DNA of 64,000 bases from assembly GCF_964213995.1 (NCBI RefSeq), contig NC_135816.1, forward strand, positions 64,418,001 to 64,482,000. The letters are read 5' to 3'. Origin of the DNA: Mustelus asterias. Taxonomy: Eukaryota. The translations under genes were made by a program, and so were the position numbers. Position 1 is the first letter of the stretch. Each line of letters begins with the position of its first letter. Below, one piece after another: positions 1 to 64,000 of the stretch. The notes under the pieces are model-generated. The model ran no database searches. It had not been told where the DNA came from and saw nothing but the letters and a program-made list of their open reading frames with translations.

Positions 1-426
1 TATAAATACTAAAACAATATTTCCTGGATGGTTTCTATGCCATAGTAACATAATAACAGATCCAAGCAAGGGAAGGTCTTGGGTCCATCTATCCTTCCAA
101 TTTAGTGTTCCTATGGTGCATTTTTAACAACCCTGAATCCCATATGTTGACAAGGAACTGTCCTGTTCTTTCTTAAAATCCATGCACATTTCTTGTTCCA
201 CCACATACCAGTAATGTATTCCACATGCTGCCACTCTTCAAGAAGATAGCTCTTCCTGCAACCCCTTTTTTATGTTGTCCTTAATTTGTATATGTGACCT
301 TGTGCTTTATTCCTGTGCAGACAGATAGGTTATTTGGTTCAGGTGGCACAGTGGTTAGCACTGCTGCCTCTACTGATGACCATGAAGCCATTGTCGATTG
401 TCATATAAACCCATCATTCTTTATTG

Positions 427-700
427 GGGAGCGGCATGGTGGTTCAGTTGTTAGCACTGCTGCCTCACTGTGCCAGGGACCCGGGTTCGATTCCGGGCTT
501 GGGTCACTGTCTGCATGTTCTCCCTGTGTCTACATGGGTCCCCTCCCACAGTCTGAAAGACGTACTGGTTAGGTGCATTGTCTATGCTAAATTCTTCCTC
601 AGTGTACCTAAGCAAGTGTTGAAGTGTGGCGGCTAGGGGATTTTCACAGTAACTTCACTGAAGTGTTAATGTAAGCCTACTTGTGACACAATAAATAAAT
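427..700 (+). mobile_element. tRNA-derived shark SINE, tail type A (also about 6092-6400, 9918-10228, 18893-19162, 21521-21715, 26883-27172, and minus 58167-58436)
   Basis: Pol III A/B-box head GGTGGCACAGTGGTTAGCACTGCTG..GGGTTCGATTCC, conserved core, tail ..GTAAGCCTACTTGTGACACTAATAAATAAAC. Confidence 0.88.
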
Positions 701-990
701 GTTTCTTTGACTGTATTGAAGTACCTCAGAGTGCAACATGATGTATGTAGAGAACACGAATATTATTGCACTTTGTGTGATGGCCATTTTGAAATGTTTG
801 TAGTATTCTTGTAGATATTTTACTACTAAAGTATATTTTTTGCAAAAATAAGATAGTAGAGGTAGTAGAGGAGTCCCCTGAGAGAATCTTGCTCTCTAAT
901 TGATATTAACATCTGCATTTTTAATTTAAAAGGTAGCTGTTGATAATTAATGTGTAAGAGATTTCAAATAAACTTATTTATTTCACTTAC

Positions 991-1308
991 CACCAATACT
1001 GATCACTTTTCTGATGGGAGAAGACAGGGCTTTATGTGAAACAACACAGGTGTAACGAAGCCCACTGACCCACTGAAAGGTTGATACTGCCAGTTCACTG
1101 ATAGTGGTGTAACTGTCTTCAGATTCCATCAGTACGCCCGAAGTAGAAATCCCCGAAGATAGCTGGGTGCTGGCAATGTACCAAGACACAGAGATAGCTT
1201 CTGGGTAGAAATTGCTCACCACACAAACAAGTTTGCTGTCAGTTTGCTGGGACACCTTCTCAGGAGATGGATGTAAGAGATAAACTGAAGGCGCTCTAGG
1301 CATGGTGG
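991..1308 (-). CDS. IgSF gene A, C1-set constant domain exon
   Basis: 318-bp phase 1/1 exon (ctcag|CC...G|gtaagt). Translation ATMPRAPSVYLLHPS..LVCVVSNFYPEAISVSW..YTCVVSHKAL has the C1-set CxxxxFYPxxIxVxW and YxCxVxH motifs. Downstream exons lie off the left edge. Confidence 0.93.
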
Positions 1309-1667
1309 CTGAGGTCAGAAGATAAGGAATAATTAGCTGAATTTCCTGCTATTGTAACACTAACAATGTGCAAGCTTATATCATTTTGTGTGTGTAGCTT
1401 TGCTATATTTTGCCAATCCATTTTCTAACCCTACTTTAGCCACAGCTTTAAAATTAAGTCTAATTTGGTCCTTGTTCTGTTGATCGGTGTCTTTATTTAA
1501 TTCTTGTAACTTTTGTATGCACACTTCAGATGTTGATGCTTTTGATGATAATACCTGACTGTGTATTAATGTCTATATTTGGCCATTGAATTCGAGTGCA
1601 GAAGGAGGACACTCAACCCTGGATGCTCTCTGGAAGAGCTTTACACCATTGCCTCACAAAATGACAG

Positions 1668-2985
1668 AATTGTTACGGCACGGAAGGAGACCATATGGCC
1701 CCTTGTGTCTGCACTGGCTCTCCAAACAGGCATTGTGAATTGATGCCATTCCCCTGCCTTTTCCCTGTGCCCTGCATATCGCTTCTATTCAAATAATCAT
1801 CTACTGCCCTCTTGAATGTCTCAATTGAACCTGTCTCCACCACAATTCTAGGTAGTGAATTCCAGACTCAAACCATTTGCTATATGAAAAACTTTTTTCT
1901 TCTTTTGCAAATTTCTTCTTTTTGCAAATCTCTTTAAATCTGTGCTCTCTCATTCTTGATCCTTTTTATGAATGGGAACAGTTTCTCCATATCTACTCTG
2001 CCCAACCCTATCATGATTTTTAACATCTCTATCAAATGTCCTCTTAGCCTTCGCTCCAAGGAGTACAGTCCCAACTTCTCCAGTCTATCCTCATAACTGA
2101 GGTTTTTCATCCCTGGAACTATTCTTGTAAACCACTTCTGCACTCTCTCCAATGTGTTCACCTCCTTTCTGTAATGTGGTGTACAGAACTATACACAATA
2201 TTCCAGCTGAGGTCTAACTAGTATTTTGTATAAATTCAGCATAACCTTCTTGCTCTTGTACTTTATGACCCTATTAATAAAGCCCAGAATACTATATGTT
2301 TTATTAACTGCTCTCTCCATCTGTCCTGCCATCTTCAATGATCTATTCACATAAATACCCAGGTCTTTGGGGAGGCGATGGCCTAGTGGTATTATCGTTA
2401 GACTATTAATCCAGAAACTCAGTTAATGTTTTGGGGACCTGGGTTTGAATCCTGCCATGTCAGATGGTGGAATTTGAATACAATAAAGAACAATCTGGCA
2501 TTAAGAATCTACTGATGACCATGAAACCATTGTCAATTCTCGAAAGAACCTATCTGGTTCACTAATGTCCTTTAGGGAAGGAAATCTTCAGTCCTTACCT
2601 GGTCTGGCCTGCATGTGACTCCAGAGCCACAGCAATGCGGTTGACTCTCAACTGCCCTCCAAGGGCAATGAGGGATGGGCAATAAATGCTGGCCAGCCAG
2701 CAAAGCCTATGTCCCACAAGTGCAGAATAAAAAAGGCCCCTCTTCTCCTGCACCTCTTTTAGAATTTTACCCCTTATTTAATTTTGTCTCCCCAAGTTCT
2801 TCCATGCATCACTTCACGCTTCTCTGCATTGAACTTCATCTGCCACCTATCTGCCCACTTCACCGACTTGTCTGTGTCCTTTTAAAGTCCTACATGGTCC
2901 TCCTCACAGTTCACAATACTTCTGGTTTTATATCATGGGTAAACTATGAAATTGTCTCCTGCACACCAAGATCTAGACCATTAAT
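1668..2985 (-). mobile_element. CR1 LINE 3' fragment interrupted by a SINE at about 2368-2735
   Basis: LERVQKWFTRIVPGMKNLSYEDRLEKLGLYSLERR, the CR1 ORF2 C-terminus. Confidence 0.85.
2368..2735 (+). mobile_element. Second tRNA-like SINE family (also about 9773-10390, and 23490-24695 split by CR1)
   Basis: TGGCCTAGTGGTATTATC..GGGTTTGAATCC head; tail GGGCAATAAATGCTGGCC shared with LINE ends at about 52895 and 61540. Confidence 0.7.
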
Positions 2986-3395
2986 ATGTCCCATATAAAA
3001 CACAACTAAGTCGCTGGTTGAAAAGACCAAGCTACAACAATAACAAGAACACATCTGGACCAATACAGCATCCAATAAAGATTGGATGTGTAGAATTGAT
3101 TACTCTTCCAGAGTGAATTGCTTCAATTGCTTCTTAGACCATCGAAGGCTGAGCAATAACTATTCCGTGATTCGGTTTATAACTAACTGTTGCAGGTTGC
3201 TGGAGTCAGTCGGGGGAGCTGCCACATTGCGAGCTGCTGACAGTGAATAGATAAGCTCAACAATCAAATTCCCCCTTGGCTGTTTGGAGAGAGTTAACAC
3301 ACCCTTACAGATAGCACACGAGGAAACTCCTCCCCGGGGTGTGGGGTTAACATTTGAGATCAGTCACTATTTCCCCCTAATGAATCTCCACTTAC

Positions 3396-3755
3396 CTGCT
3401 TTCACTTTCAGGATCATTGCACAGCCGCACCAGTCAGTCTCTTTGCTAACCTCACTCTGGCAGTAATAACTGGTTGAATCCGTCTGTTTCAAGTTGTCGA
3501 TTTTTAAGGTTAAGTTGCTCTCGTTGGTTCCGGAGAAACGGGTCTCGATCCCTGCCATTCGAGTGAAATGTGTAGATCCCGGCCTCAAGAACACCAGCCA
3601 TTTGATTTGTGTAGAGTTAGCGGGTACATAACCCCATCGCATCAGGCTATCATTCTCCTTTCTGCTGCTTATACATCCCAGTCTCACCGTCTCTCCCTCT
3701 CGACTGTTCACAATTGCCTGCTCAATTCTCAAATTAGCGTTAGATAACACCGCAT
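3396..3755 (-). CDS. IgSF gene A, germline-joined VJ-type domain exon
   Basis: 360-bp phase 1/1 exon (tacag|AT...G|gtaag). Has VRLGC, WGY, RFSG, LTLKIDNLKQTDSTSYYC and a J-like end WCGCAMILKVK in the same exon. Confidence 0.93.
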
Positions 3756-3859
3756 CTGTAAAGAAAGGCAGACAGAAATATTCAAGTGAACGCAAATGGG
3801 GGACAAGCGGAGGAAAGAAGTATTTTTTTGGGGTGGGGGGCAGTAGGGTTGTTGCTTAC

Positions 3860-3905
3860 CCATCTGCAGGGTGAGCAGGAGAAAGGTGCAGATCATCCCC
3901 TGCAT
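3860..3905 (-). CDS. IgSF gene A, leader (signal peptide) exon
   Basis: ATG at 3905, MQGMICTFLLLTLQM then G|gtaagc phase 1 donor; homologous to leader of gene B. Confidence 0.88.
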
Positions 3906-4050
3906 TTCCAGCTCGGTTACCCCAGTTCAGTGCTTAGCCTGACACCGCCTGACTGGGAAATTCAAGTGAGGTTCTGTGGCTCAATAGAGGGTGACTCTTG
4001 AATTTCCTTTCTGCTACATCAGCATGAATGGTTCTGCTTTCCGGCCATAC

Positions 4051-6060
4051 CATACAGGAGCAGAAGTAGACCATTCAGCCCATCGAGTCTGCTCTGCTAT
4101 TTAATGAGATCATGACTGATTTGATATGATAATCCTCAACTCCATTTTCCCACCGTATCCCCATAACTCTTGATTCCCTTACTGATTAAATATCTGTCCA
4201 TCTCAGCCTTGAACATACTTAATGACCCAGCCTCTACAACCCTCGGCGGTAAAGAATTCCACAGATTCATTACCCTCTGAGAGACCATAAGAGGTAGGAG
4301 CAGAATTAGGCCATTTGGCCCATGGAGTCTGCTCCACCATTCAATCATGGCTGATATGATTCTCATGCCCATTCTCCTGCCTTCTCCCCGTAACCCTTGA
4401 TCCCCTTATTGATCAAGAACCTATCTATCTCTGTCTTAAAGACACTCGATGACCTGGCCTCCACAGCCCTCTGTGGCAATGAGTTCCACAGATTCATCAC
4501 GCTCTGGCTGAAGAAATTCCTCCTCATCTCAGTTTTAAAGGAACGTCCCTTCACTCTGAGGTTGTGTCCTTGAGGTCTCGTCTCTCCCACTAGTGAAAAC
4601 ATCCTCTCCATGCCCGCTCTATCTAGGCCTCTCAGTATTCTGTAAGTTTCAGTTAGATTCCCCTTTTTCCTTCTAAGCTCCATCAAGAGAAGAAATTCCT
4701 CCTCATTCAGGGTGACCCCTTAATCTGTGCTTATGCCCTCTGGTTCTAGACTCTCCCACAGCAGAAAATAACCTCTCAGTATCTACCTTGTCAAACCTCC
4801 TGAGAATCATAGATATCTCAATAGGGTCGCCACTCATTCTTCTAAATTCCAATGAGTCCAGGCCCAACCTACTTCACCTCTCCTTGCAACATAAGCACTC
4901 TGTACCCAGAATCAACCTCTGAACTGCCTCCAATGCCAGTGTATCTTTCCTTAGATAAGGGAACCAAAACTGTTCACAGTATTACATGTGTGGTCTAACT
5001 AGTGCCTTGTGCAGTTTTAGCAAAGCTTCCTTGTTTTTATGCTCCATTCCTTTTGAAATAACGGCCAGCATTCCATTTGTCTTCCCTATTACCTGCTGAA
5101 CTTGCATGCTAGCTTTTTGTGATTTATTCATGAGGACCCTCAAATCTTTCTGTGCTGCAGCTTTCTGCAGCCTCTCTCTATTTAAATAATATTCAGCTCC
5201 TTTATTCTTCCTACCAAAGTGCATGATTTCACATTTTCCTTCATTATATTTCATCTGCCAAGTATTTGCCCACTCACTTAACCTGTCTATATCCCTCTGC
5301 AGATTCTTTGTGTCATCCTCATCACTTGCCTTCTCACCTATTTTTGTGTCATCTGCAAACTTCACAATAATACATTCACTTCCCTTATCCAAGTCATTAA
5401 TATATTTTGTAAATGAATGTGGCCCCAGCACTGATTCCTGTGGCACTCCACCAGTTACAGGTCACCATCTTGAAAATACCCCTCTTATCCTAACCATCTG
5501 CTTCCATTTGTTAGGCAATACTCAATCCATGATAATATACTACCCTCAACACCATGGGTTCTTATCTTATTAAGTAGCCTTTTGTGCAGTACCTTTGCGA
5601 ACACCTTTTGGAAATCCAGGTATATTACATCTACTGGTTCCACTTTATCTTTCTTGCTCATTACCATCTCAAAGAATTCTAATAATTTTGTCAGACATGA
5701 TTTCTCCTTCATGAGTCCATGCTGACTCTGCTTGGTTATATTATGTATTTCTAAATGCTCTGCACAAATGATGTCCTTTGTAATGGACTCTTAACATTTT
5801 CCCATAGACAAACGTTAATAGATCCTGTTTTTGTTTCCCTCCCTTTGTGAATAAGGATGTTACCTTGGCAGCTTTCCAATCCTTGGGACTTTTCCAGAAT
5901 TTAAAGATTCTTGCAAGATTACAACAAGTGCATCCACTATCTCTGTAGTTACATCCTTTAATATCTTAGGATGCAAACTATCAGGTCCTGGGGACTTATT
6001 GGCCTTTAGTCCCATTAGTTTCCTTCATACTTTTTCTCTAGTGATAGTATTGAATTTATT
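4051..6060 (-). mobile_element. Nested CR1 LINE fragments
   Basis: PQESVLGP..KFADDTK RT motifs; a second CR1 3' end is nested at about 4285-4683. Confidence 0.88.
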
Positions 6061-7779
6061 TCCTCTTCCCCCCCACTTTTACACCTTGACTAGGGCAGCA
6101 CGGTGGCACAGTGGTTAACACTGCTGTCTCACAACATCAAGGACCCAGGTTTGATTCCCAGCTTGAGTCACTGTGCGGAGTTTGCATGTCCTCCACGTGT
6201 CTGCATGGGTTTCCTCCGGGTGTTCCGGTTTCCTCCCACAGTCCGAAAGACGTGCTGGTTACGTGCATTGGCCATGCTAAATGCTCCCTCAGTGTACCTG
6301 AACAGACACTGGAGCGTGGCGACAAGGGGATTTTCACAGTAACTTCATTGCAATGTTAATGTAAGTCTACTTGTAATACTAATACACAAACTTAAAACTT
6401 TAACTGGTAACCTACTGAACTCTTACCAATGAGCTGGAAGGTTCCAGGCTCACACTTCACTCCACGAAAAATGTCTACACTGACATTCAGTGCAGGACTG
6501 AAGGAAAGAAAAGTGAAGTCTTGCCAAGTTAGAAAAAGGTCTGACACGTCCCTGACAATTTCAGATAAGAAGCTAACTGCTGCAGCAGTGGTTATGGAGT
6601 TAAATGTGGTGGAAGGGAGGTAGTGGTGTTTCTTAGGATACATGTAGAAGTTAATCCCAATACATGCAGGTTATATTACTGAGAGGAAGCATCTAGATGA
6701 GGAATAGGAGAAGGACAAGTAGGGGACTTCAATATGGACAAGAAGGTTTAATGAGTCATGTGCACAATCCCAAAGAATGTCCTTGGTAATTTGGTAGTGC
6801 AGACAGGGTAGATATTAGACTGAAGTGATTTAAACAAGGCATGATTGGAAAGAGGAGCACAGCATTTGGTAATGATATTGCAGTTGAGGGCATTACAAAC
6901 CTAAGAACTCACGACCCAGTGAAAGAATGTTTTTCTTCTCATTCCCGTCCTAAATGGAAGACACCTTAAGTTTAAAATATGTTTAATCTCTCCCACAAGA
7001 GGAAACATTCTTTCATCATCATATTGGAGAAATAAAGATTAGAAGTTAGAAACTTATTAGTGAGTGGTTGGTAGTGGGCTTCATGAGGAAGGGGAGATGG
7101 GACAGTTTTGAAGGGTAGGGAGAACAGAGACAAAAAAAAAGCTTTTGACAATGTACGCAAGCAATTTACCAAGAGGAGGTAGCTAAACATGTGCAAGTAA
7201 GGATTCTTAAAATAAGGCTTAACTAGCTTTCGAGATGTATTGCAGAACAAAAGCACACTAAATTCCTAGTTCAGTGACTGTTTATTGTGCTCAAAAAAAG
7301 GTTAACATATAAAAAGATTTCCAATATGTTGGGAGCTCATCTCCAAGCTGGAGTGTCCCAAGCCGTGGCACTCCTGTTGATTGATTCACTCAAATAAGTG
7401 AGACACAAGTGAGCTTACTATCCAAACCACAAATTGCATCTTCAGTGTCTTGGGGCATCCTGAACTCAGGGGATTCCATGCTATCCGTTCTGTCTTCATC
7501 AATCCGTAGTAGTTAGTACTGGTTCCCAAGTTACCTATTGGGCCACTCTCAGTGGCTCCTTCACCATGTTTCTGACTGCATCCTCCTGGCCCTAGCCCAC
7601 AAGTCTGCCAAAGAAACCACTTCCTCACTCACAGATCATGGGGAACCTTGCACTCTCCACCATCGGCACCAACTGTTGGTGTGGACCTGGTTAACAGGCA
7701 CCATAACAACCACTGGGCCCAGTGCAAGTTGGGGAGAGAGCACAACCTCCCCACTACACATTGTGCCAGGATTTCTGAT

Positions 7780-8250
7780 TGTAACTGACTTCTGTAAACC
7801 TGAGATCATCCAAAATTCTACTGCTCATGACCTAACTCACACTAAATCCCATTCACCTATCACCCCTGTACTTGCTGACTGACATTGCTTCCCAGTCAAG
7901 CAACTCAAATTTAAAATTCTCATCCTTGTTTTCAAATCCCTCCGTGGCCTTGCCCAGGAGTATCTCTGTAATCTCCTCCAGACCCACAACCCTCCTTGGT
8001 GTTTGCGTTCATCTAATGCAGGCCTCTTGATTTTAATCACTCCATCGCCACAGGTAGCTATGTTTTTAGTTGTCCAACCTCTATCCTCTTCAACTTTATT
8101 TCCTCCTCCTCGATGATTCTTAAATGTTATCTCAGTGATGAGCATTTTACCTTGTGCCCTAAGATTGCCTTAGGTGGCTTATTGTCAAATGTTATTTTAT
8201 ATTGCTCCTGTGAAGCACTTTATTCTGCTAAAGGTAACTATACAATGTTG
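7780..8250 (+). mobile_element. L2-like LINE 3' fragment
   Basis: Degenerate SPITPVLAD..HCFPV, resembling the L2 HITPVL..LHWLP motif. Confidence 0.6.
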
Positions 8251-9069
8251 TTAGATCACACCCAGTCTAACATAAATCATGTTCTCCGTAAATAAACAAA
8301 GTTATGCTTTGTTAATGCAGTTGTGGCAATCTATATGTTTAAAGTAAATGTTTAAAAGTATTAGTCTGATATCTTTTGGAACAATTTCCTGCAATCACTC
8401 AACAGAATTTATTTATGACAGATGCCCAGTAAGTTAATTCACAGCTGAAAGCTTTGGAATAACATGGAATATCTAACACTGAAAAATGTGAAAACTCCTT
8501 ACACGACATATCCAGACACTGACTCTCGTATTCTATTAATGGCTCAGTATTGCAAGGAACTGGTTATCTTTCCCTTTCGGTTAGTGAATAGTTTCGCCAA
8601 TTCGGCAAAACTACTGAAGTTAAAAATAATCTTCTCCCGCAGACAGTGCCAGAACTTTCCTGGGAATTCACTTAAGTGTGGATCACTCTTTCTCTGGAGA
8701 CCTTGCCAAACTCAAATTGTCTTCCCATTATCCTGCTCTTGCAATGTACTTGAAGTAATTCTCCACATTCACCTTTTTCACTTTAACAAGGTCGGCTGCC
8801 GCCTTTCGAGGTCGACAAGTCCAAATGTCTCTAGTTCTCTTGCTGCTAACGAGATCTTTCTGACAGCAGGAAGCAGTTTGTGGGAAAGGGTGGAGATCAG
8901 AAGGACTCTGCCCAGTGTCGACTGCAGATTTAGAGGCAATCTTCACAACTTCTAACTCGCAAAGCTCATAAAAGCAAAAGAAGAAGGAAATACATGACCC
9001 AAATCCTCCTCTGGGGAACAAAACTGCACTTGAGCTTTTCACCGGCGTGTACTGGAAGCAGCGACCCAG

Positions 9070-9121
9070 ATGAAAATGCAAGGGATGTTTTGGTCGTTTT
9101 TTCTGATTGTCCTCCAGACGG
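9070..9121 (+). CDS. IgSF gene B, leader exon
   Basis: MKMQGMFWSFFLIVLQT then G|gtaaag. The second ATG at 9076 aligns with the gene A start. Confidence 0.88.
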
Positions 9122-9215
9122 GTAAAGAGCCAAGCTTCCTACATTGTCTTCATCTTCACATTGTCCTCACTGGAATTCTCCTCAACATTTCCCATCTCTT
9201 TTTTTTCCATTTCAG

Positions 9216-9560
9216 ATCCACTTTTCTCCCACACTACTCTACACATATCATCCACCACTGTGTCCAGTCAGGAGGGAGCATCGGTGACACTCCAGTGTCG
9301 AACCAGCCAGGACAACCTCCTTACCAAGTGGGGTTATGTGCCGCCTGGCTCCACCGAGATCAAGTGGCTCGTGTCCTGGAGGCCGGGATCTAACAATTTT
9401 ACTCGAATGCCGGGGATCGAACCCCGTTTTTCCGGATCCGGTGAGAACACTTTAAAAATCGACAACGTGAAACAGGAGGATTCGGCCAGATACTATTGTC
9501 AAAATGAGAAAGAAGCTGACGACTGGTGTGGCTGTGGAACTACACTGAAGGTGAAACCAA
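9216..9560 (+). CDS. IgSF gene B, germline-joined VJ-type domain exon
   Basis: 345-bp phase 1/1 exon (ttcag|AT...A|gtaagt). Has VTLQC, WGY, RFSGSG, LKIDNVKQEDSARYYC, and WCGCGTTLKVK. Confidence 0.94.
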
Positions 9561-10611
9561 GTAAGTGATAGGAAATATTTAGCCAAGTGGGAGGACTTAA
9601 TCTGGCTGCCAAATGAACTGAATCCCTCGCCACCCCTCCGCCATAGCTAAGAAAGAACCTACTTGTTGAGGAGCAATGATCTAGAGGTCACCAAAAGAGG
9701 ATTATTCCCTCTTCAATGTCCTACAAGCATTTCAAATATAATCGGCTCCACAGAGTGTAATGGGGATCATTAAGCAGTGGTGTAGTGGTATTATCACTGG
9801 GCTAGTAATCCACGGACACGGTAAATGGTGGAGGTTTGAATTCAATAAAAATATGGAATTAAGAATCTACTGATGACCATGAAGCCATTGTCAATTGTCA
9901 TACAAACCCATCCTTCTGGGTGGCATGGTGTCACAGTGGTTAGCATTGCTGCCTCAGTGCCAGGGACTTGGGTTCGATTCCTGACTTGGATGATTGTCTG
10001 TGCGGAGTCTGCACATTCTCCCCGTGTCTGTGTGGGTTTCCTCCGGGTGCTCCAGTTACCTCCCACAGTCTGAAAGACATGCTGGTTTGGTGCATTGGCC
10101 ATGCTAAATTCTCCCTCAGTGTACCCGAACAGGTGCTGGAGTGTGGCGATTCGGGGATTTTCACAGGAGCTTCATTGTGGTGTTAATGTAAGCCTACTTG
10201 TGACACTAATAAATAAACTTTAAAGCTTTAAGGAAAGAAATCTGCTGTCCTTACCTGGTCTGGCCTACATGTGACTCCAAACTCAGCAATGTGGTTGTTT
10301 CTTAACGGCACTCTGAAATGGCAATTCGGGACGGACAACAAATGCTGGCACTTGCCAGTCATGTCCAAATCCCATCAAAGAATTTAAAAAAATAATATTG
10401 GTGATTGTACTGGCATAAGGTATTTCTCTTTTATTGTGGTAATGGGGATGTCTTGGTGTTTTTCTTATGGACAATTTGGAATTAATTTATATGGAACAAA
10501 GTCAGTAATATCCACCTGATACAGATGGACTGGGGGAGTGTCAATTGGGTGAAACTGGTACAGGTGGAACGGGATGGAGTCAATGATGTAGATAAATCTG
10601 AACAAAAGTTT

Positions 10612-11355
10612 TAGGAACTCTAGGCCATTCAGCCCCTTGAGCCTATTCAGTAAGATCATGGCTGATCTAATTATGGCTCCAACTCCACATTCCTCACCAT
10701 CCCCCATAACCCTTGACCCCATTGTAGATCAAAAACCTATCTAACACAGATTTGATTAGATTCAATGTCCTTTGCCTCCACCACTCTTGAGGAAGAGAGT
10801 TCCAAATACTCACAACCCTCTGAGAGAAAAAAGTTCTCATCCCTGTCTTAAATGGGAGACCTCTTATTTTTAATTGTGTCCCCTAGTTCTGGTCTCTCCA
10901 ATAAGAGGAATGATCTTCCCAGTATCCACTCTGTCGGGACCCTTCAGGATTTTACATATTTCAGGAAGATCACTTCTCAATCTTCTAAATTCCAATGCCC
11001 AGCCTTTCCACCCTTTCCTGTGAAGGTAACTTCCCCCATCCCAGGAATCAGTCAAGTGAACCTTCTCTGAGTTGTCTCTAATACAAGTTTGTCCTTCCTT
11101 AAATAAGGAGACTAAAACTGTACATCGTAATCTAGATGTGGTTTCACCAACACCCTGTACAACTGGAGCAAAACATTCCTCCTTTAATATTCCATTCCCC
11201 TTGCGGTAAACAAAATCAATCCATTTGCTTTCCTAATCATTTGCTGTACCTGCATGCTAACTTTCTGTTGTTCATGTACCAGGAGACCCAGATCCCTCTG
11301 CACAGCAATTTCTCTCCATTTAAGGAACATACCAATTTTTAATTCTTCCTGCCAA
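10612..11355 (-). mobile_element. CR1 3' fragment
   Basis: Degenerate ORF2 C-terminus and CR1 3' stem-loop. Confidence 0.8.
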
Positions 11356-11449
11356 ATATTGGGCATGACAATGGGGTGAAGCTGGTACAGATGGATCAGG
11401 GGCAGGGCCAATGCGTTGAGGCTGGCACAGATGGATCAGGGGCAGAGCC

Positions 11450-12012
11450 ATAGAGTCATAGAGTCATAGAGGTTTACAGCATGGAAACAGGCCCTTCGGC
11501 CCAACTTGTCCATGCCGCCCTTTTTTTTGAAATCCCTAAGCTAATCCCAATTGCCTGCATTTGGCCCATATCCCTCTATACCCATCGTACCCCCCATGTA
11601 ACTATCTAAATGCTTTTAAAAAGATAAAATTGTACCCGCCTCTACTACTACCTCTGGCAGCTTGTTCCAGACACTCACCATCCTCTGTGTGAAAAAATTG
11701 CCCCTCTGGACACTTTTGTATCACTCTCCTCTCACCTTAAACCTATGCCCTCTAGTTTTAGACTCCCCTACCTTTGGGAAAAGATATTGACTATCTAGCT
11801 TGTCTATGCCCCTCATTATTTTGTAGACCCCTCAGCCTCCTACGCTCCAGAGAAAAAAGTCCCAGTCTATTCAGCCTCTCCTTATAACTCAATCCATCAA
11901 GTCCCGGTAGCATCCTAGTAAATCTTTTCTGCACTCTTTTTAGTTTAATAATATCCTTTCTATAATAGGGTGACCAGAACTGTACACAGTATTCCAAGTG
12001 TGGCCTTACCAA
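11450..12012 (-). mobile_element. CR1 3' fragment inserted into the minisatellite
   Basis: (CATAGAGT)n tail; [14 protein letters not shown]. Confidence 0.85.
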
Positions 12013-12105
12013 TTCCTGAAGAAGGAGCTCAAGGCTCCGAAAGCTTGTGGCTTTTGTTACCAAATAAACCTGGTGGACTTTAACCTGGTGTTGTTAAACT
12101 TCTTA
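12013..12105 (+). mobile_element. Penelope pLTR fragment with hammerhead-like core
   Basis: Nearly identical to 46559-46650; CTGAAGA-AGGAGC..GCTCC-GAAAGCTT. Confidence 0.8.
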
Positions 12106-13383
12106 CAGATGGAGTGGGGCAGAGCCAAAGGGTGAAGCTGGAACAGTTGGAATGGGGCAGCGCCAATGGGGTGAAGCTGGTACAAATGGATCGGGGCAGC
12201 GCCAATGGGGTGAAGCTGGTACAGATGGAATGAGGCAGCGCCAATGGGGGTGAAGCTGGTACAGATGGAATGGGGCAGGGCCAATGGGGTGAAGCTGGTA
12301 CAGATGGAGTGAGGCAGGGCCAATGGGGTGAAGCTGGTACAGACAGAATGGGGCAGCGCCAATGGGGGTGAAGCTGGTACAGATGGAGTGAGGCAGGGCC
12401 AATGGGGTGAAGCTGGTACAGATGGAGTGAGGCAGGGCCAATGGGGTGAAGCTGGTACAGATGGAATGGGGCAGAGCCAATGGGGGTGAAGCTGGTACAG
12501 ATGGAATGAGGCAGGGCCAATGGGGTGAAGCTGGTACAGATGGAGTGAGGCAGGGCCAATGGGGTGAAGCTGGTACAGATGGAATGGGGCAGAGCCAATG
12601 GGGGTGAAGCTGGTACAGATGGAGTGAGGCAGGGCCAATGGGGTGAAGCTGGTACAGATGGAATGGGGCAGGGCCAATGGGGGTGAAGCTGGTACAGATG
12701 GAATGGGGCAGGGCCAATGGGGTGAAGCTGGTACAGATGGATCAGGGGCAGCGTCAATGGGGGTGAAGCTGGTACAGATGGAATCGGGCATAGCCAATGG
12801 GGGTGAAGCTGGTACAGATGGATCAGGGGCAACGTCAATGGGGGTGAAGCTGGTACAGATGGAGTGAGGCAGGGCCAATGGGGTGAAGCTGGTACAGATG
12901 GAATGGGGCAGAGCCAATGGGGGTGAAGCTGGTACAGATGGAATGAGGCAGGGCCAATGGGGTGAAGCTGGTACAGATGGAGTGAGGCAGGGCCAATGGG
13001 GTGAAGCTGGTACAGATGGAATGGGGCAGAGCCAATGGGGGTGAAGCTGGTACAGATGGAGTGAGGCAGGGCCAATGGGGTGAAGCTGGTACAGATGGAA
13101 TGGGGCAGGGCCAATGGGGGTGAAGCTGGTACAGATGGAATGGGGCAGGGCCAATGGGGTGAAGCTGGTACAGATGGATCAGGGGCAGCGTCAATGGGGG
13201 TGAAGCTGGTACAGATGGAATCGGGCATAGCCAATGGGGGTGAAGCTGGTACAGATGGATCAGGGGCAACGTCAATGGGGGTGAAGCTGGTACAGATGGA
13301 GTGGGGCAGGGCCAATGGGGTGAAGCTGGTACAGATGGATCAGGGGCAGGGCCAATGGGGTGAAGCTGGTACAGATGGATCAG
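12106..13383 (+). repeat. G-rich minisatellite, 39-40 bp unit, about 32 copies
   Basis: Unit CCAATGGGG(G)TGAAGCTGGTACAGATGGA(A/G)TG(G/A)GGCAGGG; further copies at about 11367-11450 and degenerate ones at about 10515-10600. Confidence 0.97.
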
Positions 13384-14078
13384 CTATGCGAATTTCAAGG
13401 ATACCATTCATTTAATTGAACATTTATCAACGATGTTGTGTTTGGTTTTCCCAAATTAGATAATAAAATGGTCTCTTGCTTTGAAACGTATACTATGATT
13501 GTAAGTTTAACTGATTTACCCAGGATACATTAAATCTCTCAGAGAAAGCAACTAATGCAGCTCAGCCAATCCACGGCAAACATAGAAACCTACTGATTCC
13601 TTAACACAGCGTTAACTATCTGCCAGATTAATCCAGATCATTACCCGACAGTCCAAGCTCAAAGATCAATTCAGGCATTAAACTTTACACAAAGTATTTC
13701 CTAATGTCCTGACCTTGTTTGTTTAAACCAGTTTATAGCTCTGTACAGGCTATCAATGTACACCTTTCAAAGCTGATGAACCCAAGTTTTCCCATCAGTC
13801 AGTCTTACGCCAGCTGTTTATACATTTAATCCTCAGCCCAGTCACATAATTTGAAGCACACATATGGGAAAAACACAAAAGAAAAATATTTTGAGGGACG
13901 CTGGCTATAGAACAAACCTAATGCTTAATATTAAATGTGCACAAAAACTGGATTAGAAAAATACGTAAGAGATTCCATGCAACTAGCTTTAATCAGAGCT
14001 GTGATAGGCCATGTTGTTTTAATGTGATGAAATATAATGGAAATTAATTACCTTCCCCCCCCCCCCTTCTACTTTCAG

Positions 14079-14396
14079 CCATTTTACCAAGGCCACCTTC
14101 AGTGAATGTCCATTATGCACCTCCTGAGAGAATTTCCCAGCAGACTGGCAGTACAATTGTTTGCATGTCGAGAGGTTTCTACCCAAAAGAAATATCTGTG
14201 TCTTGGTATAAAGGAGGCATGCAGGTACTTTCAGAGATTTCACACTCAGGTAGACTGATGGATTCAGATGGTCGTTACACCATGATCAGCAAATTAGCAA
14301 TTTCAACATCGCAATGGCTCAATGGCTCTCGTTATACTTGCATTGTTTCGCATGAAGCCCTGTCTTTGCCAGTCATCAGAACGATCGGTAAAGATG
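14079..14396 (+). CDS. IgSF gene B, first C1-set exon
   Basis: 318-bp phase 1/1 exon, same length as gene A C exon. IVCMSRGFYPKEISVSW..YTCIVSHEAL. Confidence 0.93.
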
Positions 14397-15044
14397 GTAG
14401 GTTTATTAAACAGATTGTTTTCAGATTCTGTATGGAAGCTTTATTAAATACTGGCTTCTAATTAAGTCTCACCACTTTAACAGAACAGGGTGTTTTTAGT
14501 CAATGTGTCATGGGTTCAGTGTTGTTATTGCTGAGGCTGTAATATTTATTAATGTATTATATAAAACATTAAAAATACAGACTTTTCCTTATTTCGATCT
14601 TTTGGTTACAGTCAGGCATTAGATGTATAGCGTATTTAGGAGTAAGAAAGGATGATTGGATTTAATAAACATCTCCCTTCTTAGTAGCTAAACCCCACTG
14701 ACATCAACAATTGATTCAATTAATTCCCTATCCAGAAACACCAGCATACAGGAGCAATAAGTTCTCATTTGCACCTTTATTTGTCTTCAATTCAGTTGAA
14801 GTCGGCGAGATCTATAGTATTAAAATATTGGGTCCATGTGACAGAGGAACAAAAACTTTCTCATCCAAAAAAAGACCACTGTTCATTCTCCAGTCTCCTC
14901 GTCATATTGCAGAGGTATTACCCACCAGATCGTCACAGTGTGTTTTTTCTGAAATTAGTGCAGGCCACTACTGACATTGGCCATTTGTACTTCATGCACC
15001 AGTTTCAAATCAGCATCTCCCCCAGACCACAGTGAGTGTTGGTT

Positions 15045-15470
15045 AGGAGAGGAATAGGCCATTCAGCCCATCGGGTCTGCTCCTCCATTCAATATGATCA
15101 TAGCTGATCCGATTGTAGCCTCAACTCCACTTTCCCGTTTATCCTCCATGACCCTTGACTCCATTGTCAATCAAAAATCTATCTAACTCAGAGTTAAATG
15201 CATTCAACGATCCAGTCTCTACTGCTGTCTAGGGAAGAGCATTTCACAGACTCTGAGAGAAACAAAAGTCCTAAATGGAAGACCCTTAACCTACGTCCCC
15301 TCAAAACTCCCTACAAAGGGAAGCAGCTTCTTAGCATCCACCCTGTCATGCCTCCTCAGGATCTTTTTTATTTCAATAAAATCATCTCTGATTTTTCTAA
15401 ATTGCAATGAGTACAAGTCCAACCTGTCCACATAAGTTAACCCCTTCATTCCAGGAATCAGATGAATGAA
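15045..15470 (-). mobile_element. CR1 3' fragment
   Basis: LIPGMKGLTY..LYSLQFR. Confidence 0.75.
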
Positions 15471-16060
15471 CTCATTAATTACCATGACCTTAAATAAGGC
15501 ATGAAGCATGTTCAAGGGACAATCTGAATGCCTCTCCATATAATTTTAGTGTTGCATATCAAATTACTAAAAAGGAATCAAAATATTTTATAATTACATA
15601 GATAGCTATATGTCATTATTCTCATAACCTTTTTGTTCCCAAAGTACAGTAATACTTCTGTTTGAATATTGTTAGTCACAGATGTCTCGATCAGACTCTA
15701 CCACTTGGGTACTCTATAAATCTTATGATGTTTTAAAAAACAGAGTTATAATTCTATGCAATACATTCCTATCAAATATATTTGTTTTCTCAATTAATAA
15801 AGTTAGGAGGCTTTTGGATGATTATTTGTCGTGGGTGGGATTGGTCTATCAAGCGTAGACAGCAGAAGAAGGAATTTGGTACCAGATGTTTATGATCTGC
15901 AAATACACTGACATCAAGAAAGGTATATTTTAATAATACATCAGTAAGTTACAGAGCAGGAAAACATTTTATGGTTTCTCTTCCTTAAGCTGTGCCTGTG
16001 ATTGTTCACCTTTCCCGGGGGTCTACATAGATTAGGAAAAGTCAGTGACGTTGTCAATTA

Positions 16061-16240
16061 TGATGTGGAGATGCTGGCGTTAGACTGGGGTGGGCACAGT
16101 AAGAAGTCTCACAGCACTAGGTTAAAGTCCAATAGGTTTATTTGGAATCACGAGCTTTCGGAGCGCTGCTCCTTCATTACTCACGTGAAAGCTCGTGATT
16201 CCAAATAAATCTGTTGGACTTTAACCTGATGTTGTGAGAC
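16061..16240. mobile_element. Short inverted Penelope pLTR remnant
   Basis: Arms about 16106-16158 and 16187-16240 are reverse complements; related to the 45.7-46.7 kb element including its tail. Confidence 0.75.
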
Positions 16241-16662
16241 ATGCTACATTGTCAATGGTAGCTGGTAGGAAAAGAATAAACTGAAATGTCTCCATTCTAT
16301 CTCATGTTCTTAGCTTATTATTATACCATTGAGTTAAATAACTGCAAAGTCTATTTATCAAGCATAGCATAAGTTTTTGTATAAATCATGTTATCTTGTA
16401 CTGAGTCTTACCTTGTGCTTTAACAGTTTAGGAACCATTGGGTGTTTTACCTGTTGTTTGGCCAATCAGGTTGTACAAAAATGAACCTAATGAATGTCCA
16501 ATTCTGCTTTATTGCAAAATTATTGATGTTACTTAAGCAGGATACTACTACCCTCTGCCTTCACCTAACATGTTTTAAATGCATTTGATCTGATGTATGT
16601 GATAAAGCTGTAAATATTGGTTTAATCTCTTATCTAATGATCTGTTCTTCTCCCTGCTGTAG

Positions 16663-16983
16663 ATGGTTATATTCAGGAGCCTGTCATCCAACTGATCTCT
16701 CCCTCTGTTGACGCAGCATCTGCAAGGCTAACTGTTGTAATGAGTTGTTTGGTGTCAGACTTTTACCCTGCTGCTATCTCTGTGACTTGGAGAGATGAGA
16801 ATGGCCCAGTGGATATAGGAGTGATGCAGTTTGCAGTGGCTTTGGGCAGTAACAGCACCTACCAGACTGTGAGCCAGCTCACCGTGCCAACAGCAGAGTG
16901 GGAGAGTAACTGCACTTACTGGTGTGAGGTGAAACACGTGTCTCTGGGACAGCCGATGCGGAGAGCAGTCAGTAAGGATCTGG
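16663..16983 (+). CDS. IgSF gene B, second C1-set exon
   Basis: 321-bp phase 1/1 exon (tgtag|AT...G|gtaagg). EPVIQLISPS..MSCLVSDFYPAAISVTW..YWCEVKHVSL. Confidence 0.92.
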
Positions 16984-17264
16984 GTAAGGTCTACATTAGT
17001 GTGCATGTGTGTGTAAATCGGTGGTGAGATGCAAGGACATGTGCATTTGTGCTTTGGGAGTCTATGGGTGGATAAATGTGTGTCGGTATCAATGTGCATG
17101 GTGTGAATGGATGTGGTGTTTGTTTCGGGGGTGTATATGTGTGGGTGTGAGCCTGGGTTGGTGTGCGTCTATGGGAGGGGGGAATTTGTGGGTGGGGTGT
17201 TGGTGTGATGTTGTTGGGCTGTGAACTTCAGTGTCAGGTATTGGGTCCTGCCACCTATGTTGTA

Positions 17265-17945
17265 GATAGGTCTTAGTCAATGAAAGTGGAATGCATCTAG
17301 TTGCTTTGGGTGAAGTTGGTGGGTTGCCCATCTCTCACAGCTATAGAGAAGTGATGCAGGAAGCAGTGCCTGGTAGACATTGATCTTTTTGAGACAAAGT
17401 TCATTCTCTCTCGAAAACCTGTTGGTGAGTCTGCCAAATGCTGAACTCACTTTTGCCAGGTGATGGGCGATTTTATCATTCAAAGTAGTGTTGTTGGAGA
17501 GGATATTCCCAGGATAACAGAACTTCTGAATTGGGCTGAGGAGTGTATTGTTGATTTTGACTATGGTATCTGAGAGTTTGTGCCCAGAGGCCGACTGGGA
17601 CACGATCTTTGTTTTTTTCAGGCTTACTGTAAGGCTGAAGCGTTCTGAGGCCTAGACAAAATGGTCAACAGGCTGCTGGATGCCCTGTGGAGTCACCCAC
17701 TCAGCAGATGTTCTGTGCTCTTTCTAGGCACCTTGAGCGTTTTCAGATTGAAATTGCCATCTATCCAGAACTGAATGTAAACTCTTATGTCTTTGAGATC
17801 TTTGAGTGCAGACAAGAGCATGGCGGAAAAGTAGATGGCAAACAGAACTGCAGCCATTATACATCTTGCTTGATGGCATTAATGACAGGAATGGCATCCG
17901 ATAAGGCATCACTTTGCATCGCACTGGCACCATGAAATGAGAAGA
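17265..17945 (-). mobile_element. RTE-type LINE fragment
   Basis: FCYPGNILS..IAHHLAKVSSAFGRL..LLYSCERW, typical of the RTE ORF after the RT core. Confidence 0.75.
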
Positions 17946-18040
17946 TGCCCATGATTACTTTTACTGTATTGAACTGTTTGTTATATTGTACCTCTTGACC
18001 TGCTTCAATAGAGATTTATTTTCTCTTTTGCTTGGATTAG

Positions 18041-18178
18041 AAGCAGTGAAGTCCAGCCAAAGCCCAGGGATGATGACTCTGCTGTGGATTGTTTCTGTTG
18101 TGGGATGCTTGCTTTTAATTATTGTTGCTACTATTCTTATCTACAAGAAAACTACTTCTTCCTTTCCCACTGAGACTG
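18041..18178 (+). CDS. IgSF gene B, stalk/transmembrane exon
   Basis: 138-bp phase 1/1 exon. EAVKSSQSPGMMT-LLWIVSVVGCLLLIIVATILIY-KKTTSSFPTET, a hydrophobic span followed by a KK stop-transfer. Confidence 0.85.
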
Positions 18179-19184
18179 GTAAGATTAACTTCACTGCCTT
18201 CCTGCTCTCTGCTTGTATTATATGTATAACACATATATAGTAAATATAAAGATAAAATCTAGGTATATAGAGATCTTGAATATATATATTATATATTTAT
18301 ATAGGATCTTGCCAATAAATAATGCTCATTGGTGTGGATTTTTCCTTTGCCACCTGAATGTTAAACTCACTCGGGCTGAACACAGATCGTTGAACGACAA
18401 GGCAAGGTTAACTCATCCCCAACAGGATCTATCCTGATTTTCTTTCCATGTCAATTGGATGGAAAATGCATTGGCTTTTGTATAACTCTCGTTGCCTACT
18501 TTAACCTTCAGTGCTCTGACTCATGAGCTGTTTAAGAAAAGATCATTCAGCCCACTGATCTGATGTTTAATTTTATGGACAAAGTAATGCCAAAATGGAA
18601 CAATATCCACAGAATGAGATAGAGAGAATTATGATTCCATGGGCGAAGTGGGGTCAGGATCCCAACACCGAGATCAAATCTGGGCCCCAGCACCCCATGG
18701 TGTCAGAAATAGTCAGCTGACATGATTTTCCAAGAAATGGCCAGCTAATGGCCAGAGAACTCACTCACTGTCCAGTTAAGGATGGCCCATGGTCTCCCAA
18801 TGCTGGAGGGCCAATAGGAGGGAGGAACTTAAAACAGGTGAAATAAAGTACGAGGCAAAATCATGGAACATAAGGCTAACAAATCCCCTGGACACAGTGC
18901 CAGGACCTGGGTTCAATTCTCAGCTTGGGTCACTGTCTCTGCGGAGTCTTCACATTCTCCCCGTGTCTGCGTGGGTTTCCTCCGGGTGCTCCGGTTTCCT
19001 CCTACAGTCTGAAAGATGTGCTGCTTAGGTGCATTGGCCATGCTAAATTCTCTCTCTGTGTACCCGAACAGGCGCCAGAATATGGCGACTAGGGGATTTT
19101 CACAGTAACTTCATTGCGATGTTAATGTAAGCCTACTTGTGGCACTAATAAATAAACTTAAAACTTCAATAACCTTAAATATTA

Positions 19185-19700
19185 CAGCTTTGGTCTCCGG
19201 TCAATTAAGGGTGATATTGGATGGATTTCAGAGAAGGTTCACTCGGTTGATTCCTGTGATGAAGGGGTTGTCTTATGAGGAAAGGATGGGCAGGCTGGGC
19301 CTAGATTCTTTGGAGTTTAGAAGAATGACAGGTGATTTGATTGAAACACATAAGATTCTGAGGGGGATTGACAGGGTTAATGCTTGGGGGGATGTTTCCC
19401 CTCGTGGGGGGGGGGGGGGGGGTCTAAAACAGAGGCATAGTTTCAGAATCAGTGTTGCCCCTTTAACACGAGATGAGGAGGAATTTCTTCTCTGAGGGTT
19501 GTGAACCTCTCAAATTCTCTACCTTAGGAAGCCATGGAGACTGATATTCAAGACTAAGGTAGACAGATTGTTAAACTACAGGGAAACAGACTGAGGCCAA
19601 GATCAGATCAGCCATGATCTTATTGAATGCTGGAACAGGTTCCAGGGCCACATGGCCTGCTTATGCTCATATTTCTTACGTTCTTACCTTATGTTCTTAT
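19185..19700 (+). mobile_element. CR1 3' fragment
   Basis: QRRFTRLIPVMKGLSYEERM and (TTCTTA)-type tail. Confidence 0.8.
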
Positions 19701-19707
19701 ATTTCAG

Positions 19708-19718
19708 GGAGACTTTGA
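19708..19718 (+). CDS. IgSF gene B, candidate terminal coding exon (G-R-L-stop)
   Basis: tatatttcag| acceptor gives GGG AGA CTT TGA in phase 1. The pyrimidine tract overlaps a CR1 tail, so this is tentative. Confidence 0.3.
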
Positions 19719-19874
19719 GCCAGAATATCAGACCGGAATCCACCTGCACAAATCTCTATAACCTGGAGAAGAGCTGTACTTTTAGATCATGACTATCATT
19801 CTGAGCCATCTACATATTAGTTTAAATCCTCATGAATCCTTCACTGTTGGCACCGATAGCCGGGGAATTGTGCC

Positions 19875-20308
19875 AGCCATGACTTAGTTGTTAGCATGCT
19901 TGCCTCCGAGTCAGAAGAGTGTGTGTTCATGTCTCACCCCAGGACTTGTGCACAAAAGTGTAAGCTGACACTCTCGTGCAGTATTGAGGAGTGCTACACT
20001 GTCAGAGGTGTCACCTTTCAGATGAGGTGTTAAACCAAGACCCCACCGACCCCTCAGGCCGACATAAAAGATACCATGGTATTATTTTGAAGAATAACAG
20101 GGGAGTTATCCTTCTCTCCCTGGTCAGTAGTTACCCCTCAATCAGTATCTCAAAAATACCAGATTATCCCCATGTTTTTTGTGGGACCTTGCTGTGCACA
20201 TATTGGTTGCCATATTTTCTACATTACATCAGTGATGACACTCAAAAGTACTAAATTTACTGGAAAGCACCTTAAGATGAAAGGCGCTGTTTAAATGCAA
20301 GTCTTTCT
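19875..20308 (+). mobile_element. Probable Deu-domain SINE with L2-like tail (related piece at about 23305-23488)
   Basis: GTGCAGTA.TGAGG.AGTGCT.CACTGTC.GAGGTG.C..CTTTCAGATGAG..GTTAAACC core, recognised from memory of DeuSINEs. Confidence 0.5.
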
Positions 20309-23300
20309 TTCCCTTTGGCTCTTAGAGAGAGACCAATGAATCCATCTTGATAGAGCAGTGCGTGATATACTGCTTTCACTGGCAGGACGGTTAGAAATCA
20401 GAGGTCCCAGGGTCTAGATAATTGGGAGCAGAAGGAGAATTTTATTTTGTGCAGTGAGTTGTTCTGATCTGGAATGCAGGGTGAAGGAGTCATGCTCAGA
20501 AATATCTGGCCAAAGGGATTTGGATAAATAATTGAAAAGAGGAATTGTCAGCTCCACGGGGAAGGAACAGGGCAGCGAGCTGTATGATGCTATGCTCCTA
20601 AGTGTAGTTGAGCTGCAAATTCTCTTTGTTATTCTCCTGCTATGTTTGTGAGTCAAATCAGTTGTTGATTCAGAATCTAAAGGAATTCCAGTTAACAATG
20701 TATATTCACTCTGTGTTTGGAAAAGGGAGATATCAGGACGTTAGTATGTGAAACCTTCCATGAGCCAGCATACAGCATAAGATTCTCTGTTAGAATTCCT
20801 GTTGTCTGTTATTTACTTAGATATTGGGCAAGGAGAGATGCACTCCAGATTGTAGGGAACATAAGGATGACTACAGGAATTCTCAGTGGTGCTGAAATTC
20901 AGAAAGTAGTTCACATGGAAACCTAAAAATGCAAAATTATGCTTATGTCATTGACAGAAGTTTCCTGGTCTTGCCTTTTAAAGTCGTTTCAATAATAAAA
21001 TAAGTGCAATTGTTATTGGTACATTTTTCAACCATTCTGACACAATATTAATCAGTAAATGCTGGAAAAACAGTGGGCGGGATTTTACGGCTTCGCTTGT
21101 CCCGAAACCGTAAAATCCCGCCCATGGTAAACGGACCTTCCCATTGTCCGCCCCTTGCCCGGTACGGTTCCCGTGGCGGACGGGACGGTAAAATTACAGT
21201 CAGTTAGCATTTGAAAAAGAGAAGTGAGGTTTCAAGTGCATCAGTTTACCAAGAACTCAGCTCCTATCTGTCTCTTCAATCACAAGTGACTGACCTGCTG
21301 TGTGTTTCCAGCACTTCCTGTTTTTCTTAACGATTTCCTGTGCTTGCAGATATTTTAAAATCTCAGTACTACTTATCCTTTCCTGGGCTTATTTCTAATG
21401 ATCTTTCTTTTATTGATGCAAAACCCATTTGAGGGAACAGTAAAGGCTGGAGAGATTTCATCATTTTTTGCAAAGGCACTGATTTAACCTCTAACCTGTG
21501 ACTGCATAAAACCTCTAACCTGTGGTTTCCTCCGGGTGCTCTGGTTTCCTCCCACAGTCTGAAAGACATGCAGGTTAGGTGCATTGGCCCTTCTAAATTG
21601 TCCTTTAGTGTACCCGAACAAACACTGGAGTGTGGTGATTAGGGGACTTTCGCAGTAACTTCATTGCAGTGTTAATGTAAACCTTACTTGTGATAAACTT
21701 AAAAAACGTAAACTTAAAATTCTAGAAATATTTGCTGATTTCTTACACCTGTTGTTATTGGTCACTTCCTCACATTATTGTGAAGAATATACCGGGTATT
21801 GATAGATTATTCTTAGATAAGTTTGGATTTTTACATAGAATTGCTGAGAATATACAGCAAAGAAACAGGTATTTGAGCCCAATGAGTTGGTGTTCCACAC
21901 AAACCTCTCACTCTATATACCTCTTATCAGCTTTTTCAGGTTAGCTTTTTATCCCTTTTTCTTTCATGTACTCACCTCCTTTCCTTTTGAAAGCATCTAA
22001 GCTATTTACCTCGAGTTTGGCATTTGTTATCTTTCTCCTGTCTGTTAAGGAGAATCAGATTGCTGGTGCTTGAATCAGCCAGCTCATTGTTACTATGAAT
22101 CGAAGCTCCCTTCCCTCTGAAACTCTTGATACTGATGCTCCGGTCTGTTTCGATTTTTTCATTGTCTGATTTTTAATAATGATTTTACAATAAAGTGATT
22201 CTTGATGAACTGCCTAAAAAGACAAAAGCACTCACTGTGAGTTTTCTTTTCTAATTAAAACAATGATCAAGAAATATCACCATGGATTGCAAGAGAGACC
22301 CTGATCTGGGGATTGGGAAATGAAAGTAATAGCCTTTCATCCCACCGCCCACGCATGTCCATTCCATTCACAAACATTGTCTGTAGGGAAGTATTGTAGA
22401 AGCTTTTAAATAGGTACGGTAAAGTCACCGTAGTCCCAGATGACTGTAGGCTGCTCTCCCCTTTGAGATCTGACTGGTGGTGATTTAACCTGAGGATCAG
22501 AAGACTTCATGAATAACCTCAGCTAGTACGGGAATTGAACCCACACTGTTGGTGTTGCTCTGCATAACAAACCAGCCAACTGAGCTAACCTACTCCCCTT
22601 TTAGATATAAATTTATTGAGTGATTAAAGAGCAATTAATGATACAGAAGGCCAATCTGTGTGTTGAAGACCAATAATGCATTTTTAGTGTTATCCTTTTC
22701 ACATTTTGCAGTAACTGGGGACAGAACCTTTCCAATGCAGCGGATTATATCAGCCTGTCTGTGGCACCCTAGCCTTGTGCTTTGCATTCGCTTAATAAGA
22801 CTGAGTTGCTCAAAGGTGATGATTTTTTAATACATTGCTAACAAATCCATCAACCACTGCACCTGATTGTGTGTAACTCAGATTGGAATCATATCCCAAA
22901 ATTAGAGCAATTCTCAAAAAACATTGTCCTGACTACACCCCAAAGATGGTCTGAGTTACAGTCTCAGAACCTGACAACACAGAAAGAGACTTTTGGGCTC
23001 ATTAAGTCTACGCTGGGGTTTTGCCGTATGGGATCTATTTGGTCCAATCCCAGTCTCCTGGTTGCACTTCTCTTTTTGAAGCAGTTCACTGATCAGAAGA
23101 ATTTATACACTTAGTTCCAACAAATTTTCATATTTTAATCACATGTCATGTAGTTAACTTTTCTAATGTCCCGTATCCTTGTGTGATTTGTGGCCATTTT
23201 ACTGACCAATGGAAACAATTTATCAGGATTTACCATGTCATAATCCTTTATCTTTCTCCGTCTACTTGTCTGTCTCTATGTCTCCAGAGACTTGACCATT

Positions 23301-23512
23301 TATTCTAGGTTGACACTTTAGTGCAGTACTGATGACGTTTGGCACTGTTGGAGATGCCATCTAAATTCCCATCTAGTCTCCCATGACACAATCAGAAGAA
23401 GAAGTTTCAAGCACAATATTTCTCCCTCAAGCAACATCAGATAATCAGGTCATTATCTCACTACTGTTTGTGGGACCTTGCTATGCCAGAGGGGGTGGTA
23501 GCACAGTGGTAA

Positions 23513-24480
23513 TAGAACATAGAACATAGAACATAGAAAGCCACAGCACAAACAGGCCCTTCGGCCCACAAGTTGCGCTGATCATATCCCTACCTCTAGG
23601 CCTATCTATAGCCCTCAATCCCATTAAATCCCATGTACTCATCCAGAAGTCTCTTAAAAGACCCCAACGAGTTTGCCTCCACCACCACCGACGTCAGCCG
23701 ATTCCACTCACCCACCACCCTCTGAGTGAAAAACTTACCCCTGACATCTCCTCTGTACCTACCCCCCAGCACCTTAAACCTGTGTCCTCTCGTAGCAACC
23801 ATTTCAGCCCTTGGAAATAGCCTCTGAGAGTCTACCCTATCCAGACCTCTCAACATCTTGTAAACCTCTATCAGGTCACCTCTCATCCTTCGTCTCTCTA
23901 GGGAGAAGAGACCAAGCTCCCTCAACCTATCCTCATAAGGCATGCCCCCCAATCCAGGCAACATCCTTGTAAATCTCCTCTGCACCCTTTCAATGGCTTC
24001 AACATCTTTCCTGTAATGAGGTGACCAGAACTGCGCGCAGTACTCCAAGTGGGGTCTAACCAGGGTCCTATAAAGCTGCAGCATTATCTCCCGACTCCTA
24101 AACTCAATCCCTCGATTAATGAAGGCTAGTACGCCGTACGCCTTCTTGACCGCATCCTCCACCTGCGAGGCCGATTTAAGAGTCCTATGGACCCGGACCC
24201 CAAGGTCCTTCTGATCCTCTACACTGCTAAGAATGGTACCGTTCATATTATACTGCTGCTTCATCCCATTGGATCTGCCAAAATGGATCACTACACACTT
24301 ATCCGGGTTGAAGTCCATCTGCCACTTCTCCGCCCAGTCTTGCATTCTATCTATGTCTCGCTGCAACTTCTGACATCCCTCCAAACTAACCACAACACCA
24401 CCTACCTTGGTGTCGTCAGCAAACTTACCAACCCATCCCTCCACTTCCTCATCCAGGTCATTTATGAAAATGACAAACAG
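23513..24480 (-). mobile_element. Young 5'-truncated CR1 with open 280-aa ORF2 end
   Basis: ORF 23602-24444; (AGAACAT)n tail; splits a SINE head (gcacagtggtaat | ttactggactag). Confidence 0.93.
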
Positions 24481-25199
24481 TTACTGGACTAGAAATCTTG
24501 AGGACTGCACTAATGAGTACATGTCCCATGAGGGCAGCTAATTAATTAATAAATGTGAAATGAAAAGCTCGTCTCATTAATAATAACCATGAAATCACCA
24601 GTCTTCTAAAAAACCATCTAGTTCACTCATGTCTTTCAGGGGAGAAATCTACCTTTTTTGCCATGTCTGGCCTACATGTGACTCCAGACTCTAATACTGT
24701 AAATTCAGTTTTTGCACTGGTTTCACTGGGCTGACATTGTTATATTCACCATATCATATTTTACCTTATGGTAGCACCATTGTTGACAGAGCTGGCAGTG
24801 TCCTGATACACATATCAGCCAGACTGGGCCTGTGGTAAGTGATGAGAAACACAGAGTGAAACCTATTTAATCTCACCTTCGCCAATCTACCTGTCACACG
24901 GCAGTGTTAGTAGGTGTTACTTGTGGAGACAAAGCCACATCTTCACCTTGAGGATACCATACATTGCGTTGTCTGGCAGTACCACTGTGCTAAGTGGGAT
25001 AGATTCAGAGCAGATTTCGCAGCTCAAAATTAGGAATCCATGGGACACTGTGGGCCATCAACAGTAGCAGAATTGTATTTGACAATAATCTGTAACCTCA
25101 TGGCTTGGCGTATCTCCATTAGGCATGTCTAAAAATGAGGCGTCAACTTGCTGAAATTACATATCGATGATCCATCCAGCTGGCATCTGTTGTCCACAT

Positions 25200-26357
25200 G
25201 GATCAAGTGATGCAGATATCACTTAGACCATTGACTCGAACAATGAGATGAGCCAGGAGGTGCCAATGCTTTGAAAGAGGATACCCCCATATGGTTTTGT
25301 AAGTGCTGGTCCGTCTTGGTGTTCCACCAATTTCTGCAGTCTTGTAAAGAATTCTGTAACTGGTTCCCCAGAATGGCTATTCGCTGTGTTATACCTGTAG
25401 CGCTGCAATATAACAGATGGTTTAGGGTTCGCTATCAAATCTATCAGTTCATTAAAGGATTCTGAATCTGAGGCTGCAGGGTAGGTTAAATTCTTTATGA
25501 CATTGAAAGTTGGGGTCCCACAAGCAATCAGCAGGATGACTTTTTGCCAGTCGTTCCCTTCTATCCCGTTTTCCTGGAAGAAGTATTTAACCCATTCAGC
25601 CCACTAGGGCTAATCCTCCACATGATTCCAATTTTTGCGATTCCAATTTTTCGAACAGCGGCATTTTAAAATCTCCCCGTTACAGTTTTACCAGGTTCAT
25701 TGAAAGATAAGGTTATCCAAAACTTTCCTCGTTCCTCGTCGCCAATGTAATAACTCAGGAAACTCAACTGGAAAAGAATGGTATTTATTGTAAAACACAA
25801 TATAAAGCCATTACCCCATGGCGTACGTACATTAGTCTCAACTTTCTTTTTTATTTAAAAAATTCATCCAAATACATTGCAATCCAAATATATTATAATT
25901 ACCCAATGATGAATTATTAAGATAACAAGCTGATATAATTACAATATCAACAAAAATATACCTTCCTTAATATAGCAGGAAATAAACTCTCAATGAAAAT
26001 GGAGTCCATTGTCAGTTAAATTATCTGCCACCTTTCGGGTTTCGCCTTCCAATGTTACGCCTTCCGGGGTAATGCCGTCCGAGGTTATGCCGTCAGGGGT
26101 TTCACTGTCTGGGGTTTCGCCGTCTGGGATCTCGCCTTCTAGGACACACGAGTCCTAACCTGGACAACATTTCTCACACAAGTCCCAAGCAGGACAATAG
26201 TTCTGCAGACCCATCCCGGTCTCTGCCTTATAAAGGGCTCCAGTGCCGAGTTCCACCTGGGGGCAGGGCATTGACGATACCAAGGGGACTCCTATTGAAC
26301 GAACCCCAGAGGGAGATCAATTAGAGATTCCCCATGAAGCTCATGGGGGTTATTACA
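25200..26357 (-). mobile_element. Gypsy (probable Mag-type) remnant 1: 5' LTR, PBS, gag fragment
   Basis: LTR 25746-26357 with TGTAATA/TATTACA ends, minus-strand TGGCGACGAGG PBS, degenerate gag (NPKPSVILQRYRY). Confidence 0.75.
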
Positions 26358-27214
26358 GATATCACTCAGGCTCAAGTCACATCATCATAACACCCTTAAA
26401 TTAGTCAGGTCTCTGCTGACCATTCTAGGATGGTCAAAATTTAAAATTCTTTAACCAGTCTGCATTTTGAATTGTGCTGTCAGTTTGAAACACGAAGAAG
26501 CAAGAGAGTCCTTTGCACACTGAAGACAACAAAGAGAGAAGGTTGAAGGATGATCCGTTGTGTTACAGACAGCAGATCTTACCACCTGGCCATTAGCAGA
26601 AGGTGTTTTGAGTTTTTAAAATACCCTTTGGATTTTTCTGTGATCCAATTAATAATCCATGGCAAACTCAAGTTAGGATTAACTCAGAAGTTTATATTTA
26701 TTTCACATTCAAGAAACTGGGGGAGAGGTGTCCTCAATGCCCCACTCCAGCACACACACTTACATGCAGAAGAAGGGGACAGAAAAAAACGACAAGGATA
26801 CTGAAATGAATATTAGTTCACGTGTGTTCTGGAGTCCAAAGCCAAAACCTAATGAAGAATTCTTTCACATTGGCATTCAAGTGGGCAGCAGGGTGGCACA
26901 CAGTGGTTAGCACTGTGTCAGGGACCCGGGTTCGATTCCCGGCTTGGGTCACTGTCTGCGCAGAGTCTGCATGTTCTACCCGTGTCTGCGTGGGTTTCCT
27001 CCGGGTGCTCTGGTTTCCTCCCACAGTCAAAAAAGACGTGCTGGTTAGGTGCTTTGACCATGCTAAATTCTCCCAAACAGGCGCTGGAGTCTGGTGACCA
27101 GGGGATTTTCACAGTAACTTCATTGCAATGTTAATGTAAGCCTACTTGTGACAATAATAAATAAACTTTAAACTCAAGTTCAGCTGGCTGAAGATTGGGA
27201 TTGTATTATTCATT

Positions 27215-30020
27215 TTTCAGTTGCTGCTGACACTACAAGAAGAGGTAGTATGCTGAGACTTTACTGGTTCTGTAGGCGATGGCACAAAATCTTCCAGCAA
27301 AGACAGGCTAGGTGAGCAGATGGTTGTTTTGCCTGGAGGAGCCTGCTTCTCACCAGACTGAATAGTTCTCAGTTCACAAAGGCATATAGGAACTTTAAAA
27401 TGGCCACTTGAGTCATGTGATCTTACTTCTCCACAATGACTTTGAAAGGAGTGTTTATCCAAGGATCCTGGAGGCATACGCGATGAGCTCCTGCGTCCAG
27501 CGTCCAGTGATGTGACAGCAGTGCAACAACCCCGTATGAGGAAGTGTCAAAGGCTAGGATAAGTTCTCTCTTAGGGTCAAAATGGGTCAGTAAGTTGGAT
27601 GACAGTAACTGATGTTGAGCCTTAGAAAAAGCCTCTGCCTGTGGCACTTCCCAAAACCATCTATGGTTTTTTTCATAGTGGGGCCTGCATGGAAGCCAAA
27701 TTTGGGATAAATTTTCCGTAATAATTGACCAACCTTAGGAAGGATTTGAACTCGGTGGTGTTTCTTGGGGACGGTGCCTCCTTGATGCTCTTTACTTTAT
27801 CATCTACCGGACGTAACCTCTTACCATCTACTCAGCAGCCTAAATAGGTTACTTCAGCCACCTGGAAAATGCATTTCTCCCTTTTCAAGCAAACTCCTGC
27901 CCTGGAAAATCGCTGCAGACTTTGTCTCGGCTAGCCAGGTGTTCCTGTTCTGAAGCCCCTGTGACCAAGACATTATCTAAGTATGCTGCTACCTTGGGTA
28001 GCCCTTGAAGGATGTTATTCATAACTCTTTGGAAGATAGCACATGCCAATGGGACCCTGAAAGCCAAACAGATATTTTCATAAAGTCCTTCATGTGTGTT
28101 GATTGTCACCTATTTCTGGGAGGATTTGTCCAATTCAAGCTAGAGATGGGTGTGGCTCACATCCAATTTAGAGAATATCTTGCCACCTGTTAATTTGGCG
28201 TTCAGATTTTCGATCTGGGGCCTAGCGTACCTATCGAGTTTGGAGACCCGATTGACCATCAGTTTATAGTCTCTGCAAAGATGAACTGACTTGTCAGGCT
28301 TAAGAACAGGAACTACAGGCGCAGCCCATTTTGCAAATTGCCCTTATTTTACCCAAGTTTTCCAGGCGCCCTAGTTCAGTTTCTATCTTCTTCAGCATGG
28401 AGAAAGGAACTGGCCAGGCTCTGAAGTACCCAGGTGTAGCATTGGGGGTCAACATTGATTTAAGCTTTGGCTCCTTCTATTTTCCCCAGGCCCTCCTGCA
28501 AAACATTAGGGCATCTACTGATAACCTCGTGCAGTCCCCCCACGCCTAGCCTGAAGATTTCCAACCAGTTGAGCCGAATCTGCTGGAGCCAATCTCTCCT
28601 CATAAAGCTTAGTCTGTGTCCCCTTACAACAATGCGTGGGAGGTGAGCTGATTACTGTCTATAAGTCAGTAGGGCCACTGTGGCACCTCTTATTTGTAAA
28701 GGAGCCGCTGTGTAGGTGGCTAGCCTGGCCTTTGTATCTTCCAACCTCAGGAGTTGGATTCCCGATAATGGCTCTCGTGTTCACCTCCATCCTCAACGGA
28801 TAACCATTCACTAATAAATCCACCATTATCGGGTTATGTCATTGGTACAATACAATTCAATTGTAGTGTCCCTGTCTCTGGAAGAGTGGATACGTGCATG
28901 TTTCACTCAGGTACCAGCCTTGGCTTCCTTCCTGTGCATTTTGCCTGTTCCTGACACATTGCTGTGACTGTGACTTTTGACAGTGCTTGCAGTAATCTGT
29001 CAACTGGCAACTACACCCTCCTGGAGTATGTTCTTCAATAGTCTTGTCGGGATAGCTGTTCCTTAACTGTCTAGTAGTGACATTAGGGTTCCTATATTAG
29101 ATTGGGCCCCTTAATACCTGATTGACACAAGCATTCTGCTTTAAGGACTGGTTGCATGAGGTGCCTTCCCCTAGTTGGAAGACATTGCTGCCTGATGCCC
29201 CTTTTTTTCATGTTCTCAAGTGACAAGGCAGCATTTTTTTAAAGTTCAAATTGGATTCTGTCAACAGTTTCTTTTGGATGGTTATGCCACATACCGATCT
29301 TTCCCGCAGCATTTCATTAAGAGGTGGTCCAAATTCGCAGTGTTCAGTAAGGTTCTGCAACCCAGCCAAGAATCCAGTGACAGGTTCTCCAGAGGTTTTC
29401 CCAGCCACGTTGGAACAATATCGCTGGAGAATTTCCAGGGGTTTCAGGTCATCATGGTTTTATTTTTACGGGTCTACCAGTTCATTCGAAGTTTTTGAGT
29501 CAGGGACATCTGGATAGGTCAGATTTCTTATCGCACTGAAAGTCGAGGCATTATATACTGTTATAACAATATCACTTTTTCTTTTCTTTTCCTTCTGTTG
29601 TCAGCTCAGAAGGTGTAATGCATGTTCTCAGTGTATTCCCCACTGGTGTCATAGGGCACAGGTTTCCCGAAAAGAGACATAACAGCTTTTTCTTAATGTG
29701 AAATTCTTGACATTTAGAGGTTGTTCAGAGCGAAAGACGGAGGAAAAATGAACTTTTCTCCTCGTCGCAGATGTAGTAATTCAGCCAAATGCTAGTTTCC
29801 CATCACCAACACCCTTTATTCTGCATCAAAGGAAAAGGCCGCTCCCGTGGCTTACAACCAGGCAGTCTTCACCTGGAGACCTACAACAAAGTTACAAGAT
29901 TAAAACCCCCCCATTGGCTGTTTCCCATTGGATGAGCCTTCAATAAGGCAGCTGGTATTCCACGAAGCCTACAGGTAGATCGATTAATGATTCCCTGTAG
30001 CCTTTGTGGTCATCATAACA
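27215..30020 (-). mobile_element. Gypsy remnant 2: LTR, gag, degenerate pol
   Basis: LTR about 29772-30020, PBS-like CGACGAGG, RT (AIFQRVM..YLDNVLVTG), RNase H (FDTSSYGV). Confidence 0.8.
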
Positions 30021-31189
30021 TTTGGGAAACATGTATACCCACTGTGTGTGGTGAGCCCCCAGCAGAGGGGTTGAGGATGTGTGGGTTAGGTGGATTGGCC
30101 ATGCTAAATTGCCCCTTAGTGTCAGGGGGACTAGCTAGGGTAAACATGGGTTATGGGGATAGGGCATGGTGGGATTGTGGTCGATGCAGACTCAATGGGC
30201 CAAATGGCCTCCTTCTTCACTGTAGGGATTCTATGACAGGATGGAGTGTGAGCAGCATTGTAGATAAGATGGTGGTGATGTGAAAGTATTCCTGATCAGT
30301 GGTATATGTGCCCTGTTTATGCTTGCGAAGAGAGAAACTCTTTGAGTACATGGTGCCATCCATGATTAGATATTGGAGGGAGGTGAATGGTTGACTTATC
30401 ATGATGCAATGGATGAGAACATTCCTCCTTTTCCTGCACTGGATGTGGGTGCCACCATGCTGATCTGCTCTGCTGTGGACTTGAAGGCTGGAGAGGTGAG
30501 GCTAGTGTGCTTCTTCGAGTCATCCCTGGAGTAAAGGACATCCCTGAGCTGCTGTATTCTTAACAAGGCCTGGATGTTGTCTTGGCGGAAGTGGGATGCA
30601 GCTTACTTCTTCTGTTTGGCAGCCATCTCTGCGGGTCTCCTGCAGACAGCCAGGCTCTAGAGACTGAAATGTATGTGCTCAGGTGGAGTTTAAATATGGC
30701 GGCTGGACCTTTGACCCCAATAGGTAGCGCAGGGCGAACGAATCAGCTCCCGACACACCGTGTGAGTCAGAGAGATACTCACCTGTGCATAATTAATGAG
30801 CTTCTGAATGTGGAATTGGGCGCAATTTCCCGCCACTCTGAGCAGCAGAAAAATGTGTTGTGGAACCCAGCCGCCACCGCACTTAACTTTGAAAGTGGAA
30901 AATTCCACCCTCCAAATTAAACTGGCAGTAGGACAAAGAGACGCTGGTTAAAACTCGTAAAGGTGTCAGGAAATTTCTCTGCATATAGAGAATGATCAAT
31001 GGAATAAACTTCCAGATAAAGTCACAAAGGCAAAAACACTGGAGTCATTTAAGAAATGGTTGGATTTTGCATTGTGAGGAATATTAGGACCTCTCTGGGT
31101 GGTGAATTAAGATGAATGCCAGGTCCTTCCTCATCTGTAATTATTTTGTGAGGATAGGTTTAGGTAATGTTGAGGTTCAGTGAAGAGAA

Positions 31190-32050
31190 CCTCATGCAGG
31201 AGGGCATGCCAGCACCAGACATATCTAAAAATGAGGTGTCAACCTGGTGAAGCTACAACGCAGGACTACTTGCCTGCCAAACATCATAAGCAGCAAGTGA
31301 TAAACAGAGATAAACGATCCCACAATTTACCTGGCAGGGGAGAGTCAATGATCAGGCAGGTTAATCTCCCAGGCTAGGGACGAGTCAATGAACAGAGAGC
31401 CAATGATGTTTAACCAAGGCATCGCCTGATGCAATTTTTCAAAGCCATCTCGGCCTTTTGGCTAAGATGAAGCAACAGATCAAGCCCAGGATGAGGTGCA
31501 ATGCCTCACCTTGTCAGCTTGGGCCTTGTTTGTCCCTCTTGTGGGGATCATGAATTTAATTGAATTTGAATTTGTATTGAAAAAAATTTGAAAAGAAAAA
31601 TAAGCGATTCCACAACTGGTGAATCTGATCTAATCTCTGCAGTCCGGCCACATTCAGCCGTGAATAGTGGTGGACAATTAAGCAACTCACTGGAGGAGAA
31701 ACTTCTAAAAGTACCTCCATCTTCAATGATGGGGGAACCCAGCACTCCAGTACTTTGCAACCACCTTCAGCCAAAAATCCAGAGTGGATGATCCTTTTTG
31801 GCCTCCTCCGAAGGTCACCAGCATCACAGCGGCTAGTCTTCAGACAATTCAATTCACACCATGTGACATCAGGAAAAGGCTGAAGGCACTGGATGCTGCA
31901 AAGGCTATGGGCCTTGACAATGCTCCAGAAGTTACTGCACCCCTAGCCAAACTTATTCCAGTGCAGCTGCTACACTGGCATCTACCCAGCATTGTGGAAA
32001 ATTGCCCAGGTATGTCTTATACACAAGAAACGGAGAAACCAACTCAGCCA
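31190..32050 (+). mobile_element. Degenerate non-LTR retrotransposon of unresolved family (related pieces at about 32780-33240, 41340-41575, 50450-50935, 61535-61970, 62920-63620)
   Basis: LKALDAAKAMGLD..APLAKL..WKIAQV pre-RT motifs; copies align with each other. Confidence 0.65.
31326..31600 (+). mobile_element. U1+U2 snRNA-headed SINE-like retroposon (SINEU-like)
   Basis: TTACCTGGCAGGGGAGA..ATGATCA matches U1 5' end; TCTCGGCCTTTTGGCTAAGAT matches U2 5' end; then body and A-rich tail; flanks TAAACGATCCCACAA (31311-31325) and TAAGCGATTCCACAA (31601-31615). Confidence 0.8.
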
Positions 32051-32059
32051 ATTAAAGCA

Positions 32060-32385
32060 CCAAAAACAGAAAATGCTGGAAAATTTCAGCAGGTCTGACA
32101 GCATCTGTGGGGAGAGAATAGAGCCAATGTTTCGAGTCTGGGTGACCATTCGTCAGAGCTGGAAAAGAGCAGTATTTCTTCAGGGAAGGCATTCCTGGAA
32201 GGGAAGTGGCAGTGAGTTAGACACGAAGATAAAAACTAAATACTGAGGATGCTGGAATCTGAAACAAGAACAGGAAATGCTGGGAAATCTCAGCAGCTCT
32301 ACTCTCTCTCCACAGATGCTGTCAAACCTGCTGAGATTTTCCGACATTTTCTGTTTTTGTTTCAGATTCCAGCGTCCGCAGTAAT
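32060..32385. mobile_element. Inverted repeat of a second probable Penelope-type family
   Basis: AAAACAGAAAATGCTGGAAAAT.TCAGCAGGTCTGACAGCATCTGTGG and its reverse complement; related pieces near 21055, 21290, 35205 and 58590. Confidence 0.55.
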
Positions 32386-33468
32386 CAGCCAATTACAGAA
32401 TTTCTTTTCTCTCAGTGAGAGTCAAGCTGTTGTGCTGAAAGCAGATGAAGTTGTTGTGTTCAACTCCGGAAATTCTACTGTAAACTAGAAGTGTTTCCAA
32501 AAGAAAACTACAGGTCCTATGTGGTAATTATTTGCTGGATTTGACTCATGGTGTTAAAACCTATGGGATGTTGTTTTGGGGGATGTGTAATCTCGGAGTT
32601 TAGGAAAGTAGATAGATTTGGATTGGTAGGGGATGTAATTCAAATACACTGTCTGGGTAACCATTAATTGTAGTTAATTGTAAATGTTGTTCTTTACTGT
32701 TGCCTTTCTCATTGTATGTTTTAAAGTTGAATAAACATTTTGTTATTTGAATAATTTACAAGACTGATCCCTTTCGTCACCCTGACTCCCCAGTGCCTGA
32801 ACACCATCTACAAGGCACATGGCAGGAGTGCGGCTCCAAAAACACTCAAGAAGCTCAATACCACCCAGCACAAAGCAGCCCATTTGATTGGTATCCCTCC
32901 CACAAATATTCACAGCAGCAGTGTGTGTACCATCTACAAGATGCACTGCAGGAACTCACCAAGGCTCCTCAGACAACCCCTTCCAAACCCACGACCGCTA
33001 TCACCTAGAAGGACAAGGGCAGCAAGGGAACACCACCACTTGCAAGTTCCCCTCCAAGCCACTCACCATCATGACTTGGAAATATATCATTGTTTCTTCA
33101 CTGTTGCTTGGTCAAGTTCCACCCTCACTGCACGGTTGGTGTACCTACGCCTCAGGGACTGCAGCAGTTCAAGATGGCAGCTCACAACCAGTTTCTGACT
33201 TTGCCAATGAAGCTCACATCCCTTGAATGAATTATTTAAAAAATCTGAACTTTTGTCCTGTTAAAATTACTAATCCATTTCCTTTATTTCTGGATTATGA
33301 CATGGAGCTGACAGATCTGAGTTATACTGCTGTGCACGAGTTTGATAAGACTCAAAGGAAAGTGCCCTCTCAGAATCTAGTTATTGGGAACATTTAGTTT
33401 ATTTCTGGACAAACTTAAAATAAAAAATAAATTTGTGCAAAGTGTCAGATTCTCAGTGATCTATGACC

Positions 33469-34891
33469 NNNNNNNNNNNNNNNNNNNNNNNNNNNNNNNN
33501 NNNNNNNNNNNNNNNNNNNNNNNNNNNNNNNNNNNNNNNNNNNNNNNNNNNNNNNNNNNNNNNNNNNNNNNNNNNNNNNNNNNNNNNNNNNNNNNNNNNN
33601 NNNNNNNNNNNNNNNNNNNNNNAGACACACACAAATACGGACACACACACAGACACACACACACACAAATACGGACACACACACACACACACACAGACAC
33701 ACACACAAATACAGACACGCACACACACACAAATACGGACACACACAAATACAGACACACACACAGACACAAATACGGACACAAACACACACACACGCAA
33801 ATACGGACACACACACACAGACACACACACACAGGCACACAAATACAGACACAAGCACACACACAGACACACAAACAAATACGGACACATACACACAAAC
33901 AAATACGGACACACACACACACACAAATACGGACACACAGACACACACACACACACAAATACGGACACACACACAAATACGGACACACACACACACACAA
34001 ATACGGAAACACACACACACACAAATACGGACACACANNNNNNNNNNNNNNNNNNNNNNNNNNNNNNNNNNNNNNNNNNNNNNNNNNNNNNNNNNNNNNN
34101 NNNNNNNNNNNNNNNNNNNNNNNNNNNNNNNNNNNNNNNNNNNNNNNNNNNNNNNNNNNNNNNNNNNNNNNNNNNNNNNNNNNNNNNNNNNCACACCCAC
34201 ACACACAAATACGGACACACACACAAATATGGACACACACACAAATATGGACACACACACAAATACGGACACACACACACACAAATATGGACACACACAC
34301 AAATACGGACACACACACAAATATGGACACACACACACACAAATATGGACACACACACACACAAATACGGATACACACACAAATACGGACACACACACAC
34401 ACAAATACGGACACACACACACAAATACGGACACACACACACACACAAATATGGACGCACAGACAGACACACATAAAGACACTCCATACAAAGACACACA
34501 CACAGACACACAGACATACGGACANNNNNNNNNNNNNNNNNNNNNNNNNNNNNNNNNNNNNNNNNNNNNNNNNNNNNNNNNNNNNNNNNNNNNNNNNNNN
34601 NNNNNNNNNNNNNNNNNNNNNNNNNNNNNNNNNNNNNNNNNNNNNNNNNNNNNNNNNNNNNNNNNNNNNNNNNNNNNNCACAAATATGGACACACACACA
34701 CAAATACAGACGCACATAAAGANNNNNNNNNNNNNNNNNNNNNNNNNNNNNNNNNNNNNNNNNNNNNNNNNNNNNNNNNNNNNNNNNNNNNNNNNNNNNN
34801 NNNNNNNNNNNNNNNNNNNNNNNNNNNNNNNNNNNNNNNNNNNNNNNNNNNNNNNNNNNNNNNNNNNNNNNNNNNNNNNNNNNNNNNNNNN
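33469..34891. other. Assembly gaps 33469-33622, 34038-34191, 34525-34678 (154 N each) and 34723-34891 (169 N)
   Basis: N runs. Confidence 0.99.
33623..34722. repeat. CA-rich satellite ACAAATA(C/T)GGAC(AC)n
   Basis: Directly visible; flanked and broken by N gaps. Confidence 0.97.
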
Positions 34892-35619
34892 NCAGAGTTC
34901 ACAGTTTAGAAGAGTTGTTGATGGTGTAATTACAGGGCTGCTGACCACATTTGTTCCTCTCCTAAAATACTTTGAGATTTCTCTCTTTATAAGAAAATGG
35001 GTCTGAACTGTTACTTTTACACAACCGCAACTTTCTGCAATTTCACTTCCCCATATGTGTACAGCACCTGTCAGAACTTCATAAACTCCTCTACAGTAAA
35101 TGAGGTGCAGTCACTGTTGTAAGAAATTGTGCTGCTAATTTGTGCACAGCAACATTCCAAAAACAGCAATGCAATAATGGCCAGATAATCTGTTGAGTGA
35201 AATAGAAATTCTGCAAATACTCAGCAGGTCAGGCAGCATCAGCGGGGTGAGAAAGAGAGTCAACATTTCAGCTCAATGAAATTTTTGCAGTTCTGATGAA
35301 AAGTCATTGACCAGAAAAGAATGGGTTGTAACCTCTGAGATTCCCAGCATTGCACTGGGGAGTTACCCCAAAAACGCGCTGGGAAATCCTCCTCAGAGCT
35401 TCTTTCTAGGTAAGGTTTGCATTTAGTTGCCCAGAAGTGCAAACGTCCCCTGAGCAATTGCCGTGGCACCGGAAACTCATGAAAATGTGATGAATATCAT
35501 AAACTTCAGATGGTTCTGACTGAGTCACATCAAGTTACCCAGAAATAGTTAGAATGAAAGCTACTTTGAACTTCTGGGTAACTATTGTACAGACCCAGAC
35601 CACTCTCCTCCATGGATTC

Positions 35620-36433
35620 TGTAGCAGGGGGTACAGAAACCCCTAGGATTTTGAAGACTATTAAAACAAAGTAGACAAGTTTAGAATAGGGATCACAGTG
35701 TGCCTTATATGTACCAATAAGGAATCACAAAGTGCCTCATGTATATCACGTGAAGATTTTGTCTGCATAGACATATATAATCATTGGCAGAGAATTTTAA
35801 CTAAGTATGGTAGATTTAAAATGTCTTGTAAGCTTTGACCAAGATGCAGCCTGTCCCAAAGCATAATGGGAAATGGACTAGACAGGCCACATTCCTTGGA
35901 AACAAGAAGGGACAGAATGTATTCACTCTTATCAGTAGAAAACTTTGCAGCTGCAAGCGACCAAGGTTTTAAAATGAATAGAGGCATTTAGCTTGTGGCT
36001 GCAGTGAATAGACGTATTCAGCTTTTGCTGATAAGGGGTAACTAGCAGCCAGAGTAACATGACTCCCTATCCGTTCCCATGGTTTTCAGGTGGTGAAGGT
36101 GACCCCTGAACCCAGCGGATTTGTGTAGATAGGTTGCTAGGCAATGGGGGAAAGAACTTCTAGGTCCAGTTGACCAATGAATTCCTAATTCTGCTAGAGG
36201 GTAGAATGCTATTGGCCAAGGTAAATAATGTGTATTAATGTGATTGGATCATCCAGTTTGGATGACAGGTTGGGCAGGAGAAACGAACCTTTGAAAAGGT
36301 TTTACACGTGTACTGTAACGTCAGAGAGAAGTTAGAATCCTCTGGCTGTCTCTCTCCCAATGCGTATTGGTCAAAGAAAGAACCTCTTTAACTGCATACT
36401 GTCTTTCACGAGTCTTTGTATTAGCTGGATTCA
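35620..36433. mobile_element. Probable solo LTR
   Basis: TG...CA ends flanked by GATTC direct repeats (35615-35619 and 36434-36438); no ORF. Confidence 0.55.
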
Positions 36434-38003
36434 GATTCCCAAAAGATTCCTCTCCCTAACCCCAGGGGTGCCTCCCCTAACACCCCAACTACAGGATTCC
36501 CCTCCATCGCCAGAGGATCTCACCCCCTCCCCCCACCCCCAGGCCCAACTCACACCCCCGTTGCATGGGGGTTTTGTCGTGACTGGTTTACTAAGCAACC
36601 CTTTTCCGAGTTCCATAGGCAAAGAGGATGAAATGATGATCCACCCCTGTCAATGAGAGGATTTCTAGTTAAATTGAACCCGGTAGGCATCAGAGTCCTA
36701 CATTGAACTCTACAACAATTCGTAAGGCTTCAGAAACCCCAGGAATGTATGTGAGATGTCCTCACATCTGTGAAGCTTCTCTTAGTCACTGGAGGTCCTG
36801 CCTCAGGCTGCAAGAGGGCCTGAAGTGAAAATGCTGAGAGGGGAGGAAAGGGCTGGCCTATCAAACTAGGCAGTCATGGTAGGAGGGGGCCCAGGAAGTG
36901 AGCTGGAGGGAGAGGAGGCCAGGGAGTCCTCAGGAGAGGTCATGCACACTGAGGAAGCACGGTCACACAACTCATGCTCATAGAAGAATCATAAAAACCT
37001 TACAGTGCAGAAGGAGGCCATTCAGCCCATCGAGTCTGCACTGACAGCAATCCCACCTAGTTGTATCCCCGTAACCCCACATATTTACCTCACTAATCCC
37101 TCTAAACTACACATCCTGGGACACTAAGGGGCAATTTATCATGGCCAATCCACCTAACCTGCACATCTTTGGACTGTGGGATGAAATCAGAGCACCCGGA
37201 GGAAACCCACGCAGACACAGGAAGAATGTACAAATTCCACACAGTGACCCAAGCCAGGAATTAAACCCAGGTCCCTGGATTTATGAGGCAGCAGTGCTAA
37301 CCACTGTGCCACTGTGTGCCCACAATCATTTACACACCTCTATAGGACCATCAAGGGAGATATTTGGGGAGGGGGGGGGGTGAGGTAGGAGGGGGGGAAT
37401 GTGGGTGGATGGTCGTGGGCCTCTTCCAGGATGGGGGTCACGGCTGGTGTGTGTTGTCCTGAAGCCTTCAGCCTGTCTGTTTGAAAAAATGTTCACAATC
37501 CTGAATGATTCTGGAGGCTGCCTGTTTTATTAACTGAGCACAGCCCCAAATGAGACTCCTGCCTGTGTGGAAAGGAAGTGAAAGTAAGCTCCTAGTTTAC
37601 GGTTGTTAGTGGTATGGAGGTATGGGGCATCTGTGGGTGCAGGGCTCCTGAGATGGGGGCAAGGATGTGATGAGACTGAAGGGGGCCAGCCTAAGGGGCT
37701 GGTTGGATGAGACCCCAAAAGAGAAAGACAGGATGGTAGGCAGCCTGGGTGGATTTGTGAGTGGGTGAGGGGCAGGGGGAGGGGGGGGGGGAAGGGTACG
37801 GTGGGCAAATATTTAGAGATCATGCAGTGGCTGCCCTGTCTTGAGTGCAAAGGCTTGAAAGCAATGGGATTTCGGGATCACTAACCAGACTATAAATGGT
37901 AGCTATTAGTGTTGTCTATTTCAGCTTCAGAAAGTAATTGTAGCCCCTAACATTCCTGAGAATCCTGCTTGTCAAACTCATTGGCCATCATGAGTTAAGC
38001 CTT

Positions 38004-38185
38004 ATTGCTTTTCGGCCTTTTGGCTAAGATCAAGCATCAGATCAAGCCCAGGATAGGGTGCAGTGTCTTTTCTTGTCAGCTTGGATCTTGTTTGTTTCTC
38101 TTGTGGTGACCATGAATTGGATTCAACTGGATTTTGAATTTGGTTTATGGAGGAAGCAAGGAGGTGGATATGGGTCTGCCCGGTC
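38004..38185 (+). mobile_element. U2 snRNA-headed element, second copy of same family
   Basis: ATTGCTTTTCGGCCTTTTGGCTAAGATCAAG followed by a body alignable with 31473-31575. Confidence 0.75.
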
Positions 38186-40150
38186 CATCTGCCATAATAA
38201 TTCACCATTCCTAGGAATGATTTTAACCCCAACACATTTTGAGGCTGTGGTACTTCCTTTATGGCTTTAAATTTATCCTCCAAAAGATGTAAGTGTTTAG
38301 CATCTACCCTGAAACCCAGAACTGTAACTTCATCCACCTGGAAAGTGCACTTCTCTCATTTTAAATGGATGCCCACGTCTTTTAATCTTCTCAAAACTTC
38401 CTCTATGTTTGCCTCAGGTGAGGCTCCTGTAGTCAGGACATCATCTAGATACATCACTACGTTAGGATTGCTCTGTAACAAACGTTCCATCGTACCTTGG
38501 AAAATGGCACAGGCTGATGAGACTCCAAAAAGTAAGTGTGTGTACTGGTATAAACCCTTTGTGGGTGCCACTAGTAACTGACCTCTGGGAATCTTCATCC
38601 AACTCCAGCTGCTGGTAGGCATGACTGATACTTCAGGCCCCCTGATAATTTAGCGTGGAGGTCCTCAATTTTAGGAATAAGATGTCTATCTATCTGAGCT
38701 TCTTGATTAATAGTTAATTTACAATCCCCACATATCCTTGCAGTATGGTCCAGTTTGAGGACAGTACCCATTGGTGCAGCTCATTCTGAGAACAGCACAG
38801 CTTTTATAACACCTAAATCTTCCAATCCAATCCCCCAAGTTCTACTTCTATCTTATAATGCAGTGAGCAAGGCACTGGTTGGACCTGAAAGAGTTCTGGT
38901 GTTGCCTTGGGATTCAAATAAATTTTGGCTTTAGCCCCTTTTATTCGTCCCAGTTCCTTTTGAAAAACCTCAGAGTATTTGCGCAGGAGCTTTTGAAAAT
39001 CTTTTTCATATAGATTTAATGTTTCCAACCCATCAAATTTTATCTCCCTCAACCAATCCTGACCCATTAGGCAAGGTCTGTGACTCTCAATTACTAGAGC
39101 AGGTAGTCGAGCTGTTAGGTTTCTGCAGGATACAGCAACTACTGTTGACCTTACTCTCTTCAATGTCTCTTCTATATAAGTAGACAAAATGGCTTCTGAC
39201 TCACTCAATCTCAATGGTTGCAGACCTCTTAGAAGGTAACAAACTGCCTGCTCCCCTATGACTGTGGCCACGGCTCCTCTGTCGACTTCCATTTTTGCAG
39301 TTCACAAGGCTCTGTTAACCTTCTCAATCTGGCCACAAAATCGGAGATTGACTCCCCGTGGCTCCCTGAATGGAATGTGCACCTCTACACGACAATTGAA
39401 AGTCAGGGATTAAAATGATTTTTGACCAATTCAACTATCTGGTCAAAAGACTTTGACTGGAATGTTGTGGCCATTCACACCGGTGGATTTTCCCATCACA
39501 CTGCAGTGAATTGAGATTTGGCTGGGCACTAAATTGTCCGATTTCGCTGCAGCAGGAGTGTGGTGTGAACGGCTGGTAAGATCGCACCCTTTATGTCTGG
39601 AGCTTCAGGCGATATTAGACTTCTCACTAGGCTTTAAGTTTGTGGGCCACAGACTGTGATTAGTATCACCTTTTGTTTCTTTCTCTGCTGTGATCTCATT
39701 TGCTACAAAGAAATAATACAGCCTACCGGTATATTGCCCCCAGTTTTCCACTCCAGGGTCAAATGGCTCAATCTTTCCAATTAAAGGTATTTTAACATGG
39801 CATATGTAGCTGTCTTTTGTATCTCAACGCTCACTCTCCTTCCCCTCTAGCTGCACACTGCGATTTCTCAGCAACAAACAGAAGTTTTCCCTCGTCGCCA
39901 GTGTAATAACTTCAAACGCAACTCGTGGCTTCAATTTATGAAGGGGTTATTACCAACAATATTTATCTATGTGCAAATGATGGGTCTACAGAACTGCAAT
40001 ACAGTCCACTCTCTTCTCCTCCCTGTCTCCAATTGAGGTTCCTCCCCGACACGGGACATGCGCCCTTGCAACCAATTGGCTTGGCTTCCCAGGCTGCCTC
40101 TCCATAGGGGCCCTCAGGGATCACCCCCTTAAAGGGGCCATGCTACCACA
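38186..40150 (-). mobile_element. Gypsy remnant 3: LTR, gag, protease, RT
   Basis: LTR about 39902-40150, TGGCGACGAGG PBS, protease MEVDRGA, RT YLDDVL, FLGMVNYYGR; ends at the U2-headed element. Confidence 0.82.
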
Positions 40151-42663
40151 GGTGTCCTCTGAACAATTATACCATAAGTTTAAATTTATTGTTTCCCATC
40201 AAAATAAAAGACAAAATTTGTTTTTTCGTGCTTTGTTCTTAATACCTTTAGCTATGTTAATGTTGTTTTAGGAGAGAGGTACTTGTGTTTATGTTCTTTC
40301 ATCATCACTCTTTGCTTCTGCAAAATAGTCTATTTTTATATGTCCTAAATTGTCACTAGTTTCTCTTTATTAATAATGTCAGGAAAGCCAAAAATATAAT
40401 GAGCTAGGCGTGTATCTCGTATGATTGGAAATTGCATTCTGTCAGCACCCAACAGGGCGTTATCCATTGCACAAGTATACTTCTTCCTCATTCTAATTCT
40501 TTCAGTAAAACGAATTAAAAGTAATTAAAATCTAGCTATTAGGTACAATTGATAATAGAAACTTTGTATAAATCACTTTGTGATTAAAGCAGCTTCCTCA
40601 CTAATACCTTGAGCCGTTCCAGGCAGGGAGGTGGCACTCCTTGTATGGGGGACACCTCCACGCCCCCCAAAAAACTGGGTTTCCCGCATGCTGAGTCCCC
40701 CACTGAGTGAATATCAGCAGCAGTGGTGTGAGAGCTATAATTGTGCATTAATTGCCCACTTGAAGGTTTCAATTGGTGAGAAGCCTGTCCACTCAACTTC
40801 ATCCTCCACTAACGTTCCTTCAAGGGAGGCTTTATATTCCGCCCTGTTTCAATGACTTGTATTCGCTGCAAAAAGAAGTTGAACATATTTTGTAGAATGT
40901 GCTTCAATTAAAAGCAGAGATTTGCAATGCTTTTATGAATCATTTGTAATATTTTTAGGCAGGAGAAGACCTTTGGTGCAAATGTTCTACTTAGTGACAA
41001 TATTTCTCACATTGCCATCAGTTACTACCACACCTCTGCCACCACTCCCAATACCATCCATCCCAACTGACCTCCACCTGCCCTTTCGGCTCTTAAATGG
41101 TCCAACATTCATTTGTGAACTAAACATACAAAAATTGCCAAACATGTACACACTTTGGGCAATCATTCTTCTCATGATTGTAGAGGATTTCCTTCACTCT
41201 TGCCAGGCTCCTTGGTGGCGTACTTAGACAAATATTGTCTAGATGTTAAGGGCAGTCACTCTCATGTCACCGCTGAAATTCACCTCCTGTGTGCATTGGG
41301 TTATAACGAGATCCAGAGTCAAGTGATTCTTGTGGATCCCAAACCTCTGTGAGGTTATTGGTCGATCAATTCTGCTCAATAGCACTGCTGATGACACCTT
41401 TCATCACTTTGATGATGTTTGGGAATAGATAAGAAAGTGATTAGCTGGGTTGGATTTGTTTTATAGACAAGCCGGGCCTGGGCTATTTTCCACATTGTTA
41501 GGGAGAAGCCAGTGTTGTTGCTACACTGGAATAACTTTGGGGTGAAAATAGTTCTGGAGCATGGGTCTTCAGCACCACAGCCTATACAGGCTCTACAAGT
41601 ATATGTTGGTTGTATGAAGAGTGTCAAACTATGTGGGTGGTGATAGAGGACAAATAAATGTATAAGGGGTACTTGGGGGCTGTATGAGTGACTATATGGA
41701 GTATGGATGATGTTTGAGGATCTACAGGGTCTTTGGAGACTGTAATAGTGTTTACAGGCAGGTAATGCGTTGCAACTGTAGTATGTGGGGTATAAAGAAG
41801 TTGTATAATGGATGTACTGGATAAATGAGTTTGTCTCAGTAGATGAACTGCATGATGAAGTACAAGGGTATAATGGTTGTATGGGGGCAAATGTGAGGAA
41901 GGACTGGGTGTATGAAGTATATGAAGATTCTGGGGGTCCAAAGAGTGCGTACAAGTCTGCGTGGGTTTCCTCTGGGTGCTTCGGTTTCCTCCCACACTCC
42001 AAAAATGTGCAGGTTAGGTGAATTGGCCAAGCTAAATTGCCCCTTAGTGTCAAAAATTAAGGGGAATTTGCGGGGTAAATGCTTGGGGTTTCAGAGATTT
42101 GATGCAGACTCAATGGGCTGAATGGCCTCCTTCTGTACTATTGGTACTCTATGGTACAAGGTTTATGAAGGTACAAAAGTGTTTGGAGGGTGTACAAGAG
42201 TATTTGAAGAGTATGGAAGGAATATGAGGATATATTGGATGAACAGATATATGAAGATGTATGAGGTTACACTGAGTACTGTATATACAGGGTGAATGAT
42301 ATGCACACTGTCAAGTTTAGTAAGTATTACACTGCCAAAGCTTTTCTATTGATTTACCTGTAAACATGTCTCTTTACTGTGTAGAAAAGAAAAAATTGCA
42401 ATACCAGGATCATTTTTACATTGACTTTTTGATTATACTTTGTCTATGCCACTTACAGGATGTTCACTTTTGTTTGCATTCTGATTGTTACTGTGCTTAG
42501 TGGATGAAGAAGACCTTCATATTTTTGCTCCAATTTCAATAAACAGGTTGAACATGCATGGCCCCAGCTCTGGCAGCAATGAAGATAATCCACACAGCAT
42601 GGACCAGAGGGGAAAGTGAGCTAAATTGGAGAAATACATTTTGTCTTTCAATATTGTCTAGCT

Positions 42664-42669
42664 TTTATT
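42664..42669 (-). terminator. Candidate AATAAA polyadenylation signal of cyp26
   Basis: tttatt on plus strand about 1.05 kb past the stop, at the end of a repeat-free AT-rich stretch containing ATTTATTTA on the minus strand. Confidence 0.3.
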
Positions 42670-43720
42670 TCAATTTGATATCGTTAAATACTCTAAAATC
42701 AGGTAATGAAACAAGAATCTTGTACAAAAAAAATTAATCTTTTTAAGATTACATAAATAAATTAGCATTAAAATAGATAAAAGTAGACAATCTATTCAAA
42801 GACAGATCAACAGGTAGCATCTGTCTGCCACAGGCAACCCAGGTACTGCGCGTAATCAAAAATCAATAATCTTATCAAACTACTCTGCTCTACAAGTGAC
42901 AGCTCTGTACTTTCCCTGTATCAAACAGATCCGACATTAACAAGTGTGATAAAAGGAGACTCACACAACCACCAGAGTACAATGGTCATTTAAACTTGGT
43001 ATGTGAGTTGAAGCAAGGTTTCAATAATTAGAAATTCTTCCTGCAGCCTGACTAACTCCACTGATCAAGAGATATGCTATATTGCTATTAGTGAGGGCAT
43101 TAAACAGTTCATGTAATAGGACAGTTTAGATAGGACTTAACCGAAAAAAATAAATATCGCTTTTCCCGATTCTGACCTGGAATCAATTTGGAATATCTTA
43201 ACACCGTTCTCAGCGTGGGCTCAAGATGCACAGTACCAATCTTTTCATAATACGGTACAAAGTTAGTATTTTCAGTTTGTGAGGCTGGCTGATGTCTAAA
43301 ATCCAAAAGTCACTCTGTACGATTGGGTACTCCCAGGAACGTGTTAACACATATACCTCAGAAAGTGTACTCTGCTTTTAACTTGGGCTTCTTCTGACCA
43401 GGAAGTGCTCACTGTTGATACTTGGTCCACTGTTCTCCCCCACAATAAAAAAGTGTTTGATATCTTTATCATATTCATTTCATGAATTTGAGTGATCTGT
43501 GGTACAATATTGCAGGAGCAGCACGCCACCATTAATGTGCTCTGACTCCATCAATCCCACATCTGTGAGTCCCACTGGAACTGAAAGACGTTGATAGCAG
43601 CTTGAAGCATTAAAGTAGCAGTGAATTAATTGTCACGTTATTGTGTTATAAATTATCGATCACACTGTAAGATAAATATTTTTCAGCTTTGAAAGTGAGT
43701 TTACTTATTCTAAACTAACC

Positions 43721-44077
43721 TCAGCGACTACTCTTGTTGCAAAGCTGGGCAGAAAACTGCACCTTTAGTCCATCAGCTGGGCAAACAACTGGCACCATCA
43801 GGAGCTTAGGAAATGTTTTGGTGGCTAGTTCCCAATGACTGATTGTGGCCAACTCAATAGCAAGAATTTTGAGGATAAGTTTGGCGAGCTCTTTGCCAAG
43901 GCAGCGTCTGACACCTCCACCAAATGGCAGGTACTGAAAACGTGCATCCTTGCCCTTCATTTGATCTTGAGCAAATCTGTCTGGATCGAATGTTTCGGGA
44001 TGTTGAAATATAGGGGCAGTGTCATGTGTGTCTCGAATGCTGTACATCACACTCCATCCTTTGGGGACCTGAAAACC
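43721..44077 (-). CDS. cyp26: CYP26B/C-type, exon 6 (terminal)
   Basis: [24 protein letters not shown], heme motif [10 protein letters not shown]; TGA at 43723-43721. Confidence 0.95.
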
Positions 44078-44501
44078 CTGTCAAAAACAAAATATTGGTC
44101 TGATTATATATTTGAACATTTCTTTCTCTCACACACAAATTCAGCAAAGTTTGTCTTGTTCATATAATCCTCCATATAATCCTCTTTGTAATAGAAACAT
44201 ACATTTTAAAATTGATACCACATGACTCTGCATTGAATGAGAACTCTGAAACCAGAGGCGACTGCAGCCACAAAACCCTGCAGTCAACATAGGGGCCGAA
44301 TTGAATAAAATCTCTCCAGGTGTTGTGTAGCAATATATTGGGACAAACTGGGAGTGGCCTTAGCAAAACTGTTAAATTAACAGGACAATCCTATGGTGTA
44401 GTTCAGTAAAGGGAATATAAGTTATCTGGAACATTACAGGGTAAATATGATGACCAGTTTCCTGCTGCTAATGCAAAATAACAACCTTCCTGCTCTTTCA
44501 C

Positions 44502-44838
44502 NNNNNNNNNNNNNNNNNNNNNNNNNNNNNNNNNNNNNNNNNNNNNNNNNNNNNNNNNNNNNNNNNNNNNNNNNNNNNNNNNNNNNNNNNNNNNNNNNNN
44601 NNNNNNNNNNNNNNNNNNNNNNNNNNNNNNNNNNNNNNNNNNNNNNNNNNNNNNNNNNNNNNNNNNNNNNNNNNNNNNNNNNNNNNNNNNNNNNNNNNNN
44701 NNNNNNNNNNNNNNNNNNNNNNNNNNNNNNNNNNNNNNNNNNNNNNNNNNNNNNNNNNNNNNNNNNNNNNNNNNNNNNNNNNNNNNNNNNNNNNNNNNNN
44801 NNNNNNNNNNNNNNNNNNNNNNNNNNNNNNNNNNNNNN
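44502..44838. other. Assembly gap (337 N) at the 5' side of the Copia element
   Basis: N run. Confidence 0.99.
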
Positions 44839-45748
44839 TGTATTGGCGATGGATCTAAAGATATGGGACAAGGACAAAGGCGTTTATTTATTGCACTTTG
44901 TGGACATGGCCACCCAGTTTAGCATATCCACGGTGGTTTACAGCAAAGATAAAAAGACCATTATAGATAAAATTATGACCCACTGGATTGGAACAGGATT
45001 GGTGGGCATCATCTAAATTTTTGACGGACAATGGGGGCGAATTTGCAAATGATGAGTTTCAAGATATATGCAAAAATTTAAATATTGTAATAATGCACAC
45101 TGCAATGGAGAGCGCATTCAACAATGGCCTCTGTGAAAGGAATCACACGGTTATAGATGACATGTTGTATAAAACTTTGGCAGATCAACCGGGCTGTAAA
45201 TTGCATGTTGCATTAGCATGGGCAATGCACGTGAAAAATTCATTACAAAAGGTGAGGGGCTACAATCCATACCAGTTGGTATTTGGGAGGAATCCAAAGT
45301 TGCCGTCAGTATTAACACTTGCTCCCCCGGTGCTAGAAGGGACAAGCATTAGCTTCATGTTTTCTGCACATTTAAACTCTATGCATGCAGGGTGAAAGGC
45401 CTTCATTAAGGCTGAGGTTTCAGAAGGGCAGATAAGAAGGGTCGTAAGCCATCACATAAGACCATCGAGTGTATACTTTGAGAAAGGGGATAGGGTCTAC
45501 TATAAAAGAGAGGGCAAAAAAGAGTGGAAAGGGCCTCGGAAAGTGATAGGAATAGACGGCAAGGTAGTTATAGTACAACGCGGTAACCAGACACTCTTTG
45601 AGAGTAGTGGCACTTGGGTATGAATTTGGAGCATCTGAACAAGATGCTGAAGTGCAGGAGGAACCTTGTACCTCACATGCACATACCCTGAGTTATTATG
45701 AGGAGCAGTCAACATTAGATGAGAGGGAATCTGATGATCAACAAAGTA

Positions 45749-46687
45749 AGAAGTTTAACAACACCAGGTTAAAGTCCAACAAGTTTATTTGGTAGCAAAA
45801 GCCACAAGCTTTCGGATCCTTAAGCTCCTTCTTCAGGTGAGTGGGAATTCTGTTCACAAACAGGGCATATAAAGACACAAACTCAATTTACAGAATAATG
45901 GTTGGAATGCGAATACTTACAGCTAATCAAGTCTTAAAGGTACAAACAATGTGAGTGGAGAGAGCATTAAGACAGGTTAAAGAGATGTGTATTGTCTCCA
46001 GACAGGACAGCCAGTGAGACTCTGCAGGTCCAGGCAAGCTGTGGGGATTACAGATAGTGTGACATGAACCCAATATCCCAGTTGAGGCCGTCCTCGTGTG
46101 TGCGGAACTTGGCTATCAGTTTCTGCTCAGCAACTCTGCGCCGTCGTGTGTCATGAAGGCCGCCTTGGAGAACGCTTACCCGAATATCAGAGTATATTCG
46201 GCCTCTGATATTCGGGTAAGCGTTCTCCAAGGCGGCCTTCACAACACACGATGGCGCAGAGTCGCTGAGCAGAAACTGATAGCCAAGTTCCGCACACACG
46301 AGGACGGCCTCAACTGGGATATTGGGTTCATGTCACACTATCTGTAATCCCCACAGCTTGCCTGGACCTGCAGAGTCTCACTGGCTGTCCTGTCTGGAGA
46401 CAATACACATCTCTTTAACCTGTCTTAATGCTCTCTCCACAGACATTGTTTGTAGCTTTAAGACTTGATTAGCTGTAAGTATTCGCATTCCAACCATTAT
46501 TCATGTAAATTGAGTTTGTGTCTTTATATGCCCTGTTTGTGAACAGAATTCCCACTCACCTGAAGAAAGAGCTTAAGGCTCCGAAAGCTTGTGGCTTTTG
46601 CTACCAAATAAACCTGTTGGACTTTAACCTGGTGTTGTTAAACTTCTTACTGTGTTTACCCAAGTCCAAAGCCGGCATCTCCACATC
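45749..46687. mobile_element. Penelope-like element, inverted pLTR pair plus tail
   Basis: Arms 45745-46192 and 46203-46651 are near-perfect reverse complements. Each encodes a GIY-YIG C-terminus (RRVAEQKLIAKFRTHEDGLN). Flanking duplication ATGATCAACAAAGTA at 45734-45748 and 46688-46702. Confidence 0.88.
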
Positions 46688-48435
46688 ATGATCAACAAAG
46701 TACCGGTGAAGCAGGGGATGAAGCTGCTACTTCAAAGATTCAGCTACCCAAAGTAGGCACAGTGGTTTCGTACATACCCGAAGGGTCAAGAGAGCGGAGG
46801 GAGGCCACTATAATCGGGAAAGCTGGAAAGGCCTCAGGAAAGTACAAACACTGGCTCAACATACAAGAGCGAGGGCAAGAAGCCAAAGCTATAGATTGGG
46901 AAAATGGGGTGGACAGATGGAAACAAAAAAAGCGAGACCTAAGTCCTGAGGATGAGACAGTAAGCATTCGTGAACCCAGGAAAAAGTCACGAATCTGTGA
47001 CCAAAGGTGTGTCAACAGAGAACAGCGGTCTGAGAGTAGCAGCCCTGACAGAAACAGACATGGCAGTAGAGGCTGGAGCTTAACGAGGAAGGCTAGGAAT
47101 CAAACCAATGATAGGAATAGGAGCAGAAGCCCCCATGATAAGGAAGTATTGACAGCTGCAAACAAAATGGAGCTCACGGAAGTAAGGGAGACCCAACAAA
47201 GGGAGCTGCTCAATTGGAAGGAATTTGGGGTGTACACCAAGGTGCGAGATGAAGGGCAGCCTGCTTGGTCCCATGGGTGGGTTTGCACAGAGAAAGTTTT
47301 GCAAGATAGAACATATAAAGCTAAAGCCGGATTAGTAGCCATTGGGTATGAGGAACATTTGGATGGGAGAGACATTGATTCACCCACATCAGGGAAAGTG
47401 ACACTGAAAATCTTTTTCACTGTTCTAGCATCTCATCATTGGATGTGTAAATCAATTGATATCAAAGCAGCATTCCTGCAGGGTGAAACATTTCAGAGTA
47501 AAGTTTTTTTGAGGCCACCCAAAGAAGCAGGTAATACACAGGGACATTTGTGGAAATTAAATAAATGCGTATATAGGTTAAGTGATGCATCAAGGGTTTG
47601 GTATTTCTCTGTGCAATCTGTATGACTGAAGTCTGGCTGTGTCCAGTTAAAAGCAAATCCAAAAATGTTTTACTGGAAGGCTAAAGGAAAATTAGCTGGA
47701 ATTTTTATAATGCATGTGGATGATTTCCTAAGGGGTGGAACAGAAGAATTTGAAAAAAGGATAATTGAGAAGCTGAAAACAGAGTTTAAAGTAGGGAGTC
47801 AAGCAGCTGGTGCTTTTCGATTTCTTGGTCTTGATATCCGACAAAGTACCTCTGGGGTAACGATGAGTCAACAGGGATATCTGAACAGTATTGACCCCAT
47901 TCCCATCACCAGGGAGAGGTCAATGGAAAAAGAGGAATTGGCCAACAAAAAAGAAACAGAGTTGTTGAGGAGTATGGTAGGACAGCTAAATTGGCTATGC
48001 ACACAGACAAGACCAAATGGGAGCTATAATGTCCTAGAGATCAGTAATATCTTGAAGCGCATCACAGTCAGAGAGATCTTGCAGGCTAATAAAACATTAA
48101 AAAAGTTAAAATTAGAGGAGTGTGTAATTAGATTCTGAGCACTAGGAGAACAGGAAGATATGAAATTGGTTGTGTTTAGTGATGCTTCACATGCCAGTCT
48201 ACCAGATGGACATTCAAGCGGTGCTGGATTCAAAATATTCCTGGTAGGTAAGGAAGGAAAATGTTGCCTCTTGGCCAGGGAAGCAAAGAAAATAAGAAGG
48301 GTAATCAAAAGCACATTGGTGGCTGAAACCCTAGCGATAGTGGAGGCGTTGGATATGGGGATATATTTGTCAGACACATTAACAGAATTATTTTTTATGG
48401 GCGCATCGGGTAAGAAAGTACCAATTGAGTGTTAT

Positions 48436-49497
48436 AGAACATAGAACATAGAACATAGAACATTACAGCGCAGAACAGGCCCTTCGGCCCACGATGTTGC
48501 ACCGACCAGTTAAAAAAAAAAACTGTGACCCTCCAACCTAAACCAATTTCTTTTCGTCCATGAACCTATCTACGGATCTCTTAAACGCCCCCAAACTAGG
48601 CGCATTTACTACTGATGCTGGCAGGGCATTCCAATCCCTCACCACCCTCTGGGTAAAGAACCTACCCCTGACATCGGTTCTATAACTACCCCCCCTCAAT
48701 TTAAAGCCATGCCCCCTCGTGCTGGATTTCTCCATCAGAGGAAAAAGGCTATCACTATCCACCCTATCTAAACCTCTAATCATCTTATATGTTTCAATAA
48801 GATCCCCTCTTAGCCGCCGCCTTTCCAGCGAAAACAATCCCAAATCCCTCAGCCTCTCCTCATAGGATCTCCCCTCCATACCAGGCAACATCCTGGTAAA
48901 CCTCCTCTGCACCCCCTCCAAAGCCTCCACATCCTTCCCGTAATGTGGGGACCAGAACTGCACACAGTACTCCAAGTGCGGCCGCACCAGAGTTGTGTAC
49001 AGTTGCAACATAACGCTACGACTCCTAAATTCAATCCCCCTACCAATAAACGCCAAGACACCATATGCCTTCTTAACAACCTTATCTACTTGATTCCCAA
49101 CTTTCAGGGATCTATGCACACATACACCTAGATCCCTCTGCTCCTCCACACTATTCAAAGTCCTCCCGTTAGCCCTATACTCAACACATCTGTTATTCCT
49201 ACCAAAGTGAATTACCTCACACTTCTCCGCATTAAACTCCATCCGCCACCTCTCGGCCCAACTTTGCAACCTGTCTAAGTCTTCCTGCAAACTACGACAC
49301 CCTTCCTCACTGTCTACCACACCACCGACTTTGGTGTCATCAGCAAATTTGCTAATCCACCCAACTATACCCTCATCCAGATCATTAATAAATATTACAA
49401 ACAGCAGTGGCCCCAAAACAGATCCCTGAGGTACACCACTTGTAACCGCACTCCATGATGAATATTTACTATCAACCACCACCCTCTGTTTCCTATC
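48436..49497 (-). mobile_element. Young 5'-truncated CR1 (314-aa open ORF2 end) inserted in Copia RNase H
   Basis: SGVPQGSVLGPLLF..KFADDTK; (AGAACAT)n tail; Copia frame reads VPIECY | VDNRSL across it. Confidence 0.93.
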
Positions 49498-49742
49498 AAT
49501 GGTTATGTGGACAATCGGTCTTTATGGGACAAGGTTCACTCAACAAGAAGTGTAGCAGAAAAAAGATTAAGAATTGATTTGGCCAGCATTAAGCAAATGC
49601 TGGAAAACAAGGAAGTTTCCAAACTTAACTGGGTCGGTGCTAACCTACAGGTATCCGACTGTTTTACAAAAAGGGGTGCAGTTATTAAGAATACTGGAGG
49701 ATGGTTCTCTTAAATTATAAAATAAAAAAATCAAAAGGAATT

Positions 49743-50064
49743 TGTTAGAATGTAACCAGTGACAACTTTGTATTGGATGTAATGTGACCAATGGGAACAA
49801 GGCGTAAGGGTCAGCTGACCCAGTAAAACATGGCACACAGAGTGATGTAATAGGCAGCTGACCAGCTGATTCACTATAAATAAGGAATTATGGAGAATTA
49901 TGGGAAGCTTGGATTGGCCAGGGTGAGACCCCAAGTTTGGAGTAATGATGTTTCTTTATTAAACCCTTTCTTTGATTTATAAGTTGGAGTAAGTTTTGTT
50001 GTAGTTTCATTAGCTGCATTTTGAAGAGTTCCTTCTGAAGAAACATCACACATTCTTACTAACA
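49743..50064 (+). repeat. Copia 3' LTR
   Basis: TGTTAG...CTAACA inverted termini after a purine-rich tract; internal TATAAATA and ATTAAA. Confidence 0.75.
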
Positions 50065-50447
50065 CATACAGACTTACACACTTTCACTCACACACACACA
50101 GACTCACACCTCTCAATCACACTCTCAATCACACTCTCACTCACACTTTCACTCACACACACAGACTCACACACACGCACTCACTCAATCACTCACACAC
50201 ACGCACTCACTCAATCACTCACACACACTCTCACATTCTCACTCACACTCACACACAGACTCATATACACACACACGCTCTCAGTCACACACACACACAC
50301 TCTCACACAAACACACACACACTCATATACACACGCACACCCTCACACGCTGACACTTACAGACTCACACTCACAGACTCACACTCACAGATTCAGATTC
50401 AAACTCACACTCAGACTCACACTCACAGACTCACACAACCTCACACA
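50065..50447. repeat. CA/CT-rich compound microsatellite
   Basis: Directly visible; abuts the Copia LTR. Confidence 0.92.
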
Positions 50448-51126
50448 AAGAACCTTGGTGGGTTCCTGCAGTGCATCTTGTAGTTGGTACATATTGCTGC
50501 CACTGTGTTGATGGTGGAGGGAGTGAATTTTTGTGGATGGGGTATCGTTCAAGTGTGTTACTTTCTCATGGATGGTGTTGAGCTTATTGCATGTTGTTGG
50601 AACTGCACTCATCCAGGCAAGTGGAATGTATTCCATTACACTCCTGACTTGTGCCTTGTAGATGGTGGACAGACTTTGGGGGTCAGGAGGTGAGCTACTC
50701 ACTGCAGGATTCTGAGCCTCTGACCTGCTCTTGTAGCCACTGCAGCTATATGGCTAGTCCAGTTCAGTTTCTAACCATTAATAACCCCCAGGATGTTGAT
50801 ACGGGATTCAGCAATATTAATGCCATTGAATGCCAAAGGGCAATGGTTAGATTCTCCATTGTTGGAGATAGTCATTGCCTGGCATTTGTGTGGCATGAAT
50901 GTTACTTGCTACTTGTCAGCCAAAGCCTGGATTTTGCTACATTTGGAATGGACTGTTGTACTTGAATTCCAGCTGCAATCATCTGTGCCAATCAACAACA
51001 ACAACTTACATTTGTAAAGCACCCATATCATCGTAAAATGTCCCAAGGCATGGGAGGGTTATCCAATGAAAATGAAAATGGTAGTTAAGTAGGAAATATA
51101 ATTACATTTAAAATGAACAAACTTAC

Positions 51127-51408
51127 GCCCAACTCAAAGGTCTGGAGTGCCACCCGATATCCTCCGGACACAGGGGGTAACAGCCTCAGCACTTCCTTTA
51201 TTACACCGTCCAGGTACTGCAGACCGGTCACATCGCTTAGATGCAGCAAATTCTCCCCTGTGCGACTTTCAGGCCACAGTCCATTGGTCTGGAGATCCAT
51301 CCTCAACTTGGCAAGGACAGCTGGATTCTTCAGCAGCTGCAGAACGAGAGAAGTGCAGGCGCTGGCAGTGGTAGCGTAGGCAGCAAACATCAGCTCCACC
51401 ATCGCCTC
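51127..51408 (-). CDS. cyp26: CYP26B/C-type, exon 5
   Basis: 282-bp exon. I-helix ELMFAAYATTASA and K-helix KEVLRLLPPVSGGYR. Confidence 0.94.
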
Positions 51409-51993
51409 CTGCAACAAAACAATCCCATTGTTCAGCACTGAGAGGGCTGGTGACACATCAATGGGAACACTTTGGTTCTGAATAGCCGTCCCCCACCATT
51501 TCCTTTAGCAGGAATCCTTCAGAGATTTTGCTCACATTACTGTTTTATGCCAGTAGATGTCACTATACTGCTGCACTTAAGTCTAAGTGAGACCTGCCTC
51601 TTTCCCATTCACTTTGTTCGATGCCAGCCAGAGCTGGGGACCAGATTGAACACACTGTCCAAAGACCTCTCGTTTTCTCAGGTAAATTAAACTGAGTCAA
51701 GTCGAAACTGGTATTGATTTGAGTTCCACTTATCTATTATTACAATCACACATGGCCGAAAGGGATAGCAAGGGTTGGATGGGAATTTGTTTGAAGTTAG
51801 GCGGGAAGATACATTTATCCTATGTGCAATCCCTGTGTTCGGCTTAATCTGAGAGTTCCTCACTCTGGAACTGGGTGCCAAAGATCTATTTCCTAGCACT
51901 GAAAAGCCTGAACTTGATGAGGTGCAAACTTCCTCCACTTCCTCTGAAAAAAGCTGGCTCTGAGTTTTGATTTGTAAGTTCATGAATTCCTAC

Positions 51994-52143
51994 CTTCAGT
52001 TCCTGCATGCTCATCTTCACCCCTTGCTCTTGGCTGCTCTTTATTAGGATGCCAAGGGCAGTCGGGTATTCAGGACTAGACTGAAGCATGTCCTCAATGG
52101 GCTTTTCAAAGTATTCATGCAGCCTGTCCCGAGCTTGTAGACC
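51994..52143 (-). CDS. cyp26: CYP26B/C-type, exon 4
   Basis: 150-bp exon. GLQARDRLHEYFEKPIEDML..ALGILIKSSQEQGVKMSMQELK, canonical ag/gt. Confidence 0.88.
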
Positions 52144-53324
52144 CTGGAGGGAGAGAACATTTCATGAATGTTTACATTTTCACTGCCCATTCGTTCTGTT
52201 TCATGGGAACATAAGAAATAGGGTCAAGAGGAGGCCATTCAGCCCTTTAGTCTACTCCGCCATTCAATGAGACCATGGCCGATCTTCTACTCCATTTTCC
52301 TGCACTATCCAGTTTCAATTCCAGCCTTCGGTCACTGTCTGTGTGGAGTTTGCACTTTCTCCCTGGCCACCCGAGGCTCATAAGATTGCGCCTGAGGTTA
52401 ACGGGGAAGGCTGTTCTGCGAGCCTCGCCCATCCCGATGATTTCGGGGCCGCCGTGTCGGTAATATCAGGACCCTCGTGTCTGCCTGGGTTTCCTCCGAG
52501 TGCTCTGGTTTCCTCTCACACTCCAAAGATGTGTGGGTTAGGTTGATTGGCCATGCTAAACTGACCCTTGTGTCAGGGGGATTAGCAGGGTTGCGGGAAT
52601 AGGGCCTGGGTGGGATCGTGGATGATGCGGACTTGATGGGCCGAATGGCCTCCTTCTGTAGTGTGGGGATTCTATGAATTCTATGAATATCCCTGTGACC
52701 TGTCCCTTGTTGTTCTTAATATATAAAAATTTAATGATCTCTGTCTTGAACACACTTAATGACTGAGTCTGCACAGCCCACTGAAACTGTGTTCTCTTGC
52801 TTGGCAGCCTGGTATGTTCTCAGCCATTGACTGTCACAGCCAAGTGTCCAGAATTATCAAACAGAGGCTTTGCTTTATAGAACTATTTTTTTATTCATTC
52901 ATTAATCCACAGGATGTGGGCGTGGCTAGGCCAGCATTTATTGCCCATCCCTAGTTGCCCTTGAGAAGGTGGCGGTGAGCTACCTCCTTGAACTGTTGCA
53001 GTCCCTGAAGTGTAGGTACACCCACATTGCTGTTAGGGAGGGAATTCCATTGACTCAGCGACAGTGAATTATTGTGACATTTTTCCAGATTGGGTTGGTG
53101 AATGGCTTGGTGGGAACCTGCAGATTAAGGATGTTCCCTTGCACCTGCAGTGGGGTTTGAAAGCACAATCTGCTACAACTGAAGCATAGCTGACATATAA
53201 TTAATCTCTCCCAAGATTGGAAGATTATGGTGAGATTTCCCCTCACCTCCACTCACTCTTCCTTTAGCAACCTGCATCGTAAACCACCTGGACCCAGTGA
53301 CATATCCATTTTCACCACACATGT

Positions 53325-54190
53325 GGACCGGGATTCTCCCCCAAAAATTCTAAATCCCCAACTTGCGGGAAAATGGGAGGAACTCCTGCTGTTTTTTTCA
53401 ATGTGGTTTCCAGAATGAATCCCGCACACTCTGTGCATCACAGAGTGCCCTAGTGCGGTTCCCTCTGAAAATCTGTGGGCAGGGCCTATTCCCGCTGGAG
53501 AGACCGGCAGCATAGCGCTTCAGCGGGTCACTGCGCATGCGCTGATCTGTCAGAGCAGAGATTGGCGCATGCACAGTGGCCCCGCATTGCCAGCCTCCCG
53601 ATCGCTGGCCAGCCCCGCAACCCCCTCCCTCCCCCCCCCCCCCATTCCCAGCACCGGCCTACCAACCCCCCACACCCAATCACTGGCCTCCTGGACCTTC
53701 CTGGGCCAACCCCAAACATTCCCAATCCCCCCCCCCGGTCACCCCTGATCTCCCCAACACCTGCCACCTCCACCAGCGATCTTAGTGCAGAGTGGAAGTA
53801 GGACCCCACCCACCCCCACCAATTGCCCCCAATAGGCCCCGCCCCCAAAAGGCCCCATTGCCTCTGGCCCTGTTCCCTTGGCACTGCCCGGTGCCTGGCG
53901 AGCAGTGCCAAGGTGCTCAGTGGGTGGTGCCAAGGGGCCAGGCTGGCACTTCCAGGCTGGCACTGCCCAAGGAGCAGCCCCCTTTATCCCTGACCTCCCA
54001 GGGGGGCCTCAATGGCCACTGTTCTCTCCAGCAGTGTCAGGCCACCTGTTCCTTGTTAGTGGGGAACAGTAGAAAACTCCGCTGGAGTGAACCACTCCTG
54101 GTGGTGGGGGTGGGAGGCAGATGCTAGCTGGCCCGGAGACTTCAGTCACTTATGTCTCCCAGCCCGCTGCACTGTTCCAGAATCGCCCCT
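53325..54190. mobile_element. GC-rich non-autonomous element with terminal inverted repeats (related ends at about 21074-21125, 30567-30910, 39458-39590, 59617-59748)
   Basis: GG..GGGATTCTCC / AGAATCGCCC-type inverted ends; no real ORF. Confidence 0.5.
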
Positions 54191-55739
54191 TGTTGTAAAA
54201 TCATGACAATAATCTTCTTCTGAGAAACTAACACCTTACTCAAAGAAAATCAGCGGTAATATAAATCTTGCTTCTAAAACTCCATTATTGTTACTCACAC
54301 TTATGACTTGTGATGTCATGTGAATGGTGGGGATAGGGGTTCGGGCCTGTTCTATCATATGGCTTCAGCAATGGTGTTGCGTATCAGTGACCTACACTTT
54401 GGATCAGGCCTTGGACCACCTGGAGGACCTTTGCAACCACCAGTTGTCCTCAGACCCCAACTGGTCCACTGCTCCAGTGCCAGTTTGTGCAACTTGTCTC
54501 ATCTCCAAAATGGACCGGGAGTCCTGGAGATAGCAGAAACCAAGGAAGGAAGTACTTGAAACATGTTTCATAAAGGAAAAGGCCGTCCAATGGATAGAAC
54601 AAGGTACACTTTGTTAAGTAGTTCTGAAGTGATGAAAATAGGGGATGTGCAAGATATCAGAACTGGGAGGAGTCTTGTTATTGTGGAAGGTTGTAGAACT
54701 GCAGCTGGAGATACATTTTGCTATGTTCAATTTTATAATACAAAATTAATATTGTAGTGATGAAGTAAATGTTCGAGCATTTCGAGTCCAAAGATATGTG
54801 GGTTATGTTGATTGGCCATGCTAAATTGACCCTAGTTTCGGGTTATTAGCAGGGTAAATATGTGGGGTTACGGGGATAGGGTGGGATTGTTGTCGGTGCA
54901 GGCTCGATGGGCTGAATGGCCTCCTTCTGTATTGTGGGGATTCTATGATTCTATGATTTGTCTAATGCATTACTGCCACAGCTTAAGTGGGGTGGCACGG
55001 TGGCACAGAGGTTAACACTGCTGCCTCACAGTGCCAGGAACCCAGGTTCAATTCTGGCCTCGGGTCACTGCCTCTGTGGAGTTTGCACGTTCTCCCCGTG
55101 TCTGCATGGGATTCCTCCGGGTGCTCCGGTTTTCTCCCACAGTCCAAAGATGTGCGAGTTAGGTTGATTGGCCATGCTAAAATTGACCCTCGGGGAATCA
55201 GCAGGGTAACTGGGATAGGGTCTGGGTGGGATTGTGGTCGGTGCAGGCTCGATGGGCCGAATGGCCTCCTTCTGCGCTGTAGGGATTCTATGGTTCTTCT
55301 CTGATTCTATGAACTCGAATTTCTCCGTCTGTCCAAAGATTGGAATTCCCAATTTGGTGTAGGAAAATTGGGATTTGTCAACGCAGAGCAATGACGATCG
55401 ACATGTGCAAGAGGGACCATGAGTTATCGCTCCAACAGACTATGTTCTGAAGAGGAAGAACACATTAATGCACCACCAGCTCTCAGTCGCACCTTTGGAG
55501 GAGGTGCCAAATAAGTCTGAACATTTCCCTGTGAGTGAGAAAGGAAGGGAAGGCTCATTGGATCCTTGGAGAACAGCATAGCCTGAAGCTCTGCTCAAGT
55601 ATTATCCTGGCACTGAACTATTTTTTACAGTTGTCAATGTGATAAGAACCAGGGAAAATTGTATCAGCATCTACGAGGCCCTTCAGCAACATTGCCCAAT
55701 TCAAGGGAGAATGTGGTGAATGGCAGGAATTAGGTGTAC

Positions 55740-56015
55740 CTTTCTGTAACCACTGCCGGGGACATCCAGGGGCAGCGAGAACAAGTTGTGGGTAAGTTGC
55801 TCAAAGACAGTGAACAGGTTGGTCAGCTCCTCCTCGCTCGGCAGCGATCCCAGCAGAATTGCCACAGCTATTCGGAACGTCAGCCTCTTACTTTCTGAGT
55901 ACACAGTGACAGGGTGTTCACTGGCACACCAGTCCCGCACTGACTCTGCCACCACCTGCTTGATCTGTGGCATGTAACTCTCCAAAGCAGAATGGCTGAA
56001 AACTTTTGCATAGAC
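55740..56015 (-). CDS. cyp26: CYP26B/C-type, exon 3
   Basis: 276-bp exon. VYAKVFSHSALESYMPQI..LTFRIAVAILLG..NLFSLPLDVPGSGYRK. Confidence 0.92.
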
Positions 56016-56572
56016 CTGTCAAGGAACAGAAATTAAGTTGAAAGGACACGGCCTGGATTGAGGTACAATCAGCAGACTGGAGTCTAGCAATTACTATTAA
56101 ATCTGACGCATTCTACAGTCACTGATAGGGTATGAATTCTGTATGCTGCACCTGGAAGTAGAAGGTGGGAAGGTGCACCTTATAGATCAGATAAATATCA
56201 TAGAACAAGACATTTTCACATTAGTAATCATTCATCCATTGTTTGTATTTTCCCTCCATATGAATGAGTATTCAAATAAACAGCAGCTGTTTGACAGGGG
56301 AAGAAAAAATTGAATCCATAATTTTCATGGTGAATGCGCCATTCTCAAATACCGCAAAATATATTTTACAATGTTTCGATATGCATCAACCCTCTGGATA
56401 AACAGGAGTTTCTCACCTTGGACAGGATGACTCTCTACTGTCTGCTGCAACCCTGCAAGGGTAATTAACAGCACCCACAAAGCACCTCAATTCTCCCTGA
56501 GGAGATCATTGTAGTGCAATTGTAGCATCGTCTTTTTAAAGTTTATTTATTAGTGTCACAAGTAGGCTTACA

Positions 56573-57105
56573 AAAGAACAAAGAACAAAAGAACTACGAG
56601 CAGGAGTAGGCCATCTGGCCCCTCGAGCCTGCTCTGCCATTCAATAAGATCATGGCTGATCTTTCCATGGACTCAGCTCCACTTACCCGCCCGCTCACCA
56701 TAACCCTTAATTCCTTTACTGTTCAAAAATGTATCTATCATGACCTTAAAAATATTCAATGAGGTAGCCGCAACTGGACAGGGAATTCCATAGATTGTGT
56801 GAAGAAGTTACTCCTCAGCTCAGTCCTAAATCTGCTCCCCCTTATTTTGAGGCTCTGCCCCCTAGTTCTAGTTTCACCTGCCAGTGGAAACAACTTCCCT
56901 GCTTCTATCTTATCTATTCCCTTCATAATCTTATATGTTTCTATAAGATCTCCCCTCATTCTTCTGAATTCCAATGAGTATAGCCCCAGTCTATTCAGTC
57001 TCTCCTCATAAGCCAACCCTCTCAACTCCGGAATCAACTTCGTGAATCTCCTCTGCACCCCCTCCTGTGCCAGTATATCCTTTCTCAAGTGAGACCAAAA
57101 CTGCC
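56573..57105 (-). mobile_element. CR1 3' fragment
   Basis: EGVQRRFTKLIPELRGLAYEERL; (AAAGAAC)n tail. Confidence 0.88.
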
Positions 57106-59933
57106 CTTTAATTTAAATCACGTTCAGTAAAATACATCCAGAGCAATCCAATTAAAATTAATCCAGGCTCACAACTGTGAAAATCTATTTCCACTCATGT
57201 AAGAAATAGCTGGTTAGACAGATATCAAGATACAGATATCAAGCCAAAACAGTTGTGGCAGATATCTCTTAATAAATGCAACGTAAATCATACCAACAAA
57301 ATATATTTGCAAAAAGCTCTCAAGTTGAGAGAGAAACTCATTCGCACATTTCTCAAAGCAATGATCAGTCTCTGCCATTAATGTTGGAGTCCAAAATGTA
57401 AACATCATAAAGCACAATAGATGATACAATGCCATTCACAACTCAACTGAATCTATTGGCGTGTGTGTGTGTGGGGGGTGGGGGGGGGGGGGGGGGGGGC
57501 GCTGTTCAAATCACAGCCCTGATGCAGTAGACTCCGAAAGACTGTTTCTGATAGGCAAAGTTGAACTGAATTGCTTTGTCCAGAATGCAACATATTTTTA
57601 TTCCTAAATTAACTAAGGGAAGGGAAAAAAATAACAAAAGCCATCAGCAATACAGCACTTCATGAGGTCTTGTCTTGGCTTTCGTCCATCCTCATTGCGA
57701 GGGTTAGCCGCACTATGAACAATTATCACAGGGGGAAACACTTGGTTTCCTGGCAACCCAGAGTTTGCGACTTCAAACCAGTAAAGGTAAAAGTTAAGAC
57801 GTCACATTGCCTAAGAACATTAAGACTTGCCACAGTTGAGCCTATATTTGACACCAGTCTCATGTGGATCACTGAATACCCACAGATCAACTAAGAATGC
57901 GTTGACAGTGTTGTCCAAGAACAAAAAACACCAGCCCTCTAGGTAGCCAAATTAACAAAATAAAGAACAAAGTACAGCACAGGAACAGGCCCTTCTCAGG
58001 CCTGTACCAATCATGATGCCCCAACTAAAAAAAGCCTTCTACCCTTACTCGGTCCATATCCCTCGATTGCCTCCCTATTAATGTACCCATCCAGATGCCT
58101 TTTAAATGTTGCTAATGTGCCTGCCTCCACCACCTCCTCCGGCAGCACGCTCCAGGCACCCACCATCTTACATTAACACTGCAGTGAAGTTACTGTGAAA
58201 ATCCCCTTGTCACCACACTCCGGCGCCTGTTTGGGTACGCTGAGGGAGAATTTAGCATGGCCAATGCACCTAACCAGCACGTCTTTCAGACTGTGGGGGG
58301 AAACCGGAGCACCCAGAAGAAACCCACATAGACATGGGGAGAACATGCAGACTGCGCACAGTGACCCAAGCCGAGAATCGAACCCGGGTCCCTGGCGCTG
58401 TGTGGCAGCAGTGCTAACCACTGTGCCACCATGCCACCTTGCTTCAACAGGCAAACATCTTCAGTGCTAGCTGCAGGATTCTAATCCCGTTTTCATCTGT
58501 ATGTTTTTCAGATTAACTGCAAGGTTTAAAAAGCAGCTACAGAGAGTTAATATTTCAGGTTAAACACCTTTTGTCAACCCTCTTTCTCCACAGATACTGC
58601 CTGAGTATTTCCAGTATTTTCAGTTTACGGTGCAGATTTCCAGCATCTGCAGGTATATTACTTTTACATAAAAAAGCAACCAGCTTTTGAAATAAAAATA
58701 AAAGCTACGCAATGTAAATCAATGTAACAGAGTTTGGGAAAATCAAAATGGACAAGAAAGTAAATTAAACAGAAAAAGTCAAGTGAGGAAAAACAAAATA
58801 CTTAAAATATTTTACATCAGTTACTTTCCTCCGCACCTTGGATCGATGTACTTTAAACGTTCTCTTTATTTTCTTCTGACTTTCAGATATACACGCATAA
58901 ATCAATGGGAAAATCATTAAAGCCAAGGGGGTGAAAGTATACTTAGGCCACAAAATACCGAGAATCACTAAACAATTTCCCCTCCTTGTTTTCTTCAGTC
59001 AGCCTTGCTGGGGTTTGGTTCAAGAGGTGACAATGGTTAATTTTCTGGAGAAAGTTGACCCTCAGGATGTTGATGTTGTGGCGGTACGGTGGCACAATGG
59101 TCAGCACTACTGCCCCTCACAGCGCCAGGGACCCGGGTTTGATTCCCAGCTTGGGTCACTGTCTGGTGTGGAGTTTGCGCTTTCTCCCCATGTCTGTGTG
59201 GGTTTCCTCCGGGTGCTCTGGTTTTCTCCCACAGTCCAAAGATGTGCGGGTTAGGTGCATTGGCCGTGCTAAATTGCTCCTTAGTGTTAGGTGGACGTCA
59301 GGGGAATTAGTAGGGTAAATAGGCGGGGTTACAGGGATAGAACCTGGGTGGGATTGTTGTCGGTGCAGGTTTGATGGGCTGAGTGGCCTCATTCTGCACT
59401 GTAGGGATTCTAAACATTTAGTAAGAGTAATGATATTGGATGCCTAGGTGAGATGGTCAAGGCCTCCCTTGTGGTCATGGTCTGGCAGGGGGAATGAGTG
59501 TGTGCACACTGTTCAAAGTAGTGGTATTCCTATGGAACCTGATTCTGTCTTCACCTTGGCCTCCACATGCGTACACCTTTCAGCAATGGATTGGTGCTAA
59601 TGCTAATTGTAACACAGGTCAGAATTTTCTGACCCGGCGCACCACCCAGTCAGCCAGGCCCGTTGAAAGCCAATGGATGTTTGGCTGGGCCACAGAATCC
59701 CCTGCGGCGGGCGGGTCCCTCCACAACGGGAGTCAGAAAATCCTGGCCACTGCCTCTGCAGTTCTAACATAGGTCACAGGAAGAGCTGGGATCTTCATAA
59801 TCGCAAAACTGAGGATCATGCCTGCCAGATTCTGTATTTATATTTGGAGCAACTGGTATCCCTGTAACAAATTGTGAATGGAATGGTAGCTGGTAAAATG
59901 TTGAAAATGTTTTTGCTCAGATATTGTTAACAG

Positions 59934-60250
59934 GTGGGGTGGCACAGTGGTTAGTACTGCTGCCTCAGCGCCAGGACCTGGGTTCGTTTCCTGGCTTGGG
60001 TCACTGACTGTAGTCTGCGCATTTGACCCGTGTCTGTGTGGGTTTCCTCCAGGTGCTCCGGTTTCCCCCCACAGTCCAAAGATGTGCGGGTTAGGTGGAT
60101 TGGCCATGCTAAATTGCCCCTTAGTGTCAGAGGGACTAGCTCGGGTAAGTGCATGGGGTTATGGGGATAGGGTCTGGGTGGGATAGTGATCGGTGCAGAC
60201 TCGATGGGCTGAATGGCCTCCTTCTGTACTGTAGGGGTTCTATGATTCTA
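59934..60250 (+). mobile_element. tRNA-derived shark SINE (HE1-like), CR1-type tail B (also about 30075-30235, minus 36985-37320, 41955-42155, 52310-52687, 54785-54957, 54988-55310, 59080-59412)
   Basis: Same head and core as type A but ends GATGGGCCGAATGGCCTCCTTCTG..(ATTCTATG)n, like CR1 3' ends. Confidence 0.88.
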
Positions 60251-61179
60251 GAAGAAGTTGTGCAGAGAATATCTGAAAATGCAATGGGCGAGTTGAGAAA
60301 GACTTTATTTGTTAGTCTTTTGAAGTAATTTAGAGGTTGTTAGCTAAGACAGACGAGGTTTGAAAGCGGCACCACTAACCCACTGTCACAGAAACACAAA
60401 GCCTGAAAGGGAACTTAACAAATCAAATGAAAATCACATTCCCAGTGTTGATAATGTACTCCTGGTGCCACTGGTCATCGAAAGCCTAAGGTGCACCAAT
60501 GGACATCATGTGCTCCCTCTTCCAGGACATTTGAGCCTGGACGGAGCCACAGAAAGACAGACTTGACCATCTGCTGTTAATGGCCACCTTGACCTGGTCC
60601 AGGATCAGTCCCACCAAGAGGTCTCCCAACCTCCCTGCTCACTCCTCCGTACTGGGTCACCAATGCGAACATGGGACTGAAGTGCAACCAGAAATGCCCC
60701 TTCAACGAATAGAAGCGGAGTTGTGATGTCTATATTTAGAATATTTACACTGTAATTTTGCCAACAGCATTTACCAAAGCACTGAGCCTGTTTTAGCATA
60801 TAAATACCAATGGGTGAGTAACCCTTCCCTTCATTAGGGACAGCTTGATGTCTTAACTTTCTAGCCTTGAGCCAGGAAACTGCTGATTGCTACAGCTTAT
60901 GCCGCTACCTCAGGTTAATAACATCTTGGTAAGTGGTACTGGATACAATGTTGCAGAATGAGTCGATAACATATCCTTCTGATGAACCTCATTTAGCTTG
61001 GAAGAAGTGTAAATACAGAGAGGCAGACAAAGATCGGACTGCAAATTATTTGGCTCAAATACAGAGTAAGTATGTTTCAATGAATCTGGCATTTGAACAT
61101 CATTATCCACAAAATCGTTGCTTGCATATTTGACTTGAGGAACAGGTAGAGGTTTGAGGTCTGTTAGTGGAATAGGTAC

Positions 61180-61404
61180 CTTTCTTTTGTGATGGTGGAT
61201 GTCCCCGCTGGAGTTTGCCAGGCTGGTAGACCCCAGGATGGCTTGGGCACTCTGTGGCCAGTTGGTACCAACCAAATTGTGTTCTTCCAGCAGTAGCCGA
61301 CGCAGGTGTTCCGCACCAGTGACACGCACCAATGGCCGCCCCAGCAAGTGTGTCTTGAACACGGTACCATGTTGCTTCCTTCTGGAAGCATGGAAATTAG
61401 AACC
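61180..61404 (-). CDS. cyp26: Cytochrome P450 family 26 (CYP26B/C-type), exon 2
   Basis: 225-bp phase 0 exon. [37 protein letters not shown]; FKTHLLGRP is the CYP26 signature. Confidence 0.93.
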
Positions 61405-62007
61405 CTGTAAGGAGTAGGAGAAATTTTACACACTGTATAATTAATAAGTGTACGCAGCGAAGATAGCTTTTACTTCTTTCTAACTGGCAATTTTCTACTT
61501 CTTTTATTTAACAAATGTAGCATCCAAAATGGTGTTTGTTCATTCGTTCATGGGATGTGGGCATCGCTTGCAAGGCCTGCATTTATTACCCATCCCTAAT
61601 TGCCCTTGAGAAGATGAACTGCTTTCTTGAACCGCTGCAGTCCCTGTGGTGAAGCTACACCCACACTGCTCTTATGGAGGGAGCTCCAGGATTTTGACCC
61701 AACAATGAAGGAATGGATGTATATATCTCCAAATCAGGATGCTGAATGACTAGGATAGAAACTTTCAGGTGGCGGTGTTCCAAGGTATCTGCTTTCCTTG
61801 TCCATTGAGGTAGTTTTGAAAGGTGCTGTTGAAAGAACTTTGGGGAGTTACAACAGTGCATCTTTTATACACACTGCTGCCACTGTGCATTGAGCTTAAA
61901 GGGAGTGAATATTGAAGGTGATAGATGGGTACCTGTTTTGCCCTGGATGGCATTGATAATCTTGTGTGTTAAACCATATCATAACCATAGAATCCCTACA
62001 GTGCAGA

Positions 62008-62640
62008 AGAACATAAACATAAGAACATAAGAAATAGGAGCAGGAGTAGGCCATCTAGCCCCTCGAGCCTGCCCCGCCATTCAATAAGATCATGGCTGAT
62101 CTGACGTGGATCAGTACCACTTACCCGCCTGATCCCCATAACCCTTAATTCCCTTACCGATCAGGAATCCATCCATCCGCGCTTTAAACATATTCAGCGA
62201 GGTAGCCTCCACCACCTCAGTGGGCAGAGAATTCCAGAGATTCACCACCCTCTGGGAGAAGAAGTTCCTCCTCAACTCTGTCCTAAACCGACCCCCCTTT
62301 ATTTTGAGGCTGTGTCCTCTAGTTTTAACTTCCTTACTAAGTGGAAAGAATCTCTCCGCCTCCACCCTATCCAGCCCCCGCATTATCTTATAAGTCTCCA
62401 TAAGATCCCCCCTCATCCTTCTAAACTCCAACGAGTACAAACCCAATCTCCTCAGCCTCTCCTCATAATCCAAACCCCTCATCTCCGGTATCAACCTGGT
62501 GAACCTTCTCTGCACTCCCTCCGATGCCAATATATCCTTCCTCATATAAGGGGACCAATACTGCACACAGTATTCCAGCTGCGGCCTCACCAATGCCCTG
62601 TACAGGTGCATCAAGGCATCCCTGCTTTTATATTCTAGAC
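62008..62640 (-). mobile_element. Young CR1 3' fragment
   Basis: 167-aa open ORF2 end; (AACATAAG)n tail; inserted in a SINE tail. Confidence 0.9.
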
Positions 62641-64000
62641 ATTCCTGCTTTTATATTCTAGACATCCCTGCTTTTATATTCTAGAAGGAGGCCATTCAGC
62701 CCATCAAGTCTGCAAAAGACTCTCTAAAAGACCATCTTACCCAGGGGTAAGACCTTACATCTTGGCACACTAAGGGGCAACTTAGTATGACCCATCTACC
62801 TAACCTGCACATCATTGGACTGTGGGAGGAAACCAAGGCACCTGAAGGAAACCCTTGCACTCTCAGATTTGATGGGCCAAATGGCCTCTTCTGCATTGTA
62901 GGGATTCTATGATTTCTTGATATCATGTGGAGTAAGTTGAACTGGCTGATGATTTGCATCTATGATGCTGGGGACTTCAGCAGGAGGCTGAGATAGATCA
63001 TCCACTTGGCATTGCCGAATGAAGATGGTTCCAAATATTTCATGTCTTGTCATGTGCACTCATGTATTGGACGCTCTCATCCTCCTGTTCTTCCTATCAG
63101 TTGCTTAATTGTCCACCACCATTCATGACTGGATGTGACCGGATTCCAGAACTCTGATCTGATCCGTTGGGATTGTTTTTCTCTGTCAATTGTACACTGC
63201 TTCAACGATTTAGCGTGCATGTAGTCTATGTTACCGCTTCACCAGTTGGGCACCTAATTTTATGTATGCCTGGTACTACTCCTGCCATTCCCTCCCACAC
63301 CCTTCATTGAACCAGAGTTGGTCCCATGGCTTGATGGTATTGGTAGAGTGATGGATACAGCAGGCTAGAAAATGTGATCAAGCACAGTTCTGCTGATGGC
63401 CCATTGCACCTCGTGGATGCCCAGTTTGAGCTGCTGGTTCTGTTCTGAATCTATCCCAGTTAGCACAGTGATAATACCAGATGAGACAATGCAGTGTGTT
63501 CTCAGTGTGAAGATGGGATTTCATCTCCACAAGGACAATACTGGAGATCCACAAGGATCTCCACTTCCAACAACACTGTATTGGACAGATGCATCTGCGT
63601 CAGTAGATTTGTGAAGATGCGATCAAATATATTTGATCACTGACACCCTCGAGTTATAAATAAAGAGAAAAATTGAGGTGATAAGAAAGAGAGAAAAAGA
63701 GAGAGGGAAGAAATAGTGATACAAGGAGTGGGAAAGAGGGTAGTACAGACCTGGATCCTCCAGAGACATCTGAACATCCTAGTATGTCTGTGTTCTCAAA
63801 AGACAAAGCACTGGACTGAAAATTGAAGAGGCTCCGTTATCCATGTGTGTCTCTCTCCTACATTATCTTCCTCTATTCACCGTGTTCTTTACATTCAGCA
63901 CATTAATAACAAAATCTGACCTTGTATATTGCAATCAGGAAAACGCTGCTTTCTTCCTGCTCACTGCAGTCTAGAAAGCCGAAGCCTAGATGTGTCTGTC

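Follow-up and report, generated by a model that had tools for sequence, protein, structure and literature searches.

A SINEU-like family of retroposons built from U1, U4 and U2 snRNA pieces in the shark Mustelus asterias, and its likely Keno-like LINE partner

A composite snRNA-derived insertion in an older LINE

The window, by which we mean the whole 64,000-nucleotide stretch of DNA analysed (contig NC_135816.1), contains a SINE-like insertion at positions 31326-31599, flanked by 16-base direct repeats that differ at two positions. The 5′ target-site duplication, of 15-16 bp, lies at 31310-31325 (+) and pairs with the 3′ duplication at 31600-31615 (+), to which it is identical at 14/16 positions; a preliminary description of this DNA had given the repeat as 13/15, which is the same match without the first A. 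The insertion splits a host LINE fragment (31190-32060, +, ends approximate) whose best hits are 81-86% identical and whose search returned 1,681 first-look candidates. That the element had entered an older LINE was borne out: another copy of the host LINE (L157) contains an RVT_1 domain, and the 16-mer target is present once, without an insert, in 11/11 uninterrupted host-LINE copies at loci found via the right flank. The left flank is also well matched in 9 of those 11 copies (local score of at least 29 over 79 nt). A Keno-like identity of the host LINE was ruled out: when the window was compared by BLAST with the Keno-like LINE described below, nothing matched.

Contigs from the runs of two other organisms (X7 and X10) span both junctions of the insertion, which therefore predates the split of those organisms from the present genome. 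Run X3 gave no junction-spanning contig among the matches listed, and run X1, which may represent the same species or source, was left out of the independent count. The window copy, which diverges by about 8% from the consensus of the subfamily that we call A, is an old full-length member of that subfamily and an inert fossil.

The window has several other features. Immunoglobulin V-set and C1-set exons, which mark the genome as that of a jawed vertebrate, are recognized by Pfam at 9107-17024 (+), and similar Ig frames, detected by motif scan only, lie head to head with them at 986-3855 (-). Two repeat tracts, at 12050-13380 and 33430-35100, are a G-rich minisatellite of 39-40 bp and a long array rich in CA. 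A long, near-perfect inverted repeat at 45740-46656 has arms of about 450 bp that are 97-98% identical and a 10-nt spacer; its miRNA-like hairpin score is below threshold.

Reference U1, U2 and U4 genes taken from the same genome were aligned to the copies and to a consensus of 36 copies. The first 115 nt or so of the insertion had been read as a U1-like head; a U1-like 5′ part is indeed present, of about 50 nt, and the remainder holds a linker and a U4 stem-loop. The U1 piece (31326-31373, +) corresponds to U1 nt ~4-51, covering stem-loop I and the end that pairs with splice sites; it has the divergence shared within subfamily A and is identical to the genome's U1 gene at 37/47 positions. BLAST aligns U1 gene nt 5-51 with 31327-31373 at 79%, and the Rfam U1 model matches 31323-31471 (E = 4.5e-7). 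The consensus head covers U1 nt 1-51 (42/51; score 33, against 13 for the best shuffle), of which the window copy begins at about nt 4, and its stem-loop I refolds with 11 pairs. This diverged head could derive from a variant U1 gene. In the 36-copy alignment the linker (31374-31397, +) consists of a few further U1 bases and then an incomplete second copy of the stem-loop I 5′ arm and loop; aligned alone to the genome's U1 gene, it gives no significant match.

The U4 5′ stem-loop, nt 23-48, which we take to be the kink-turn region, occupies 31398-31420 (+). It matches at 20/23 positions in the window copy and at 26/26 in the family consensus, a score reached by 0/500 shuffles, and the Rfam U4 model matches copy L008 over model positions 22-50 (E = 0.11). 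A likely U4 Sm-site region (nt ~116-129) follows at 31431-31444 (+) as a weak match of 12/14. Its score against the 3′ part of U4 was reached by 8/1000 shuffles and its score against U1 by 459/500; as U4 sequence, this piece would be colinear with the U4 stem-loop after an internal deletion. Elsewhere in the genome, L036 and L038 are old, near-full-length U4 retrocopies whose structure is unrelated to the SINE.

As had been noted, a U2 5′ piece comes after the head: stem-loop I, nt 7-31, at 31448-31472 (+), with 24/25 identities to the genome's U2 gene. It is followed by a non-U2 insert of 23 nt (31473-31495, +; 24 nt in the consensus), seen as a gap against U2, which supplies the 5′ side of a 50-nt hairpin (31477-31526) that is new relative to U2. 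Diverged U2 nt 31-103 and the family's 3′ terminus fill 31496-31579 (+), 66% identical to U2 over 79 columns. The roughly 100-nt body had been described as non-snRNA sequence, which is incorrect: the body consensus aligns to U2 nt 31-103 with a score of 23, whereas the best of 500 shuffles reaches 17, and within the body and tail region only the insert and the tail are not U2-derived. The stretch of U2 that pairs with the branch point is changed, so the RNA would not be a working U2; stem IIb is kept and folds. The A-rich tail was located in the sequence at 31580-31599 (+), as described before, and lies at the same place in the family alignment. The insertion was rejected as a functional U1, U2 or U4 gene, with Rfam scores below the gathering thresholds and no snRNA promoter match upstream.

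Three subfamilies, their copy numbers and predicted structures

A related element at 38004-38188 (+) belongs to a second subfamily, C, and is cut short at its 3′ end (91% identity to nt 1-184 of the 224-nt C consensus); a search for its target duplication found none. It had been taken for the same element minus U1. The relationship stands, but the copy represents a U2-only subfamily that runs to U2 nt ~154. C consists of U2 nt 1-30, the same insert, diverged U2 nt 31-154 and a tail of 35 nt, whose terminal motif is also that of A. Read from the alignments, A equals C plus the U1/U4 head, with about 70 nt gone near the 3′ end. In a third subfamily, D, a U2 head is combined with a U4-like region that has been remodelled, with the U4/U2 junction of A and with a duplicated core; its U4-like region aligns to the U4 stem-loop via A only, not directly. 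The consensuses of A, C and D are 274, 224 and 325 nt long, and the mean identity of copies to them is 91% (55 copies), 93% (30 copies) and 99% (24 best hits), respectively.

An 18-mer from the body has 1,840 exact hits in the genome and its reversed control has 0; together with the junctions common to the copies, this upholds the view that the insertion belongs to a multi-copy family and is not a simple snRNA pseudogene. First-look candidates numbered 3,469 for the core, 766 for the head and 2,618 for the copy at 38004. The first 29 distinct 18-mer hits, which were not selected by head, comprised 23 C, 3 A and 3 undetermined copies, and the 18-mer is intact in 6/27 head-selected A copies and 16/30 C copies, the C figure being biased upward. 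As rough estimates, A and C together have some 3,500-8,000 copies, about 850 of them U1/U4-headed A, with D extra; the figure for A is close to the 766 first-look head candidates. Before counting we dropped L081 and L084 (the same places as L010 and L002), L057 (the window itself) and L217 (a duplicate of L216), and the array repeats L144-L146, L159-L172 and L174 were left out of the counts.

The same U1 substitutions and U1/U4/U2 junctions recur throughout the 36-copy alignment, which points to amplification from master copies. Recurrent 5′ addition of snRNA pieces, as described for SINEU (PMC4494074), was also observed: among 30 core-selected copies, heads of several U1 types vary on a fixed core. 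They include near-modern U1 1-61 heads (L012, L016, L028), heads that reach U1 nt ~96 (L014, L015, L017, L019, L022, L025, L026) and stacked U1 pieces (L004, L008), and L091 has an extra U2 piece. Copy boundaries were compared and agree across copies, and the sequences that flank the examined copies are varied. Target duplications with a score of at least 10 are found in 8/57 near-full A and C copies, against 1/474 mismatched pairs, and none is detectable in the other 49/57. The young D copies have a duplication score of at least 8 in 12/24 cases, against 15/552, with lengths of 8-20 bp; this count leaves out six loci that share one flank (L219-L223 and L233). Nested or tandem insertions occur at 7/87 A/C loci and 6/30 D loci. 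At L232, L244, L246, L114, L102 and L218, family copies are arranged in tandem or nested, some parted only by the target duplication.

All three consensuses are predicted to fold more stably than their shuffled versions (z scores of -3.4 for A, -4.0 for C and -8.3 for D). In the 50-nt hairpin, the partner of the insert is remodelled U2 nt 43-62 (-22.5 kcal/mol, compared with -7.3 when U2 is left unchanged); in the consensus, the hairpin has a value of -24.3 kcal/mol, which 1/500 shuffles reached. Between C and D, the body hairpin keeps 19/19 pairs despite 8 changes, 2 of them two-sided (p = 9e-5; 0.002 when transition bias is allowed for). Compensation is weak for U1 stem-loop I (p = 0.016-0.10) and for U2 stem IIb (p = 0.014-0.057), the upper values again including transition bias; the pairs tested in all these cases came from folds of the same sequences, which favours a positive result. 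A new stem of 6 bp closes off the U4 hairpin. An Sm-like pattern is found in all three consensuses, but it is of low complexity and hence not counted as evidence; the U4-derived Sm-like site has no closing G. A motif in the body hairpin that resembles antisense U1 loop II was dropped as likely chance.

Each consensus contains three to five runs of at least four T, and a box B pattern has no match in any of them, which together make Pol III transcription unlikely. No RNA data set is among the matches listed, a result that weighs neither for nor against expression. At the loci searched, no copy of A, C or D is directly preceded by a U1, U2 or U4 upstream region, and recurring 44-nt upstream matches were rejected as an snRNA promoter, being a common repeat.

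A Keno-like Tx1 LINE and the U2 nucleotide 39 site

The U2 arrays of this genome contain a LINE, L117, that encodes an ORF1 with ZCCHC3-type RNA-binding domains and zf-CCHC, an endonuclease, a reverse transcriptase and zf-RVT. Both ZCCHC3 RNA-binding domains are matched in Pfam within the Keno-like ORF1 (L117:1345-2241). The 3′ end of L117-type LINEs is a poly(A) followed by U2 from nt 39 onward, and U2 nt 39 is the insertion site given for Keno and Utopia in the available part of PMC4640811. We call L117 Keno-like on the strength of its AP-endonuclease and reverse transcriptase and of U2 nt 39 as its 3′ flank, a resemblance in these features. The LINE's ORF2 is spread over more than one frame. 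At 44.81-44.94 Mb of G000:C24 (L117, L118 and L159-L174), an 8-kb unit made up of an intact U2 gene, the Keno-like LINE and a U2 3′ fragment is repeated about 16 times, almost identically.

The 5′ ends of these LINEs begin with a U2 5′ piece in 15/15 cases examined. Nucleotides 5-50 of C match the LINE 5′ end at 40/46 positions, of which 27 lie in the common U2 stretch. The insert thus resembles the LINE's 5′ tip; beyond the U2 stretch the match extends only a short way, and convergent duplication of a U2 motif could also account for it. Near a U2 gene, at L119:3139-3217, a U1 piece of the A type is separated by 20 nt from the U2-headed 5′ end of a Keno-like element that comes after it. At L033:2200-2489 and L035:2420-2693, D-like copies follow U4 genes at a distance of about 0.6-1 kb in antisense orientation, and one of them is placed back to back with the 5′ end of a Keno-like element.

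The preliminary description had proposed mobilization by an L1/Tx1-type enzyme. For D, the Tx1 part of this proposal is supported by copies at 7/22 LINE 3′-end loci, where 4 of the copies follow the poly(A) directly; these 22 loci were chosen by best scores for the zf-RVT domain and all belong to one Keno-like family, and pieces of the SINE family are found at 0/11 host-LINE control loci. A single D copy, at L175, sits at U2 nt 39 itself with a 15-bp duplication, beside a Keno-like LINE, and a LINE lies upstream of it. For C, three copies (L249, L250 and L215) carry the U2 site behind their tails, over U2 nt 39-53, 39-47 and about 39-49, followed by another A run; this looks like read-through from a master copy at that site. 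The link does not extend in this form to A: the search at the U2 site turned up no copy of A, and both exact-pattern matches were C. A target preference in common with the Tx1 LINE is thus observed for D and indicated for C, and for A the Tx1 link is indirect.

Older Keno-like pieces adjoin 2/116 A and C copies (L098 and L205), and one of the 29 copies not selected by head adjoins a Keno-like piece from the middle of ORF2. The U2-site motif is not clear in the 3′ flanks of A and C (1/41, against 3/18 for the LINE, with tail ends set by a rough rule). The tail of A and C showed no sequence similarity to the Keno-like LINE's 3′ end, so the LINE would need to recognize the element by its A tail. 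Most of the Keno-like copies observed are young (mostly 89-98% identical to L117), and many lie outside U2 genes; subfamily A is older, and its actual partner would therefore be an older relative of these LINEs.

Proposed mechanism, alternatives and comparison with SINEU

We consider it likely that the insertion belongs to a SINEU-like U1-U4-U2 family copied in trans by the enzyme of a Keno-like, U2-targeting Tx1 LINE; the Keno-like LINE is likely the partner and not the element itself. The core would have arisen from a U2 gene that gained the 24-nt insert, which may be the 5′ tip of the LINE itself, and U4 and then U1 pieces would have been joined at the 5′ end through template switching. Pol II, starting in upstream DNA, could have transcribed a few master copies that lack a Pol III promoter; for the U2-headed subfamilies this DNA was probably the U2 gene they had landed in. 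The transcripts would have been polyadenylated and inserted by the Keno-like reverse transcriptase and endonuclease, and the folded RNA may have been selected in the master copies. Transcription is the weakest step of this mechanism.

Subfamily A might have been mobilized by another LINE, either L1 or a non-Keno Tx1, with the Keno-like enzyme used only by its sister subfamilies. The absence of A copies from the U2 nt 39 matches and of the motif from the A/C flanks is in line with this, duplications of 10-20 bp and A tails are generally known to suit L1 equally, and the LINEs examined were the best-scoring zf-RVT-bearing ones only (22 loci, one Keno-like family). We nevertheless regard it as improbable: A, C and D have a common core, A and D a common U4/U2 junction, C is near A in age and has the U2 site sequence in three copies, and the U1 piece ahead of the Keno-like 5′ end in L119 is of the A type.

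The compensatory changes, the low folding energies of all three consensuses (z -3.4, -4.0 and -8.3) and the perfect identity of the consensus U4 piece to the U4 gene would also be expected of retropseudogenes of a functional variant snRNA, encoded by a U1 + U4 + U2 host gene and kept in structure for a host function. This explanation is very improbable in view of the altered branch-point-pairing stretch, the existence of at least three subfamilies of differing ages with rearranged module order, the lack of an upstream snRNA promoter at the copies examined, and nested and tandem insertions like those of mobile elements. It is barely credible that the copies are independent template-switch snRNA chimeras, or that the body represents the 3′ terminus of a LINE that targets U2, and this explanation is already largely refuted. 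Heads do differ between copies, and snRNA/LINE chimeras are well known (PMC4494074), but diagnostic substitutions and junctions are common to the copies, the 29 unselected copies fall mostly into C with a single one adjoining a Keno-like piece, and the body aligns to U2 and not to a LINE. As a LINE 3′ end it was rejected with no match to the Keno-like LINE, which is the LINE that the 3′-end comparison covered.

Copying in trans by a Keno-like enzyme can be extended to a more ambitious reading that we consider unlikely as a whole, namely a lineage of snRNP-mimic retroposons descended from a Keno-interrupted U2 gene. Such a lineage would have kept the LINE's 5′ tip, re-entered U2 genes at the Keno site and borrowed their promoter. 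Its protein-binding stem-loops from three spliceosomal RNAs (U1 I, the U4 kink-turn, U2 I and IIb) might have been kept by selection to ride snRNP biogenesis towards the Tx1 enzyme, by analogy with Alu, which uses SRP proteins. It would have originated independently of crocodilian SINEU and would still be active.

The family would be a second large one of snRNA-headed SINEs, earlier descriptions having come from one lineage. Its U4 module, young near-identical subfamily and fixed-site LINE partner make transcription and head function testable, as promoter capture at U2 nt 39 and as binding by snRNP proteins. Thousands of copies will be mis-annotated as U1, U2 or U4 pseudogenes, and old insertions common to several species can serve as phylogenetic markers. 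In antisense orientation, a full-length U1 head would be expected to read as a consensus splice donor.

Among known systems, snRNA pseudogenes and U6/L1-type chimeras have an snRNA piece, an A tail, a duplication and template switching in common with the family (PMC4494074; available part of 10.1101/2025.02.02.635956). They are one-off events, whereas in this family internal rearrangements and substitutions have passed to copies that number from hundreds to thousands. The LINE partner resembles Keno in the AP-endonuclease and reverse transcriptase of L117 and in the poly(A) that precedes U2 nt 39 (PMC4494074; available part of PMC4640811), and differs from it in having many copies outside U2 genes.

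SINEU-1, -2 and -3 are described from crocodilians only, with heads derived from U1 and U2 and recurrent 5′ addition of snRNA sequence; their transcription and the purpose of the heads were left open (PMC4494074). The available part of PMC5381603 likewise gives SINEU as crocodilian, and those of PMC7245038 and 10.1101/2025.02.02.635956 contain nothing on a shark SINEU. A literature search that left aside most subscription journals, Repbase Reports and Dfam found no SINEU from a shark or ray and none bearing U4. The Mustelus asterias family works in the manner of the crocodilian elements, a likeness of design seen in the class features compared. Both are short, non-coding and A-tailed, have U1- and U2-derived heads and thousands of copies, acquire snRNA pieces repeatedly at the 5′ end, contain internal T runs without a Pol III box, and have targets in common with Tx1 LINEs of the Keno group (observed here for D and indicated for C). 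Subfamily A parallels the U1 + U2 design of SINEU-2, and subfamily C that of SINEU-3, with a U2 5′ piece, more U2 and a short unique tail. There are also differences. The U4 module has no counterpart in SINEU, for which PMC4494074 reports U1 and U2 only, the host lies outside the crocodilians, the duplications are longer, and a new hairpin is formed from the insert and remodelled U2. The common target is a site in the U2 gene, in contrast to the Mariner element (Mariner-N4_AMi) targeted in crocodilians. None of the three, the U4 module, the lineage of the host and the link with the U2 site, is described in PMC4494074.
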